Assembly (NCBI GenBank): GCA_963832165.1
Contig: CAWHTE010000007.1
Span: 640,001-704,000 of the forward strand
Direction of reading: 5' to 3'
Length of the DNA stretch: 64,000 nt
From: an uncultured delta proteobacterium
Lineage (GTDB): Bacteria > Myxococcota_A > UBA9160 > SMWR01
Of the stretch, positions 1-64,000 are shown in pieces. Positions within the stretch are counted from its first letter, which is position 1; every line of letters begins with the position of its first letter. The translations under genes and the position numbers were made by a program. The notes under the pieces are model-generated. The model was given only the letters and a program-made list of their open reading frames with translations, searched no databases and had not been told where the DNA came from.

Positions 1-414
1 GCCGCGGTCTCGCGCGGCACGTGGTATCTCACCAAGGGCATCCTGCGCCGCTTCATGCTGCGCCGGAAGAGCGGCCGGATCATCAACATCTCGAGCGTGG
101 TCGGTCACACCGGCAATCCCGGCCAGATCCCGTACACGATGGTGAAGGCCGGCCTCGACGCGTTCGCGAAGAGCCTCGCGCAGGAGCTCGCGGGGCGAGA
201 CATCCTCGTGAACTCGGTGGCGCCCGGATTCATCGACACCGAGATGACCGACGAGCTCCCCGACGAATTGAAGGCGGCGATCCTCATGCGCATTCCGCAG
301 CAGCGCATGGGCAGGCCCGAAGAGGTCGCGGACGTGGTCGCGTTCCTGGCCACGCGCGGCAGCTACGTGAACGGCTGCGTGATCCACGTGAACGGCGGAA
401 TGTTCGGCGGCTGA
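1..414 (+). CDS. fabG: 3-oxoacyl-ACP reductase-like SDR, 5' truncated by window edge
   Basis: Open from base 1; GRIINISSVVG, YxxxK (YTMVK), VNSVAPGFIDTEMT, C-terminal VNGG. Confidence 0.85.
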   Translation, partial: AAVSRGTWYLTKGILRRFMLRRKSGRIINISSVVGHTGNPGQIPYTMVKAGLDAFAKSLAQELAGRDILVNSVAPGFIDTEMTDELPDELKAAILMRIPQQRMGRPEEVADVVAFLATRGSYVNGCVIHVNGGMFGG

Positions 415-428
415 TGGCGGATCCGCCA

Positions 429-1607
429 TTACGACAGCTCGATCAACTCGCAGGTCGGATTCGGCGGCAGCGTCGCGGGCAGCACCCAGCGGATCAGCGC
501 ATAGCCCTCGCTGCGCCCGCCCGTGTCGAGCCAGTTCGGCACACCCGGGTCGCGGTGGGCGATCACGATCGTCCAGCTCCCGTCCGCGTTGCGCTGCGCG
601 AGCTGATCGTTCGTGCACACGTGGCGCTGGCGGTACTCGTACGACTCCATCCACGGGCTCACGAGCACGATCCCCCAGTAGCGCGCTCCGCCGCGCGCGG
701 GATGGATCGTGATGCGCAGCGCCTGATTCGGGTCGATCCGCCAGTTGCCGCCCATGTAGGCCATGTCTGAGGCCGTGTGCGTGCGCACCTCGTCCCGCCA
801 GTCCGATCTTCGCTCGGCTTCGCCTCGCTGCGCGCCGCCTTCGGCGGCTTGCGCGCTGTCCGTGTGGTCCTTGCCCGAGCCGCCCGTGATCCGGTTCACG
901 CCTGCCGCGGCGAATCCCTTCCACATCGCGACGCAGCTGTGCGCGATGAACAGGAGCCAGCGCGCCGCGAGCGCGATCCGCTCTGCGGCGACCTCGGGCG
1001 TCCAGTCGGCCGGTGGCAGGGCCGGCCCCACGCGCTCGATCTCGAACCGCGCGGTCCGCTCGCGCGTGCGGTCGTGGAACGTCTCGCGCACGGAGATCTG
1101 CGCTGCGCCGTCGGGCAGCGCGATCCAGTTGCCGTCGTGCTTCTGTTTCGAGAGCGCGATCTCGAAGTCGCCGTTCGGCTCCAGGGCGAAGTCGTCGAGC
1201 TGGTACTGGCCGAGCGTTCCGGTGCGCCCCGCGTGCCCGCGCAGGATGTCGGTGCCGATCGTGAGGCCGATCGCGGCGGCCTGGCCGCGGTTGCCTGTGA
1301 GGCGATAGGTCTCGCGGTCGTCGAGCGAGGCGAAGTAGTAGTCGACGTCGGGATTGTCGACCATGAGCTTGCGCGTCGGACCCTGCGACCGGAAGATCGT
1401 CGGGCGCAGCGGGTCCGCGTACTCGACCACCCACTCCTGGGCCAGGCACGCGGTCCGCGTCACCCAGCGCGCACCCTCGCCCCAGTCGACCGGGTGGCCC
1501 GGCTGTGAAGCGGAAAGCAGCAGATCGATCGCCTGACGTTGGGCACCGATCCAGGCCTCGAGCGCCTCGCCGACCACTTTTTTCGAGGTCTCGGAGATTT
1601 CGTCCAT
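429..1607 (-). CDS. DUF1214-type protein carrying an in-frame repeat insertion
   Basis: DNPDVDY, DGSWTIVIAHRDPGVPNWLDTGG, IRW motifs; AGGAGA RBS before ATG at 1607. Confidence 0.75.
   Translation of the reverse strand: MDEISETSKKVVGEALEAWIGAQRQAIDLLLSASQPGHPVDWGEGARWVTRTACLAQEWVVEYADPLRPTIFRSQGPTRKLMVDNPDVDYYFASLDDRETYRLTGNRGQAAAIGLTIGTDILRGHAGRTGTLGQYQLDDFALEPNGDFEIALSKQKHDGNWIALPDGAAQISVRETFHDRTRERTARFEIERVGPALPPADWTPEVAAERIALAARWLLFIAHSCVAMWKGFAAAGVNRITGGSGKDHTDSAQAAEGGAQRGEAERRSDWRDEVRTHTASDMAYMGGNWRIDPNQALRITIHPARGGARYWGIVLVSPWMESYEYRQRHVCTNDQLAQRNADGSWTIVIAHRDPGVPNWLDTGGRSEGYALIRWVLPATLPPNPTCELIELS
805..856 (-). repeat. Short interspersed repeat copy 1, inside the DUF1214 CDS
   Basis: Minus strand reads GCGCGCAAG-CCGCCGAAGGCGG-CGCGCAGCGAGGCGAAGCCGAGCGAAGATC; same core at 13047 and 13478. 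Confidence 0.8.
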
Positions 1608-1639
1608 GGCTCTCCTCGCGCGCACTTATGCTACTCGAA

Positions 1640-2536
1640 ATGGCCTCGACCCCTCCGCCGCGCGCACCCGGAATCGCCGTGCTCGCGGCGCTGCTGCTCG
1701 CCGCTCCTGCCGAGGCAGAATGGACGGAGTGGGTGCTCGATGCGGATGTTGCGTCGCGTTACGACTCCAACGTCAACCGGGCCGCCGAATCCTCCGAACA
1801 CGAATGGGACGTCTCCTTCCGGCTGAACGCTCAGGCGGGGCGCTTCTTTCAAATCGCGGAGCGCACGCGGCTGCTCGCTGCCGGGGACGTCGCAGGCGAG
1901 GTCTATACCGACTTCGCCCAGCTCGACGCCATCGAGGCCAACGGCCAGCTCGCATTGCTCCACAAGTTCGGCGTGGGCGATGCTCCGTGGCTGCGCGGCT
2001 TCGCGACAGGCGGCCAGCGCGCGGTGCGCGATGGCGAGCGCGGGGGTCCGCAGTTCTCTGCCGGGCTCGCAGCGGGAAAACGCCTCTCGCCACGCCTCGA
2101 CGCCCGGCTCCGGTACGTCTTCACGCGGCGCTACGGGGGCGACGGCAGCAACGTCGTCGCCGGCGCGCCCGACGATGTGTTCGAGCAGCAACACCACGAG
2201 CTGACGCTCGATGGGAGCCTCCTGCTCACCGAAGAGCTGCTGCTCGGCGCGGGCTTCACGTACCGCCGGGGCGACTTCGACTCGAACGCTCGAGAGAGCC
2301 GTTTCGAAGTGCTCGCGCGCAATGACGTCGACGCGGTGGCGCGAGATCACGTCTTCGGGGGCTGGATCTATCGCGTCGAAGGAAACGCCTACTCGCCGTT
2401 CGCGCGACTCAACTACGGCCTCACCGAGCGCTGGTCGGTCGAGCTCGGCTATCGCTTCCAGCTCGCCGAGGGCGACGGCACGAGCCTTCGATACCGGAAC
2501 CACGCCGTGACGGGTTCCGTGCTATTCCGATACTGA
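1640..2536 (+). CDS. Outer-membrane beta-barrel protein
   Basis: Signal peptide ending AEA, YDSNV motif, alternating beta-strands, C-terminal LFRY; TATGCT 7 nt upstream. Confidence 0.7.
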   Translation: MASTPPPRAPGIAVLAALLLAAPAEAEWTEWVLDADVASRYDSNVNRAAESSEHEWDVSFRLNAQAGRFFQIAERTRLLAAGDVAGEVYTDFAQLDAIEANGQLALLHKFGVGDAPWLRGFATGGQRAVRDGERGGPQFSAGLAAGKRLSPRLDARLRYVFTRRYGGDGSNVVAGAPDDVFEQQHHELTLDGSLLLTEELLLGAGFTYRRGDFDSNARESRFEVLARNDVDAVARDHVFGGWIYRVEGNAYSPFARLNYGLTERWSVELGYRFQLAEGDGTSLRYRNHAVTGSVLFRY

Positions 2537-2548
2537 CGGGGATCACCC

Positions 2549-3211
2549 ATGAAGGGGAGACTCTCATCGCATGGCCTCGCGCTCGCAGCGCTCGTGACCG
2601 CTGCGCTGGCTCCCGCCCACGCCGAGCTTCTCACCGCCAGCGTGCGAAGCCGAGGCGGCGAGCCGGTGCGGGATGCCGTCGTCTACGCCATGACCGAAGG
2701 GGCGGCGAAGCAAGAGCTGGCCGCGCCCGGCCGGACCGAGATCGATCAGGTCGACAAGCAGTTCGTGCCGTACGTCACCGCGGTGCCCGTCGGGACGCAC
2801 GTCAACTTCCCGAACCGCGATCAGATCCGGCATCACGTGTACTCCTTCTCTCGAGCGAAGACCTTCGAGATCCCCCTCTACGAAGGGATGCCGGAAGAGC
2901 TCGTCGCCTTCGATCGACCCGGCGAGGTCGCGCTCGGCTGCAACATCCACGATTGGATGAAGGCCTACGTGTTCGTCGTGGATACGCGGTACTTCGCGGT
3001 CACGAACGGCAGCGGCGAGGCGAAGGTAGAGCTTCCGGCCGGTCATTACCGCGTGGAGGTCTGGCACCCTCGTCTCGAGGGCGAGCCCGCGGCCACCGCG
3101 CGCGCACTGCGGTTCGAAGCGGGAGAAAGTCCCCGGCTCGACTTCGAGATCGAGCAGAAGCGCGTGTGGAGTCCCCGCCGCGCTCCGGCGAGCGATCCGG
3201 ACTATCGCTGA
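2549..3211 (+). CDS. Exported cupredoxin-like protein (MauL / methylamine-utilisation-like)
   Basis: Signal peptide; IDQVDKQFVP, FPNRDQIRHHVYSFS, LGCNIHDWM, VWHPRL. Confidence 0.75.
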   Translation: MKGRLSSHGLALAALVTAALAPAHAELLTASVRSRGGEPVRDAVVYAMTEGAAKQELAAPGRTEIDQVDKQFVPYVTAVPVGTHVNFPNRDQIRHHVYSFSRAKTFEIPLYEGMPEELVAFDRPGEVALGCNIHDWMKAYVFVVDTRYFAVTNGSGEAKVELPAGHYRVEVWHPRLEGEPAATARALRFEAGESPRLDFEIEQKRVWSPRRAPASDPDYR

Positions 3212-3228
3212 GAAGAGAGGCTCGAGCG

Positions 3229-5157
3229 TTGTCGCTCCAGCGCCGATTCCAATTCCGCAGCTTCCGTGCCCGGATTCTCACGTTCGTGATCGGTGTGCTG
3301 CTGCTCGTACAGGGCGCCGTACTGCTCTCGGTCCACGCCGCCAACCTGCGCGGCGCCCGCCGGCACATCGACGAGGCGCTCGAGCTCACCGCGGCCGCGT
3401 TCGATCGCTCGCTCGAGGTCCGCGAGCAGATCCTCGTCGAGAAGGCGCGCCTGCTCTCGTCCGACTTTGCATTCAAACAGGTCGTTGCGACGAGGGATCC
3501 CGCAACGGTCCGCTCGGCGCTCGAGAACCACAGCGCGCGCGTCGGCGCCCAGCTGATGATGCTTCTGGATCCCGGTATGTCGATCGCGACCACATCGCCG
3601 CTTGCGAGTGGCGACGACGCTGCTCTCCGTGCGCTGATCGAGCGCGCCGAAGCGCACGAGTTCGGCGAGGCCTCCGCGATCCAGCTGCTCGGTGGGAAGC
3701 CGTACCAGCTCGCGATCGTCCCGCTGTTCACGCCCGAGCCGAGTGCGTGGATCGCGATCGGCTTCTCGGTCGACAACGCGCTCGCCCGCGAGCTGCAGGA
3801 GGAGACGGGCACCCACGTGACGCTGCTGCGCTCGGAGCCCGGCGGATGGCAGGTGTTTTGTTCGACGCTCGACGCGGGCGCGCTGCGCGAGCTCGAGCGG
3901 GGGCTCCCGAAGCGGGTGCCGGCAGGCTCCGAGGTCCTGAGTCTCGACATCGCCGGGGACGAGTTCGTCTCGTGGCTCGCGCCGATCGATGGCGACGAGG
4001 GCCGGCTGATCGCGGTACTGCAGCGTTCGCTCGACGAGGCGTTGGAACCGTTCCTCGCGCTGCGAGCGATGCTGCTCGTCATCTTTGCACTCGGGCTGCT
4101 CTCGTCGCTGCTATTCAGCGCGCTCCTCGCGGCGCGCGTCACGCGCCCCGTTGCGGAGCTCGTGCGCGGCGCACGTCGGATAGAACGCGGCAACTACGGG
4201 GACCCCGTCATCCTCGAGCAACGCGACGAGCTGGGCTCGCTCGCTATCTCGTTCAACGCAATGATGAAGGGGCTGGCCGAACGGGATCGCGTCCGCGATC
4301 TGCTCGGGCGGGTGGTGGCGCCCGAGATCGCCGAGGAGCTGCTCAGCCGCGAGATCGTACTCGGCGGTGAGGAACGCCGCGTCTCCGTGCTGTTTACCGA
4401 CATCCGGGCGTTTACGGCGCTCTCGGAAGGAGAGGATCCGCAGCGCCTCGTAAAGGTGCTCAACACCTTCCTCACCGCGGTCAGCACGGCGATCGAGGGT
4501 CACGGCGGTGTCGTCGAGGAGTACATGGGAGACGGCGCGAAGGCCTTGTTCGGCGCGCCCGTCGCGCACCCCGACGATGCGCGCCGGGCCGTGCTCGCGG
4601 GCCTCGCGCTCGTGTCGTCGTTGCCGGCTGTCAACGCCGAGATCGCGGTGCTTGGCGCGCAACCGCTCGCGATCGGCGTCGGCATCCACACCGACGACGT
4701 GGTCGCGGGTCGGATGGGCTCGCTCGCGCGACTCAAGTACACGGTCGTGGGTGACGGTGTGAACCTGGCGTCGCGCCTGGAGGGTCTGACCGCGCGCTAT
4801 GGCGTCGCGGTCATCGCGAGCGGTGCTACGCGCGACGCGTGTCCGTCGGACATCCTGTTTCGTGAGCTCGATCGCGTGCGCGTGAAGGGCCGGGAGAAGG
4901 CGGTGGCCATCTACGAACCGCTGGGGCTCGTGGGCCAGCTCCCTTCGTCGGTGCGCGAGAGCGTAGAGCTCCACCACGAGGCGCTCGCGCGGTTCCGGGA
5001 CGCGGATTGGGATGGAGCAGCGGCCCGTTTCGGGGAGCTCGCGCGCAACGAACCCGAAGGACGCCTCTATCGAGTATTCCTGGAACGGATCGAGGTGCTG
5101 CGGCGCGAGCCGCCCGGACCCGACTGGGACGGCACTTTCACGCATCAGGAGAAGTGA
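3229..5157 (+). CDS. Membrane class III nucleotide cyclase (2 TM, periplasmic Cache-like sensor, HAMP); guanylate-type residues
   Basis: LFTDIRAFT, EEYMGD, KYTVVGDGVNLASRLE, VKGRE; HAMP RDELGSLAISFNAM; TTG start after GAGAGG. Confidence 0.85.
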   Translation: MSLQRRFQFRSFRARILTFVIGVLLLVQGAVLLSVHAANLRGARRHIDEALELTAAAFDRSLEVREQILVEKARLLSSDFAFKQVVATRDPATVRSALENHSARVGAQLMMLLDPGMSIATTSPLASGDDAALRALIERAEAHEFGEASAIQLLGGKPYQLAIVPLFTPEPSAWIAIGFSVDNALARELQEETGTHVTLLRSEPGGWQVFCSTLDAGALRELERGLPKRVPAGSEVLSLDIAGDEFVSWLAPIDGDEGRLIAVLQRSLDEALEPFLALRAMLLVIFALGLLSSLLFSALLAARVTRPVAELVRGARRIERGNYGDPVILEQRDELGSLAISFNAMMKGLAERDRVRDLLGRVVAPEIAEELLSREIVLGGEERRVSVLFTDIRAFTALSEGEDPQRLVKVLNTFLTAVSTAIEGHGGVVEEYMGDGAKALFGAPVAHPDDARRAVLAGLALVSSLPAVNAEIAVLGAQPLAIGVGIHTDDVVAGRMGSLARLKYTVVGDGVNLASRLEGLTARYGVAVIASGATRDACPSDILFRELDRVRVKGREKAVAIYEPLGLVGQLPSSVRESVELHHEALARFRDADWDGAAARFGELARNEPEGRLYRVFLERIEVLRREPPGPDWDGTFTHQEK

Positions 5158-5187
5158 GATCGCGGTACGGCGCGTATCATCTCCGAA

Positions 5188-6432
5188 ATGACTTGGACTC
5201 CCCCGCCCCGCGCGCCCTGGGTTGCGCAGCTCAACGCGCTCAGCGAGAGCGCGGGCAACGGCGGCCGCGCGCTGATACCGCTCGACGAGGAGTCGCTGCT
5301 GGACGCCGCGCGTGCCGCCACGGGACTCGCCGATTTCGGTGACGCGGGCTTTCGCGAAGGGCTCGCGCTGCTCTCGCGCGGGCTCGAGAGCGACGCGCAG
5401 CTCACGCTGCTCGGACGGCTGATGGCGCGCGCCGAGTTCGCGCGGATCCTCGAGGTGCGGCTGCGCACCGAGGCGTTCATCCACGAGCACGCGGAGATCC
5501 TGCACGAGGTCGTGCGCGCACCCCTGTTCGTGACCGGGCTCGCGCGCACCGGCACGAGCTTGCTCCACGAGCTGCTCTGGCGCGATCCCGCGCACCGCGC
5601 GCCGCTCGCGTGGGAGATGATGTACCCCGTCGACGCGGCGCGCGCGCCCGAGGTCGATTCCGCGCCCGCGATCGCGCGCGCGGCCCAGGAGATCGAGCTG
5701 CAGAACCACGCGTTGCCCGCCACGCGCACGATGCACGAGCTCGGCGCCGAGCTGCCGAACGAGTGCATCTACCTGTTCGCGCACGAGCTCGCGACCGACA
5801 TGTTCATGGGGTTCTACCAGATCCCCAGCTACACGATGTGGATGGGGACGCGCGATTGGACACCGCTCTATGTTCGTCACCGGCGGCTGCTCCAGCTGCT
5901 GCAGTGGCGCAGGCCCGCGCAGCGCTGGGTGCTCAAGGCTCCGTCGCACCTGAACCACCTGCGCGAGCTGTTCACGGCGTATCCGGATGCGCGCGTCGTG
6001 ATCACGCACCGCGATCCGCTCCAGGTGCTCGGCTCGCTCTCGAACCTGATGGCGAGCTTGCGCTGGACGCGCAGCGATCACGTCGACCATCCCGCGCTCG
6101 TTGCCGGAATCGCGTTCGGGCACGCCTATCTCGGCGACCAGGTGATGAAGCAGCGCGACTCGAGTGTCCTGCCGGACGGCCAGATCCTCGACGTGCGCTA
6201 CTGCGATCTCGTTGCAGATCCGATCGCGGTACTGCGGCGGATCGGCGACTGGCTCGGAGCGCCCTTCGGCGGCCGCGCCGAGGCGGCAGTGCGCGAGTGG
6301 ATCGCGCGCCGTCCGAAGGATCGGCACGGCACGCACGAGTACTCGTTTGCCGACACGGGGCTCGATCTCGCCACGGAGCGTGCGCGCCACGCGGAGTACC
6401 AGCGGCGCTACGACGTTCCGTCGGAGGTCTGA
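5188..6432 (+). CDS. Sulfotransferase family protein
   Basis: PLFVTGLARTGTSLLH (5'-PSB loop), WVLKAPSHL, THRDP. Confidence 0.85.
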   Translation: MTWTPPPRAPWVAQLNALSESAGNGGRALIPLDEESLLDAARAATGLADFGDAGFREGLALLSRGLESDAQLTLLGRLMARAEFARILEVRLRTEAFIHEHAEILHEVVRAPLFVTGLARTGTSLLHELLWRDPAHRAPLAWEMMYPVDAARAPEVDSAPAIARAAQEIELQNHALPATRTMHELGAELPNECIYLFAHELATDMFMGFYQIPSYTMWMGTRDWTPLYVRHRRLLQLLQWRRPAQRWVLKAPSHLNHLRELFTAYPDARVVITHRDPLQVLGSLSNLMASLRWTRSDHVDHPALVAGIAFGHAYLGDQVMKQRDSSVLPDGQILDVRYCDLVADPIAVLRRIGDWLGAPFGGRAEAAVREWIARRPKDRHGTHEYSFADTGLDLATERARHAEYQRRYDVPSEV

Positions 6433-6436
6433 AGAC

Positions 6437-7204
6437 ATGAAGACGGTGAGAGAAGAAGACCGCGAGGGAGGCGTCCGCTGGCTCGTGCTCGATCGCGCAC
6501 CCGCGAACGCGCTCGACGACAACCTGCTGCGAGACCTCGAGACCGCAGTCGCGCGCGCGAAGGACGACGAATCGGTGCGCGCGGTCGTGCTGACGGGCGC
6601 GGGCGCGTTCTTCAGCGGCGGCTTCGATCTGTCGGCGCCGCGGCGCGAGGCGGAGCAGGTCGCCGTGATGACCGACCTGTACCGCGACGCCCACCGCGCG
6701 TTGCTTGCGCTGCCGAAGCCGACCGTAGCGCGCGTCGCGGGGCACACGATCGCGGGCGGCGTGATCCTCGCGCTCGCGTGCGACTACCGCCTCGGCTGCG
6801 CGGGCGACTGGAAGGTCGGCACGAACGAGGTGGCGATCGGCGCGTCGTACCCGAAGGCAGCGATCGAGATCGTGAAGCTGCGGCTCACTCACAAGCAGGC
6901 CGCAGAGCTCACGCTGGGCGCGCAACTCTATCCGGCGAGTCAGGCGGTCCGGCTCGGTGTCGTCGACGAGCTGCTGCCGGCCGCGGAATTCGACGCGATC
7001 GTCGCGCGCCGCGCTGCGCGCCTGGCCGCGTTCCCGCGCGAGGCCTATGCGCACACGAAGGCGGCGCTCTGCGCCGAAGCGCTCGCGCGCATCGACTCAC
7101 ACACCCACGAGCAGTCGCTCGCCGACGCCGCGGTGTGGATGACCGACGAGAGCCGCGCCGCCCGCCACGATCAGCGCAGGAAGCTCGGTAAGGGTGGAGA
7201 CTAA
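6437..7204 (+). CDS. Enoyl-CoA hydratase/isomerase family protein
   Basis: NAL, FFSGGFDL, GHTIAGG, ACDYR, NEVAIG. Confidence 0.85.
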   Translation: MKTVREEDREGGVRWLVLDRAPANALDDNLLRDLETAVARAKDDESVRAVVLTGAGAFFSGGFDLSAPRREAEQVAVMTDLYRDAHRALLALPKPTVARVAGHTIAGGVILALACDYRLGCAGDWKVGTNEVAIGASYPKAAIEIVKLRLTHKQAAELTLGAQLYPASQAVRLGVVDELLPAAEFDAIVARRAARLAAFPREAYAHTKAALCAEALARIDSHTHEQSLADAAVWMTDESRAARHDQRRKLGKGGD

Positions 7205-9593
7205 TCGGATTCTCGCGCGTCTGCGCGCGGCGGCCTGGCCGCTGCGCGTGTTCCTGATCGCACTCGGCGCCGCGCTCGTGCTCGGGGTCGGCGCGCTGGT
7301 GCCGAAGCATCTGCCCGAGCCCACGCTCCCCAATCGCGTGCTCGCTCGCCCGCACAAGATCGCGCCGGGCCAGAACGTCGAGTCGACGCACCTGCTGCGG
7401 CGCGTCGGGCGGCTCGGCTACCGGCGCACGCGCTCCGCGACGCCCGAGGTCGGCGAGTACGTCCATGACGGCACGCGCATCGCGGTCCACCGGCGCGAGT
7501 TCGAGGGCGCGAACGGTCCCGAGGAGGCACAGCTCTTCGAGGTCGAGCTGGACTGGAGCGACCGCGTGGAGAGGATCGTCGACGGGAACGGCGTCGAGCA
7601 GCGCGAAGTCTGGCTGGATCCCGAGACGATTGGCGCGCTCGCCGACGATGCACCGGTCGATCGCATCCCGGTCCAGCTCGACGACCTCCCGAAGCACTTC
7701 ATGGACGCGCTGTTCGTGGTCGAGGATCGCCGCTTCCACGAGCACCACGGCGTCGACCCTTTCCGCCTCGCCGGTGCGCTGGTCTCGAACCTGCGCGCGG
7801 GCGGCGTGCGCGAGGGCGGCAGCACGATCACCCAGCAGCTCGTGAAGAACGTCTTCCTGTCGCACGAGCGCACGATCGTGCGCAAGCTGCGCGAGCTCTG
7901 GCTCGCGCTGCGCGTGGAACGCGCGCATAGCAAGGACGAGATCCTCACGGCCTACCTCAATACGATCTATCTGGGCCAGCGCGGGCCCGTCTCGGTGGTG
8001 GGAGTCGAGGCCGCGGCGCGGCACTACTTCGGCCACTCCGCGTCGACGCTCAGCCTCGGCGAGTCGGCGCTGATCGTCGGCATGATCCGCGGCCCGGGCT
8101 TCTACTCGCCGTGGACCTACCCCGAGCACGCGCGCGAGCGCCGCAATCAGGTGCTCGCGATGATGGCGCAGGAGCAGGTGATCTCCGAGAAGCAGGCCAG
8201 GGCCGCCGCGAAGCGCCCGCTCGGCAACGTCGCCAAGCCGCCTGCGTCGGCGCGGCCGCGCTGGTTCCTCGCGAAGCTCGAGCGCGACTTCGCGAGCGCG
8301 CTGCCCGATCTGGATCTGCGCGAGGACCGCGTCGCCGTGTTCACGGGCATCGATGCCGATTTCCAGATCGCGGCGGAGAACGCGGTGCGCATCGGAGTGA
8401 AGGAGCTCGAAGAACAGTTTCCGCGTCTGCGCGCGAAGGGTGCGCCGCTGCAGGCCGCGCTCGTGGCGATCGAGCCCAAGAGCGGTGCGATCCTCGCCTA
8501 CGTGGGCGGAGCCAGCTGGTCGGAGAATCAGTTCGATCACGTGGCGCAGGCGCGCCGCCAGCCCGGCAGCGCGTTCAAGCCGATCGTTCTGCTCGCCGCG
8601 CTGTCGCGCCGATCCGACGGCACTCCGGCCTTTACGCTCGCATCGATGCTGCGCGACGAGCCGCTCGAGGTCGACACGCCGCAGGGGATCTGGCGGCCCG
8701 AGGATTACGAGAAGGAGTTCCGCGGACCGATCACGTTGCGCAGCGCGCTCGAGGACTCGGTGAACGTGCCGTTCGCGCGCGTGGGCCTCGAGATCGGGCC
8801 CGAAACGATCGTGGACGTGGCGCACCGCATGGGCATCGATTCGCCGCTCGACCCGGTGCCGAGCCTCGCGCTCGGCGCGGGAGAGGTCTCGCCGCTCGAG
8901 CTCGCGCGCGCCTACGCGCTGCTCGCGAATGGAGGCGAGCGGATCGCCGTGCGCGATGCGATCCACGTGACCGATGGGGAGGGCAACGAGCTCAGCGAGC
9001 AGCCGCCCGAGCGTGTACGCGAGTTCGATCCCGCCGAGGTCGCGCTCGTGACCTCGGCGCTCGTGGGTGCCGTGAATCACGGCACGGGGCATCCGCTGCG
9101 CGATCTCGGCTATCGCGGTCCCGTGGCAGGCAAGACCGGCACCACCAACGACGCGCGCGACGCGTGGTTCGTCGGCTTCACGCCCGAGCTCGTCGCCGCG
9201 GTCTGGGTCGGCTTCGACGACGGCACGCCGCTCGGGCTCACGGGTGCGCAGGCGGCGCTCCCGATCTTCGGTCGGTTCCTGATCAGCGCGCTCGGCAAGG
9301 ACGGTGCCGAGGCGTTCGAGGAGCCGCCCGGCCTCGAGCGCGTCGCGATCAACGAGACCACGGGACTCCGCGCGAGCCTGTTCTGCTGGGGGAACGACGA
9401 GTGGTTCCTGCCCGGCACCGCACCTGTCGAGAGCTGTGGTCCCGACTGGCAGAGCCAGCAGCCGTTCGAGCCCGAGCAGCCCAGCGAGGAATCGGCCCCG
9501 AGGCGCCAGCGCGAGCCGACACGCGATCCCGTGGCGCGCTTCTTCGAGAAGCTGTTCCGCGGACTCGCGGACGACGAGGACTGGGAGCGTTAG
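7194..9593 (+). CDS. mrcB: Class A penicillin-binding protein, PBP1B-type
   Basis: EDRRFHEHHGVD, GGSTITQQLVKN, SxxK (SAFK), SVN, KTG; UB2H-like segment after the TM helix. Confidence 0.85.
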   Translation: METNRILARLRAAAWPLRVFLIALGAALVLGVGALVPKHLPEPTLPNRVLARPHKIAPGQNVESTHLLRRVGRLGYRRTRSATPEVGEYVHDGTRIAVHRREFEGANGPEEAQLFEVELDWSDRVERIVDGNGVEQREVWLDPETIGALADDAPVDRIPVQLDDLPKHFMDALFVVEDRRFHEHHGVDPFRLAGALVSNLRAGGVREGGSTITQQLVKNVFLSHERTIVRKLRELWLALRVERAHSKDEILTAYLNTIYLGQRGPVSVVGVEAAARHYFGHSASTLSLGESALIVGMIRGPGFYSPWTYPEHARERRNQVLAMMAQEQVISEKQARAAAKRPLGNVAKPPASARPRWFLAKLERDFASALPDLDLREDRVAVFTGIDADFQIAAENAVRIGVKELEEQFPRLRAKGAPLQAALVAIEPKSGAILAYVGGASWSENQFDHVAQARRQPGSAFKPIVLLAALSRRSDGTPAFTLASMLRDEPLEVDTPQGIWRPEDYEKEFRGPITLRSALEDSVNVPFARVGLEIGPETIVDVAHRMGIDSPLDPVPSLALGAGEVSPLELARAYALLANGGERIAVRDAIHVTDGEGNELSEQPPERVREFDPAEVALVTSALVGAVNHGTGHPLRDLGYRGPVAGKTGTTNDARDAWFVGFTPELVAAVWVGFDDGTPLGLTGAQAALPIFGRFLISALGKDGAEAFEEPPGLERVAINETTGLRASLFCWGNDEWFLPGTAPVESCGPDWQSQQPFEPEQPSEESAPRRQREPTRDPVARFFEKLFRGLADDEDWER

Positions 9594-10261
9594 TCAGCGC
9601 TGCCCTTGCTCAGCGCCGCGAGCACGTCGGGCGGGAAGTTCACCTGCATTGCGAGCGCAAAGGCCTCGCGCGCGCTCGCGTGGGTGCGATAGGCGAGCAG
9701 CCGGTCCGCGAGTGGAATCGACAGGAACTGCGCCCAGGCGAGGCACGAGACGAGCAGGATGTCGGCGGCCGAGAACGAGTCGCCGAGCACGTAGGGGCGG
9801 CCGTCCGCGAGCCGGCGCTCGATCTCGCTCACCTGGCGCAGGAAGTAATTGCGCGCCGATGCGCAGGCGATCGGCGCCTCGCCATAGATCTCGGGCAGGC
9901 CCTCGTGCCGGCGCACGACGTAGAGCGAGGTCGCGTCGAGCTCCATGAGCGCGAACAGCGCGAGGTCGTCGAACTCTGCGCGCGCGGTGGTACCGCGTTC
10001 GGGCGCGAACCAGCCGCGCTCGCGGTAGCGGTCCGCGAGGTAGAACAGGATCGCTCCGCTCTCGCCGATCCGGACCTCGCCGTCCTCGAAGAACGGAATC
10101 TTGCCGCGCTGGGTCCAGCGCAGGAGCTCCGGGTCGTTCATGCTCTCGGTGCGCGGAATGACCGGGCGCGTCTCGTAGTCGAGGCCGAGCTCGAGCAGCA
10201 TCCAGTGGACGCGCAGCGTGCGCGGCGATCCGATGCCCCAGAGCCTGCGCGCGCCATTCAT
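9590..10261 (-). CDS. Glutathione S-transferase family protein
   Basis: SPRTLRVHWMLLELG, GKIP, ESGAILFYL, FSAADI. Confidence 0.85.
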   Translation of the reverse strand: MNGARRLWGIGSPRTLRVHWMLLELGLDYETRPVIPRTESMNDPELLRWTQRGKIPFFEDGEVRIGESGAILFYLADRYRERGWFAPERGTTARAEFDDLALFALMELDATSLYVVRRHEGLPEIYGEAPIACASARNYFLRQVSEIERRLADGRPYVLGDSFSAADILLVSCLAWAQFLSIPLADRLLAYRTHASAREAFALAMQVNFPPDVLAALSKGSAD

Positions 10262-11439
10262 TGCGACGCCCCCAGTGTACCCGCGTCGCGCAGCGCAGCG
10301 ATTTCGGCGGCCGAGAAGCCGCCCTCGCGCAACACCTCCTCGCTGTGCTCGCCGAGCGTCGGAGCCGGGCGCGAGATCGCCGAAGGAGTCCCGTCGAGCC
10401 GCTCGGCGGGCCGCGGCTGGCGCATGCGCCCGGCCACCGGATGGTCGTCCTCGACGAGGATCTCGTTCGCGCGCACCTGCGCGTTCTCGTGGATGTGGTC
10501 GCGCGTGAGAACGGGACCGCAAGGCACGTCCTCGCGGTCGAGCGCTTCGAGCCACTCCGCGGTCGTGCGGGTCCGGAGCACCTCCGCCATCAGCTCGAGC
10601 CGCGCGGTGGCGTTCGCGACCAGACCCGCCGTGGACTGGAAGCGCGGATCCTCGAGCCACTCCGGCTTGTCGACCGCGCGGCAGAAGCCCTGGAACTCGC
10701 GCAGCGCGACCGTCGAGGCGATCATGTGTCCGTCGCGCGTCGGGAACACGAGATCGCGCCGCGGCACCGGCTTGATCTGCCGCCCCTCGCCGATGAACGT
10801 GTGATAGGCCATTCCCTCGGGCCACACGAACGCGATCACGGCGTCGAGCATCGACAAACGCACGTGCTGTCCCCGGCCCGTGCGCTCGCGCGCGAGCAGT
10901 GCCGCGGTGATGTTCTGCGCCGCAGTCAAAGCGGTGACCTTGTCGGGTACGATCACGCGCACGAGCCCGGGCGGGCCGGTTCCGGCGCCCTGGATGTCAC
11001 ACAGGCCCGACATCCCCTGCACGATCGGGTCGTACACGCGCTTGTGCGCGTAGGGGCCGGTCTCGCCGAAGCCGCTGATCGAGACGTAGACGAGGCGGGG
11101 ATTGCGCTCGCGCAGCTGCCTCTCACCGATCCCGATCCGATCCATCGTGCCGGGCCGGCTGTTCTGCACGAAGACGTCCGCGTCCGCGGCCAGGCGCAGG
11201 AGCGCCTCGGCCCCGCCGCTCTTCTTCAAGTCGAGCACGAGCGAGCGCTTGCTGCGGTTCACGGTGGCGAACGTGGGCGAGAGCCCCGCGACTCCGCCCA
11301 TGTGGCGCAGGATGTCGCCCGAAGGCGGCTCGACCTTGATCACGTCGGCGCCCTGGTCGGCCAGCACGCGCGTCGCGAGCGGACCCGCGATCACCTGGCT
11401 GAAATCGATCACGCGGAAGCCGTCGAGCGCACCGGGCAA
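10258..11439 (-). CDS. Family III CoA transferase (CaiB/BaiF)
   Basis: DFSQVIAGP, GADVIKVEP, NRSKRS, YDPIVQ; GGAGG RBS, TTG start. Confidence 0.9.
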   Translation of the reverse strand: MPGALDGFRVIDFSQVIAGPLATRVLADQGADVIKVEPPSGDILRHMGGVAGLSPTFATVNRSKRSLVLDLKKSGGAEALLRLAADADVFVQNSRPGTMDRIGIGERQLRERNPRLVYVSISGFGETGPYAHKRVYDPIVQGMSGLCDIQGAGTGPPGLVRVIVPDKVTALTAAQNITAALLARERTGRGQHVRLSMLDAVIAFVWPEGMAYHTFIGEGRQIKPVPRRDLVFPTRDGHMIASTVALREFQGFCRAVDKPEWLEDPRFQSTAGLVANATARLELMAEVLRTRTTAEWLEALDREDVPCGPVLTRDHIHENAQVRANEILVEDDHPVAGRMRQPRPAERLDGTPSAISRPAPTLGEHSEEVLREGGFSAAEIAALRDAGTLGASQ

Positions 11440-11479
11440 GGCTGCGTCCTCCCGGGCAGCATTCTACCCTCGCGCACCC

Positions 11480-11827
11480 ATGGAAGAGCAGCGTGAACCG
11501 CGCGGGGTCCACAACCCGCGCGTGATCGATCTGATCTCGCCCGACCGGGCGAGCGGGGAAGTCGTGCTCGTGATGCTCGAAGAGCGCCCGTGGCAGAGCG
11601 ATCCCGAGCAGCTGCGCCAGCTCGAGGCGAAGTTCAACGCCTACCTCGAGTACGCGCTGGGCGGACACCTCGCGAAGCAGTACCCGCAATACGCGGAGCG
11701 GCCCGTGCGCTTCCAGCTCGAGTGCGTGGAGAACCCACGCCCCGGCGACAACGCGTTCTTCACCGCGATGGCGAATTTCGCGGCGGCCGAGAACATCCGC
11801 TTCGTCGTGCAGGTGATGCAGCGCTAA
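11480..11827 (+). CDS. Hypothetical protein (DUF6572-like)
   Basis: GVHNPRVIDLI...LEAKFNAYL...G.L...YP pattern; normal codon bias. Confidence 0.55.
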   Translation: MEEQREPRGVHNPRVIDLISPDRASGEVVLVMLEERPWQSDPEQLRQLEAKFNAYLEYALGGHLAKQYPQYAERPVRFQLECVENPRPGDNAFFTAMANFAAAENIRFVVQVMQR

Positions 11828-13011
11828 TCGCCGCGCGCGAGCTCCAGCACGATCTCGAGCGCCGACCACAGGTCCTCTTCCGGGATGTTGAGCGCCGGAA
11901 AGAAGCGCACGACGTTGCCCGCGGTGACGTTCACGAGCACGCCGCGCTCGATCGCCTGGGCCGGCAGCGCTGCCGCGCGCTCGGGGTCGCGCAGCACGAG
12001 CGCCTGCAGCAGGCCGCGCCCGCGCGCGGTGAGCGCCGTCTCCGGGTTCGCGCTCGCAAACGCGAGCAGCCGCTCCTGCAGGCGCGCACCGAGCTCCGCG
12101 GCGCGCGCGACGAGCTTCTCCTCTTCGACCACGCGCAGCGTCGCGTTCGCGGCCGCACACGCGAGAGGGTTGCCGCCGAACGTGGTGCCGTGGTCGCCCA
12201 GCGAGACGGTGCGCGCCACCGCCTCGCTGCACAGGAACGCGGCCACCGGGAACCCGCCGCCGAGACCCTTGCCGAGCGTCATCACGTCGGGGTCGACGCC
12301 GTCGTGCTCGCACGCGAACCACTTTCCCGTGCGCCCGATCCCCGTCTGCACTTCGTCGAAGATGAGCAACGCACCCGTGGCGTCGCAGATCTCGCGCAGC
12401 CCGCGCAGGTAGTCAGGGTCCGGGACGTTCACGCCGCCCTCGCCCTGCACCGGCTCGACGATGAACGCGGCCACGCTCTTGTCGACGGCGCGCTGCGCCG
12501 CGGCGAGATCGTCGAACGGCACGAGGATCTGCTCGGGCAGGAGCGGCGCGTACGGGTCGCGGTGCTTGGGCGTCCCGATCACCTGGAGCGCGCCGAGCGT
12601 GCGGCCGTGGAACGCGCTGCGCGTCGACACGTACACCTTCCGGCCCGTGGCGCGGTGCGCGAGCTTGAGCGCGCCCTCGACCGCCTCGGTGCCCGAGTTG
12701 GTGAGGAAGGTGCGCGTGATCGGCGCGGGCGCGAGCTCGGCGAGCCGGTCGCACAGGTCGAGCTGCGGCAGCGTGTAGAAGATGTTGGTGGTCTGCATCA
12801 GGCGGCCGGCCTGCTCCGCGATCGCGCGCACGAGCGCGGGGTGGGAATGGCCGATGCAGGTGACGCCCCAGCCCGCCATCAGGTCGATGTATTCCACCCC
12901 GAACACGTCCACCACTCTGGAGCCGCTGCCGCTCGCGAGCGCCACGGGGAAGCGCTTCACCACGGGCAGGAAGTGCGCCGCTTCGCGGGCTCGGATCGCC
13001 TCGAAGTCCAT
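11824..13011 (-). CDS. argD: Acetylornithine aminotransferase (class III PLP)
   Basis: NSGTEAVE, FHGRTLG, EPVQGEGG, DEVQTG, GKGLGGG, HGTTFGGNP; GAGGAG RBS. Confidence 0.85.
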   Translation of the reverse strand: MDFEAIRAREAAHFLPVVKRFPVALASGSGSRVVDVFGVEYIDLMAGWGVTCIGHSHPALVRAIAEQAGRLMQTTNIFYTLPQLDLCDRLAELAPAPITRTFLTNSGTEAVEGALKLAHRATGRKVYVSTRSAFHGRTLGALQVIGTPKHRDPYAPLLPEQILVPFDDLAAAQRAVDKSVAAFIVEPVQGEGGVNVPDPDYLRGLREICDATGALLIFDEVQTGIGRTGKWFACEHDGVDPDVMTLGKGLGGGFPVAAFLCSEAVARTVSLGDHGTTFGGNPLACAAANATLRVVEEEKLVARAAELGARLQERLLAFASANPETALTARGRGLLQALVLRDPERAAALPAQAIERGVLVNVTAGNVVRFFPALNIPEEDLWSALEIVLELARGD

Positions 13012-13046
13012 CGTCTCCTCCAAATCGAGCACGGCACTATACTGAC

Positions 13047-13093
13047 GGCAAGCGGTCCCGCCGCGCGCAGCGAGGCGGAGCCGAGCGGAGATC
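13047..13093 (+). repeat. Short interspersed repeat copy 2, in the folB 5' leader
   Basis: GGCAAG-CGGTCCCGCCG-CGCGCAGCGAGGCGGAGCCGAGCGGAGATC directly after a TATACT -10 at 13038-13043. Confidence 0.75.
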
Positions 13094-13100
13094 ATAAGAC

Positions 13101-13475
13101 TTGCGCGACGTGATCCTGCTCCAGGGCATCCAGGTCCCCGCTGCGCTCGGCGTCACGGCGGCCGAGCGACGCATGCGCCGCCCGGTGCTGCTCGACCTCG
13201 AGATCGCGCGCGACCTGCGCAGCGCGGGCCGCAGCGATTCGATCCGCGACACGATCCACTACAAGCGCGTCTTCGAGATCGTCGAGGAGGTGGCGGGCAA
13301 CCAGCAGCACAAGCTCGTCGAGGCGCTGGGCGACCGGATCGCGTGCGCCGTGCTCGCGAAGTTCGCCGCCGACGAGGTGGTGGTGACGGTGCGCAAGCCC
13401 ACCCCGATCGCGGGCGTGCTCCAGTACGCCGGGGTCCGCGTAGCCCGCACGCGGGCGGACCTGGACCGGGACTAG
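13101..13475 (+). CDS. folB: Dihydroneopterin aldolase
   Basis: GVTAAER, DSIRDTIHY, KLVEAL, VRKP. Confidence 0.85.
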   Translation: MRDVILLQGIQVPAALGVTAAERRMRRPVLLDLEIARDLRSAGRSDSIRDTIHYKRVFEIVEEVAGNQQHKLVEALGDRIACAVLAKFAADEVVVTVRKPTPIAGVLQYAGVRVARTRADLDRD

Positions 13476-13477
13476 GG

Positions 13478-13576
13478 GCGCAAGGAGGCCGACAGAGTCG
13501 GCCGACGCGCAGCGAGGCGAAGCCGAGCGAAGGCCGGAGCCCGAACGCGAGCGAGCAGCGAGCGCGTAGGCCCGGC
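13478..13576 (+). repeat. Short interspersed repeat copy 3 plus a second hairpin, 3' of folB
   Basis: GCGCAAG-GAGGCCGACAGAGTCGGCCGA-CGCGCAGCGAGGCGAAGCCGAGCGAAG, then a GCCGG...CCGGC stem. Confidence 0.75.
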
Positions 13577-13671
13577 AAGACTGGCGACACAGCGTCAACC
13601 AATCGGAACCTATCGGGCGCAGATCAGGGTGATATAGTCGAAGATCGCGCCCACTGGTTGACAGTACCTCC

Positions 13672-14880
13672 ATGCCCGAGCCCCACCCCGAAAGCCCGCC
13701 GACCCGCGCCGAGGCGGAGCGCATCGTCGCGCGCGCGGTCGACGAGGGCCGGCTCGAGCGCGCACCCGCGGAGCGGCTCGCGGCCGGGCTCGGCGAACCG
13801 GGCGTGCACGCGACGATCCTCGCCGGCGCGGCCGAGAGCAAGCGCCGCGGCAAGGGAGACGTCGTCAGCGTCTCGCGCAACATCTTCATCCCGCTCACCA
13901 ATCTGTGCCGCGACCGCTGCTCCTACTGCACGTTCGCGAAGCAGCCCGGCGACCCGTCCGCGAAGACCTACACGCTCGCGGAGGTGGAGCACGCGGTGGA
14001 CGGCGCGCTGCGGGCGGGCTGCACCGAGGCGTTGTTCTGCCTCGGCGACAAGCCCGAGATCGCCTATCGCAGCCACCGCGACTGGCTCGCTGCGCGCGGG
14101 CTCTCGACCACCGCCGAGTATCTGGTCCAGGCGTGCGAGCTCGCGTTCGCGCGCGGAATCCTGCCGCATAGCAACGCGGGCATCCTATCCGCGGGCGAGA
14201 TGGAGAAGCTGCGCAAGAGCAACGCCTCGCTCGGGCTCATGCTCGAGAGCACGAGTCAACGCCTGCGCGAGAAGGGTCAGGCGCACTACTACTGCCCCGA
14301 CAAGGACCCGGTCGTTCGCCTTCGCATGCACGCGGAGGCCGGCGAGCTGCGGATTCCGTTCACGAGCGGGATCCTGCTCGGGATCGGCGAGAACGACGCC
14401 GAGCGCATCGATACGATCCTCGCGATCCGGGATCTCGACGACCGCTACGGACACATCCAGGAAGTGATCGTGCAGCCGTTCCACCCGAAGCCCGGCACGC
14501 CGATGCAGGGCGTCGCGGCGATCTCGGACGCGCAGGTCGCGGGCTGGGTTGCGCTCGCGCGCCTGCTTCTCGGGCCCAAGATGAACGTGCAGGCGCCACC
14601 GAACCTCGCACCGAACCTGCTCGAGCTCCTGCTGCGCGCGGGCGTGAACGATTGGGGCGGTGTCTCGCCGCTCACGATCGATTTCATCAACCCCGAGGCG
14701 CCGTGGCCGGCGCTGCGCGACCTGCGCCGCCGCACCGAGGCGGCCGGCCAGCGCCTCGTCGAACGGCTGCCCGTCTATCCCGAGCATCTGCTCGGACATC
14801 CCGAACTCTTCGACCCGCGCGTGCGCGATGCCGCGCTCGCACTCGTGGACGACGCGGGCTGGGTGGAGGTGAGCGCATGA
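13672..14880 (+). CDS. cofG: FO synthase subunit 1 (radical SAM)
   Basis: FIPLTNLCRDRCSYCTF, EALFCLGDKPE, PFTSGILLGIGE, QAPPNL, NDWGGVSPLTIDFINPE. Confidence 0.9.
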   Translation: MPEPHPESPPTRAEAERIVARAVDEGRLERAPAERLAAGLGEPGVHATILAGAAESKRRGKGDVVSVSRNIFIPLTNLCRDRCSYCTFAKQPGDPSAKTYTLAEVEHAVDGALRAGCTEALFCLGDKPEIAYRSHRDWLAARGLSTTAEYLVQACELAFARGILPHSNAGILSAGEMEKLRKSNASLGLMLESTSQRLREKGQAHYYCPDKDPVVRLRMHAEAGELRIPFTSGILLGIGENDAERIDTILAIRDLDDRYGHIQEVIVQPFHPKPGTPMQGVAAISDAQVAGWVALARLLLGPKMNVQAPPNLAPNLLELLLRAGVNDWGGVSPLTIDFINPEAPWPALRDLRRRTEAAGQRLVERLPVYPEHLLGHPELFDPRVRDAALALVDDAGWVEVSA

Positions 14881-16127
14881 TCGAACGACTGCTCGCGAGG
14901 ACGAGCCCCGCGATTGCCGCGGTGCTCGACCGCGCGCTCGACGGCCACGAACTTTCCGAGAGCGACGCGATCGCGCTATTGGGCGCGAACGGCACCGATC
15001 TGCACGCGCTGATCGCGGCCGCCGACGCCGCGCGCGCGCTCGACAAGGGCGACGACGTCTCTTTCGTGATCTGCCGCAACATCAACTTCACCAACGTCTG
15101 CTACGTGGGCTGCACGTTCTGCGGCTTCTCGCGCCACGAGGACGAGACCGACGCCTACGACCACCCGATGGAGAAGCTCGTCGCGAAGGCGCGCGACGCG
15201 GTGGCGCGCGGTGCTACCGAGGTGTGCATCCAGGGCGGCATCCACCCGCGCAAGGACCACACCCACTACCGCGACATCCTCGTCGCGCTCAAGCGCGAGT
15301 TCCCAAAGCTGCACATCCACGCCTTCTCGCCCGAGGAAATCCATTTCGCGCACCAGAAGTCGGGCATGCCGCTCAAGGAGCTGCTCGCGTGGCTCGTCGA
15401 TGCCGGGCTCGGCACGATGCCGGGCACCGCAGCCGAGATCCTCGACGACGAGATCCGCAAGATCATCAGCCCCAACAAGCTGCGCCGCGATCGCTGGGTG
15501 GAGATCGTCACGGCCGCGCACGAGATCGGTCTGCGCTCGACCTCGACGATCATGTACGGCCACATCGAAGAGGCGCGCCACATCGCTGCGCACCTGGCAC
15601 TGATCCGCAGCATCCAGAAGCGCACGGGCGGCTTCACCGAATTCGTTCCGCTCGGCTTCATCCACGAGAAGAACGTGCTCTTCAACCACATGCGCGCGCG
15701 CCCGGGCGCGTCGATGACCGAGGATCTGCGCCTGATCGCGGTCTCGCGGCTGTTCCTGCGCCCGTGGATCCAGAACGTGCAGATGTCGTGGGTGAAGATG
15801 GGTCCGAAGGTCGCGCAGATGGCGCTGCTCTCGGGCGCCAACGATTTCGGCGGGACGCTCATGGAGGAATCGATCAGCCGCGAGTCGGGCGCCGACTTCG
15901 GCGAGAATATGCCCGCCGAGGAGATGCGCCGGCTGATCCGCGAGGTGGGCCGCACGCCGGTGCAGCGAAGCACCACCTACGAGATCCTCGCGCGTTACGA
16001 GGATCCCGAGAAGGACCCGCCGTCGCTGGAGCCCGTGGTGGCACGCGAGCTCTCGGGCCCGACGCGCTGGCGCCTCGCGCAGGAGCGCTTTGCCGCCAAG
16101 GCGGCGCAGGTCGCCCGCACTTCGTAG
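14877..16127 (+). CDS. cofH: FO synthase subunit 2 (radical SAM)
   Basis: NINFTNVCYVGCTFCGF, PGTAAEILDD, STIMYGHIE, QMSWVKMG, GANDFGGTLMEESISR; ATGA overlap with cofG. Confidence 0.9.
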   Translation: MIERLLARTSPAIAAVLDRALDGHELSESDAIALLGANGTDLHALIAAADAARALDKGDDVSFVICRNINFTNVCYVGCTFCGFSRHEDETDAYDHPMEKLVAKARDAVARGATEVCIQGGIHPRKDHTHYRDILVALKREFPKLHIHAFSPEEIHFAHQKSGMPLKELLAWLVDAGLGTMPGTAAEILDDEIRKIISPNKLRRDRWVEIVTAAHEIGLRSTSTIMYGHIEEARHIAAHLALIRSIQKRTGGFTEFVPLGFIHEKNVLFNHMRARPGASMTEDLRLIAVSRLFLRPWIQNVQMSWVKMGPKVAQMALLSGANDFGGTLMEESISRESGADFGENMPAEEMRRLIREVGRTPVQRSTTYEILARYEDPEKDPPSLEPVVARELSGPTRWRLAQERFAAKAAQVARTS

Positions 16128-16133
16128 GCGCTC

Positions 16134-16760
16134 GTGTCCGCACCGGACGCGCTTCCGCGCGAGTGGTTCGATCGGGTCGATGCTTCGCCCGATCCGCTGT
16201 TCTACGCCCTGCCGCGGCTCGTGAACCACATCGACGACGCGACGATCGCAGCGCTCACCGACTACTACCGCGAGGTGCTCCCGCCAGGCGGTGCCATCCT
16301 CGACCTGATGTCCTCGTGGGTGTCGCACCTGCCCGCCGACGTGGTGTTTGCGCGCGTGGCCGGGCTCGGGATGAACCGCGAGGAGCTCGCCGCGAACCCG
16401 CGCCTCACCGAATCCTGCGTGCACGATCTCAACGCGCACCCCGAGCTGCCCTATCCGTCCGAATCGTTCGACGCGGTGTTGAATGCGGTCTCGATCCAGT
16501 ACCTGATCCACCCCGTTGCGGTGCTCGCCGAGGTGCGGCGTGTGCTGCGTCCCGGTGGGATCTCGATCGTCGCGATGTCGCATCGCTGCTTTCCGACGAA
16601 GGCCGTGCGCGCGTTCCACGTGCTGCCTCGCGATGGGCGCTTCGAGCTCGTGGCCACCTACCACGCGCTCGCGGGCGGATTCGAAGAACCCGCACGCGCA
16701 GATCGTTCACCCGCGGGCGCCGATCCGCTCTGGATCGTCGCATCGCACCGGCGGGGCTGA
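16134..16760 (+). CDS. Class I SAM-dependent methyltransferase (type 11)
   Basis: FYALPRLVNHID, LDLMSSWVSHLP, GLGMN, RCFPTKA. Confidence 0.8.
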   Translation: MSAPDALPREWFDRVDASPDPLFYALPRLVNHIDDATIAALTDYYREVLPPGGAILDLMSSWVSHLPADVVFARVAGLGMNREELAANPRLTESCVHDLNAHPELPYPSESFDAVLNAVSIQYLIHPVAVLAEVRRVLRPGGISIVAMSHRCFPTKAVRAFHVLPRDGRFELVATYHALAGGFEEPARADRSPAGADPLWIVASHRRG

Positions 16761-16912
16761 ACGCGCATCTCGGATGCAGGTCGCGGCAGCGGCGCTGCAT
16801 CGAAGAACTTTTTCGACTCGACGCGCGGATTTCACTGAACTCCCGCCGCGACGTCACCGATGCTCCACGGCGCCTGCCGATGCTCCCGGCAGACCCACCG
16901 CAGGAGTGAGCC

Positions 16913-17113
16913 ATGAGCCGGTATCCGATACGGGCACGCGTCGAGATCCGCCGCCGTCAGCGCGGCTACTGCGTCGAGGGCCCGGGCTTCTACGTGTGGG
17001 AGGAGGATCTCGTCGAAGCGTCGCGCCTCGCGCGCGACCTCGCGCGCGGGGTCGGCTGCGAGCTGTCCGCGCACCTGTTTGCGAGCACCACGCCGATCGA
17101 CTCCGTCGAGTGA
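16913..17113 (+). CDS. Small hypothetical protein (66 aa)
   Basis: CAGGAG RBS; fills the gap before a terminator; GC3-rich codons. Confidence 0.55.
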   Translation: MSRYPIRARVEIRRRQRGYCVEGPGFYVWEEDLVEASRLARDLARGVGCELSAHLFASTTPIDSVE

Positions 17114-17119
17114 GCGCCC

Positions 17120-17161
17120 AAAGAAAAAGCCGCGGGGCCCGCTCTCGCGAACTCCGCGGCT
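17120..17161 (-). terminator. Rho-independent terminator of the RRM gene
   Basis: AGCCGCGGAGTTCGC-GAGA-GCGGGCCCCGCGGCT followed by TTTTCTTT on the minus strand. Confidence 0.85.
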
Positions 17162-17203
17162 CGAACCCGGTGGGTTCACCACCGGATGAATCTGGGTCGG
17201 GGC

Positions 17204-17509
17204 CTACCAGCGGCCGCGGCCGCCGCCTCCCCCCCCACCACCGCCGCCGCCACCGCCACCACCGCGGCGGCGATCCTGGGCTTCGTTGACACGCAGCGGG
17301 CGTCCGCCCATGTCACGTCCGTTCAGCTGATTGATCGCCTTATCGGCGTCCCCATCGTCCATTTCCACGAAGCCGAATCCGCGCGAGCGGCCGGTTTCGC
17401 GGTCGGTGATCACAGCCACCGAGTGGACCTCCCCTACGGTGGAAAAGAAATCCCGGAGGTCCTGATCGGAGGCGCCCCAGGGGAGGTTGCCGACATAGAT
17501 CTTCTTCAC
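17204..17509 (-). CDS. RRM RNA-binding protein with Gly-rich tail
   Basis: RNP2 IYVGNL, RNP1 RGFGFVEM, poly-Gly C-terminus. Confidence 0.95.
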   Translation of the reverse strand: MKKIYVGNLPWGASDQDLRDFFSTVGEVHSVAVITDRETGRSRGFGFVEMDDGDADKAINQLNGRDMGGRPLRVNEAQDRRRGGGGGGGGGGGGGGGRGRW

Positions 17510-17804
17510 TTGATTATCCCGCTCACTGCCCGGGACATCCTCCCGAGTGTGACATGAGTCGCGACCAGACCTCGAAGCCTCAGTTACAGAACTAACGAAA
17601 CGGGGAGCCGGACACGCGACGGTGTAATTCCCGGGCTCGAACCCGAATCCCGAGAGCTTCGAAACCCTGAGATACTCGCAATGCGGGCAGCAGCGTTCCC
17701 AAGCGGCGAAATCCTAGAGAGCCGCGCTCGGACGCGCCACCACCCCCCATGGAAGCCCTTCGGAGCGGAAAAATCGCGCCGCAAAAGATGCGACCTTGCG
17801 CGCG

Positions 17805-18233
17805 CTACGCGGAGCGAGTCCCGTCGATACTCCAGATGCCCGCACCGCGCGCGGAGATCAACAGGAACGCGAAGCAGTACAAGATCGCGAGCTCGCCTTG
17901 ATTGATGCTCGGGAACAGCGCGATCCAGCCGCCGCCCTGGTCGGGCGGCGCCATGAAGCGAAGTCCGTGCGCCATCCAGTACGCGGCGGCCATCAGGCCG
18001 CTGCACAGGAACGCGGCCCAGCTCGTGAACAATCCGATCATCACGAGAGCGCCGCCGATCATCTCGATCGGCCCGGCCACGTACAGCACGTGCACGGGCG
18101 GGTTGAACTCGGGCGGAATCGGCACGGGGAACCCGAACAATTTCTGGGTTCCGTGCCACAGGAACAGCAGGCCCGTCACGATGCGAAACGCCGCATACGC
18201 CTGCGACTCGAACGGACGCATGAAACCCGCCAT
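17805..18233 (-). CDS. DoxX family membrane protein
   Basis: RIVTGLLFLWHGTQKLFG, SGLMAAAYWMAH, GAGIWSID; GGAGG RBS. Confidence 0.85.
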   Translation of the reverse strand: MAGFMRPFESQAYAAFRIVTGLLFLWHGTQKLFGFPVPIPPEFNPPVHVLYVAGPIEMIGGALVMIGLFTSWAAFLCSGLMAAAYWMAHGLRFMAPPDQGGGWIALFPSINQGELAILYCFAFLLISARGAGIWSIDGTRSA

Positions 18234-18310
18234 TGGCAAACCTCCGGGTGCACGCCCGCGAGCCGGGCGCGAGTTCGGCCGGAGTGTAGCGGCGCAGTGC
18301 GCCCTCACCG

Positions 18311-18685
18311 CTAGCTTTCGAACAAGCTCCGCACGAGCGTGGCCGCGTACTGCACGTGGTAGAGCAGCACGAGGTAGTAGGCCACGAACGCGATAAAGAT
18401 CGACACGACCGCGGTCGCGTGGTTGCGCTTCTGCCAGAGCAGCCACGACCCCATCCCCACGAGGCCGAGTTTCACGGCGATGAAGGCGAGCGCGTGGTTT
18501 TCGACGAGCCGGTCGATCATGAGGTTCGCCTCGCGGGCGAAGCCAAAGCGCACCCAGATGAGCGTGAAGACCGCATCGAGCAGGTTCAGAACGAGCACGG
18601 TCTTCACGATCCCGTGCAGCCAGCGAAAGTGCTGGGGCGTCCCGACCTGGAGCCGGAGCAGCGCGGAGGGTGTGGACGGGCCCAT
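18311..18685 (-). CDS. Membrane protein (DUF5658-like)
   Basis: LNLLDAVFTL...EAN.M...K pattern, several TM segments. Confidence 0.65.
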   Translation of the reverse strand: MGPSTPSALLRLQVGTPQHFRWLHGIVKTVLVLNLLDAVFTLIWVRFGFAREANLMIDRLVENHALAFIAVKLGLVGMGSWLLWQKRNHATAVVSIFIAFVAYYLVLLYHVQYAATLVRSLFES

Positions 18686-18735
18686 TCCGCTGGTATCGGA
18701 GCGCGCCCGGCCGGGATTGAGCGAGACCGCGAGTG

Positions 18736-19125
18736 CTAGCGGGAGAAGAACCCCCAGATCAGCATCACGGCCGCGATCAGCGTCACGAGCGTGGTGACGC
18801 CCGCGCCGAGCCCGCGCAGCGGGTTGCGCACGTTGTCGTGCCGCAGACCGATCGGATGCGCGATCCGGGCGACCACGAGGGCTATGCCGAGGCCGTGCAA
18901 CAGCCCCGCCGAGCAGCCGTTCAGCTCCAGCGCGGCGAGCAGGATCAGCGCGAGCGGAACCGACTCGGTGAAGTTGCCGTGCCGTCGGACCGCCGTCGCG
19001 AGCACCATGTTCTCGCCGTGCAGGATCGAGATGCCCGTGCGCAGCCGGATCGGGCCGATCACGCCGCCGAGCGTGATCGCGATCAGCGCCAGGATTCCCG
19101 CGTAGAGGGCAGTGATGGGTATCAA
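18736..19125 (-). CDS. MAPEG family protein
   Basis: ITALYAGILAL, RRHGNFTE, ARIAH; GAGGAG RBS before TTG. Confidence 0.8.
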   Translation of the reverse strand: MIPITALYAGILALIAITLGGVIGPIRLRTGISILHGENMVLATAVRRHGNFTESVPLALILLAALELNGCSAGLLHGLGIALVVARIAHPIGLRHDNVRNPLRGLGAGVTTLVTLIAAVMLIWGFFSR

Positions 19126-19195
19126 GGGGCTCCTCCTCGAATGAGGGCCGCATTGGAGCAGAATTCGCCCGGATCGGGGAGTAGTTTCTAGGGCG

Positions 19196-20404
19196 ATGAA
19201 GGTCGAGATCGGCGGGGAGGCGTGCGGGCCGCTCGCGGGAATCCGCGTGTTGGATTTCACCACCGTGGTGTCGGGACCGCTATGCACCCAGGTGCTCGGC
19301 GATCTCGGGGCCGATGTCGTGAAGGTGGAAGCGCCGCGCGGAGACAGCGCGCGGCGCATGGGTCCGCCGTTTCGCGCCGGGCTAGGCCCGGTCTGGGTGC
19401 AGTTCAACCGCAACAAGCGCGCGATCGTGATCGACCTCCAGAAACCCGCCGGCGTCGCGGTCGCGCGGCGCATCGCGGCGCGCTCGGACGTGGTGGTCGA
19501 GAACTTCCGGCCCGGCGTTGCGGATCGGCTCGGCGTCGGCCACACCGCGCTCTCGGCCGAAAATCCGCGCCTCGTGTACGCCGCGATCAGCGGCTTCGGT
19601 CCCGATGGCCCTTACGCCGATCAACCCGCCTACGACACGGTGATCCAAGGACTCTCGGGCTTCATGCACACGCAGGGCACGCCCGAGCAGCCCGCGCTCG
19701 TGCGCGGAATCGCCGCCGACAAGGCCACCGGGCTCACGGCCGCGTCGGCCGTGATCGCGGCGCTGTTCGCGCGCGAGCGCACGGGGCGTGGGCAGCGCAT
19801 CGACGTGCCGATGCTCGACGCCTACGCCGCATTTGCGCTGCCGGACGTGCTGGGTCCCGAATCGTTCTATCCGGTCGAGGAGCAGCCCGCCGGGATGCTC
19901 ACGGCGACGAACATCCACCGCACCTGGCAGACCGCGGACGGCCACGTCGTGATGATGATCGTCGAGGACGCGCAGTTCTCGGCGATCTGCCGCGCGCTCG
20001 ACTGCACCGATCTCGAATCCGATCCGCGCTTCGACGGCCTGCTCTCGCGACTCGCGAACGGCGTGGCGCTCTACGATCTGCTCGAGGTCGAGCTCGCGAA
20101 GTGGAACACGGCGGTGCTCGTGGAGCGCGCGCGGCGCTTCGGCGCGCCACTGGCACCCGTGAACGGCGTGCGCGAGTTCATGGCCGATCCGCAGGTGCGC
20201 GCGAACCGCACTGTGTTCGAGGTGGAGGACCCGCGCGCAGGCACGCTGCGCCAGCTCGCGCACCCCGCGCGCTATTCCGAGACACCCGCGTCGCTGCGGC
20301 GGTTGCCTCCGCAGCGCGGCGAGCACACCGACGAAGTCCTCGCGGAGGTCGGCTACGGCGCGGTCGAGATCGGCGAGCTCCGCGCAAGCGGCGCGATCGC
20401 CTGA
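19196..20404 (+). CDS. Family III CoA transferase (CaiB/BaiF)
   Basis: DFTTVVSGP, GADVVKVE, NRNKR, ENFRPG, AYDTVIQ. Confidence 0.9.
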   Translation: MKVEIGGEACGPLAGIRVLDFTTVVSGPLCTQVLGDLGADVVKVEAPRGDSARRMGPPFRAGLGPVWVQFNRNKRAIVIDLQKPAGVAVARRIAARSDVVVENFRPGVADRLGVGHTALSAENPRLVYAAISGFGPDGPYADQPAYDTVIQGLSGFMHTQGTPEQPALVRGIAADKATGLTAASAVIAALFARERTGRGQRIDVPMLDAYAAFALPDVLGPESFYPVEEQPAGMLTATNIHRTWQTADGHVVMMIVEDAQFSAICRALDCTDLESDPRFDGLLSRLANGVALYDLLEVELAKWNTAVLVERARRFGAPLAPVNGVREFMADPQVRANRTVFEVEDPRAGTLRQLAHPARYSETPASLRRLPPQRGEHTDEVLAEVGYGAVEIGELRASGAIA

Positions 20405-20408
20405 GCGC

Positions 20409-20672
20409 TCAGATCCCGAGCCGCGCGAGCGCCTCGGCCACGGCTCCGATCGCGAGCGTGAGGCGCGGGTGGGTTTCCTCGAAGTGGCTCGTGGCGTCCT
20501 GGAGGCGGTCGGCGAGCGATTGAGGCTCGTGCTCCTCGCGCTCGATGTGCTCGCGCACGTCCGCGATCAGCTGCTCGAGGCGCTTGCGCTCGGGGGCCGA
20601 AAGCGAGGCGCTCGCGGCGAGCTCGCTGCGGAGCTGCTCCACCCTTTCGGACAAGGCGCGTCGCGACGTCAT
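20409..20672 (-). CDS. DUF4404-like small helical protein
   Basis: C-terminal FEETHPRL...LARLGI. Confidence 0.7.
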   Translation of the reverse strand: MTSRRALSERVEQLRSELAASASLSAPERKRLEQLIADVREHIEREEHEPQSLADRLQDATSHFEETHPRLTLAIGAVAEALARLGI

Positions 20673-21472
20673 CGCGCGAAATGTCCCGCGCGCAGGAACG
20701 CGATCGCCTGCCGCGCCACCTCCGCGTTGCGCATGATGAATGTATGCGACACGTCCACCTCGATGAAGTCGCGCATGCCCGCGAGCTGCGTGCTCGTCAC
20801 CGACACGGTGCCGTCGTTGATACCCTCGATGAACGCCTGCCCGAGCGGGTTGATGCTTCCGGTGCCCGCGATCACACCGAGCTCGAAGTCCGCGCGCGGC
20901 AGTCGATTGGGCAGGCTCGTGGGCCCAGTGCCGAGCTGCACTGCGGTCGGCCCCATCACCAGCGCAAAGAGCTTCCAGTCGCCCGCGACGTCGACGTACT
21001 CGCTGCCGTGATTGGGCGGAGCCAGCATCACGACCCGCCCGAGCTGCGGCATGGGATGCCGCGCGAGATACGCGCGCACCATCACGCCGCCGAGCGAGTG
21101 GGTCACGAAGTGCACGCGGCCGGACCACGCGCAGCAGGCCGAGATCTCGCGGTGCAGCACCTCGACGATCGCCTCGGGCGTCTCACGCGTGGACGGATAG
21201 TCGAGGTTGTGCACTCGATAGCCCGCCTCGGCGAGGTCGCGCGCGAGCGGGCGCATCACGCGCGCACTGCGTCCGAGGCCGTGCAGCAGCACGACGTCTT
21301 CGGGCGCGGATGTCGCTACCGGGTCGGCCGCGGAATCGACCGGATCGACGGCGCGCGGATCGCGCGCGCCGCGATCGAGCTCCGCACGCGAGACTCCGAC
21401 CCCGCCCAGCAGCAGCGCGGCGCACGTCAGCGCAAGTGCGCTGCGTCTGCCGAGCTGCGAGAGGGGGGTCAC
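20669..21472 (-). CDS. Exported alpha/beta hydrolase (lipase-like)
   Basis: VVLLHGL, THSLGG nucleophile elbow, APPNHGS, NDGTV, SHTFI. Confidence 0.85.
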   Translation of the reverse strand: MTPLSQLGRRSALALTCAALLLGGVGVSRAELDRGARDPRAVDPVDSAADPVATSAPEDVVLLHGLGRSARVMRPLARDLAEAGYRVHNLDYPSTRETPEAIVEVLHREISACCAWSGRVHFVTHSLGGVMVRAYLARHPMPQLGRVVMLAPPNHGSEYVDVAGDWKLFALVMGPTAVQLGTGPTSLPNRLPRADFELGVIAGTGSINPLGQAFIEGINDGTVSVTSTQLAGMRDFIEVDVSHTFIMRNAEVARQAIAFLRAGHFAR

Positions 21473-21530
21473 AGCGCGCAGTCTATCCGACGGCTGGCAC
21501 CGACGCGCGCGTCGGTGCCCGAGCCGGGGT

Positions 21531-21716
21531 TCAGCGCCCCAGCCGAAGGACGAGCGTGGCGCCGATCGTCTCGGCCTCGAGATTGTTCCACTGCGCGAGC
21601 AGCCGGCACCGCGTCACTTGAGCGCTTCCCGGGGAGCCCATCTTCACGCGCAGCTCGCCACCGCGGCTGCGATTCAAACGATCGATCACCTTCGACCAGT
21701 CTCTCGGCTTTCGCAC
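21531..21716 (-). CDS. Small basic hypothetical protein (61 aa)
   Basis: GGGGAGAG RBS 7 nt before GTG; TATGCT -10 candidate at 21803-21808. Confidence 0.65.
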   Translation of the reverse strand: MRKPRDWSKVIDRLNRSRGGELRVKMGSPGSAQVTRCRLLAQWNNLEAETIGATLVLRLGR

Positions 21717-21735
21717 GGCAGATCTCTCCCCGCCA

Positions 21736-21822
21736 GAATGAGTAAGTTGGAATGAGTAGGTTGAAATAGCAGACGCTGCTGAATAGCAGATCTGCTGAAA
21801 ATAGCATAGCGACTTTTGTCGC
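21736..21822. repeat. Tandem direct repeats and palindromes upstream of the 61-aa gene
   Basis: GAATGAGTA(A/G)GTTG x2 (21736-21763); AATAGCA x3 including palindrome AGCAGATCTGCT; GCGAC-TTTT-GTCGC. Confidence 0.7.
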
Positions 21823-21960
21823 CCCGCTAGTCGATGATTCGGATTCTTGCGCGATAGGGGATGGGTGACGGCGGATCACACCCCCATTTTCGGGCATCGA
21901 ATCAGCAGCCGATGGAAAAAAGGCCATCGCCGTCGGAGACGCATGATCGGCGCCCGATCG

Positions 21961-21998
21961 CGTTAAGGCGGGCGTTAATCGCCGTTAATCAGCGTTAA
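21961..21998. repeat. Four phased CGTTAA repeats
   Basis: CGTTAA at 21961, 21973, 21983, 21993. Confidence 0.75.
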
Positions 21999-22059
21999 GC
22001 GGCTGTTTAGCCCGCCGGTCCTTTATTGCCCCATGGCTGTCCGACCGGGCCGATATGTC

Positions 22060-22545
22060 TCAGGAATCTTCCGCTGCGTCGACCATCCAATAGCGCTGCA
22101 TCAACTCGCTCGACCAACGCGGCTGGCGCACATCCTCGCGGGGCAGGAACTCCTGCATCACGGGCTTGATGTCGAGCACGGGCGTCCCGTCGACGGCGTC
22201 GAGCTCGGCGACGTGGAGCACCCGGCCCTCGCGCCGCACGATGCGCACGATCGTGCTGCCGATCCGATTCGGACGCCCCTTGCCTCGCTGCGCGAAGATG
22301 CCCACGGCGGGCCAGGCGCGGTTGTTCCGCGGATGACGCGCTCCCGCCACGATCTTCGCGGGATCGACACGATCGAAGAAGAACAGGATCTCCGCGTGCG
22401 AGAACTGTTCGATCCCATCGAGTGCATCTGCCTCGAAGCGGGGTTCGAGCACGATCTGCGCTTCGATCCCGCCCCAGTCGTCGTCGCGCACCTCGGCGCG
22501 CGGCGAACGCACGACCGCGATCGGCTCGAGCTCGATCTTCTCCAT
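22060..22545 (-). CDS. TsaA/TrmO-like SAM-binding protein (short form)
   Basis: VGIFAQR...RPNRIG, LDAVDGTPVLDIKP. Confidence 0.8.
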   Translation of the reverse strand: MEKIELEPIAVVRSPRAEVRDDDWGGIEAQIVLEPRFEADALDGIEQFSHAEILFFFDRVDPAKIVAGARHPRNNRAWPAVGIFAQRGKGRPNRIGSTIVRIVRREGRVLHVAELDAVDGTPVLDIKPVMQEFLPREDVRQPRWSSELMQRYWMVDAAEDS

Positions 22546-22642
22546 CGCGCGACTCTATCACGCGCAAACCGCCGGAATCCGTGCACGTTCAGCAGCGCGG
22601 GCGTCCGGCCGAAGGAGCCCTTCTGGACCGAGGAGGACCACC

Positions 22643-22864
22643 ATGGGCAAGGCCGTCGGATTGTTGCTGGCCGTCGCCGGGATCTGGATCACGGTCGAGG
22701 TCTACACGCAGGGATACAACAACGCATTCGACGGGCGCCTCGCGTCGCTGTTCGGCAGCGAGCAAGCAGCTCCGAGCGGCACCACCCCGCAGCGCGTGGG
22801 CAATGCGGTGGGCAGGGCGCACCAGGAGCGCGACGCGCGCTACGACACGCTGATTCCCGAGTAG
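22643..22864 (+). CDS. Small membrane-anchored hypothetical protein (73 aa)
   Basis: GAGGAGGA RBS; N-terminal hydrophobic helix. Confidence 0.6.
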   Translation: MGKAVGLLLAVAGIWITVEVYTQGYNNAFDGRLASLFGSEQAAPSGTTPQRVGNAVGRAHQERDARYDTLIPE

Positions 22865-23311
22865 CTACGCGCGGCCGAGTGCTTCGGCGCGCGCCTTGAG
22901 CGCGTTGCTCATCGCAGTGAAGCCCGCGCGAAGCCGGCGGCCGAGCAGGAGCGATACGAGCGGCGCGAGCCAGCCCGCGAGCTCGAAGTGGGAGACGTAG
23001 CGCGTGCGCGCGGGTCCCAGGGCCGTGACCTCGTGCGATCGCCGACTCACGAGCGCGCCGAGCCGCGTCGGCGGAAGCCCATAGCACAGGCGATGCCCGC
23101 GCTCGTGCTCGAGGATCTGCTCGCGCTGTGGCTGCGCGAAGCTCGCGAATAAACGCACGCGCATCGAGATGGGATCCCCGACCACGAGCGTCGACGCACA
23201 CGACGCCACGAACGGGTTCCACTCGGGATAGCTCGCGAGATCGCACACCACCGACCAGACGCGGTCGGCCGGAGCATCGACCGAGAGTACGTGATCGATC
23301 ACGAGCGGCAT
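22865..23311 (-). CDS. SRPBCC/START domain protein
   Basis: VDAPADRVWSVVCDLASYPEWNPF; MSNALKARAE. Confidence 0.8.
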   Translation of the reverse strand: MPLVIDHVLSVDAPADRVWSVVCDLASYPEWNPFVASCASTLVVGDPISMRVRLFASFAQPQREQILEHERGHRLCYGLPPTRLGALVSRRSHEVTALGPARTRYVSHFELAGWLAPLVSLLLGRRLRAGFTAMSNALKARAEALGRA

Positions 23312-23333
23312 CGCGCGCAACCCGCTGGGCGAA

Positions 23334-23723
23334 TCAGGCGGCGGCTGACGCCGCGTGCCCGCGCAGCAGCCACAGGGCGATCGCGGTCGAGCCCCATTCG
23401 AGAACGAGCGCGAATACCGTGTACGAAGTCACTTCGCCGATCGAGATCGTCGCGACGAGCCGCGCCAGCGCGAGCCCCGCGAACACGAAGCACCCCGCGA
23501 CCAGTGCGGGACGAATCAGCGCCGGGCGCAGCGTCGCCGCCAGCGCGAGCGCGCCGATCCCGGCCTGCAGACCGCCGTACATCGCGCGCAGCTCGATCGT
23601 GCCGGTTGCGGTCGACGCGGCGACGCCAGCTGCCTCCGCGAGATAGCCCGGCACGAAGAAGCAGTAGAGGCCGTACGGGAGCCAGATCAGAGCCGTGATC
23701 GCAAAGAAGATCTGGGCCGCCAT
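23334..23723 (-). CDS. DUF4345-like membrane protein
   Basis: ELRAMYGGL, GLALARL, four TM segments. Confidence 0.7.
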   Translation of the reverse strand: MAAQIFFAITALIWLPYGLYCFFVPGYLAEAAGVAASTATGTIELRAMYGGLQAGIGALALAATLRPALIRPALVAGCFVFAGLALARLVATISIGEVTSYTVFALVLEWGSTAIALWLLRGHAASAAA

Positions 23724-23732
23724 GCGCGCAGC

Positions 23733-24350
23733 CTACCCTATGCCCTGACCGAAAGTCGCGCCCCCCGCGCGCAGAAAGGCCAGCTCCTCGGGCGTCGATG
23801 TGCGGCCGAGCGCCTGGTTGCGGTGAGGAAAGCGTCCGAAGCGCTCGATCAATGCCAGGTGCTGCCGCGCGTAGTTCGAGTAGGTCGCGAGCACCGGTTG
23901 CCAGGCCGACGGCGCTGCGCGCGCGATCCGCTCGGACAGCCGCACGCACTCGCGCTGCGCTTCGACCGACTCGCTGTGCTCGAAGGGCAGGATCAGGAAC
24001 GCCTGCTCGATCGGGGTGAGCCGGTCGAGGTGACCCGCGGCGACGGCGGCGGTTGCGGTCTCGAGCGCTTCCGAGTCATACGCGAACGCGCGCGGGCTGC
24101 CGCGCCAGACGTTGCGCGGGAACTGATCGAGCAGCACCACGAGTGCGAGTGCCGAGCGCGGATCCTGCGCCCAGTGCGCGAGTTCCCCGCGCGCGGCCGC
24201 CTCGATCGCGGCCGCGAAGCGCTCTCGCACTGCCACATCGGTCGCCGGCGACGCTTCGAACCAGAATTTCTCCCGGGCGTCCGCGCGCGCGGGATCGCCG
24301 GGCGCGTCGCCGAGCCAGAAGTCGAGCACCGATTGCGGGTCGATCGACAC
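23733..24350 (-). CDS. DUF924 family protein
   Basis: VLDFW, LDQFPRN, PFEHSE, FGRFPHRN. Confidence 0.85.
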   Translation of the reverse strand: MSIDPQSVLDFWLGDAPGDPARADAREKFWFEASPATDVAVRERFAAAIEAAARGELAHWAQDPRSALALVVLLDQFPRNVWRGSPRAFAYDSEALETATAAVAAGHLDRLTPIEQAFLILPFEHSESVEAQRECVRLSERIARAAPSAWQPVLATYSNYARQHLALIERFGRFPHRNQALGRTSTPEELAFLRAGGATFGQGIG

Positions 24351-24428
24351 GCAGAACTCCGGAATGACGAGGTGAGCCGGGGGCGAGCGCGCAGGCTGCG
24401 CCGCGACGTTCTGCCGCCCCCGGGCTCC

Positions 24429-25859
24429 CTACTCTCGCCTTTCCCCCACCATCCCGTCGAGTCGCGCGCACAACGCCTCCACCTGGTAGCGCAGCGGTGC
24501 GCTCTCCAGGATCCGGCGCTCCACCTTGCGCACCGCGTTCGCCGCCGCGGAGTGGTCGCGGCCGAGCGCCGCGCCGATCTCCGACAGCGAAGAGCCCGTG
24601 TAGCGGTGGCACAGAAACATCGCGAGCTGGCGCGGCAGAAGCACGTCGCGGCGCCGCGAGCGCGCGGCGAGCTCGTCGGCGCGCTGCTTGAAATAGGCCG
24701 CCACCGTCTCCACCACGTCGCGGATCGCGAGCGGGTGCCGAAGACCCGGGATCGGCGCGAGCTTGCGCAGCGCGACCAGCGTGAGCTCGACGTCGATCGG
24801 GCGCTTGAGCAGCGACGCCGTCGCGACGAGCTGGATCAGCACGCTCTCGAGGTCGCGCACGCTGCCGCGCACCGATTCCACGATCATCTCGCGGCAACGG
24901 TCCGGCAGGCGAACGCCGCCGTCGGCCGCGCGCTGGCGCAGGATCTCTCGCCGCACGATCGCATCGGGAGCCTCGAGCTCGGCGACGAGTCCGGAGGAGA
25001 TCTTCGAGCGCAGCCGGGGGTCGAGCCCCTCGAGGTCGCGCGGCATGCGGTCGGCCGTGAGCACGACACGCGCCCCGACGTCGAGCAGGTGGCACAGCGT
25101 GTGGAAGAGCTCGAGCTGGGTCGCCTTTTTGCGCGCGTCGAGAAACTGCACGTCTTCGAGCACGAGCAGCCGGCATCCGTGGCGGAAGCGGCGCTTGAAC
25201 TCGTCGATGCGCCGCGACTGCAGCGAGCGCGTGAAGTCGTTCGTGAACGCCTCGGCCGAGGCGTAGATCGCGCGCGCTTCGCCGCACTGGCGCGCCTCGT
25301 TCACGATCGCGCGCGCGAGGTGGGTCTTGCCGAGACCCTGGGCGGCCGTGAGCACGAGCGGGTTCAGCGAGTGCTGGGTGCTGCGCGCGACCGCGAGCGA
25401 CGCCTCGCGCGCGAGCGCATTGCACGATCCGACCACGAAATTGTCGAATCGATACGGAAACTCGCGCTGCAGATCGGGCGCGGAGCACTGCCCGTTCCCG
25501 TTCACGGGCGGAGCCGCCGTGGGCTGGAGCCGCGGCACCGAGTTGGTCGGCGTGGGCGCCGGGTGTGCCTCGATCGGCGCACTTCGCAGCGGCGGCGCCA
25601 CCACGAGGTCCACGGCGACGGGCACGCCGGCCTCGGCTGCGGCGCAGCGCTCGATCTCGCTGAGAAAGCGCTCTCGTACGCGATCGCGGTGGAACGCGGT
25701 CGGGCAGCCCAGCGTCAGGCGATCGCCCGCTGCGCCGTCCTTCCGAGCATCGCCGCGCGGAACGAGCGGGCCGATCCACGCTTCCAGGGCGAACGGGGGC
25801 ATCTCGGCTCCGAGCCGGCGGAGGACGCCGTCCCAGAGCGTCGGGGGGGTGGTCTGCAT
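24429..25859 (-). CDS. dnaA: Divergent DnaA paralogue (domains I-IV present)
   Basis: YRFDNFVVGSCN, GLGKTHL, LEDVQF, QLELFH, SVRDLES, PRQLAMFL, GRDHS; no dnaN or canonical DnaA boxes nearby. Confidence 0.85.
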   Translation of the reverse strand: MQTTPPTLWDGVLRRLGAEMPPFALEAWIGPLVPRGDARKDGAAGDRLTLGCPTAFHRDRVRERFLSEIERCAAAEAGVPVAVDLVVAPPLRSAPIEAHPAPTPTNSVPRLQPTAAPPVNGNGQCSAPDLQREFPYRFDNFVVGSCNALAREASLAVARSTQHSLNPLVLTAAQGLGKTHLARAIVNEARQCGEARAIYASAEAFTNDFTRSLQSRRIDEFKRRFRHGCRLLVLEDVQFLDARKKATQLELFHTLCHLLDVGARVVLTADRMPRDLEGLDPRLRSKISSGLVAELEAPDAIVRREILRQRAADGGVRLPDRCREMIVESVRGSVRDLESVLIQLVATASLLKRPIDVELTLVALRKLAPIPGLRHPLAIRDVVETVAAYFKQRADELAARSRRRDVLLPRQLAMFLCHRYTGSSLSEIGAALGRDHSAAANAVRKVERRILESAPLRYQVEALCARLDGMVGERRE

Positions 25860-26219
25860 TCCGACGATCTTTGGAGGATTACGAACGTTTTACGCCGGAT
25901 TTCCCTAAATCACCCAACCTGAACCCGGCGCGGGTCGCGAGTAGACCACTTCACCCAAATGTGCGCAAACTCGGTACCTGCCGTGAACTCCATCCCCCCG
26001 ACACCGTTCTGTAACGTTCAAACGCGGGCCCACTCCGTCGGAGGAACGCGGGTTGTTGCGAGTGAACGTGAACGAAATCCGCGCACTTCGCTCGGCTTTG
26101 GAGAAAGTGTCGCGAGTTCGTGACGGCGCGGAACCCCGCTCGTTTCGCCGGAGCCGATCTCGAAAATTCGACTTCGTTCATGTTCTTTCGACGAAATGCG
26201 CGAATTTTCAACACTCGAC

Positions 26220-26885
26220 TCAGTGGAGGTGGTGGCGGCCCCCTCCACTGCTCTCGAGCTCGAGTCGCTGGAACGAGAGCGCGCTCGCGAGCCGTGCGTA
26301 GCGCGCGGGGATGTCGTCGGCCTCGATCAGCGCCTGCTTCTCCTCGGTCGGGAACGCGAACGCGTTCGAAACGGCGTTGACGAAGGTCTCGTCGTCGACG
26401 CCTCCGAACAATTCCGGGTCGAATGCGTGCGATCTGTCGGGTTGGGCGTGGCGGATCAGGATGCCGACGTCCACGGTGATCCCGGCGCGCAGACGCGCCA
26501 CGCGGGCGCGCTCCGTCTCCGGATACGAATCCTCGAGCCGGACCACCCGCGCGACGCGATACAGGCGCGATTCGGTGCGCGGCTCCTCGGCGACGATCCG
26601 CACGCGATGCTCGCCGAGCAGCACGATGTTGTAGCGGCCGTCCGGCATGCGGTTCGATTCGGTGATCAGGCCCGAACACGCGATCGGGTAGACCGGCGGG
26701 TCGGCCGGCATCTCGTCGACGTGCTCGGGGCGCACGACCGCCATCGCGATCCGTCGGTCGGCCTGGAGCACGTCGCGGGCGAGCTGCCGGTAGCGGGGCT
26801 CGAACAGATGCAGCGGCGTCTTCACGCGCGGGAACAGCACCACGTTCGAAAGCGGGAAGATCGGCAGCAGCTCGGTCTCGCTCAC
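26220..26885 (-). CDS. Stand-alone LON substrate-binding-domain protein
   Basis: LPIFPL...VLFP...LHLFEPRYR, DGRYNI, EKQALIE; no ATPase or protease domain. Confidence 0.85.
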   Translation of the reverse strand: MSETELLPIFPLSNVVLFPRVKTPLHLFEPRYRQLARDVLQADRRIAMAVVRPEHVDEMPADPPVYPIACSGLITESNRMPDGRYNIVLLGEHRVRIVAEEPRTESRLYRVARVVRLEDSYPETERARVARLRAGITVDVGILIRHAQPDRSHAFDPELFGGVDDETFVNAVSNAFAFPTEEKQALIEADDIPARYARLASALSFQRLELESSGGGRHHLH

Positions 26886-26921
26886 GGCGTCACGTTACCA
26901 AAGGGGGTGCGTTCCGATCGG

Positions 26922-26950
26922 TTGACGGCTCCCGGCTGCATTGGAAGACT
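26922..26950 (+). promoter_or_regulatory. Sigma70-like promoter of the WLM protease gene
   Basis: TTGACG-N17-AAGACT, 8 nt before an in-frame TTG at 26959. Confidence 0.5.
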
Positions 26951-27362
26951 CGCCGCACTTGGATCGAGCCACCGCGCGACGACTGATCGAGCGCCTCAAC
27001 CTCGACGCCGAGCGCATCTCGCGCCGATTCGGTCTGCAGTACCGCTCGATCACCGCGGAGCGGGTCGGTGTGCGCAGCCGCTACGGGGTCTGCTACGCGG
27101 ACGGCGCGATCAAGATCCGCCTGCGACACGCGACCACGGGCCGTCCACTCAAGTACTCGAGCCTCGTGAACACGCTCTGCCACGAGCTGGCGCACTTGCG
27201 GCACTTCAACCACGGGCCGCGCTTCAAGGCCTTCTACTTCGAGATCCTCGACTACGCGCGGGCGCTGGGCATCTATCGCCCCGGACGTCCGCAGGCCCCG
27301 CCCCGGTGGTATTACCGGACCCGCCTCCGCAGCGGGCCGTGCAGCTCAGCCTGTTCGGCTAG
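26941..27362 (+). CDS. WLM/Wss1-like zinc metalloprotease; probable 1-bp deletion near 27320, corrected C-terminus QLSLFG*
   Basis: IKIRLR...TLCHELAHLRHFNHGPRF (HExxH-x5-H); -1 frame reads PPPQRAVQLSLFG-TAG(27360); start may be 26959. Confidence 0.75.
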
Positions 27363-27385
27363 CGAGGCGCGCCCCGCCTGCCTCG

Positions 27386-27586
27386 TCAGGGAGTGAGCTG
27401 ATCGTACTCTTCGAGGGTGTTCGGACCCTCGTCCACCCGCGCGATCACCTGGTCGCACGCGATCGCCTTGTCGAGGATCTCCCGCACCAGGCCCTCCACG
27501 CTCAGCTCGTCGTACTCGGCCATCGCGTCTTCGAGCGCGGTGTCGGACACCGTGATCTCGAGAGCGACCTTGATCGTGACTGACAT
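27386..27586 (-). CDS. Small acidic hypothetical protein (66 aa)
   Basis: GAGGG RBS, GC3-rich codons, MSVTIKVALEITVSD... Confidence 0.65.
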   Translation of the reverse strand: MSVTIKVALEITVSDTALEDAMAEYDELSVEGLVREILDKAIACDQVIARVDEGPNTLEEYDQLTP

Positions 27587-27827
27587 GGACTGGGTTTCCC
27601 TCGTTGCCGGTCGGGCGGCGCCCCAAGCGGGCACCGCCGCAGCGGATCCGCGATCGATTCCGGGAGTTAGGGCGCGAATCTCGAACCTCTCCACGGGCTG
27701 GATGCGGCTGCACCTCGGCGTCGCGCACTAATACGCTAAAGCCTTGAAATTAAAGGACTTTTTGGCCTTAGTCGCGAAAGGATACAACAGCGACCCCCGA
27801 TCAGCCAAGGAAATTTATTGAGATTTC

Positions 27828-28307
27828 CTATCCGGAATCGCCAGTTTGCGGAGCCTCTTCGCGCGCGTGGAGCACCACCAGGGCGATTGTGCCCATCAGT
27901 ACGGCGCTGAAAATTCCCATCGAGATCCCGTGCAGGCGGCGATATTGAGCCGCGGCCTCGATGTTGCCTCCGGGGCCGAACGCGAGATCGCGCAGCGCCT
28001 CGAGCTGCGGGGTCACTCCGAGCTGGGTGGCCAGGCAGAGAAGCGCGAGCACGACCGGTAGCGCGACGAGCAGGCGCCCGCGCCGCAGGACGATCGCGAG
28101 CACCGCGAGGAGCAGGCCCGCCCCGGCGCCGTACCAGTGCAGCACGTCGAGGAGCGGTCGCACGAGGTTCCCCGCCACCTGGGGCGAGGGCAGGACCTGG
28201 AACGCGACCCGCGCGATCACGAGCGCGAACAGCGCCCACGAGCCCATCCAGCCACCCAGGGCGAGCCACAGGGTGCTGCGCAGGGCCACGGCGGAGCCGC
28301 GCACCAT
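27828..28307 (-). CDS. DUF4149-like membrane protein
   Basis: Four TM segments; VAF..L...AG, YRRLHGIS. Confidence 0.7.
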   Translation of the reverse strand: MVRGSAVALRSTLWLALGGWMGSWALFALVIARVAFQVLPSPQVAGNLVRPLLDVLHWYGAGAGLLLAVLAIVLRRGRLLVALPVVLALLCLATQLGVTPQLEALRDLAFGPGGNIEAAAQYRRLHGISMGIFSAVLMGTIALVVLHAREEAPQTGDSG

Positions 28308-28498
28308 GCTCAGCGCCCCCCAAGCCCGCGCCGGCGCGGGGGGCGTCCCGGCAAGGGCCCGAGAACACGTGCCCGGAGGGGGCTCAGTTGCATGCGCGCG
28401 AAAGTGCACTCCACCCGCAAAAAAACCTCAAGGGCCGGCAACGCGGTTCCGAACAGATGATTGTTCGGGTTGAGCCAGGGGGGGGCAAGACTCGGACG

Positions 28499-28531
28499 CT
28501 TCGCCCCGGCCCATATGGGACCGGGGCGAAA
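28499..28531. terminator. GC-rich hairpin just 3' of thiC
   Basis: TTTCGCCCCGG...CCGGGGCGAAA inverted repeat; no strong U-tract. Confidence 0.5.
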
Positions 28532-28536
28532 TGCTT

Positions 28537-30331
<1,795 letters not shown>

Positions 30332-30388
30332 GCTGCGAGTCCGAACGTACCAGACCAGCGCATCGTCTGCGTTCGCTAATGTCGCGCC

Positions 30389-30958
30389 GTGCGACGGTCC
30401 CGCTGGCTCTGGCTCGTGTGTTGCGCGCTCGCGGTCGCCGCGTGCGATCGCAACCTCGAGCCGTTCGACCCGAACGAGAAGCCGCGCGAGCCGGACCTCT
30501 CGAAGATCTTCCCCGAAGGCGCTGAGAGCGCCGAGCCCGCGCAGCCCGCGCTCCCGCCCGCGCCGGGTGAGCAGCGCGGCGCTCCGCCGATGCCGACCGA
30601 GGCCGCGGCCGGGGGCTCGCAGGCACCCGTCACGGGCACCGTCGCGCTCGCGCCCGAGTTCGAGGGGCGGACCCCTGCGAACGCGGTGCTGTTCATCATC
30701 GCGCGGCGCGGGGCGGGGCCGCCGCTCGCGGTGAAGCGCGTCGCGGATCCGCGCTTCCCGCACGAGTTCTCGATCGGCCCCGATGACCGCATGATCCAGG
30801 CGATGCCGTTCGCGGGCCCGATCGAGCTCAGCGCGCGGATCGACGGCGATGGCAACGCGACGAGCCGCTCGCCCGGCGACGTGACGGGCAACGCGCAGGG
30901 TGCGCCCGTCGAGCCCGGCGCCACGGGCGTGGTGATCCTGCTCGATACGCCGCTGTAG
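30389..30958 (+). CDS. Lipoprotein with CcmI/CycH C-terminal-like Ig domain
   Basis: Lipobox VAAC; LFIIAR...PPLAVKR...FPHEF...[10 protein letters not shown]. Confidence 0.7.
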
Positions 30959-30967
30959 AGTCACGGG

Positions 30968-31888
30968 ATGGTCGAGATCCCGGCTTCCGGTGCCGCCCCG
31001 GGCTGGCTGCGCGCGCGCGATGGGGATCGCGGTGTGCGGATCTGGCTGCGCGAGCCGCTCGGCGCCGCCGATGCGGCGTCGCTCGCGCACTGCGCGAGCG
31101 ACGACGGCGCCTGGCAGGCGCTTCCGAAGATCGGAGAGGTGCGCCGCTCGAGAGTCGCTCGGTTGCAGTTGTCGTGCGGGCCGGTCGTGGTGAAGCGCTA
31201 CCGCGAGCCGCGCGCGTTCCCGGTGTACACGTTCGCGCGGCGCAGCCGGGCCGGGCGCGAGGCGCGCGCGATGGATCTCGTCGCGGCGGCGGTGCCGGAG
31301 CACGCGGTGCGCGTACTCGCGTGGCTCGAGGAGCGCCGCTTCGGATTGGTTCCCCAGTCGTTCCTCGTGACGGCGGAGTTCGAGCAGAGCTTCGACCTGC
31401 GGCGGATCAAGATGCTCGGCGAGCCCGAGCGCCGCGCTGCGGTTCTCGCCGTGCTCGAGTACCTGCCGCGTGTGATCGCGCGGCTGCACGGGCAGCGCGT
31501 GTTCGCGGCGACGCTGCGCGGGAAGAACGTGCTGCTCCAGCCCGCGACCGGGAGGATCGCGCTGATCGATCTGCCCTACGCGCGCCCGGTCGCGCGGCTC
31601 GGCGTGCAGCACCGCGTGCGCGATCTCGCGATCGCCTCGCTCGAGCTCACGCGGTTCCTCGACGGCGAGCAGTGGAAGCTGTTCCTCGCGCGCTACCGAG
31701 CGGCCGCGCGCGATCTCGGCGCGCGCGATGCCGACGGCGTGAACGCAGAGCTCGTGGCCCACGGCGCCGCGCGCGCGGGTCACCGCACGCCGCTCTCGGC
31801 GGCCGCGAAGCGCCTGAAGCGCCGCTTCCGGCACAGCCGGCTCGGCGAATGGGTCACGGGCCACCGCTATGGACCGGAGTCGCACTGA
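30968..31888 (+). CDS. LPS kinase-like protein (InaA/Kdo/WaaP family)
   Basis: VVVKRY, SRAGRE, SFLVT, KNVL, ALID, RVRDL. Confidence 0.65.
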
Positions 31889-31889
31889 C

Positions 31890-32546
31890 GTGGCTCTGAA
31901 CGATCGGCAGCTCGAGGTATACGCGGGCGCTCGCCGGCACGAGGAGCGCGCAGCGAGCTACTCCACCAAGTACGACCGCGAGCTCCACAAGCGCATCTCG
32001 AGCTACTTCGAACGGCGTGTGATCCAACGCGCGCTCGCGATCACGGGCGCGCGCGACGCGACCGTGATCGACGTGCCGTGCGGCGCCGGTCGCCTCACGC
32101 CGCTTCTGTTGCCCGTGTCGAAACTGCTCGTCTCGTCCGACTACTCGCCCGCCATGCTGCACTTCTTCCGCCGCGCGCACGGCAAGCCCTGCTTCGTGGG
32201 GAGCGCGTTCGATCTGCCGTTCGCGAACCGCACCTTCGACGTCGTCTTCTCGGCGCGCCTGTCGCATCACATCGAATCGGACGCGCGCCGCACCGACTAT
32301 CTGCGCGAGCTCATGCGCATCAGCCGGGGCTCCGTGATCGTCACGATCTTCGACCGCAACTCGCTCAAGAACCTGCTGCGAGAGCTCTCGCGCCGCTTCC
32401 GCGGCAAGCGCAGCAAGCACACGTTTTCGCGCGACGACGTCGACCGGATCGCGCGCGAGGGCGGCTTTGCGATCGCCGCGGGTCTCCCGCTCTCGCGGCT
32501 CGCATCGGGCCACGTGTTCTACGTGCTGCGCCGCTCCGCGAAGTAG
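31890..32546 (+). CDS. Class I SAM-dependent methyltransferase
   Basis: [19 protein letters not shown]...FD, RLSHH. Confidence 0.8.
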
Positions 32547-32560
32547 GAGGGAGTCTGGAG

Positions 32561-33133
32561 ATGACGGGACCGCGGCACTGGACCACGCTCGAGAGCGAAG
32601 CGATCCAGGATTGCCGCGTGTTCTCCGTGCGCCGCATTCGCGCGCGCTCGCCGCGCACGGGCGACGCGCACGACTTCTTCGCGCTCGACTCGTCCGACTG
32701 GGTGAACGTCGTAGCGATCACTCCCGAGGAGAGCGTGGTGATGGTGCGACAGTTCCGGCACGGCGCGGGGCAGGTCACGCTCGAGACGCCGGGCGGCCTC
32801 GTCGATCCGGGCGAGACTCCGGCCGAAGCGGCGGCGCGCGAGCTGCTCGAGGAGACCGGCTATGCGGCCGACGAAATCGTTCCGCTCGGCGCCCTGAATC
32901 CAAATCCCGCGCTGTTCAGCAATCGCCTGCACGGATTCCTCGCGCGCGGCGCGCGGCCCGTCTGCGAGGTGCGCAACGATCGCACCGAGGAGACGCACGT
33001 CGAGCTCGTGCCGCTTGCGGAGCTGCGCGAGGCCGTGCGCGCGGGTCGCGTCGACCACGCGCTCGTGATCGCAGTCGCCTATCTCTATGAGCTGGATTCG
33101 AGCTCAGTCGGCGGCTCGGTGGGGCGGCGGTAG
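32561..33133 (+). CDS. NUDIX hydrolase (ADP-ribose pyrophosphatase-like)
   Basis: Nudix box GLVDPGETPAEAAARELLEETGY; VRQFRHG; NPA. Confidence 0.85.
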   Translation: MTGPRHWTTLESEAIQDCRVFSVRRIRARSPRTGDAHDFFALDSSDWVNVVAITPEESVVMVRQFRHGAGQVTLETPGGLVDPGETPAEAAARELLEETGYAADEIVPLGALNPNPALFSNRLHGFLARGARPVCEVRNDRTEETHVELVPLAELREAVRAGRVDHALVIAVAYLYELDSSSVGGSVGRR

Positions 33134-34324
33134 CCACCAGGGCAGCAGCGCGGCCACGACCAGTGCTCCGCAGCCGCCGACCTGATAGGGCGCGTCGGGG
33201 CCCGCCGCGTCGAGGAGCAGCCCCGCCCCCAGGAACGACAGCAGCCCGCCCAGGCTCACCCCCACCATGGCCAGGAGATTCTGAGCCGTCGAGCGCAGCT
33301 GCTCGGGCACGACGGCCTCGACGTAGAGCGGGCTCCCGATCACGAGCCCGGCCACCGTGATCCCGTGCAGCGCCTGCGCGGGGATCATCCAATCCGACTC
33401 GGGCGCGAACCCGCACACGATCCAGCGCACGCCGCCCGCCACGAGGCCCATCGCGAGCAGCCCGCGCGCGCCCACTCTCTGGAGTGTCGCGCCCGACAGC
33501 GCGATGAGCGGGAGCTCGAGCGAGAGCATCAGCACCCAGAGGTGGCTCACCGTGTCGAGACTGCCGCCATGCGCGCGCACGAAGATCGGAAAGATGCCCA
33601 TCGGGCCCTGCAGCATCAGGTAGCCGAGCAGCGCCATGCCGAGCAGGCGCACGTAGGGCCGGTGGGCGAGCAGACGCCGCCAGTCGCCGCGCTCCGCGCG
33701 CACTTCGAGCGCGCTCGAGCGCGGCAGTGCGAGCGCGATCGCGGCCGCGACCAGCATCAACGCGGCCGTGGCCGGGAACATCAGCGCGAGCGCGGGCTCC
33801 GAGGGTCCACCCGGCGCAGCGGCCAGGCCGCGCGCGGGATCGATCCAGCTGAGCAGGAACGGGAAGCCGAACACGAGCGCGCCGTAACCGACCGTTCCCC
33901 ACGCGCGGTACAGGCCGAAATCGTGCGTGGTCACGTTCGGCGCGATCGCGAACGTGACGGCGACGGCCGTGGGCACGAGTGCGGTAGAGAAGCACGACAG
34001 CACTGAGGTCAGCACGAGCATCGAAGCGAAGTCCGAGCCGAGCGTGAGCGACGCATAACCTGCGGCCGAGCCCAATGAGAGAACGGCGAGCACCCGCGCG
34101 CGCGTTCCCGTGCGATCGGCGAGCACTCCCCACACGGGCTGCGCCGCGATCGCCACGAGCGGTGGGATCGCGAGCAGCGCGCCCACCTGCCATCCCGTGA
34201 GCGCGAGGTTCTCGCGCAGGTAGAGGCTGAAGAACGGGAAGAAGATCCCGAGGCTGCCGAGGCTGCAGAACCAGAACGACGACATCGCGAAGCCGGCGCG
34301 TGTCGGCCGAGCGGGCGTGTGCAC
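33104..34324 (-). CDS. MFS transporter
   Basis: PFFSLYL, WGVLADRTG, RAWGTVG, QALHG, about 12 TM; start may be ATG at 34285. Confidence 0.85.
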   Translation of the reverse strand: MHTPARPTRAGFAMSSFWFCSLGSLGIFFPFFSLYLRENLALTGWQVGALLAIPPLVAIAAQPVWGVLADRTGTRARVLAVLSLGSAAGYASLTLGSDFASMLVLTSVLSCFSTALVPTAVAVTFAIAPNVTTHDFGLYRAWGTVGYGALVFGFPFLLSWIDPARGLAAAPGGPSEPALALMFPATAALMLVAAAIALALPRSSALEVRAERGDWRRLLAHRPYVRLLGMALLGYLMLQGPMGIFPIFVRAHGGSLDTVSHLWVLMLSLELPLIALSGATLQRVGARGLLAMGLVAGGVRWIVCGFAPESDWMIPAQALHGITVAGLVIGSPLYVEAVVPEQLRSTAQNLLAMVGVSLGGLLSFLGAGLLLDAAGPDAPYQVGGCGALVVAALLPWWLPPPHRAAD

Positions 34325-34328
34325 CCGA

Positions 34329-34694
34329 TCAGACCGCCGATTCGACGCGCGCGAGCAGCACGTCCACGAGCCGCTCGTCGAATCCCAGCGGCGCCGCCAC
34401 GCGCACGCGCAGCGCAGGGTGTGCGGCGCGCGCGCGCTCGACGAGCTGCGGGATGTCGCGGCTCGTGTGGCGCCCGGGACCGAGGAAGTAGGGGCACACC
34501 ACCACCTCGCTCGCGCCGCGCGCGGCGCAGCGCTCGAGGGCCGCGGCCAGCGTCGGCTCGGCGAGCTCCATGTGCGCCACCTCGACGATCGCGCCGCGCA
34601 GCCGCGCGCGCACGGCATCCGCGATCCGATCGAGCAGCTCGTTGGCCTCGGAGAGCTGGCTCCCGTGGTCGACGAGCAGGATCGCGCGGCTCAC
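34329..34694 (-). CDS. Short CbiX/SirB-type chelatase
   Basis: LLVDHGS, AHMELAEP, PYFLGPGRH...DIP, PLG. Confidence 0.8.
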   Translation of the reverse strand: MSRAILLVDHGSQLSEANELLDRIADAVRARLRGAIVEVAHMELAEPTLAAALERCAARGASEVVVCPYFLGPGRHTSRDIPQLVERARAAHPALRVRVAAPLGFDERLVDVLLARVESAV

Positions 34695-34981
34695 CAGTAA
34701 GGCGCCGTGACGGAGAGATCCGCGCACACGCGGATCTGGCACGCGAGCCGCAGCCGCGGGTCGATCCGGTTGCGCTGCTTGGTGCGCGACTCCTCGGGGG
34801 TCTCGGCGGGGATGTCGTCCCGACCCGCGAGGATCTCGAGGCCGCAGCGACCGCACAGCCCATCGGCCCGGCACGCGCTCGCAATCGGCAGCTTTGCGCC
34901 GCGCACGGCGTCGATCAGCAGCGTGCCGGCCGGCACGCGAACGCTGCGATCCTGTCCCGGGAAGTGGACCTGGACGTCCAT
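34691..34981 (-). CDS. 2Fe-2S ferredoxin
   Basis: CRADGLCGRC...RLACQ. Confidence 0.85.
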   Translation of the reverse strand: MDVQVHFPGQDRSVRVPAGTLLIDAVRGAKLPIASACRADGLCGRCGLEILAGRDDIPAETPEESRTKQRNRIDPRLRLACQIRVCADLSVTAPYW

Positions 34982-35045
34982 CGCGGGCCAGCGTAGGGCG
35001 GTGCCCAACGGGCCGCAAAACGAGTACGTCCCGTATACTGGCCCC

Positions 35046-35771
35046 ATGCCCACCGCCGGCATTCTCGTGATCGGCAACGAGATCCTCTCGGGGAAGGTGG
35101 TCGATACCAACTCCCCGTACTTGTGTAGGGAGCTCCGCGCGCTCGGGGTCGACGTCGAGCGCATCGTCACGATTCCGGACGTGATCGATGTGATCGCCGA
35201 GAACGTGCGCGCGATGTCCAAGACCTACGACCTCGTGTTCACGTCGGGCGGTATCGGACCCACGCACGACGACCTCACGATCGACGGAATCGCGGCGGCG
35301 TTCGGCCGCCAGCTCGAGCACAGCGAGACGATCGCGGCGCGGATCGAGCGCGCCACGGGCAAGGTGCCGAACGCGAGCCAGCTCAAGATGGCCCAGGTGC
35401 CCGCGGGCGCGACGCTGATCGACGCGGGAGATCTCTGGTTCCCGCTCGTGGTGGTCGAGAACGTCTACATCTTCCCGGGCATCCCGGAGCTGCTGCGCAA
35501 GAAGTTCGAGTCGGCGCGCGATCGGTTCCGCGGCGTTCCGTTCGTGATCAAGCGCGTCTACGTGACGCGCATGGAGAGCGAGATCGCCGAGCACCTCCAC
35601 GAGCTGCTCGCGGAGTTCCCCGAGCTCCATCTCGGCTCGTACCCGCGCATCCAGGAGGAGTCGTTCCGCGTGATGTTGACGCTCGAGTCGCGCGACGCGG
35701 GCTACGTGCAGCGCGCGCTCGACTCGCTGCTCGGTCGCCTTCCGGACGGCGCGGTTCGCCGGGTGGAGTGA
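35046..35771 (+). CDS. CinA N-terminal / molybdopterin-binding-domain protein
   Basis: IGNEILSGKVVDTN, GGIGPTHDDLT, FPGIP, GSYP. Confidence 0.85.
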   Translation: MPTAGILVIGNEILSGKVVDTNSPYLCRELRALGVDVERIVTIPDVIDVIAENVRAMSKTYDLVFTSGGIGPTHDDLTIDGIAAAFGRQLEHSETIAARIERATGKVPNASQLKMAQVPAGATLIDAGDLWFPLVVVENVYIFPGIPELLRKKFESARDRFRGVPFVIKRVYVTRMESEIAEHLHELLAEFPELHLGSYPRIQEESFRVMLTLESRDAGYVQRALDSLLGRLPDGAVRRVE

Positions 35772-36205
35772 CGGACTCCCTCGCGTCGGCAACCTCCTGG
35801 TTCGCGTACGGGCATCCCGCATGGATGATCGCCGCGATCGGCATGTGTCTGCTCGCGCTGCGCATCGGCCTGTCGCTGCGGCGAGCGCGTCTCGCGCGGC
35901 GCCCGCCGTCGCACGGCGCGCGCGCGCGGCACCTGCGCATCGCGAAGCCCGCGGTCGTGCTCGTTCTGGTGGGCTTCGCGCTGGGTCCGCTCTCGGTCGC
36001 GCTGCTGCGCGACTGGACGCCGATGAGCAGCTTCCACGCGCTGCTCGGCGGGATCGCGGCGGTGCTGTTCGCGGGCGCCGGGCTCCAGGGGCGCCGCCTC
36101 GAGCGCGGCGATCGCGACGCGCGCAACCTGCACGCGCTGCTCGGTGGTGCTGCGGTGTCGATCGCGCTCGCGGCGGCGATCGCGGGCTTCGTGCTGCTGC
36201 CCTAG
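35768..36205 (+). CDS. DUF4079-like membrane protein
   Basis: HP..M, H...G, R.LH histidine pattern across four TM segments. Confidence 0.6.
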   Translation: MTDSLASATSWFAYGHPAWMIAAIGMCLLALRIGLSLRRARLARRPPSHGARARHLRIAKPAVVLVLVGFALGPLSVALLRDWTPMSSFHALLGGIAAVLFAGAGLQGRRLERGDRDARNLHALLGGAAVSIALAAAIAGFVLLP

Positions 36206-36227
36206 CGCAGGAAGCCGAGGGCTCCGC

Positions 36228-36974
36228 CTACTTCTGCACCGTGTAGGTCGTGCTGAGGTAGCGACCCATCTCACTCGTCTCCGCGCGCGCGACCCTTGCA
36301 CCGAGCTGCTTCAGCAGTGCGACGACCTCCCGCTCGGGGATCGCGTACGTCTCCATGTGCGGGCCCGGCCGCGCACTGCGCGCGGCTCTGCGCTGCTCGC
36401 GCCGCCGCTCGAGCAGCGAATCGGGGATCAGGCGCTCGAGCGCGCGGACGACGCGGCGGTCGAGCCGCGCGTCCTTCCGGCGTCCGCTCGGGATCTGCAT
36501 CAGCAGCACTCCGCCGGGCCGCAAGATGCGCACGAACTCGCGGATGTAGCCGATCGCGTACTCCGGCCGCATGTGCTGCAACACGAGCAGCGTCAGCACG
36601 AAGTCGAACGACGCGTCGCCGAATATGCTCAGGTCGTCGCACTCGTTCAGCACGAAGCGACAGCGGGGATGGTCGCGGTTGAGCTCGCCCGCCAGCTCCA
36701 CCATCGACGCGGCGATGTCGATGCCGACCACTTCGTCGTAGTAGTCGCCGAGCGCGCGGCTCAAGCGGCCCGCTCCGCATCCGAAGTCGAGCGCTCGTTC
36801 GCGCCGCGTGGCGAGCCCGCTTGCGTCGAGGTCGCGCATCACCTGCGCGATCACGACGCTTCCGGTCTCGAAGAACTCGTCCTGCTTCCAGTCGTCGCGA
36901 TTCGTGAGGATCGCGAAGAATGGGCGCTCGCGGCCGAATTCGTCCCAGTTCCGTCGCAGCTCTTCGATTTTCAT
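36228..36974 (-). CDS. Class I SAM-dependent methyltransferase
   Basis: LDFGCGAGR, GIDIA, VLQH, LRPGG. Confidence 0.85.
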   Translation of the reverse strand: MKIEELRRNWDEFGRERPFFAILTNRDDWKQDEFFETGSVVIAQVMRDLDASGLATRRERALDFGCGAGRLSRALGDYYDEVVGIDIAASMVELAGELNRDHPRCRFVLNECDDLSIFGDASFDFVLTLLVLQHMRPEYAIGYIREFVRILRPGGVLLMQIPSGRRKDARLDRRVVRALERLIPDSLLERRREQRRAARSARPGPHMETYAIPEREVVALLKQLGARVARAETSEMGRYLSTTYTVQK

Positions 36975-37172
36975 TCGCCGCCCATGGTACTTCGCAGGCG
37001 CCCAGCGTCAGCGAGAAGAGCGCCGCGCCGGCCCATCTCTTCGCGCTGCGGCGCGATCCCCCGTTTCACCGTCAGTGGCGCGAGCTCAAGGCCGCGTGAA
37101 TTCGAGGGTTTTGCGCGCTAACCCTCATCCCGCGGAGCGCCGAACGCGCCCCCGGTTGGAGCGGAGCGAGCC

Positions 37173-38369
37173 ATGGCTGAACTGTTCGACGACCAAGAGA
37201 AGATCCGACTCTTCCTTCCCGAGATCATGCGCTGTCCACAGCCGGCCTATGCCGATCTCCGATCGAAGTGTCCCGTCGGGCGCATGTTCTTCACGAATTC
37301 GCCGGTCGTGTCGCGCTTCCAGGACGTACACGATGCGCTGCGCGATCCGGAGACCTTCTCGTCCGAGATCGACCTGAAGCTCGGCAACGTGCGGCCGATG
37401 ATTCCGCAGCAGCTCGATCCGCCCGTGCAGACGCGCTACCGCAAGCTGCTCGACCCCCTGTTCTCGCGCCCGAAGATGGCGGAGCTCGTGCCCGGGATCC
37501 GCGCGCACGCCAAGGCGCTGATCGATGAGGTCGCGGAGAAGGGCGAGTGCGAGTTCGATTCGGCGTTCGCGATTCCGCTGCCGTGCATTGCGTTCCTGAG
37601 CCTGTTCGGGCTGCCGCACTCGGATCTGCCGACCTTCCTCGACATGAAGGACGGGATCATCCGCCCGCACAAGTTCCTGCCGCCGGGTAGCTACGATCTC
37701 GCGAAGGCAGAAGAGATCCGGAACACCACCAGCCAGCGGATGTACGCCTACTTCGACGACGAGATCGCGCGGCGCCGTGTGAATCCGAAGCAGGATCTTC
37801 TCGGCGATCTCCTCTCCGCGGAGATCGACGGCAAGAAGCTCGAGCACAACGAGATCCTCGACATCTGCTACCTGATGTTGATGGCGGGCCTCGACACGGT
37901 GACCGCGACGCTCGGCTGCAACATCGCCTATCTCGCGGCGAACCCCGATCAACGCCGGCGGCTGGTGGAGAACCCCGGGCTGATCCCGGCCGCGGTCGAG
38001 GAACTCCTGCGCTGGGAGACGCCCGTCACCGCGGTGCCGCGCGTCGCCAAGAAGGACGTGAAGATCCAGGGCTTCGAGATCAAGGCGGGGGAGATCGTCA
38101 CGTTCCTGATCGGCTCGGCCAATACCGATGACACCCGCTTCCAGAACGCGCAGTCGGTCGACTTCGATCGCGAGCACAACAAGCACGTGGCGTTCGGGAT
38201 CGGTCCGCACCGCTGCCTCGGCTCGCACCTCGCGCGCATGGAGCTCCAGGTGGCGATGGAGGAGTGGCACAAGCGCATTCCCGAGTACTCGATCAAGCCG
38301 GGCGAGACGCCCACCTACTCACCGGGGATCCGCGAGGTGATGTACCTGCCGCTGGTGTGGAGCGCGTAG
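37173..38369 (+). CDS. Cytochrome P450
   Basis: AGLDTV (I helix), EELLR (ExxR), FGIGPHRCLG haem motif. Confidence 0.95.
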   Translation: MAELFDDQEKIRLFLPEIMRCPQPAYADLRSKCPVGRMFFTNSPVVSRFQDVHDALRDPETFSSEIDLKLGNVRPMIPQQLDPPVQTRYRKLLDPLFSRPKMAELVPGIRAHAKALIDEVAEKGECEFDSAFAIPLPCIAFLSLFGLPHSDLPTFLDMKDGIIRPHKFLPPGSYDLAKAEEIRNTTSQRMYAYFDDEIARRRVNPKQDLLGDLLSAEIDGKKLEHNEILDICYLMLMAGLDTVTATLGCNIAYLAANPDQRRRLVENPGLIPAAVEELLRWETPVTAVPRVAKKDVKIQGFEIKAGEIVTFLIGSANTDDTRFQNAQSVDFDREHNKHVAFGIGPHRCLGSHLARMELQVAMEEWHKRIPEYSIKPGETPTYSPGIREVMYLPLVWSA

Positions 38370-38373
38370 CGAC

Positions 38374-38565
38374 GTGAAGCTGCGGCTCGACGAGGCGAAG
38401 TGCACGGGTCACGGGCGCTGCTATGTGCTCGGCCCCGACGTGTTCGGCGAGGACGATTCCGGGCACTGCGTGCTGCGCGTGACCGAAGTGCCCCCCGCGC
38501 TCGCCGACCAGGCGCGCGCGGGCGAGCAGAATTGTCCGGAAGGCGCGCTCTCGATCGAGCGGTAG
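38374..38565 (+). CDS. 3Fe-4S ferredoxin, P450 partner
   Basis: CTGHGRC...CPEGA. Confidence 0.9.
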   Translation: MKLRLDEAKCTGHGRCYVLGPDVFGEDDSGHCVLRVTEVPPALADQARAGEQNCPEGALSIER

Positions 38566-38659
38566 CGAGGCGGATGCGCGCCTGGCGATGCGTCGCGCGC
38601 GGCCCGTGCGACTCGTGGCGAGTGGGCCTGGCGTCATCGTCTACCATGGCCGGTCTCCC

Positions 38660-40564
38660 ATGCCGCTCCTCAGCTTCGATCGCGTCTCGATCGCCTTCGG
38701 GCAGGCCCCCCTGCTCGAGGATGCGAGCTTCACGGTCGAGGCCGGCGAGCGCATCGGCCTGATCGGCCGCAATGGCGCTGGCAAGTCGACGCTGCTCCAG
38801 CTCGTCGACGGTGCAGTGGCGCCCGACGCCGGCGAGGTGTGGCGACAGCCGGGGCTTCGGATTGCACGCCTCGCGCAGGAGCTGCCCGGCGACGCGGGCG
38901 CGACCGTCTACGACGCGGTCGCGGAGGGGCTCTCCGCGGCCGGGCGGCTGCTCGCGGAATACCACCACGTTTCGCACGAGGTCGCGAACGACGCATCGCT
39001 GCTGCGTCGCATGGAGGAGCTTCAGCACGAAATCGAAGCGTGCGATGGCTGGAGCCTCGGGCAGCGTGTGGATCAGATCCTCGCGCGGCTCGAGCTCGAC
39101 GGAGAGGCTTTCCTCGGTGCACTGTCGGGCGGTTGGAAGCGCCGCGTCGCGCTCGCTCGTGCGCTCGTCAGCGAGCCCGACCTGTTGCTGTTGGACGAGC
39201 CCACCAACCACCTCGACATCGAAGTGATCCAGTGGCTGGAGGAGCGCCTGCAGGAGCTCTCCGGCGGCGTTCTCTTCGTGACCCACGATCGCGCGCTGCT
39301 GACGCGGCTCGCGACGCGGATTCTCGAGCTCGATCGCGGTGCGCTGACCTCCTGGCCGGGGAGCTATCCCCGCTTCGTCGCGGACAAGGCCGCCGCGCTC
39401 GAACAAGAGGAGCGCCAGCAGGCGGTTTTCGACAAGAAGCTCGCCCAGGAAGAAGTGTGGATCCGCAAGGGCATCAAGGCGCGCCGCACGCGCAACGAGG
39501 GTCGCGTGCGGGCGTTGCTTCGGCTGCGCGAACAGCGCGCGCAGCGACGCGAGCTGGAGGGAAAGGCACGAATCGCGCTCGATCCGGGCGAAAGCTCGGG
39601 AAAGCTCGTGATCGACGCGGAGCAGGTCGCGTTCGCGTGGGGCGGCCTGCCCGTCGTGCGCGATCTCTCGCTGCGCATCATGCGCGGCGACCGGATCGGC
39701 CTGGTCGGCCCGAATGGCGCGGGCAAGACCACGCTGTTGCGGATCCTGCTCGGGGAACTCGCGCCGACCTCGGGAAGCGTTCGCCTCGGCACGAAAGTCC
39801 AGGTGGCCTACTTCGATCAGCTGCGCGCCGAGCTGGCGCTGGACCGGACGGTGATCGGGAACATCGCCGATGGGAGCGAGTACACCGAGATCAACGGGCA
39901 GCGTCGCCACGTGCTCGGCTATTTGCAGGATTTCCTGTTCAGTCCCGAACGCGCGCGCACGCCGGTGAGCGCGCTCTCGGGAGGCGAACGCAACCGCGTC
40001 TTGCTCGCGCGTCTCTTCGCACAGCCTGCGAATCTGCTCGTGATGGACGAGCCCACCAATGACCTCGATCTCGAAACCCTCGAGCTGCTCGAAGAGCTGT
40101 TGATCGAGTATCCCGGCACGCTGCTCCTGGCCTCACACGACCGCGCGTTCCTCGACAACGTGGTTACCTCGACGATCGTCTTCGAGGGCGGAGGACGCGT
40201 GCAGGAGCACGTCGGCGGATACTCGGATTGGATCCGCTACACGCAGCGGTTGGCCTCCGCCAAAGCGACAGAGAGCGCGAAGCGCGCGCCCTCCCCGCCG
40301 TCTCCTACCGAGCGCGCAGGGAAGCCTCGGCGCCAGAAGCTCTCGTTCCGCGAGGCGCGGGAATTGGCGGATACACCGGGCAGGATCGAGGCGCTCGAGC
40401 GCGAGCAGGCGGAGCTCGGCGCACGTGTGAGCGAGCCCGCGTTCTACAAGAGCGAAGCTGCCGAACAAGCGCACGTGCACGCGCGACTGGCGGCGCTCCC
40501 GGCGGAGCTCGCCGCGGCGTATGGGCGCTGGGAGGCTCTGGAGATGCGGCGCGAGGAGTCGTGA
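38660..40564 (+). CDS. uup: ABC-F ATPase Uup
   Basis: Two ABC domains, EEVWIRKGIKARRTRNEGR linker, KLSFRE coiled-coil tail. Confidence 0.9.
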   Translation: MPLLSFDRVSIAFGQAPLLEDASFTVEAGERIGLIGRNGAGKSTLLQLVDGAVAPDAGEVWRQPGLRIARLAQELPGDAGATVYDAVAEGLSAAGRLLAEYHHVSHEVANDASLLRRMEELQHEIEACDGWSLGQRVDQILARLELDGEAFLGALSGGWKRRVALARALVSEPDLLLLDEPTNHLDIEVIQWLEERLQELSGGVLFVTHDRALLTRLATRILELDRGALTSWPGSYPRFVADKAAALEQEERQQAVFDKKLAQEEVWIRKGIKARRTRNEGRVRALLRLREQRAQRRELEGKARIALDPGESSGKLVIDAEQVAFAWGGLPVVRDLSLRIMRGDRIGLVGPNGAGKTTLLRILLGELAPTSGSVRLGTKVQVAYFDQLRAELALDRTVIGNIADGSEYTEINGQRRHVLGYLQDFLFSPERARTPVSALSGGERNRVLLARLFAQPANLLVMDEPTNDLDLETLELLEELLIEYPGTLLLASHDRAFLDNVVTSTIVFEGGGRVQEHVGGYSDWIRYTQRLASAKATESAKRAPSPPSPTERAGKPRRQKLSFREARELADTPGRIEALEREQAELGARVSEPAFYKSEAAEQAHVHARLAALPAELAAAYGRWEALEMRREES

Positions 40565-40607
40565 GGCATCCCGGGCCGCGATCGTGCGCTTTACCTGTTA
40601 GGCGGAG

Positions 40608-41699
40608 CTAGCGCGGCAGCGCGTCGAGTGCGCGCTGGCGCAGCCAGTGGTCGGCGAGCACGAGGCAGACCATCGCCTCGACCATCGGCACCGCGCGCGG
40701 GAGCACGCACGGGTCGTGGCGGCCCTGCGCCTCGAGCGTGGTAGCGCGGCCGTCGCGCGTGACGGTCTGCTGCGCCTGCGAGATCGTGGCGGTGGGCTTG
40801 AACGCCACGCGCACCACGATGTCCTCGCCGTTGCTGATGCCGCCCTGCACGCCGCCCGAGCGGTTGGCGGCCGTGCGCGGTCGGCCGTCGGGACCCGGCA
40901 CGAACGGATCGTTGTGCTCGATGCCCGTCATGTGCGAGCCGGCGAAGCCGCTGCCGATCTCGAAGCCCTTCGACGCGGGCAGCGACATCAGCGCGCGCGC
41001 GAGGTCGGCCTCGAGCTTGTCGAACACGGGCTCGCCGAGCCCCGCTGGCACACGCCGCGCGACGCACTCCACCACGCCGCCGAGCGAGTCACCGCGCGCG
41101 CGCGCGGCCTCGATGATCGCGGCCATCTCCGCGGCGGCGGCCGCATCGGGGCAGCGCACCGGATTCGCCTCGATGCTCGCGAGCGTAACCGCGCCCGCAT
41201 CGATCTTGGCCTCGACGTCGTAGACGCGCTGCACCCACGCGAGCACCTCCACGCCGCCGAGCTCCGCGATGAGCTTGCGCGCGATCGCGCCCGCCGCGAC
41301 GCGACCGACCGTCTCTCGGGCGCTGGCGCGTCCGCCGCCCTGCCAGTTGCGCACGCCGTACTTCTCTTCGGTGGTGAAGTCGGCGTGCGAAGGGCGGTAG
41401 ACGTCCTTCATGTGCTCGTAGGCACTCGGCCGCGCGTCCTGGTTGCGCACGAGCAGTGCGATCGGAGTGCCGAGCGTCACACCCTCGAACACACCCGAGA
41501 GGATCTCCACGCGATCCTCTTCCTGGCGCGGTGTCGTGAGCGAGCTCTGACCCGGCCGCCGCCGATCGAGGTCGCGTTGGATCTCCGCGGCGTCGATCGG
41601 CAGCCGCGGCGGACACCCGTCCACGACGACACCGACACCTCCGCCGTGACTCTCGCCGAACGTGGTGATCTGGAATGCGTGACCGAAGCGGCTCGACAC
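40608..41699 (-). CDS. aroC: Chorismate synthase
   Basis: [40 protein letters not shown]. Confidence 0.95.
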
Positions 41700-41717
41700 G
41701 TCGCGAAGATACCCCGA

Positions 41718-42795
41718 CTACGGTGGACTAGCCTGCAAGCCCAACGCCTTGCGGGTCGGGCCGCCGAGCGGGAGCGCCGCGAGTGCCGATCTCGACACCC
41801 AGCGGTGTGCGTCCCAGCCCGAACGCCGGACGCGTCCCGCACCCGCTCTGCCGCGGTACACGTGCAGACGCAGCAGCCGGTGGGTGAACGCGTGCTCCAC
41901 GATGCCCAGCGGCTCGGACGCGGACACGGCGAGGCCGATTCCCTCGCGCAGCGCGCGCGCGAGTGCGCGCGCGGGAGCTTCTCCCTCGCGCAGCTCGCCG
42001 CCGGGTAGCTCCCAGAGGCCACCGAGCAGACCGCGCTGGGGCCGCTGCACGGCCAACACGCGGTCGTGTCGGACCAGGAATCCCGCCACGGCCTCGCACG
42101 CGGCGCACCGCAGCCGGGCGCGAGCGGATCGGCAGCAGCTCCGCGCGCCCCTGCGCGCGAGCGGCGCAGTGCGGCTGCCACGGGCACGCGGGACACTGCG
42201 GCGCGCGCGGCGTGCACACGGTGGCGCCGAGCTCCATGAGCGCCTGGTTCATCGCTCCGGGATCATCGCCGCGCGCGAGCTGCTCGGCCTCGCTCCAGAG
42301 CCGCTCCTGTACTGCGGCGCTGCGCACGTCGGCGTCGATCGCGAAAACGCGCGCGAGCACGCGCGCGACGTTGCCGTCGACGATCGGAGCCGGCTTGTCG
42401 AACGCGATCGAGGCGAGCGCGCCGGCCGTGTAGCGTCCGACGCCCGGCAGCTCACGCAGCGCGTCCACGTCCCCGGGCAGCCGGCCCGCGTGGTGCTCCA
42501 TCACGATCTGCGCGGCGCGGTGCAGATTGCGCGCGCGCGAGTAGTAACCGAGACCCGCCCACAGCGCGATCACGTCGTCGGTGTCGGCGGTCGCGAGCGT
42601 CTCGACGTCGGGGAAGCGCGCGAGGAAGCGCTCCCAGTACGGGATCACCGTCTCCACCCGCGTCTGCTGGAGCATCGTCTCGGAGATCCAGATCGCGTAC
42701 GGGTCGCGCGTGCGCCGCCACGGCAGATCGCGGCGGTGGGCGCGATACCACGCGAGCAGCTTCCTGCGCAGCGCGCTGCGCGGGCGCGGAGTCAC
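41718..42795 (-). CDS. mutY: A/G-specific adenine glycosylase, frameshift near 42095
   Basis: RDLPWR, SETMLQQT, GLGYYSRARNL, LPGVGRYTA, VDGNV, C-x6-C-x2-C-x5-C; GLLGGLWE and HAFTH in the second frame. Confidence 0.9.
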
Positions 42796-44150
42796 TGCGC
42801 CTGCGGCTGCGGATTCAGATTCGGCACGACGTGATCGGTGACCCATTTCGCGTCCCACCACTCGATCGGGTCGACGTAGGTGTTGCCGACCAGCGTCGCG
42901 AAGTGGAGGTGGTCGCCGCCGGCGAGGCCCGTCGCTCCGGTGAGGCCGAGCGTCTGGCCGCCCTCGACGCTCGCGTCGGCCGCGACATCGATGCGCGACA
43001 GGTGGCCGTAGAGCGAGGTGAGTCCGAGCCCGTGGTCCAGGATCACGCAGTTGCCGTAGATCCCGAGATCGCCCGCGAACAGCACGCGCCCTGCGGCGGC
43101 GGCGGTCACGGGCGCGGCGGAGAGGGATGCGAGGTCGTAGCCATAGTGAATGGCGCGTGAGATCTCGCGCCCGTCCACGGTATACACGCGCTTCTCGCCG
43201 AAGCGGCTGGTCACCTTCGAGTTCGCGAGCTGGTGCAGGCTGCCCGAGAAGAGCGGCTCCGGCGCCGTGCCGGCGATGATCACGCGAATCCGGTCCTCGT
43301 TCTCCTTGCGCACGCGCGTGTTCACGTCGTGAAACGCGGAGTCAGGGTCCCCAGCCGCGGTCTGCGGCGCGAGTCGCGGAACTACCTGCTCGAGGAACGC
43401 ATTCGACAACTGCACCTTGCCCTCGGGCTGCGCGTAGGGCTGCACGACCACCGACCAGCCCGCCTCGCTGCTGTTGCCCGCGGCGTCCTGCGCGAACACG
43501 CGCACGGGCGCCTTCGCATCGACGTCCGTGGGAAACGCGAACAACGCGATGCGCTCGTTCGCACCGGCGCCCTTGCGCGGGAAGCCGCGGTACTCGACCG
43601 TGCCGACGCGCACGCCGTCGCGCGCGGTGGCCTCGGAGATCCGATAGGCGACCGATCCCGAGCCGCCCTGACGCACGTAGGTGATGCCGCTGATCCCGCT
43701 CGTGACCTCGATGCGCGGCGGCTCGAGATCGACGCGCAGCGGCAGGTCGCGCCGCACTTCGTTGCCCGAGAGCCCTCCGCGCCACGACCAGTCGCGCACG
43801 GCGATCGAGAGCGTGGCCGGTCCCTTGAGGGCGCCGAGCGCAGCGGGATCGAGTTGCACGGCGGCCTCGTGCTCGTGGCGCACGCCGCCCGAGAGCAGGT
43901 TGCCCGGGAACAATTCCTCGAGCAGCACCTGCTCGCCGCTCGCCTGCGCGATCGCCACGCGCAGCGAGCGCAGACCCGAGCGTTGGTCGCTCGCGCGCAG
44001 GTCGAGCTGCACGCCGCTCTTGCCTACCACGAGCTCCGACTCGGGTGCGACGAGGCCCGGGACCTCGCTCTCGGATCGGTACCACGCGAATCCACCGATC
44101 CCGACCACGACGATCACGACGAGAATCAGGAGCCAGCCCGATGCCTTCAT
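42792..44150 (-). CDS. M23 family metallopeptidase
   Basis: HYGYD, IYGN...DHG, YGHL, GDHLHF; N-terminal TM. Confidence 0.85.
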   Translation of the reverse strand: MKASGWLLILVVIVVVGIGGFAWYRSESEVPGLVAPESELVVGKSGVQLDLRASDQRSGLRSLRVAIAQASGEQVLLEELFPGNLLSGGVRHEHEAAVQLDPAALGALKGPATLSIAVRDWSWRGGLSGNEVRRDLPLRVDLEPPRIEVTSGISGITYVRQGGSGSVAYRISEATARDGVRVGTVEYRGFPRKGAGANERIALFAFPTDVDAKAPVRVFAQDAAGNSSEAGWSVVVQPYAQPEGKVQLSNAFLEQVVPRLAPQTAAGDPDSAFHDVNTRVRKENEDRIRVIIAGTAPEPLFSGSLHQLANSKVTSRFGEKRVYTVDGREISRAIHYGYDLASLSAAPVTAAAAGRVLFAGDLGIYGNCVILDHGLGLTSLYGHLSRIDVAADASVEGGQTLGLTGATGLAGGDHLHFATLVGNTYVDPIEWWDAKWVTDHVVPNLNPQPQAQ

Positions 44151-44195
44151 ATCCCCTCCCCCCCGGAAGCGCGGCGAAGATACCCAACGCGCGCG

Positions 44196-44224
44196 TTGAC
44201 GCCTGCGCCGCTCGGGGCGATGCT
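44196..44224 (+). promoter_or_regulatory. Sigma70-like promoter
   Basis: TTGACG-N17-GATGCT upstream of GGGAGG RBS. Confidence 0.5.
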
Positions 44225-44247
44225 GCGCACTCCCCAGGGAGGCTCTC

Positions 44248-44853
44248 ATGAACCAGTTGCGCCGCATCGTCCTGTTGCGCCACGGCAACACCGTCGGCAA
44301 CTCCCACGAGCGCTTCCACGGCAGCGGCGACGTGGCGCTCTCGGACGAGGGCCGGGAGCAGATGCGCGCCGCGGCGCGCGCGCTCACGACCGAAGTGTTC
44401 GATCTGGTCGCGGCGAGCCCGCTGCAGCGCGCGTGGCAGAGCGCGGCGATGCTCGCCAACGGCGCGCACGTGCTGCTCGTGCCCGAGTTCCGCGAGATCG
44501 ATTTCGGGCGCTGGGAGGGGATGACCGCCCAGGAGATCGAGGCGCAGGACCCCGTGCTCTATCGCTCCTGGCGCGAAGGCGCCGCCGACTTCGAGTTCCC
44601 GGGCGGCGAGCGGCGCGCGGCGTTCCGCGAGCGCGTGGCGAAGGGCTTCGAGACGCTCGCGAACAGCGGAGCCGAGAACGTGCTGCTGGTCGCGCACCGC
44701 GGCGTGGCGCGCGCGCTCGCGATGCACCTGCTCGGCGAGCCGCTCCCGGCGCCGCCCGAGCTCGGCGAGACGGTGTCGTTCACGCGCGACGGCGAGCGCT
44801 GGTTCCGCGGTCGGCGCGGCAGCAATCCGCCCGCGCTCGGCACCGCGGCCTAA
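44248..44853 (+). CDS. Histidine phosphatase family protein
   Basis: LRHG, SPLQRA, EIDFGRWEG, VAHRG. Confidence 0.85.
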   Translation: MNQLRRIVLLRHGNTVGNSHERFHGSGDVALSDEGREQMRAAARALTTEVFDLVAASPLQRAWQSAAMLANGAHVLLVPEFREIDFGRWEGMTAQEIEAQDPVLYRSWREGAADFEFPGGERRAAFRERVAKGFETLANSGAENVLLVAHRGVARALAMHLLGEPLPAPPELGETVSFTRDGERWFRGRRGSNPPALGTAA

Positions 44854-44910
44854 CGCGCCGCCGCGCGCGGCTCGCATCGCCTGCGCGCGCGCAAATCCGG
44901 TCCCAATCGC

Positions 44911-45804
44911 ATGCCCGATCGATTCGAAGAGCAGCCGTCGCTACCCGCGCGTCTCACGCAGGCGCTCGTTCCCGCACCGGTCTGGCAGCTGGGCCGCGAT
45001 CTCGGCGCGCGCCTGCGCGAGACGCCGACCCGGCTCAACGCCTACGGCTTCGATCCCTACGGCTTCCATCCCGATACGGCGCGGCGCGGGCTGCTGCCCT
45101 CCGCGCTGCTCTACCGTTACTACTTCCGGGTCGAGACCCACGGCATCGCATCCGTGCCGCAGGGGCGCATGCTCCTGATCGGCAACCACTCTGGCCAGTT
45201 CGGCTACGACGGCGCGATGCTCGCGATGTCGATGCTGCTCGACGCGCGTCCCCCGCGGCTGTGTCGCGGCATGGCGGAGTTCATGTTCTGGCGCACGCCG
45301 TGGGCCGGGACCTTCGCGAGTCGACTCGGCATGATGGCCGGCACACCGAGCAACTGCGCCGCGATGCTCGAGGCGGGCGAGTGCGTGATGGTGTTTCCGG
45401 AGGGCGCGCGCGGCGCGAACAAGCCCTTCCGCCAGCGCTACCAGCTGCAGCGCTTCGGGCTCGGGTTCATGCGCCTCGCACTCGAGACGAACACCCCGAT
45501 CGTCCCGGTCGGTATCGTCGGAGCCGAGGAGCAGCAGCCCGGCTTCGCAAATTTCGAGGGGCTCGGAAAGCGGCTCGGACTTCCCTCTCTGCCGATCACG
45601 ATCAGCTCGCCGTGGCTGGGCCTGCTCGGCCCGAGCTTCGCGCTGCCCGTGAAGTACCACATCTACTTCGGTGAGCCGCTGCGCTTCGACGGTGGGCCCG
45701 ACGACGAGGACGCGGTGATCGAGCAGAAGGTCGACGTCGTGAAGGGCGCGATCACCGCACTGCTCGACCGCGGCCGGTCGGAGCGCAAAGGGATCTTCTT
45801 CTGA
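44911..45804 (+). CDS. Lysophospholipid/glycerol acyltransferase family protein
   Basis: NHSGQFGYD, VFPEG, PIVPV. Confidence 0.8.
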   Translation: MPDRFEEQPSLPARLTQALVPAPVWQLGRDLGARLRETPTRLNAYGFDPYGFHPDTARRGLLPSALLYRYYFRVETHGIASVPQGRMLLIGNHSGQFGYDGAMLAMSMLLDARPPRLCRGMAEFMFWRTPWAGTFASRLGMMAGTPSNCAAMLEAGECVMVFPEGARGANKPFRQRYQLQRFGLGFMRLALETNTPIVPVGIVGAEEQQPGFANFEGLGKRLGLPSLPITISSPWLGLLGPSFALPVKYHIYFGEPLRFDGGPDDEDAVIEQKVDVVKGAITALLDRGRSERKGIFF

Positions 45805-45826
45805 TCCCAACCCGCGCGGCCGCGGA

Positions 45827-46624
45827 TCACATCGGGGACATCAGCCGATACGCGAGATCGAGGATCCGGCGGCGCGGCACGAACGGCACCGCGCGCGCGA
45901 GCAACCGGTTGCGCGCACCCGTGATGACGACGCGCTGGTTCTCCTGGAAGCCGCGGTAGCCCTCCTCGGCCACGCTGCGCGAGGTCATCGGCGTTCCGAG
46001 CGACGTGAGCCGCGTCTTCCCGGTGCCCGCGCGCTCTCGAAACCTGCTCGCTGTCGGACCCGGGCACAGGCAGCTCACCTTCACACCGGTGTCCAGCGCC
46101 TCGCGCCACAGCGCCTCGGAGAACGAGAGCACGAAGGCCTTCGATGCGTAGTAGACCGCCATCAGCGGGCCGGGCTGGAAGGCCGACGTCGACGCCACGT
46201 TCAGCACGCCGCCGCGTTTGCGCGCGAGCATCTGTGGCCAGAAGGCGTGCGTGAGCTCCACGAGCGCGCGCACGTTCAGGTCGATCATGCCGAGCTGAGC
46301 GACCTCGTCGGAGCCGGCGAAGCCGCCCGCGCTGCCGTAGCCCGCGTTGTTCACGAGCACGTCTACGGCGATCCCGCGCGCGCGGACCTCGTCCGCCAGG
46401 CGGTGGCCGGCGCCGTGGGCGCCGAGGTCGATCGCAATCGGCATCACCTTCACGCCGTACTGCTTCGCGATGCGCTCGGCCTGCTCTTTCAGCGTGGCCT
46501 CGCTGCGCGCCGAGAGCACGAGGTCGTAGCCATCCTGCGCGAAGCACTCGGCGAGATCGACACCGATGCCGTAGCTCGCGCCCGTCACCAGCGCCGTCTG
46601 CCCGTCGCCCGGTCGGTTCGCCAT
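45827..46624 (-). CDS. SDR family oxidoreductase
   Basis: TGASYGIG, NNAG, YYASK, CPGPT. Confidence 0.9.
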   Translation of the reverse strand: MANRPGDGQTALVTGASYGIGVDLAECFAQDGYDLVLSARSEATLKEQAERIAKQYGVKVMPIAIDLGAHGAGHRLADEVRARGIAVDVLVNNAGYGSAGGFAGSDEVAQLGMIDLNVRALVELTHAFWPQMLARKRGGVLNVASTSAFQPGPLMAVYYASKAFVLSFSEALWREALDTGVKVSCLCPGPTASRFRERAGTGKTRLTSLGTPMTSRSVAEEGYRGFQENQRVVITGARNRLLARAVPFVPRRRILDLAYRLMSPM

Positions 46625-46664
46625 CGTCGACTCCTCTGCGCGCTTCATCGCGCTTGGAGACGAA

Positions 46665-48620
<1,956 letters not shown>

Positions 48621-48626
48621 GCGCGC

Positions 48627-49961
48627 CTAGCGCCCTTCGTTCACGAGCGCTTCGAGCTCGTCCGGATCCTTGGGAATCGAAAGCGTCAGATTCTCGTGGC
48701 CGTCGGCGGTGATCAAGATGTCGTCCTCGATCCGAACGCCGATGCCGCGGAAGCGCGCATCCACGTCGGCGTCGGCGGCAATGTACAGACCCGGCTCGAC
48801 CGTGAACACGATCCCGGGAGCGAGCGGCCGCGGTGCTCCGTCCTGCCGATAGCTGCCCACGTCGTGCACGTCGAGCCCGAGCCAATGGCTCGTGGAGTGC
48901 ATGTAGTAGGGCTTGTAGGCCTCGCGCGCGGCGAGCTCTGCGGGGTCGCCCGCGAGAATGCCGAGCTCGACCAGACCCTCGACGAGCGCCTTCACCGCGG
49001 CGTCGTGGATCTCCGGCAGCGTGCTGCCCGGGCGGCACTGCTCGATCCCCGCCTGCTCGGAGGCGAGGACCACCTCGTAGATCGCGCGCGCGGGCCCCGT
49101 GAAGCGTCCGCCCACGGGATAGGTACGCGTCACGTCCGAGGCGTAGCCCTCGAGCTCGCAGCCCGCGTCGATGAGCACCAGCTCGTCGTCGCGCAGCTTC
49201 TGATCGTTGCGCACGTAGTGCAGCACGGTTGCGTTCGCACCGCCGCCCACGATCGTGGTGTAGGCGGGTCCGCGCGCGCCGCGCCGCCGGAACGTGAACT
49301 CGAGCGCGGCCTGGAGCTCGTACTCGAATGTGCCGGGCCAGGCGAGCTTCGCGGCCGCAGCGTGGCCCTCGCGGCTGATCTGCGCGGCGCGCCGCATCAG
49401 ATCGAGCTCGGAAGGGTCCTTGAACAGCCGCATCCCGTGCGTGATCGAGCGCGCATCGACGATCGCGTCGGCGGGATCGGCATTCATGCGCGAGCGCACG
49501 CGCATCTGATCGAGCGCCGCGACGAGTCGCGCGTCGAACGCGGGATCGCGTCCGAGCACGTGGTAGATGCGCTGCGCGCTGCGGATCAGGTCGGGGATCT
49601 TCGCGAGCAGATCGGTGTTCGGATGCGCCTCGTCCGCTCCGAAGTCCTGGATGGCGCCCTCGGCCCCAGGTCGATACCCATTCCAGATCTCGAGCGCGCG
49701 ATCGCGCGGCTCGACGAACAACGTGTAGGCGGGACCGCCGTCGGTGCGCAGCACTGCCGTGGCGCCCGGGTGATCGAATCCCGTCAGGTACCAGAAGTCG
49801 CTGTCCTGGCGGAACGGGAACTCGGTGTCGCGCGAGCGCGTGACCAGATTCGCGCCGCGGAAGATCGCGACGGCGCCGGGGCCCATCGCATCGCGCACTC
49901 GTTGGCGGCGTTCGGCGAACACGCGAGGAGGATACGGGGGAGCGTGTTGCCCTTCAATCAC
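48627..49961 (-). CDS. pepP: Xaa-Pro aminopeptidase
   Basis: FRQDSDFWYLTG, IDAG...YASDVTRT, HWLGLDVHD, EPGLY, RIEDD. Confidence 0.92.
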   Translation of the reverse strand: MIEGQHAPPYPPRVFAERRQRVRDAMGPGAVAIFRGANLVTRSRDTEFPFRQDSDFWYLTGFDHPGATAVLRTDGGPAYTLFVEPRDRALEIWNGYRPGAEGAIQDFGADEAHPNTDLLAKIPDLIRSAQRIYHVLGRDPAFDARLVAALDQMRVRSRMNADPADAIVDARSITHGMRLFKDPSELDLMRRAAQISREGHAAAAKLAWPGTFEYELQAALEFTFRRRGARGPAYTTIVGGGANATVLHYVRNDQKLRDDELVLIDAGCELEGYASDVTRTYPVGGRFTGPARAIYEVVLASEQAGIEQCRPGSTLPEIHDAAVKALVEGLVELGILAGDPAELAAREAYKPYYMHSTSHWLGLDVHDVGSYRQDGAPRPLAPGIVFTVEPGLYIAADADVDARFRGIGVRIEDDILITADGHENLTLSIPKDPDELEALVNEGR

Positions 49962-51115
49962 GGCGCGTCGACACAAACGACGGTCACGTCTGCGCAGTAG
50001 GTGACGCACATGCGATCGCCGTACAGGACGCCCGTGTAGTAGAGGCCGGCCGGGTCGGGCCGCGGAAGTGCAGCGCTGCGCACGCGCCCGTCGGGATGCA
50101 ACACGTGCACGATCCCGCTCCAGCGCGTCACCACGACGCGCCCGTCCGGAGCCACCTGGATGTCCTGCGCGAAGTCGAGCTCGGGCGCGAACGCGTCGTC
50201 GAGCGGCACGCGCTTCGGCTCACCGCGTCCGGGCGGCGGCACGACCTCGAGCCACAGCGCGTTGCCCTCCGCCTCGGCGCGGTAGATCGTGCCGTCGCGG
50301 GCCTTCGCCGCGAACAAGAGCTCGGGCGGCTCGGGAACGATCCGCGCCCGGCCGCTCGCGTCGATCGCGATCGCATCCTGCCGCGCGCCCATCTGTGCAT
50401 TGGGCTGCGCGCCGAGCGGGAGCTGGTCCGCCGTGATCCAGAGCTCGCGGCGCAGGCCGTCCCAGAGCGGCGTCTTGGGCGCCACGCGGTAGCCCGGCGG
50501 CGCGACGAGCGACCAGAGCTTCACCGTGTGGCCGTCGCGATCGAACGCGATCGCGTCGCCGTTGCCGCCGTCATCCGCGCCCGTGCCATAGCGCGTCGCG
50601 ATCACCGTTCCGTCGGGACCCTCGCCAAGCTCGTTGAGCGCTCCGCCGAGTGCGAGGCGCCGAACCTGTCCGGTCGCGGGCGACACCGCCCCCGCGTCCT
50701 CGAAGAATGTGGTGAAGTAGACGTCGCCGTCTGCTCCCACGAGTACGTCCCATACGCCGGATCGGCTGTCGGGACCGCCCACATCGAGCGGCGGGAGCCA
50801 GCGTTCGCGCACGAGATCGAAGCGGCCGATCCGCTGCGGCCCGGGATGCCGCAGGTCGGCCGTGGGGTCTCCGCCCGCGCCCGCCATCGCCGACCAGAAC
50901 GCCGCCTCGCCGAAGTACAGGACGCCATCCACTCCGCGCGCGCCGTACCAGGCGCAGTAGCGCTCGTCCGCGCTCGGAGCCCTCGCGACATGCATGGACA
51001 CGTTCGCGGCGCGCGGGAACGGCGCCGCGGGTTCGCGGGCCGCGCCGCTCGCGCACGCGAGCGCTGCCAGCGTGGCGAGCGCCGCGCACGCGCTCCGCAG
51101 CATGCAGCTTCGCAT
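49958..51115 (-). CDS. Putative lipoprotein with beta-propeller-like repeats
   Basis: Lipobox ALAC; DGDVYFTT / DGTIY / DGRVVVT repeats; start may be 51103. Confidence 0.6.
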   Translation of the reverse strand: MRSCMLRSACAALATLAALACASGAAREPAAPFPRAANVSMHVARAPSADERYCAWYGARGVDGVLYFGEAAFWSAMAGAGGDPTADLRHPGPQRIGRFDLVRERWLPPLDVGGPDSRSGVWDVLVGADGDVYFTTFFEDAGAVSPATGQVRRLALGGALNELGEGPDGTVIATRYGTGADDGGNGDAIAFDRDGHTVKLWSLVAPPGYRVAPKTPLWDGLRRELWITADQLPLGAQPNAQMGARQDAIAIDASGRARIVPEPPELLFAAKARDGTIYRAEAEGNALWLEVVPPPGRGEPKRVPLDDAFAPELDFAQDIQVAPDGRVVVTRWSGIVHVLHPDGRVRSAALPRPDPAGLYYTGVLYGDRMCVTYCADVTVVCVDAP

Positions 51116-51303
51116 GGCTGCGCATCTATTGGCGGCACCAGACTTAAGCATTTGTTTTCGAATGTGTTTCTCTCCAACTCGATCGCGGTCCGCATTCTCA
51201 CGCTGCCCGCAGCGCAGCCTGAGGATGCGGCGCGCCCTCGGCCCCGCCGCGCGGAATCTCAATAGAGGCGCACAGTTGCGATTGCTGCCTTGTGCGCCGG
51301 CCC

Positions 51304-51319
51304 TGGCACGCTTCGTGCT
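51304..51319 (+). promoter_or_regulatory. Sigma54 -24/-12 promoter
   Basis: TGGCACGCTTCGTGCT (GG-N10-GC; one mismatch to TGGCACRNNNNTTGCW). Confidence 0.75.
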
Positions 51320-51329
51320 CTTCCATGGG

Positions 51330-51535
51330 ATGACAGGAAATGGGATTGGTCTGGTGCGGACCGATCGGACGGAAGCGGGCGCGCACGGTCGATCGAGTCC
51401 GGACCTCAGGCACCTCCCGGGTTATATCAAAGGCGACTTCCCCAGAACGGCACCCGCCTTTTTTCCGGGCGAAAGCCAGGTTCCAGATCAGAACGCCCCT
51501 CCGACGGAGGTTCCGTCGGGGGGGCGTGTCGTTTT
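51330..51535 (+). ncRNA. Candidate sigma54-dependent structured small RNA
   Basis: Lies between the sigma54 promoter and a plus-strand terminator; long-range pairings; no convincing ORF. Confidence 0.55.
51493..51535 (+). terminator. Intrinsic terminator
   Basis: 16-bp stem ACGCCCCTCCGACGGA / TCCGTCGGGGGGGCGT (one G-U pair on plus strand), then GTCGTTTT. Confidence 0.7.
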
Positions 51536-51547
51536 GGGAGACGCCCG

Positions 51548-52717
51548 TTAGGGGCGCCCGCCCTCCCGGGCTTCGCGCGCTTCGAGCGCCACGGTCACGA
51601 CCTCGGCGCCGAACTCGCGCAAGAACCAGCCCTTGAGCTCGGGGAGTCCCTCGAGGTCGCTCGCGGTGTTCGGCGCGCGCCAGGCGATCGCTTCGAGCGC
51701 GGAGTTCGGACACAGGACGCCCGGGTCGAGCGCGAGCTGCTGAGCGCGCTCGGCTCGCCAGCGCTTGAGCGCGATCAGCCGCCGGTCTGCGTGGCGGTCC
51801 ATGCGGCGCCGCCCGCTCGGCGGGAGCTTCGGGATCGGGCCGTGCTCGTCCGCGCGCCCGTCGCGCACGGCCGCGAGCACTTCGCGCCCGAGCCGGCGCA
51901 AGAGCAGATCCGTGATGCCCTTGATCTCCGCCAGTTCCGAGAGCTTCTTCGGACGCCGCTCCGCGATTTCGATCAGCGTGCGATTCCCGAGCACCTTGAA
52001 CGGCGGCCGGTCCATCTCTCGCGCGCGCCGGTCGCGCACCAGATACAGCGCGCGCAGCACCGAGAGCGCCTTCGGATCGAGCTTGCGCGCACCCTTGATG
52101 CGCAGATAGCCCAGCTCGTCGAACTCGCGGTCGGGCCAGCGCCGTCGGCACAGCGCCTCGAACTCTTCGACGGCCCAGCGGTTCCGCTTCACTTCCTTGA
52201 GCTCGCGCCACAAGAGCTCGGCGAGCGGAAGCAGGTAGAGCACGTCGGCGGCCGCATAGCTCATCTGCTGTTGAGTGAGCGGGCGGCGCGACCAGTCGGA
52301 GCGCTGCTCGTCCTTGGGCAGGTTCACGTCGAAGTGACGCGCTGCGATTCGCGACAGGCCCACGGACGGATAGCCGAGCAGCTGCGCCGAGATCATCGTG
52401 TCGAACAGGTTCGCGAACTGGAACGAGCAGTCGCGCTTGAGCACGAAGATGTCGTACTCGGCTGCGTGGAAGACCTTGCGGATCTCGGGCGACGCGAACA
52501 CGGGCCCGAGCGGCGCGAGCTCGGCGGGGCCTCCGAGCGCGAGCGGGTCGATCAAGTAGATCTGCCGGCGCGTGCCGATCTGGACCAGGCAGGTCTTGTC
52601 GAAATAGTGATAGAAGCTGTCCGCCTCGGTATCGACGGCGATCACCTTCTCGCTCATCAGATCGTGCGCGAGCGTTTCGAGATCCGCGCGGGTCTCGATC
52701 AGTTCGTAGTCCGCCAC
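51548..52717 (-). CDS. rnd: Ribonuclease D with HRDC domains
   Basis: VDTE, CLVQI, FHAAEYD, FDT, SDWSRRPL, YAAADV, RPPFKVL; GAGGG RBS. Confidence 0.9.
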   Translation of the reverse strand: MADYELIETRADLETLAHDLMSEKVIAVDTEADSFYHYFDKTCLVQIGTRRQIYLIDPLALGGPAELAPLGPVFASPEIRKVFHAAEYDIFVLKRDCSFQFANLFDTMISAQLLGYPSVGLSRIAARHFDVNLPKDEQRSDWSRRPLTQQQMSYAAADVLYLLPLAELLWRELKEVKRNRWAVEEFEALCRRRWPDREFDELGYLRIKGARKLDPKALSVLRALYLVRDRRAREMDRPPFKVLGNRTLIEIAERRPKKLSELAEIKGITDLLLRRLGREVLAAVRDGRADEHGPIPKLPPSGRRRMDRHADRRLIALKRWRAERAQQLALDPGVLCPNSALEAIAWRAPNTASDLEGLPELKGWFLREFGAEVVTVALEAREAREGGRP

Positions 52718-52925
52718 TCTTTCCCTCAATCGCACCCGCCAATCGGATTGCGGATCGTCTTATCAGCCACGAGGGGGAGGGGGGACGACCAAGACATCCC
52801 GTGATTCGATGGAGGATTCGCGCGCGGGACACCAACACCGCGGGAGGAACGAGGGCGGCGTCAGGGCCGCAAGCTAGCCGACGCGCTGCCCCGGGGAAAG
52901 CGGTGTCGGGGTACTCTCCGCGGCG

Positions 52926-54074
52926 ATGTGGACGGCTGGAGCCGGGTTCTCGACCCATCCCGATGGCGAGCTCGCGGCGCGCGAGGCCGCCGCGCAGGCA
53001 ATTGCGGCCGCGGGCGGAGCCGACGCGGCGCTCTTGTTCGCGGGTCCCGCTCATCGCGAGACCGCGCGCGCGCTCGTAGCCGCGGCGTGTGCCGAGCTCG
53101 GCACGAAACGGGTGGTGGGCGGACTCGCGCACGGTGTGATCGGAGTCGGGCACGAGCTGGAGGGCGGGGCGGGCGTGTCCGTGCTCGCGGTGCGCGGGCT
53201 CGACGTAGAGACGCTCTGGATACCGGACCTCGCGGGCAACGAGCAGGTCGCGGCCGAGGAGGTTGCGGCGCGCCTCGCCGGCGGTGCGCGCGAGCAGGAC
53301 CTCGTGGTGCTGATCCCGGATCCGCGCGCGCTCCAGCCCGACGCGCTGCTCGCGGAGATCCGCGAGGTGATCGGGCCCGCCGGCGTGGTGGGTGCCGGAG
53401 CCGGGGACCCTGTCAGCGATGCACCGCTCGTGTGGTCCGGCTCCGAGATCGCGGGCGGCGCGCTCTCGGGTCTGGTGCTGCGCGGTGCGCGCGCGCGCCG
53501 GATCGGGGTCACGCAGGCGTGCCGCCCCGTGACCGAGCTGCTCACGGTCACGCGCGCGCAGGGACCCTGGGTGCTCGAGCTCGACGGTCGTCCCGCGCTC
53601 GATGTCTATCGCGAAGCCGCACGCGCGCCGCTCGCGGAGGACCTGCGCCGCGCCGCTGCGTTCCTGCTCGCGGCGCTGCCGCGCGACGCCGCGAATCCGC
53701 TGGCCCCGGGTGGCTATCTCGTTCGCAATATCGCGGGGTTCGCTCCGGACGCGAACGCGTTCGCAATCCCGGTCGAGCTCGCGAAGGGCGACCGGATCGC
53801 GCTGGTCCTCCGCGAGCCCGAAACCGCGCGCGAGGATCTCAAGGCGATGCTCGCGGGCCTCGGCGCCGATCCGCCTGGGCTCGCGCTGTACTTCGACTGC
53901 TGCGCACGCGGCGCGGGATTTTTCGGCGTACCCGGCCTGGAGTCCGCCTACCTCCATCAGGCGCTCGGCGAGGCTCCGCTCGCGGGCATGTTCGGCTCGT
54001 GCGAGCTGGGTCCGATCGCTGGCCGATCGGAGCTGCTCACCTACACGGGGGTGCTCGCGCTGCTCGACCACTGA
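52926..54074 (+). CDS. FIST N/C domain protein
   Basis: VTQACRPV, ELDGRPA, LVRNI, CCARG, GMFGSCELGP, YTGV. Confidence 0.8.
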   Translation: MWTAGAGFSTHPDGELAAREAAAQAIAAAGGADAALLFAGPAHRETARALVAAACAELGTKRVVGGLAHGVIGVGHELEGGAGVSVLAVRGLDVETLWIPDLAGNEQVAAEEVAARLAGGAREQDLVVLIPDPRALQPDALLAEIREVIGPAGVVGAGAGDPVSDAPLVWSGSEIAGGALSGLVLRGARARRIGVTQACRPVTELLTVTRAQGPWVLELDGRPALDVYREAARAPLAEDLRRAAAFLLAALPRDAANPLAPGGYLVRNIAGFAPDANAFAIPVELAKGDRIALVLREPETAREDLKAMLAGLGADPPGLALYFDCCARGAGFFGVPGLESAYLHQALGEAPLAGMFGSCELGPIAGRSELLTYTGVLALLDH

Positions 54075-54077
54075 GTT

Positions 54078-54114
54078 GTTCCGTTAAAAGGAACTTGATT
54101 CTGACATACGGAAC
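54078..54114. promoter_or_regulatory. Tandem IclR-type operators
   Basis: GTTCCGTTAAAAGGAAC (54078-54094) and ATTCTGACATACGGAAC (54098-54114) upstream of the IclR gene. Confidence 0.65.
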
Positions 54115-54148
54115 AGCGATTCTCCCGATCGACCAGGGAGGTTCGCAG

Positions 54149-54892
54149 TTGCGGGCGCTCACGAGCATCGAGAAGGCGGTCGACGTTCTCTTCCACCTGC
54201 ACGCGGCGCCGGAGCCCGTGGGCGTGACTCAGCTCGGCCGGGCGATCGGCCTGCCGAAGTCGAGCGTCCACCGATTGCTCGCCTCGCTGACCAAGCGCGG
54301 CCTCGTCCAGCAGGATGCGCGCGGCGGCTACGAGCCGGGAGTGGCGCTGATGGCGCTGGGGCTCGGCGCGCAGGAGCGCGATCCGCTCGTGATCGCCGCG
54401 CGACCCGTGCTCGAGAGCGAGGCCGCGGCGACGGGCGAGACGGTCTTTCTCGTGGCGATGCGCGCGCGCAGGCTCATCGTGCTCGACAAGGCCGAGGGCA
54501 CGGGCTTTCTGCGCGCGGCGCCGCAGGTGGGTTCGGTCGTACCCGTGCACGCGACGGCCGTGGGCAAGCTCTTCCTCGCGAACGGTCTCGCGCCTCTCGT
54601 GCGCATGCCGCTCGAGCGCTTCACGGACCACACGCCCGTCAGCGCGGTCGAGCTGGAGCGCGCCGTTGCGCGCGCGCGCCGCGACGGCACCGCCACGAGT
54701 CGCGAGGAATGGATGCCCGGCCTGTCGGTGCTCGCCGCGCCGATCTCGGTGCGCGGCCAGATGCGCGGGGCGCTCGCGCTGGGCGCGCCGACGCCGAGGC
54801 TGCCCGCGTCGGCGGAGGGCGCGTTGCTCGCGCACGTGCGCGTCGCGGCCGAGCGCATCTCCGCGCGACTCGCGGGGACCGGTCATGAGTGA
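54149..54892 (+). CDS. IclR family transcriptional regulator
   Basis: SIEKAVDVL, GLPKSSVHRLL, GETV, HATAVGK; GGGAGG RBS, TTG start. Confidence 0.9.
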   Translation: MRALTSIEKAVDVLFHLHAAPEPVGVTQLGRAIGLPKSSVHRLLASLTKRGLVQQDARGGYEPGVALMALGLGAQERDPLVIAARPVLESEAAATGETVFLVAMRARRLIVLDKAEGTGFLRAAPQVGSVVPVHATAVGKLFLANGLAPLVRMPLERFTDHTPVSAVELERAVARARRDGTATSREEWMPGLSVLAAPISVRGQMRGALALGAPTPRLPASAEGALLAHVRVAAERISARLAGTGHE

Positions 54893-55763
54893 GCCGACTG
54901 CGCGCGCCTGGCTCGACGGACGTGTGATTCCCCTCGCCGATGCGCGGATTCCGATCACCGACCACGGGCTCCTCTACGGCGACGGAATCTTCGAGGGGAT
55001 CCGGATCAGGAGCGCGCGCGTGTTCCGGCTCGACGACCACCTCGCGCGCTTCGCCACCGCGGCGCGCGCGATCGGCCTGGCGCTTCCGGGCGGAATCGCG
55101 GCCGCGCGCACGGCCGTGCTCGAGACCGCGCGCGCGTTCGGACAGAACGAGGCCTACGCGCGGCTCGTGTGCACGCGTGGCGTCGGCGCGCTCGGCGTCG
55201 ATCCGCTTCCGTGTCGCGAACCGCGCCTGTTCTGCATCGTCGATCGCATCAAGCTCTACGACGAGCGCCAACAGAGCGAGGGGCTGGACCTCGTGACCGT
55301 GAGCGTGCGCAGGCCGCCGGCCGACGTGCTCGATCCGCGCGTGAAGAGCCTCAACTATCTGAACAACGTGCTCGCCAAACGCGAGGCGCGGCTGCGCGGC
55401 GCGGACGAGGCGCTCGTGCTGAACGCACAGGGCAACATCGCGGAAGCGGCCGTGGCCAACATCTTCTGCGTGCGCGATGGAGTGCTCATGACACCACCCG
55501 CGACCGACGGCGCGCTCGAGGGCATCACCCGGCGCACCGTGCTCGAGCTCGCGCGCGAGCTCGCGATCCCGGCGCAGGAGCGCACGCTCGGGCGCTTCGA
55601 CCTGTTCGCGTGCACGGAGGCATTCCTCACCGGCAGCGGAGCCGGCCTCGTGCCGGTGCGCAGCCTCGACGGCGAGCGCCTCGGCGGTCCGGGTCCGGTG
55701 TTCGGCCAGATCCGCGCAGCATTCGAGCGCGCTGCGCCAGCGCTCGGCGTCCCCTTCCAGTAG
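54885..55763 (+). CDS. ilvE: Branched-chain amino acid aminotransferase (class IV)
   Basis: DHGLLYGDGIFEGIR, VKSLNYLNN, LEGITR, EAFLTGS. Confidence 0.85.
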   Translation: MSEPTARAWLDGRVIPLADARIPITDHGLLYGDGIFEGIRIRSARVFRLDDHLARFATAARAIGLALPGGIAAARTAVLETARAFGQNEAYARLVCTRGVGALGVDPLPCREPRLFCIVDRIKLYDERQQSEGLDLVTVSVRRPPADVLDPRVKSLNYLNNVLAKREARLRGADEALVLNAQGNIAEAAVANIFCVRDGVLMTPPATDGALEGITRRTVLELARELAIPAQERTLGRFDLFACTEAFLTGSGAGLVPVRSLDGERLGGPGPVFGQIRAAFERAAPALGVPFQ

Positions 55764-55790
55764 CCTCAGCGGCGACGCCAGGGGGGAACC

Positions 55791-57519
55791 GTGCGCTGGT
55801 CCGAAGCATTCATTCCCACGCTGCGCGACGACCCCGCCGATGCCGAGGCGGCGAGCCATCGGCTGCTCGTGCGCGCGGGGTTCGTGCGCCAGCTGATGGC
55901 GGGCGCGTACTCGCTGCTGCCGCTCGGGCAGCGCGTGTGCCAGAAGATCACGCAGATCGTACGGACCGAGATGGACGCGATCGGCGGCCAGGAGTTCAAG
56001 CTGCCCGCGCTGCACCCCGCCGAGCTCTGGAAGCGCTCCGGGCGCTGGGAGGTGATGGGCGACGAGATGTTCCGGCTCGTGGATCGCAAGGGCGCAGACG
56101 TCGCGCTCGGCATGACCCACGAGGAGGTGTTCGCGACTGCTCGCGGGCGAGCTGCGCAGCTACAAGGAGCTGCCGCAGATCTGGTACCAGATCCAGACCA
56201 AGTTCCGCGACGAGCCGCGTCCCAAGTCGGGCGTATTGCGCGTGCGCGAGTTCACGATGAAGGACTCGTACTCGCTCGACCTCGCACAGGCCGGCCTGGA
56301 CGCGTCGTTCCAGCGACACTTCGAAGCGTACCGGAAGATCTTCCGGCGCTGCGGCGTCGAGACGCTCGCGGTGGAAGCGTCGTCGGGCAGCATGGGCGGC
56401 AGCGAGTCGATCGAGTTCATGGTCGAGAGCGACGCAGGCGAGGACTTCGTCGCGACCTGCGCGCGCTGCGGCTACTCCGCGAACGTCGAGAAGGCCACCT
56501 CGCAGCTGGCGGCGGCCGAGGACGCGCCGGGCCCGCGTGCAGCCGAGCGCTTTCCGACTCCGGGTGTGCGCACGATCGAGGATCTCGCGAGCTTTGCGGG
56601 CGGCGCACCGGCCGAGCGCCAGATCAAGACGCTCGTCTACTCGGTGGACGGCGTGCTCGTGCTCGTCCTGCTGCGCGGCGATCACGCGCTCTCCGAGCAG
56701 AAGCTCCACGACCAGGTGGAGGCGCGCGAGATCCGTCCCGCGAGCGAGGCGGAGATCCGCGCCGCGCTGGGAGCGGGCCCGGGGAGCCTGGGCGCTGTCG
56801 GTGTCACGGGCCGCACCGTGATCGCCGACTTCGCGCTCGACGGCCGCCACGACATGACGACGGGCGCCAACCAGGACGACTTCCATCTGCGCGGCGTCGA
56901 CGTCGAGCGCGACATCGCCGTGAAGCACTGGCTCGATCTGCGCGAGGTGCGCGCAGGGGATGGGTGCCCCTCGTGCGGCGATCCGCTGCGCGTGGTGAAG
57001 ACGATCGAGGTCGGACACATCTTCAAGCTCGGCACGCGCTACAGCGAGGCGCTCGGAGCGAAGGTGCTCGACGAGGCCGGTGTCTCGCGGCCGATCATCA
57101 TGGGCTCGTACGGGATCGGCATCGAGCGCGCGATGGCGGCGGTGGTCGAGCGCTGCCACGACGCGAACGGGATCGTGTGGCCGATGGCGGTGGCGCCTTA
57201 CGAAGTGATCGTGACGCTCGTGAAGCCGACCGATCTCGCGATCGCCGAGGCGGGCGGGCAGGTCTACGACGCGCTGCGCGCCGCGGGCATCCAGGTCCTG
57301 CTCGACGATCGCGACGACCGTCCCGGCGTGAAGTTCAAGGACGCTGATCTGATCGGGATTCCCTACCGCGTGACGATCGGGCCCAAGGGGATCGCCGAAG
57401 GGAAGGTCGAGATCACACGCCGCAAGACTGGCCAGGCGCGCAGTGTCGACCTCCAGAAGGCCGCGAGCACCGTGACCGAATCGGTGCTCGAGGAACGCTC
57501 CTTCGCGCCGGGTAGTTAG
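55791..57519 (+). CDS. proS: Proline--tRNA ligase, 1-bp frameshift near 56136
   Basis: [24 protein letters not shown], editing insertion, [28 protein letters not shown]. Confidence 0.95.
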
Positions 57520-57524
57520 GTCCG

Positions 57525-58688
57525 ATGAGCGCACCGGCGATTCCGTACGCGGGGCGCACGATCATCGGCCTCGCGCACGAGCAGTTCCGCGCGATCCAAC
57601 GCACGGTCCAGATCCTGTTCCGGATCGCACATTCGCCTGCCTACGAGCAGCGCGTCGACGCCGGCGCCGACGCGTTCACGCGGTTCACACCCGGCAACTT
57701 CGGCGTGTTCATGGGCTACGACTTCCACATCACGCCGGCCGGCCCGAAGCTGATCGAGGTGAACACGAACGCGGGCGGCGCGCTGCTCAACGGGCTGCAC
57801 ACGGCGTCGCTGTGCGATCCGGAACGGCTCGCGTGCCTGTGCGCGGACCTGCTCCCGGTCGAGGAGATCCAGGAGCGCATCGTGCGCACGTTCGTTTCCG
57901 AGTTCGAGGCCGTGCGCGGTGTGGGCGCGCGGCCGGCGCTGATCGCGATCGCGGATGAGCGGCCACGCGAGCAGTTCCTGTACCCGGAGTTCGAGCTGTT
58001 CGCGCAGCTGTTCGAGGCGCAGGGAATCCGCGCCGCGATCTGCGACACGGCGGAGCTCGCGCTCGCGGAGGACGGGCTCGCGTTGCGCGGCGAGCGCGTC
58101 GATCTCGTCTATCTGCGCGACACCGACTTCGGGCTCGCCTCGCCGCGCGCGGCCGCTCTGCGCGCGGCCTATCTCGCGCGACAGGTGGTGGTGACGCCGG
58201 CGCCGCGCGAGCACCACCTGCTCGCGAACAAGCGCCGGCTCGCGATCTTCTCTTCGGCCGCGGCGATCGCGGAGCTCGGCGCCGGCGCCGAGGAAGTCCA
58301 GCACCTCGCCGAGGTGGTCCCCGAGACGCGCGACCTCGCCGAGCTCGGCCGCGAGCGCGCGTGGCTCGAGCGGAAGGAATGGGTGTTCAAGCCGAGTGCG
58401 TCGTTCGGCAGCCGCGCCGTGTACCGCGGCGACAAGATCTCGCGAACGAAGCTCGAACAGATCGCGGGCGACGCCGACTTCCTCGCACAGCGCCGCGTGG
58501 AGCCCGGGCTCGTCGAGGTCGAAACCGAGGCGGGCCCGCGCGAGATGAAGTTCGATGTGCGCGCCTACGCCTACCGCGACGAGGTGTTGTTGCTCGGCGC
58601 GCGCGTCTACCAGGGCCAGGTCACCAACCTGCGCAGTGCGGGCGGCGGCTTCTCGGCAATCTGCGTCGCGCGCACGGCGCAGGCGTGA
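57525..58688 (+). CDS. Circularly permuted ATP-grasp-type ligase (GSP-synthase-like)
   Basis: GYDFH...LIEVNTNAGG, ANKR, VFKP..FGS..VY.G, KFDVR, RVYQGQVTN. Confidence 0.65.
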   Translation: MSAPAIPYAGRTIIGLAHEQFRAIQRTVQILFRIAHSPAYEQRVDAGADAFTRFTPGNFGVFMGYDFHITPAGPKLIEVNTNAGGALLNGLHTASLCDPERLACLCADLLPVEEIQERIVRTFVSEFEAVRGVGARPALIAIADERPREQFLYPEFELFAQLFEAQGIRAAICDTAELALAEDGLALRGERVDLVYLRDTDFGLASPRAAALRAAYLARQVVVTPAPREHHLLANKRRLAIFSSAAAIAELGAGAEEVQHLAEVVPETRDLAELGRERAWLERKEWVFKPSASFGSRAVYRGDKISRTKLEQIAGDADFLAQRRVEPGLVEVETEAGPREMKFDVRAYAYRDEVLLLGARVYQGQVTNLRSAGGGFSAICVARTAQA

Positions 58689-59104
58689 GCTCTGCTCTCG
58701 CAGACGCGACGGTCCTCCTGCACATCGTGTTCGTCGCCTTCGTGGTCGGCGGGGGTCTGTTCGCCGTGCGTTGGCCGCGGGTCGCATGGCTGCATCTGCC
58801 GGCCGCTGCCTGGGGTGCGTGCGTCGAGTTCGCGGGCTGGACCTGTCCGCTCACGCCGCTCGAGAACTGGCTTCGCGAACAGGGCGGCGGCGCCACCTAC
58901 ACCTCGGGCTTCATCGAGCACTACGTGCTGCCCGTCCTCTACCCGGCCTCGCTCACGCGCCCGCTCCAGTGGTTGCTGGGCGGCCTCGTCGTGCTGATCA
59001 ACGCCGGCGTATACGCCTGCGTCTTCCGCGGCCGGATCGCTAGTGCGCTTCGAGGAGCTCGCGCTTCGCGCGGCGCAGGAAGAACAGGCCGATCGTCGCG
59101 TTGA
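58685..59104 (+). CDS. DUF2784 family membrane protein
   Basis: H..FVAFVV.GG, LHLPAAAWG, CPLTPLEN, FIEHY..P.LYP. Confidence 0.8.
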   Translation: MSSALADATVLLHIVFVAFVVGGGLFAVRWPRVAWLHLPAAAWGACVEFAGWTCPLTPLENWLREQGGGATYTSGFIEHYVLPVLYPASLTRPLQWLLGGLVVLINAGVYACVFRGRIASALRGARASRGAGRTGRSSR

Positions 59105-60005
59105 AGAAGATGAAGAAGTTGTGCATCACGAAGCCGAACGCGGACATCTGCGCCTCGCGCTCGGGGAACAGCACCACCCAGATCGTGATCGCCGCGGCGC
59201 GCATCGGCGTGGGCACTGCGGCCGCGAAGAAGATCACGGGCAGGACGCCGAGCATGTGCAGGAAGCTCGCCTCGACGCCGAACAGCCGCAGCGCGAGCGT
59301 GTAGACGATCACGGCCGCGAGCAGCGCCGGCGAGCGCAGCACTGCGACACCCACATAGCGCAGCGGACCCGCCTCGCGGAACGCCTTCAAGATCGGGCGA
59401 TCGCGCAGTGCCGAGCCCGGCGCGATCCAGCCGCGGAAGAACGCGATCCAGACGCCGAACAGCGCGAACACGCCGAGCGCGATCCAGGGCACGAGCCGGA
59501 ACTGCGCGGGCAGCTCGTCGCCCGAGATCGCATAACCGACCAACGCCCAGAAGGTCAGGTAGAGCAGCTCGCAGAACATGATGAACAGCATCGAAGAGCC
59601 GACTTCCCAGCCCGGAACGCCGTGGCGCCGGTTCAGGTAGAGAGCCATCGCGCCCTTGCCGACCTGCTCGTTCAGGATCGAGATGATGTACGCGCTCGCG
59701 CGGATCGGGAGGATCGCGGTCCACGGCACGCGCGCATTGAACCACGTGACCACGCGCCAGACGACGGTCGAATCCACGAGGAAGAAGAACGCGGAGTAGG
59801 GGATCATCAGCGCGAGCCAGTGAAGCCAGTTCACGCTCGCGAACACCTCGAGCAGGTACGCGTACGCCGACATGCCCTGGCGCGCAGCCGCGCCGGAGAT
59901 CCGGTTTCCCAGCCACGCGAAACACACGAGTGTCAGGAGCCACGGCAGCGCGCGCTGCCACAGCGGCGGCGTCGGGCGCGCGGCAGTGCTGGGCGTGCTC
60001 GTCAT
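59040..60005 (-). CDS. Polytopic membrane protein (lysylphosphatidylglycerol-synthase TM-like)
   Basis: Multiple TM segments; RASAY...N.QVG pattern. Confidence 0.55.
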   Translation of the reverse strand: MTSTPSTAARPTPPLWQRALPWLLTLVCFAWLGNRISGAAARQGMSAYAYLLEVFASVNWLHWLALMIPYSAFFFLVDSTVVWRVVTWFNARVPWTAILPIRASAYIISILNEQVGKGAMALYLNRRHGVPGWEVGSSMLFIMFCELLYLTFWALVGYAISGDELPAQFRLVPWIALGVFALFGVWIAFFRGWIAPGSALRDRPILKAFREAGPLRYVGVAVLRSPALLAAVIVYTLALRLFGVEASFLHMLGVLPVIFFAAAVPTPMRAAAITIWVVLFPEREAQMSAFGFVMHNFFIFFNATIGLFFLRRAKRELLEAH

Positions 60006-60930
60006 CGCTCGTGCCCCGCGAGCGCTTCGCGCAGCGCCGCGTCGAGCGGCGTGAGCGCGATGCCGAGCCGCGCGCGCGCGGGCTCCGGGTCGATCGCGTC
60101 GTCGCGCTCGAGCACGCCCAGCATCGCGCGCGTGATCGGAGGCTCCGCGCTCGTGCGCTCGGCGATCCACGCGAAGGCATGGGCGAGCGCGGCCGGCACG
60201 CTGCCGATCGACACCTGCGTGCCGAGCACGGCCGCCGCGCGCTGCACGAGCTCGCGGTGCGGGAGCGACTCGGGCCCGGCGAGCTCGAGCACCACATCGT
60301 CGAGGCCCGGCCGGTCGAGCGCGGCGGCGAGCGAGGCGACCACGTCGCGTGCGGCGATCGGCTGTGCGAGCGCGGCTCCGCCGCTCACGAGCCGCGCGTT
60401 CGGACCGCGCGCCTGGCGCTCGAGCGCGGCGGAAGCCGGGTCGCCGGCGCCGAGCACCATCGGCACGCGGATCACCACCGCGGGCGTCTTCGCGCGCAAC
60501 AGGATCGCGTCGGCTCGCGCACGCGAGGCGAGGCAGGCGTTCGGCGAAGCGGGGTCGGCGCCCAGGATCGAGAGCGCGATGATCCGGCGCAGCCCACAGC
60601 GGTCCGCCGCGGTCGCGAGTGCCTCGCATGCGCGCTCATGCGCGTCCACGTAGCGGTTGGTGCGCGTCTGCTTGAGGATGCCCGACCAGATGGATCGCCG
60701 CATCACAACCCGCCGCGTGCTTCGCGAGCATGTCCGGGTCGCGAGTAGTCGACGATCGCGACCTCGGGCCGCACCCGCTCCGGCAGCGCGCGTACGGCCT
60801 CGGCCGCGCGCTCCGAGCGCACGAGCGCGCGCACGGCGCGCGGCGGGCTCGCCTCGGCGAGATGCGCGCAGAGCTTGCGACCGAGCCGTCCGTTGGCTCC
60901 CGTGACGAGGATCGGGCGTTCCGACACCAA
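60002..60930 (-). CDS. NAD(P)-dependent epimerase-like protein, frameshifts near 60745 and 60683
   Basis: VTGANGRLG; DAAIHLVG then ILKQT across frames; QPIAARDV, LAGPE. Confidence 0.75.
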
Positions 60931-60934
60931 CGGC

Positions 60935-61687
60935 TCAGATCGACATGATGCCGCGGCGCGGTCGTGCGTCGGTGCCGAATGTCTCTGCAGAGAGCGGCGC
61001 CCCCGCGGCCGCGAGCGCTTCGCGCTGCTTCGGCGGCGGCACGGTCATCGAGGCTTGTTCGAACGGGACGAGCCTCTGGAAGCAGTCGTGTCCGAGCGCG
61101 CGTTCGACGAACGCCGCGGTGCGGGGCCAGCGCGCGGCATCGACGCGGTAGCGCGAGAATGCCGCGTTGCGGAAGAAGGCCGCGATCGCGATGTCGGCGA
61201 CGCCGATCTCTCCGAACAGGAAGCCCTGCTCGGGCAGCTGCGACTCGAGATAGTCGAGCACGTGCGGAAGCTCCACATCGAGCGCGTGGCGCAACACCGC
61301 CTCGTCGGTCGGCACGCCGAACACGCGCGGATTGATCGCGACCTGATTGAACAGGCGCCAGATCATCACCTCGCCCATGCGCGTGTCCGCGAACTCCTCG
61401 AGCCAGCGCGCGCGGGCGCGGTCGGCCGGCTCGCGCGGGTAGAGCGCTGGCGTGGGATGGCGATCTTCGAGGTACTCGCAGATCACCGTGGAGTCGCAAA
61501 GCGTGACCTTCTCGTCGATGTACACGGGAATGCGCCGGAGCGGGGAGATCTCGCCGAAGCGATCGTTGCCGAAGAACGGGACGATCGGGTCGATCTCGTA
61601 GCGGACGCCCTTCAGGTGCATCACCGCGAGCACCTTCCGAACGTACGGAGAGATGTAGCTGCCGACGATGTGGACCGGCGTGGTCAT
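60935..61687 (-). CDS. Glutathione S-transferase family protein
   Basis: SPYVRKV, PLRRIP, DSTVICEYLE, GVADIA. Confidence 0.9.
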   Translation of the reverse strand: MTTPVHIVGSYISPYVRKVLAVMHLKGVRYEIDPIVPFFGNDRFGEISPLRRIPVYIDEKVTLCDSTVICEYLEDRHPTPALYPREPADRARARWLEEFADTRMGEVMIWRLFNQVAINPRVFGVPTDEAVLRHALDVELPHVLDYLESQLPEQGFLFGEIGVADIAIAAFFRNAAFSRYRVDAARWPRTAAFVERALGHDCFQRLVPFEQASMTVPPPKQREALAAAGAPLSAETFGTDARPRRGIMSI

Positions 61688-61724
61688 GACCTGCCTCCCG
61701 CGAGTCGGGCACTCCGAATCGGGA

Positions 61725-62856
61725 TCATCTCACACGGTGGGCCAGCGCCGCAGCCACCGCGATCGCGGCGCACCAGAGAGCAAGGCTGCCGAAGCCGAGA
61801 CCGATCCCGGCCGCGTCTCCTGCGGCGCCCGTGAGCCAGGGCACCGCGAAGCCGCCGAGCGCGCCCGCACCCGCCACGAGGCCGGTCGCCATGCCGCGCG
61901 CCGAGGGCGCGGCCTGGCCCGCGAGCGCGATCATCACGGGATAGATGCTGCCGAGCGCAGCGCCGAGCGCGAACAGCGCGACCTCGAGCGGCGTGCCCGC
62001 GAAGCTCGCCGTCGCCGCGAGCACCACCGTGGCGGCCGCGCCCGAGGCCAGGAGCACGCGCGCGTCGAGCGCGTGCGTGTCGAGCACGCGCGCGCCGAGC
62101 AACGCGACGCGGCCGACCAGGAGACCCAGCCAGAACGCGCTGATGCCGAGCTGTCCGCGCGCCGCGTCGAGCCCGAGCGCCTCGCTCGCGTACGGAACCG
62201 CGAACACCGTCACCGACGACTCGACGCCGACGTAGGCGAAGGCGACCGCTGCGAGCGGAATGAGCGGCGCGAGCGCGAGTGAGGCACGCGCTTCGCGATC
62301 GGGTGTCGGTACGCGCGGCTCCGGGCCGGGCAGCGGCACGCACGCGGCCCACCCGGCGAGCAGCACATGCGCCCAGCCGAGCGCGTGGAAGCTGTCCGTG
62401 AAGTGGTGGGTCGAGGCGATCCAGCCGACCAGCGGCGGTCCGAACATCGCGCCAACCGTGGCGGCCGAGTGCACGGCGAGCATCGGCCGCACCGCGCGCT
62501 CGCGATAGCGCTGCACCACCACCGCGTTGATCAGCGTGTCGTAGAGCCCGATTCCCGCGCCCGCGAACGCCGCGTGCGCGAGCCAGCGCGCATAGCCCAT
62601 CTCGCGTTCGACCCCGAGCAGCGCGGCGGCGGCCACCAGGGTCGATCCCACGAACAGCGGGCGGCGCGGATAGCGGTCGAAGAGCGGTCCCGCGATCACG
62701 ACGCCTGCGCCGAGCCCGAGTGCGAGCGACGAGGCGAGCAGGCCCGACTGCGAGAGATCGAGCCCGAGCTCGTGCGGCGAGATTCGCCTGGTTGGCGCCG
62801 ACCAGCACGAGCACCACGCCGAAGGCGAGGAACGCGCAGAAGCACAGCGCCAGCAC
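61725..62856 (-). CDS. MFS transporter, frameshift near 62780
   Basis: GPLFDRYPRR, GAMFGP, YVGVE, FWLGLLVGR, GALGG..VP. Confidence 0.8.
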
Positions 62857-62917
62857 CGGCGGGAGGCTATCTCAGATGGGCGTCGTCTCCGCGTCGCGCA
62901 GCGCGGAATGTGAGTGC

Positions 62918-63965
62918 CTACGGAAGTGCGTCGAGCCAGTCGAGCACGGCCTCCATGTAGAGCTGCGCGTTGAGCATCTGGTTCATGTCGTGGCCCGCAG
63001 CGGGCAGGATGTAGGCGTCGATCGACGGGACGTTCGGACCCAGGCGCGGTCCCTCGAACGCGATCAGCGCCTGCTCGCTCGTGCACGGCGCACCACCGAG
63101 CGCGGGCCCGCAGAAGAGCGAGTCGACTTCGCCGACGGTCAGGAACACCGGCACACGAATGTCGAGCGGGTGCAACAGGATCAGCGGATAGGTCTGGAGC
63201 TCGGACGAACGTGACGGTTCCCTTGGTCATCTCGTCGTAGCGAACCACCGCAGGATCGACGGTGGCGGGCGCGTAGAACGCCCCGTGACGCGAACCGACT
63301 TGGGTCGTCAGGTAACCGGGATCGAGCCCCGAGAACACGCCGAAGCGCGGATCGGCCAGCGCCGGGTACAGATTCGGTACGACGAGCACGGGCGCATTCA
63401 CGGTCGTGAGCCCGTGGGTGGCGCCCGTGAGGACGACGGCGTCGACGTCGTCGTAGCGGCTGGCTTCGAACCAGATCGTCCAGCTGCCGTAGGAGTGGCC
63501 GACCAGCACCACGGAATCGAACACCTTGCCATTGGCATCGGCGATCGTGCCCGCGCGGACGGCCTGGACCACCTGGTGCACCGTGTGGGCATTCGTATCG
63601 ATCGTCACGAACGCGCTCAGCGGATGGGAGCTGTTGCCGGCGCCGATCCGATCGAGCGCGAGCGTCGAGTATCCCGCCGCGAGCGCAGCGGCGACGAACG
63701 AGTAGCGATCGGTGTGACCCGTCGGGTCGGGGAAGTCCCAGTAGTTGCGGTCGTAGGTGATGCCGTGCACGAGCACGAGCAGCGTGCCCGTCGGCGCCGG
63801 GCCGGGGCGGCACAGCCGCCCGAAGATCTTCTGGTTGACCGGAGCGCCCGGCGCGAGTGCGACCGGGACGGTGACGTTGCTGCACACCGCGTTTGCCGCG
63901 GAGCTCGCGAACGAGCCGAGCGATGCCAGGACGCCCAAGGTGAGCGCGAACCATCGAGCGCGCAT
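62918..63965 (-). CDS. Secreted alpha/beta hydrolase, frameshift near 63206
   Basis: Signal peptide; LVHGITYDRNYW, DRIGAGNS, GHSYG, GEVD, AGHDMN; GGGAGG RBS. Confidence 0.8.
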
Positions 63966-64000
63966 GTGATCCCTCCCGAATCGCAGCTCGCCGCAGCGAC

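Follow-up and report, generated by a model that had tools for sequence, protein, structure and literature searches.

Wss1 and SPRTN are dedicated proteases for DNA-crosslinked proteins and are central to eukaryotic genome maintenance. The locus described here raises the question of whether a bacterium may hold an enzyme of this kind on its sliding clamp, DnaN: in the window, that is, the whole stretch of 64,000 nucleotides that was analysed, a short open reading frame near dnaA displays the pattern of a Wss1-like (WLM) protease, and a beta-clamp motif, QLSLF, follows it in a different reading frame. An earlier note on this DNA had taken the two together as a clamp-tethered, replication-coupled protease.

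The ORF listing of the 64-kb window places the gene at 26941..27396 on the forward strand, with a TTG start and a product of 151 aa as read unshifted. The I.IRLR...TLCHELAHxxxxxH...F pattern, on which the WLM assignment had been based, can be read directly from the sequence, with HELAH at 27181-27195 and the third His at 27211-27213; in HELAHLRHFNHGPRF, HExxH is followed by the third His six residues later and by a conserved Phe. The gene and its surroundings on the same strand reveal the following features:

26922..26950, forward strand: promoter-like element, TTGACG (26922-26927), a 17-nt spacer and AAGACT (26945-26950), recognised by conservation only, within the 55-bp divergent intergenic region
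26959..27285, forward strand: predicted WLM (Wss1-like) zinc metalloprotease domain of about 109 aa, assigned via Pfam, an AF2 model, and fold and profile comparison
27181..27213, forward strand: zinc-binding/catalytic motif HELAHLRHFNH (HExxHx5H), its H, E, H and third H invariant in alignments A2 and A4 and aligned with H-E-H-H of S. pombe Wss1
27286..27341, forward strand: disordered Pro/Ala/Arg-rich linker, read in the second frame from about 27297 on; the matching part of the model of homologue P0005 has a pLDDT of 57-66 and no secondary structure
27296..27299, forward strand: probable one-base deletion, a C4 run against C5 in near-identical relatives, placed by the contigs of two relatives and alignment A1
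27342..27362, forward strand: putative clamp-binding motif QLSLF (27342-27356), Gly and stop, from translation of the second frame and homologue conservation

The earlier note had begun the gene at TTG 26941. The start codon is probably the in-frame TTG at 26959, 18 nt further downstream, since this position is aligned with the conserved ATG of the relatives (ATG in most), and since TTG 26941 lies between the conserved TTGACG and the AAGACT-like hexamer. TTGAC was found in 58 of 70 aligned intergenic regions and the full pattern, TTGACn-16..18-nAnAnT-3..14-start codon, in 37 of the 70. As just 8 nt separate the element from the probable start codon, the mRNA would have no leader or hardly any. 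A promoter scan of 26800-27500 revealed neither a sigma-70-like site nor a terminator at the scanner's thresholds; the element escaped this consensus scan because its second hexamer matches TATAAT at just three of six positions.

Regarding the family of the domain, two Pfam models pass their cut-offs. YgjP-like/DUF45 (PF01863) is the top match with 39.6 bits against a cut-off of 26 (38 bits in the genome search), covering profile positions 103-194 of 207, with the N-terminal half absent and no room in the protein for the rest; WLM (PF08325) reaches 34.8 bits against a cut-off of 26 (33.7 bits in the genome search), covering positions 63-110 of 190 only. SprT-like (PF10263) stays under its cut-off with 21 bits against 25.6. 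In a control set of 14 well-known genomes, the WLM model is over its cut-off in none and the YgjP-like model in nine, while the gene studied here exceeds both. Structural comparison was based on an AF2 model of the closest intact homologue, P0005 (the first row of A2), and not of the window copy; it has a pLDDT of 89 overall and block means of 91-98 over residues 1-110. The top five Foldseek matches of this model are all Wss1 (E 1.7e-04 to 8.5e-04), and a fold search against 48,161 chains (VIA) returned Wss1 5xbn_A with Z 15.3 (rmsd 1.8 A, 104 residues aligned) and Wss1 5ln5_A with Z 12.9, then YbeY (9.0), selecase (8.2) and SPRTN (7.8), the last of these (6mdx_A, rmsd 3.5 A, 93 residues aligned) being at a general zincin level far under Wss1. 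The A2 profile, compared with PDB sequences, likewise found S. pombe Wss1 (5jig_A, E 4.4e-08) and S. cerevisiae Wss1 (4.5e-03), with SPRTN at 0.44, and its alignment to S. pombe Wss1 displays a matching HIELRLR...TLIHELTHNVHGEH..F pattern. The comparison of WLM with YgjP and SprT profiles that had been proposed for this protein thus leaves WLM and YgjP-like above their cut-offs and SprT-like below, and profile and fold put Wss1 first.

The earlier note cites YgjP as a UTP pyrophosphatase, and the focal protein might be a YgjP-type metal-dependent hydrolase of a small molecule, for example a nucleotide pyrophosphatase, rather than a protease, with or without clamp binding. The best Pfam score and the frequency of YgjP-like proteins in the well-known control genomes are consistent with this, as are source annotations of relatives as "predicted metal-dependent hydrolase" or "M48 family metallopeptidase"; moreover, no YgjP-like title appears among the structure matches listed for Foldseek, the fold search and the profile comparison with the PDB, so that the fold alone is compatible with a non-protease activity. 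The partial coverage of the YgjP-like profile argues against it, and so do the WLM score over the cut-off, which no control genome attains, the distance between both Wss1 fold scores and the next match, and the sequence profile, which finds Wss1 as well. A conserved clamp tether would also be hard to explain for a nucleotide hydrolase, and we regard such a hydrolase as most improbable. For a Wss1-type protease, the median net charge of the domain, +10, would fit DNA binding, and proteolysis may then depend on DNA.

Translation of the second frame in the 3' part of the gene yields ...PPPQRAVQLSLFG*, in which QLSLF occupies 27342-27356 and, after Gly, the stop codon 27360-27362; this bears out the tail reported in the earlier note. 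The ORF coordinates agree with its further observation that the shifted tail avoids an 11-bp overlap with the convergent gene: the unshifted stop at 27394-27396 overlaps that ORF, which ends at 27386, by 11 bp, whereas the shifted stop does not overlap it. The typical codon bias of the tail, which had been given as support for the shift, lends it none, as GC3 is 0.85 in the unshifted, 0.86 in the shifted and 0.52 in the third frame, and codon bias is therefore useless for choosing the tail frame. The suggestion that an added C at 27320-27322 restores the tail holds insofar as the added base joins the frames, but the break probably lies in the C run at 27296-27299 instead, because close relatives carry an extra C behind 27295. 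This extra C is found in two near-identical contigs from two different soil studies, each with a depth of about 2; one (X1 record 4) spans 27192-27443 with 11 other differences and the other (X3 record 14) 27220-27418 with six. Alignment A1 is compatible with a break in the C4 run. No public sequencing run contains the source genome, the best share of sampled words being 0.18; in run X2, identical contigs cover only 26850-27042 and do not reach the break. Locating the indel by DNA alignment with a genome of the same genus (G222) was tried and rejected, the linker being too diverged.

We consider the frame break a defect of this copy, because the homologues keep the terminal motif, and the missing base is most likely an assembly error, because two other genes of the same assembly are similarly broken: in the essential dnaN, the canonical ...VVMPMRL end has moved to another frame, and thiC, which had been named as a parallel case, is indeed frame-broken in the ORF listing. 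If the frameshift were genuine, this strain would carry a pseudogene, and its protease would lack the tail or not be made at all. The base is indeed missing from the window sequence, as would be expected of such a pseudogene. Against it stand the single breaks in dnaN and thiC, the position of the break in a homopolymer, the open and intact motif frame 3' of it, and a catalytic domain 96% identical to that of the nearest intact homologue; we judge a genuine pseudogene to be quite unlikely.

Returning to the tail as restored by the added base, QLSLF lies one residue from the C-terminal end, in a region that is disordered in the model. The linker before it has a median length of 31.5 aa over 76 loci (range 14-77) and a median net charge of +3, consists to 77% of P/A/G/S/R/T/Q, and shows no column conservation in A2. 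In contrast to this flanking linker, the motif is conserved in the orthologues: A2 shows no variation at Q, L and L and has F in at least 90%, and in A4 none of the four positions varies. Q[LIVM]x[LIVM][FLWY] occurs in the last 15 residues of 114 of 119 homologues, so the refuting case foreseen in the earlier note, homologues that lack QLxLF, does not apply, and the strict form QL[SDAEG]LF lies in the last 12 residues of 91 of the 119. Among 150 representatives at 50% identity, collected with the unshifted window ORF, which lacks the motif, as the query, 55 carry QLxLF among their final 15 residues and eight at a more internal position. In the loci of 80 species genomes, QLxLF is situated at most 12 aa from the end in 61 and 13-30 aa from the end in 11, the remainder having QLxLL (4), being cut by a contig end (3) or having none (1); counting QLxLL, the motif is thus present in 76 of 77 complete copies. 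All seven loci from another taxonomic order also have QLxLF, while the tail-less distant relatives P0251-P0271 are about 100-118 aa long. A long-linker subclade (11 of 270 family proteins) has two extra conserved motifs, R[ND]GV[PA][VI]F and (L)PW[EQ], and its tail may therefore recruit more than one partner.

The terminal motif is much too rare in this genome to be put down to chance. Of 27,994 stop-to-stop ORFs with 100 aa or more, only three, this gene included, show Q[LM]x[LM]F among their final 11 residues; of the remaining two, one codes for a Y-family polymerase (IMS 95.7 bits, IMS_C 79.5 bits) that ends in ...RQLDLFPPD. The available part of a beta-clamp review from 2024 describes the highest-affinity clamp motifs as following QLxLF and notes that in Pol II, Pol IV and Pol III alpha this sequence forms the extreme end of a disordered tail.

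A structure prediction with DnaN, which had also been suggested in the earlier note, is in line with such a role. DnaN and protease residues 101-145, both taken from one genome of the window's order and given as alignments, passed with ipSAE values of 0.71, 0.68 and 0.70 (median 0.70), compared with 0.01 for the best of three controls (0.00-0.01); the mark applied lets through 116 of 157 solved complexes and two of 215 mismatched pairs. Between runs, at least 67% of contacts recur, and with a pLDDT of 48-50 the fold of the partner in these predictions is uncertain. The last eight residues of the tail are predicted to contact DnaN residues 177, 179-182, 250, 255, 326, 328, 352, 354, 368 and 370-374, of which 177, 179-182, 250, 255, 328 and 370-373 are invariant in 31 DnaN sequences. 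The predicted binding site of the tail is thus the canonical cleft that separates domains II and III of DnaN. As clamp-peptide complexes have been solved many times over, the pass may reflect likeness to known structures.

QLxLF might instead bind a partner other than DnaN, for instance an adaptor of proteases or a different protein of the replisome or of DNA repair, or mark the protein for degradation, its likeness to clamp motifs being coincidental. Such a view draws on the fact that the binding is a prediction, made by methods whose training data include clamp-peptide complexes, as well as on the extra motifs of the long-linker subclade, which would make more than one partner possible. It is opposed by the identity of the motif with the highest-affinity clamp consensus, its place at the tip of a disordered tail, shared with the three polymerases, the Y-family polymerase as the sole known-family protein of the genome with the same ending, the conserved cleft residues among the predicted contacts, and the negligible scores of the docking controls. 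Taken as a whole, a non-DnaN partner or a degradation signal appears very unlikely.

We therefore propose, as the probable reading, that the gene product is a protein of about 134-140 aa consisting of a minimal and strongly basic Wss1-type protease domain, a disordered linker with some 15-75 residues and a C-terminal QL[S/D]LF(G), which is held by the clamp and cuts proteins stuck on DNA, the window copy having been broken by a probable assembly error. On a beta clamp loaded on DNA, the tail peptide would occupy the hydrophobic cleft where domains II and III meet, and the flexible leash would keep the protease at sites of replication and repair, where it could cut proteins that stand in the way of the replisome through a covalent or very tight hold on DNA; it would then be a bacterial functional counterpart of PCNA-recruited SPRTN and of Wss1. 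Each computationally testable part of the clamp-tethered protease put forward in the earlier note has held, with the fold, the catalytic residues, the conservation of the motif throughout the family, its rarity in the genome and the predicted docking in the canonical cleft all computed, while actual cleavage of proteins, binding to the clamp, dependence on DNA and the nature of the substrate are what we infer. DNA-protein crosslinks are a candidate substrate by analogy with the eukaryotic enzymes. No SOS-type regulatory site was identified, which counts against the crosslink reading.

The distribution and the neighbourhood of the gene bear on the substrate as well. The family was found in 72 of 401 genomes, all of one class of uncultured Myxococcota, and in none of 323 genomes of other families; its role is therefore not a general bacterial solution. 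In a protein-atlas look-up, WLM/YgjP-like clusters came from Myxococcota, with weak leads elsewhere. Three neighbours of the protease gene belong to the conserved block:

24429..25859, reverse strand: dnaA, an ORF matched by the Hda/DnaA model (C7:664789-665469), within 4 kb of the protease gene in 72 of 80 loci and in 7 of 7 of the other taxonomic order
26220..26885, reverse strand: protein of 221 aa consisting only of a Lon N-terminal (substrate-binding) domain, LonN (Pfam LON_substr_bdg, E 7.5e-31), 5' of dnaA on the same strand and divergent from the protease gene
27386..27586, reverse strand: small acidic protein of 66 aa, convergent and highly conserved (consensus ...LEDALAEYDELTVEGL..DKAIA...EGPNTLEEYD), found by tblastn in 74 of 80 loci and in 7 of 7 of the other taxonomic order

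LonN is encoded at the same place in 70 of the 80 loci and in all seven of the other taxonomic order. For the small acidic protein, a clean ORF with an ATG start could be extracted in 80 of 87 loci and no Pfam family was matched; its AF2 model has a pLDDT of 85.8, and its best PDB match (Z 2.2 over 35 residues, only a hint) is HP0222, a ribbon-helix-helix protein. The GC skew over the window shows no clear turning point near dnaA.

Gene order and orientation of dnaA, LonN, protease and small acidic protein are kept in most of the 80 loci (dnaA 72, LonN 70, small protein 74). In the other taxonomic order, the four-gene core is preserved in 7 of 7 loci though DnaA is only 38-43% identical, and the outer flanks are gone (DUF4149 in one of seven, thiC in none of seven). 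Even in the eight loci without a LonN match (L012, L020, L021, L024, L030, L044, L045, L074), dnaA is still upstream of the protease gene on the opposite strand, and the protease gene and the LonN-dnaA unit have a common 55-bp divergent control region. A block that persists with dnaA throughout the class while the outer flanks decay hints at control of initiation instead of repair. The protein could thus be a clamp-tethered regulatory protease aimed not at crosslinks but at a specific initiation or replisome protein, DnaA first, which it would cut once initiation has taken place and clamps have been loaded; LonN could then deliver substrates as an adaptor, and the small acidic protein could have a regulatory part. 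Such a protease would be a proteolytic analogue of Hda, itself described in PMC5397184 as a clamp-tethered regulator of DnaA. No Hda-like protein besides DnaA was found in the genome, where DnaA scores 78.9 bits and the next protein 22.5 bits against a cut-off of 194.8, a weak test, as the model passes its cut-off in one of 14 controls and the genome is 89% complete. Gene order within one class can also last by descent alone, and the small acidic gene runs towards the protease gene rather than being transcribed along with it. We regard a protease of this regulatory kind as unlikely. Its fuller version, in which the four-gene block is a replication-initiation control module, the protease is brought in by loaded clamps after initiation and removes DnaA or a different protein bound at the origin, LonN serves as adaptor and the acidic protein as brake, would make the block a proteolytic counterpart of Hda in a lineage in which no Hda was found; we rate it as quite unlikely. 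The linkage to dnaA provides, at any rate, a second testable idea, control of initiation, next to the clamp-held protease acting on DNA-stuck proteins that we prefer.

If the preferred reading is true, the protein represents a new enzyme class in the toolbelt of the clamp, and the family is a minimal test system, with two components and about 135 residues, for how a promiscuous protease could be kept at replication sites. Since the family was found in just one class of uncultured Myxococcota, tests need heterologous expression. A literature search found no described bacterial equivalent of a clamp-tethered Wss1-like protease, in agreement with the earlier note, which knew of no characterised one. 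The words "protease" and "peptidase" are absent from the available part of the 2024 review of beta-clamp partners, and for bacterial crosslink removal the accessible portion of a review names nuclease-based routes only.

In Pol IV (DinB), Pol II and Pol III alpha, QLxLF is likewise located at the end of a disordered tail and the predicted cleft is the same, but the cargo there is a polymerase and here a protease. Hda, too, is small and is fixed to the loaded clamp through a short motif at its terminus, as is proposed for the focal protein; it acts on DnaA according to PMC5397184, and the focal gene is linked to dnaA. Hda differs in being an AAA+ homologue of DnaA that stimulates ATP hydrolysis and not a protease. 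The YgjP-like/DUF45 proteins (PF01863; E. coli YgjP) have the top Pfam score and the HExxHx5H core in common with the focal protein, which matches only the C-terminal half of their profile and also passes WLM.

Wss1, the yeast DNA-dependent metalloprotease with a WLM domain (PDB 5xbn, 5jig, 5ln5), is the best fold and profile match; both proteins display an I.(I/L)RLR...TL.HEL.Hx5H..F core in a similarly small domain, at an identity of about 19-23%. Wss1 is directed by SUMO- and Cdc48-binding modules. Wss1 is eukaryotic, whereas the sole appendage of the focal protein is a disordered linker with a bacterial clamp-binding peptide. SPRTN (Spartan), the metazoan DPC protease with a SprT domain (PDB 6mdx), is comparable in its architecture, a zincin with disordered regions that carry a sliding-clamp motif; it binds PCNA via a PIP box and also uses ubiquitin-binding and p97-binding modules. 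It has been described as a ubiquitin-PCNA interacting factor (PMC3510514) and as acting in replication-coupled DPC proteolysis (PMC5128727). SPRTN belongs to another protease family. For the focal protein, the SprT-like score is 21 bits vs 25.6, the profile E-value 0.44 and the fold match to SPRTN Z 7.8. The clamp of the focal protein would be DnaN and not PCNA, and its tethering would therefore have arisen independently of SPRTN; if so, a DNA-dependent protease has been tethered to the sliding clamp independently in bacteria and eukaryotes.

The protease open reading frame (ORF), its HELAH signature with a third His, the QLSLF in a second frame and the avoidance by a frame shift of an 11-bp overlap had been pointed out in an earlier note, and all were found as described in the window sequence and its translation.

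Features of the protease gene and its surroundings in the window
24429-25859, minus strand: dnaA
26220-26885, minus strand: Lon N-terminal (substrate-binding) domain protein, 221 aa, directly upstream of dnaA and divergent from the protease gene
26922-26927 and 26945-26950, plus strand: promoter-like element by conservation, TTGACG and, after 17 nt, AAGACT, with TTG 26959 lying 8 nt beyond
26941..27396, plus strand: protease ORF, TTG start, 151 aa
27181-27195, plus strand: HELAH of the protease ORF product
27211-27213, plus strand: third His of the same product
27342-27356, plus strand: QLSLF by translation of the second frame over the protease 3' end, reading ...PPPQRAVQLSLFG*, stop 27360-27362
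27386-27586, minus strand: very acidic 66-aa protein, convergent to the protease gene
28537-30500, minus strand: thiC with a single frame break, split over two frames, one ending ...AAAYHGAS

Unshifted, the protease ORF runs 11 bp into the convergent ORF, which ends at 27386, and the shifted stop leaves a gap. Codon bias, earlier taken to support the shifted tail, cannot choose between the frames, GC3 being 0.85 in the unshifted and 0.86 in the shifted tail frame.

Comparison of the protease ORF with Pfam gave matches to YgjP-like (39.6 bits, cut-off 26, profile positions 103-194 of 207) and WLM (34.8 bits, cut-off 26, positions 63-110 of 190), while SprT-like, at 21 bits (positions 29-92 of 108), stayed below its cut-off of 25.6; no other gene of the source genome matched the WLM or YgjP-like model. 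A YgjP-type small-molecule hydrolase is a lesser alternative with a passing score of its own, but judged by sequence the family is more Wss1-like than ordinary YgjP proteins, because in 14 well-known control genomes the cut-off was passed by YgjP-like in nine and by WLM in none. Searched against PDB sequences, a profile of A2, our alignment of 30 diverse family members, placed Wss1 of S. pombe first (E 4.4e-08), followed by Wss1 of S. cerevisiae (4.5e-03) and SPRTN (0.44), so that the proposed comparison of WLM with YgjP and SprT came out on the side of Wss1. AlphaFold2 modelled A2 with a mean pLDDT of 89, above 90 in the domain and 57-66 in the tail, which has no secondary structure. The top five Foldseek hits of this model were all Wss1 structures, followed by minigluzincins, and an independent fold search over 48,161 chains likewise found Wss1 to be the best match to the modelled domain (5xbn_A, Z 15.3, rmsd 1.8 A over 104 residues; 5ln5_A, Z 12.9), ahead of YbeY (Z 9.0), selecase (Z 8.2) and SPRTN, whose likeness is weaker (6mdx_A, Z 7.8).

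Homologues were sought with the unshifted, motif-free ORF in a collection of 5.8 billion proteins, yielding 2351 matches at E <= 1e-3. The best 119 of these, mostly 126-162 aa long, match over only some 64-98% of the query, since the out-of-frame end of the ORF has no counterpart in them. Their own ends bear out the expectation of a C-terminal QLxLF: Q[LIVM]x[LIVM][FLWY] lies in the last 15 residues of 114/119, and the strict QL[SDAEG]LF in the last 12 residues of 91/119. Against 1.84 billion representatives at 50% identity, the same query found 320 clusters (E <= 1e-3), the best 150 of which show QLxLF within the last 15 residues in 55 cases and further in for eight; many of the remaining representatives are incomplete or have a variant motif (for example QMSLF or QLQLL), and the weakest matches, about 100-118 aa long, lack both linker and motif. 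At 80 loci of species-representative genomes, QLxLF is found up to 12 residues from the end in 61 and 13-30 residues from it in 11, four have QLxLL, three are truncated by a contig end and one carries a single substitution. A2 shows no variation at Q and the two L of the motif, and F is conserved at no less than 90%, while the preceding linker of 20-250 residues shows zero conserved columns. A long-linker subclade (11/270 family proteins: P0131, P0135, P0138, P0142, P0145, P0146, P0151, P0154, P0160, P0178 and P0182) has additional conserved motifs, R[ND]GV[PA][VI]F and, about 10-25 residues on, (L)PW[EQ], which may be docking sites for further partners.

Of the 27,994 stop-to-stop ORFs in the source genome that reach 100 aa, only three carry Q[LM]x[LM]F in their last 11 residues. 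Besides the second frame of the protease gene, these are a Y-family DNA polymerase (IMS 95.7 bits, IMS_C 79.5 bits) ending ...RQLDLFPPD and a 136-aa ORF without a Pfam family match (G000:C11:51468-51875, plus strand, locus L117, GC3 0.95), whose end, ...PQMSMFHW, is a looser form resembling the clamp motif. The motif is thus uncommon in this genome, and one of its users is a textbook clamp client.

The earlier note had one missing C joining the two frames, at the CCC of 27320-27322; the single missing base stands, the site probably does not. The source genome is in none of the public sequencing runs searched, the best word share being 0.18, but among contigs of four soil runs aligned on window 26850-27450, two from close relatives and different studies span the tail, each at a low depth of about 2. 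Relative to the window, each shows one extra C behind 27295 (X1 record 4, 27192-27443, 11 other differences; X3 record 14, 27220-27418, six other differences), so the break is likely to lie in the window's C4 run, 27296-27299, which alignment with the nearest intact homologues also fits. The source assembly (11 contigs, 89% complete) also breaks dnaN near its 3' end (G000:C7 about 384045-385136, minus strand; L001 1469-2691): its main frame ends ...SPSDDATRSRS, with the canonical ...AVVMPMRL* displaced to another frame, while all 31 DnaN sequences of relatives in the full-length alignment have ...VVMPMRL in frame. An indel introduced by assembly into this essential gene is the probable cause, and thiC is split between two frames as had been noted. 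Because the same assembly breaks these genes, we read the protease break as an assembly error as well and consider a true pseudogene in the source strain improbable.

The 55-bp intergenic region between the divergent Lon-N and protease genes holds a conserved TTGACG. TTGAC occurs in 58/70 aligned regions, and the full pattern, in which nAnAnT comes after 16-18 nt and a start codon after a further 3-14 nt, in 37/70 (ATG 30, GTG 4, TTG 3). Since TTG 26941 falls inside this element, the protease likely starts at TTG 26959, its product being six residues shorter at the N-terminus, and the spacing suggests a leaderless or nearly leaderless mRNA. The promoter is deduced from conservation, as a consensus promoter scanner called none in this region.

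The family was present in 72/401 sampled Myxococcota genomes, including 11/11 of the family to which the window belongs, almost every family of the order (7/8, 23/25, 11/11 and 2/2, among others) and, in the same class, 14/14 of the only family sampled outside the order, compared with 0/323 genomes from the remaining families. The named loci are all from metagenome-assembled genomes, which carry the labels Myxococcota or Deltaproteobacteria and some others. Gene order and orientation are kept at the 80 loci for dnaA (72), the Lon-N-domain protein (70) and the small convergent gene (74, by tblastn), and for the outer genes DUF4149 (51) and thiC (56). In a second order of the class, the four core genes (dnaA, LonN, protease, small protein) stay together in 7/7 loci, though DnaA is only 38-43% identical, with DUF4149 in 1/7 and thiC in 0/7. 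This class-wide linkage to dnaA lends some support to the main rival, a dedicated role in initiation control such as cleavage of DnaA, as does the failure to detect Hda, itself a weak test. In this lineage dnaA and dnaN are not neighbours but are separated by about 256 kb of one contig, and GC skew across the window gave no clear origin signal. The acidic protein is highly conserved and has no Pfam family match, eight invariant residues (E19, D26, E27, D39, K40, G54, P55, N56) and a model of pLDDT 85.8 with a best PDB match of only Z 2.2 (HP0222, residues 6-40). The protease domain is strongly basic (median net charge +10 across loci), and the acidic protein could be its partner or regulator.

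As the source DnaN is frame-broken, docking was predicted for DnaN (L084) and protease residues 101-145 (L054) from one genome of the same order with a complete chromosome, each partner given as an alignment. Structure prediction with DnaN, as proposed in the earlier note, docked the tail with a median ipSAE of 0.70 (0.71, 0.68 and 0.70), the best of three controls scoring 0.01; 116/157 solved complexes and 2/215 mismatched pairs reach the mark used. Runs share at least 67% of contacts, with a partner pLDDT of 48-50. Confident contacts join the eight C-terminal tail residues to DnaN 177, 179-182, 250, 255, 326, 328, 352, 354, 368 and 370-374, of which 177, 179-182, 250, 255, 328 and 370-373 are invariant in 31 DnaN sequences; we take these residues to be the canonical peptide cleft between domains II and III. 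Because many clamp-peptide complexes are already solved, the pass indicates likeness and is no proof of binding. That the motif binds a different partner is a lesser rival, and the tail probably does bind DnaN.

The architecture, a zinc protease of WLM fold with a clamp motif, is very probably correct, and as far as computation reaches (fold, motif conservation, predicted docking) the reading as a clamp-tethered Wss1-like protease holds. Somewhat less firmly, we favor a DNA-proximal enzyme that would clear stuck proteins from DNA where replication or repair takes place, with crosslinks as putative substrates by analogy with Wss1 and SPRTN. QLxLF is given as the highest-affinity clamp consensus in a 2024 beta-clamp review, in whose available text neither 'protease' nor 'peptidase' occurs (PMC11139829), and a 2021 review of proteases for DNA-protein crosslinks (DPCs), in the portions consulted, treats bacteria only under nuclease-dependent repair (PMC7782752). 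Within the openly accessible full texts searched, neither a clamp-binding motif on a bacterial WLM, YgjP or SprT-type protein nor a comparable DPC protease from bacteria was described. The finding is restricted to one uncultured lineage, and its novelty would lie in the joining of a Wss1-type protease to the bacterial clamp motif, each of which is known by itself.
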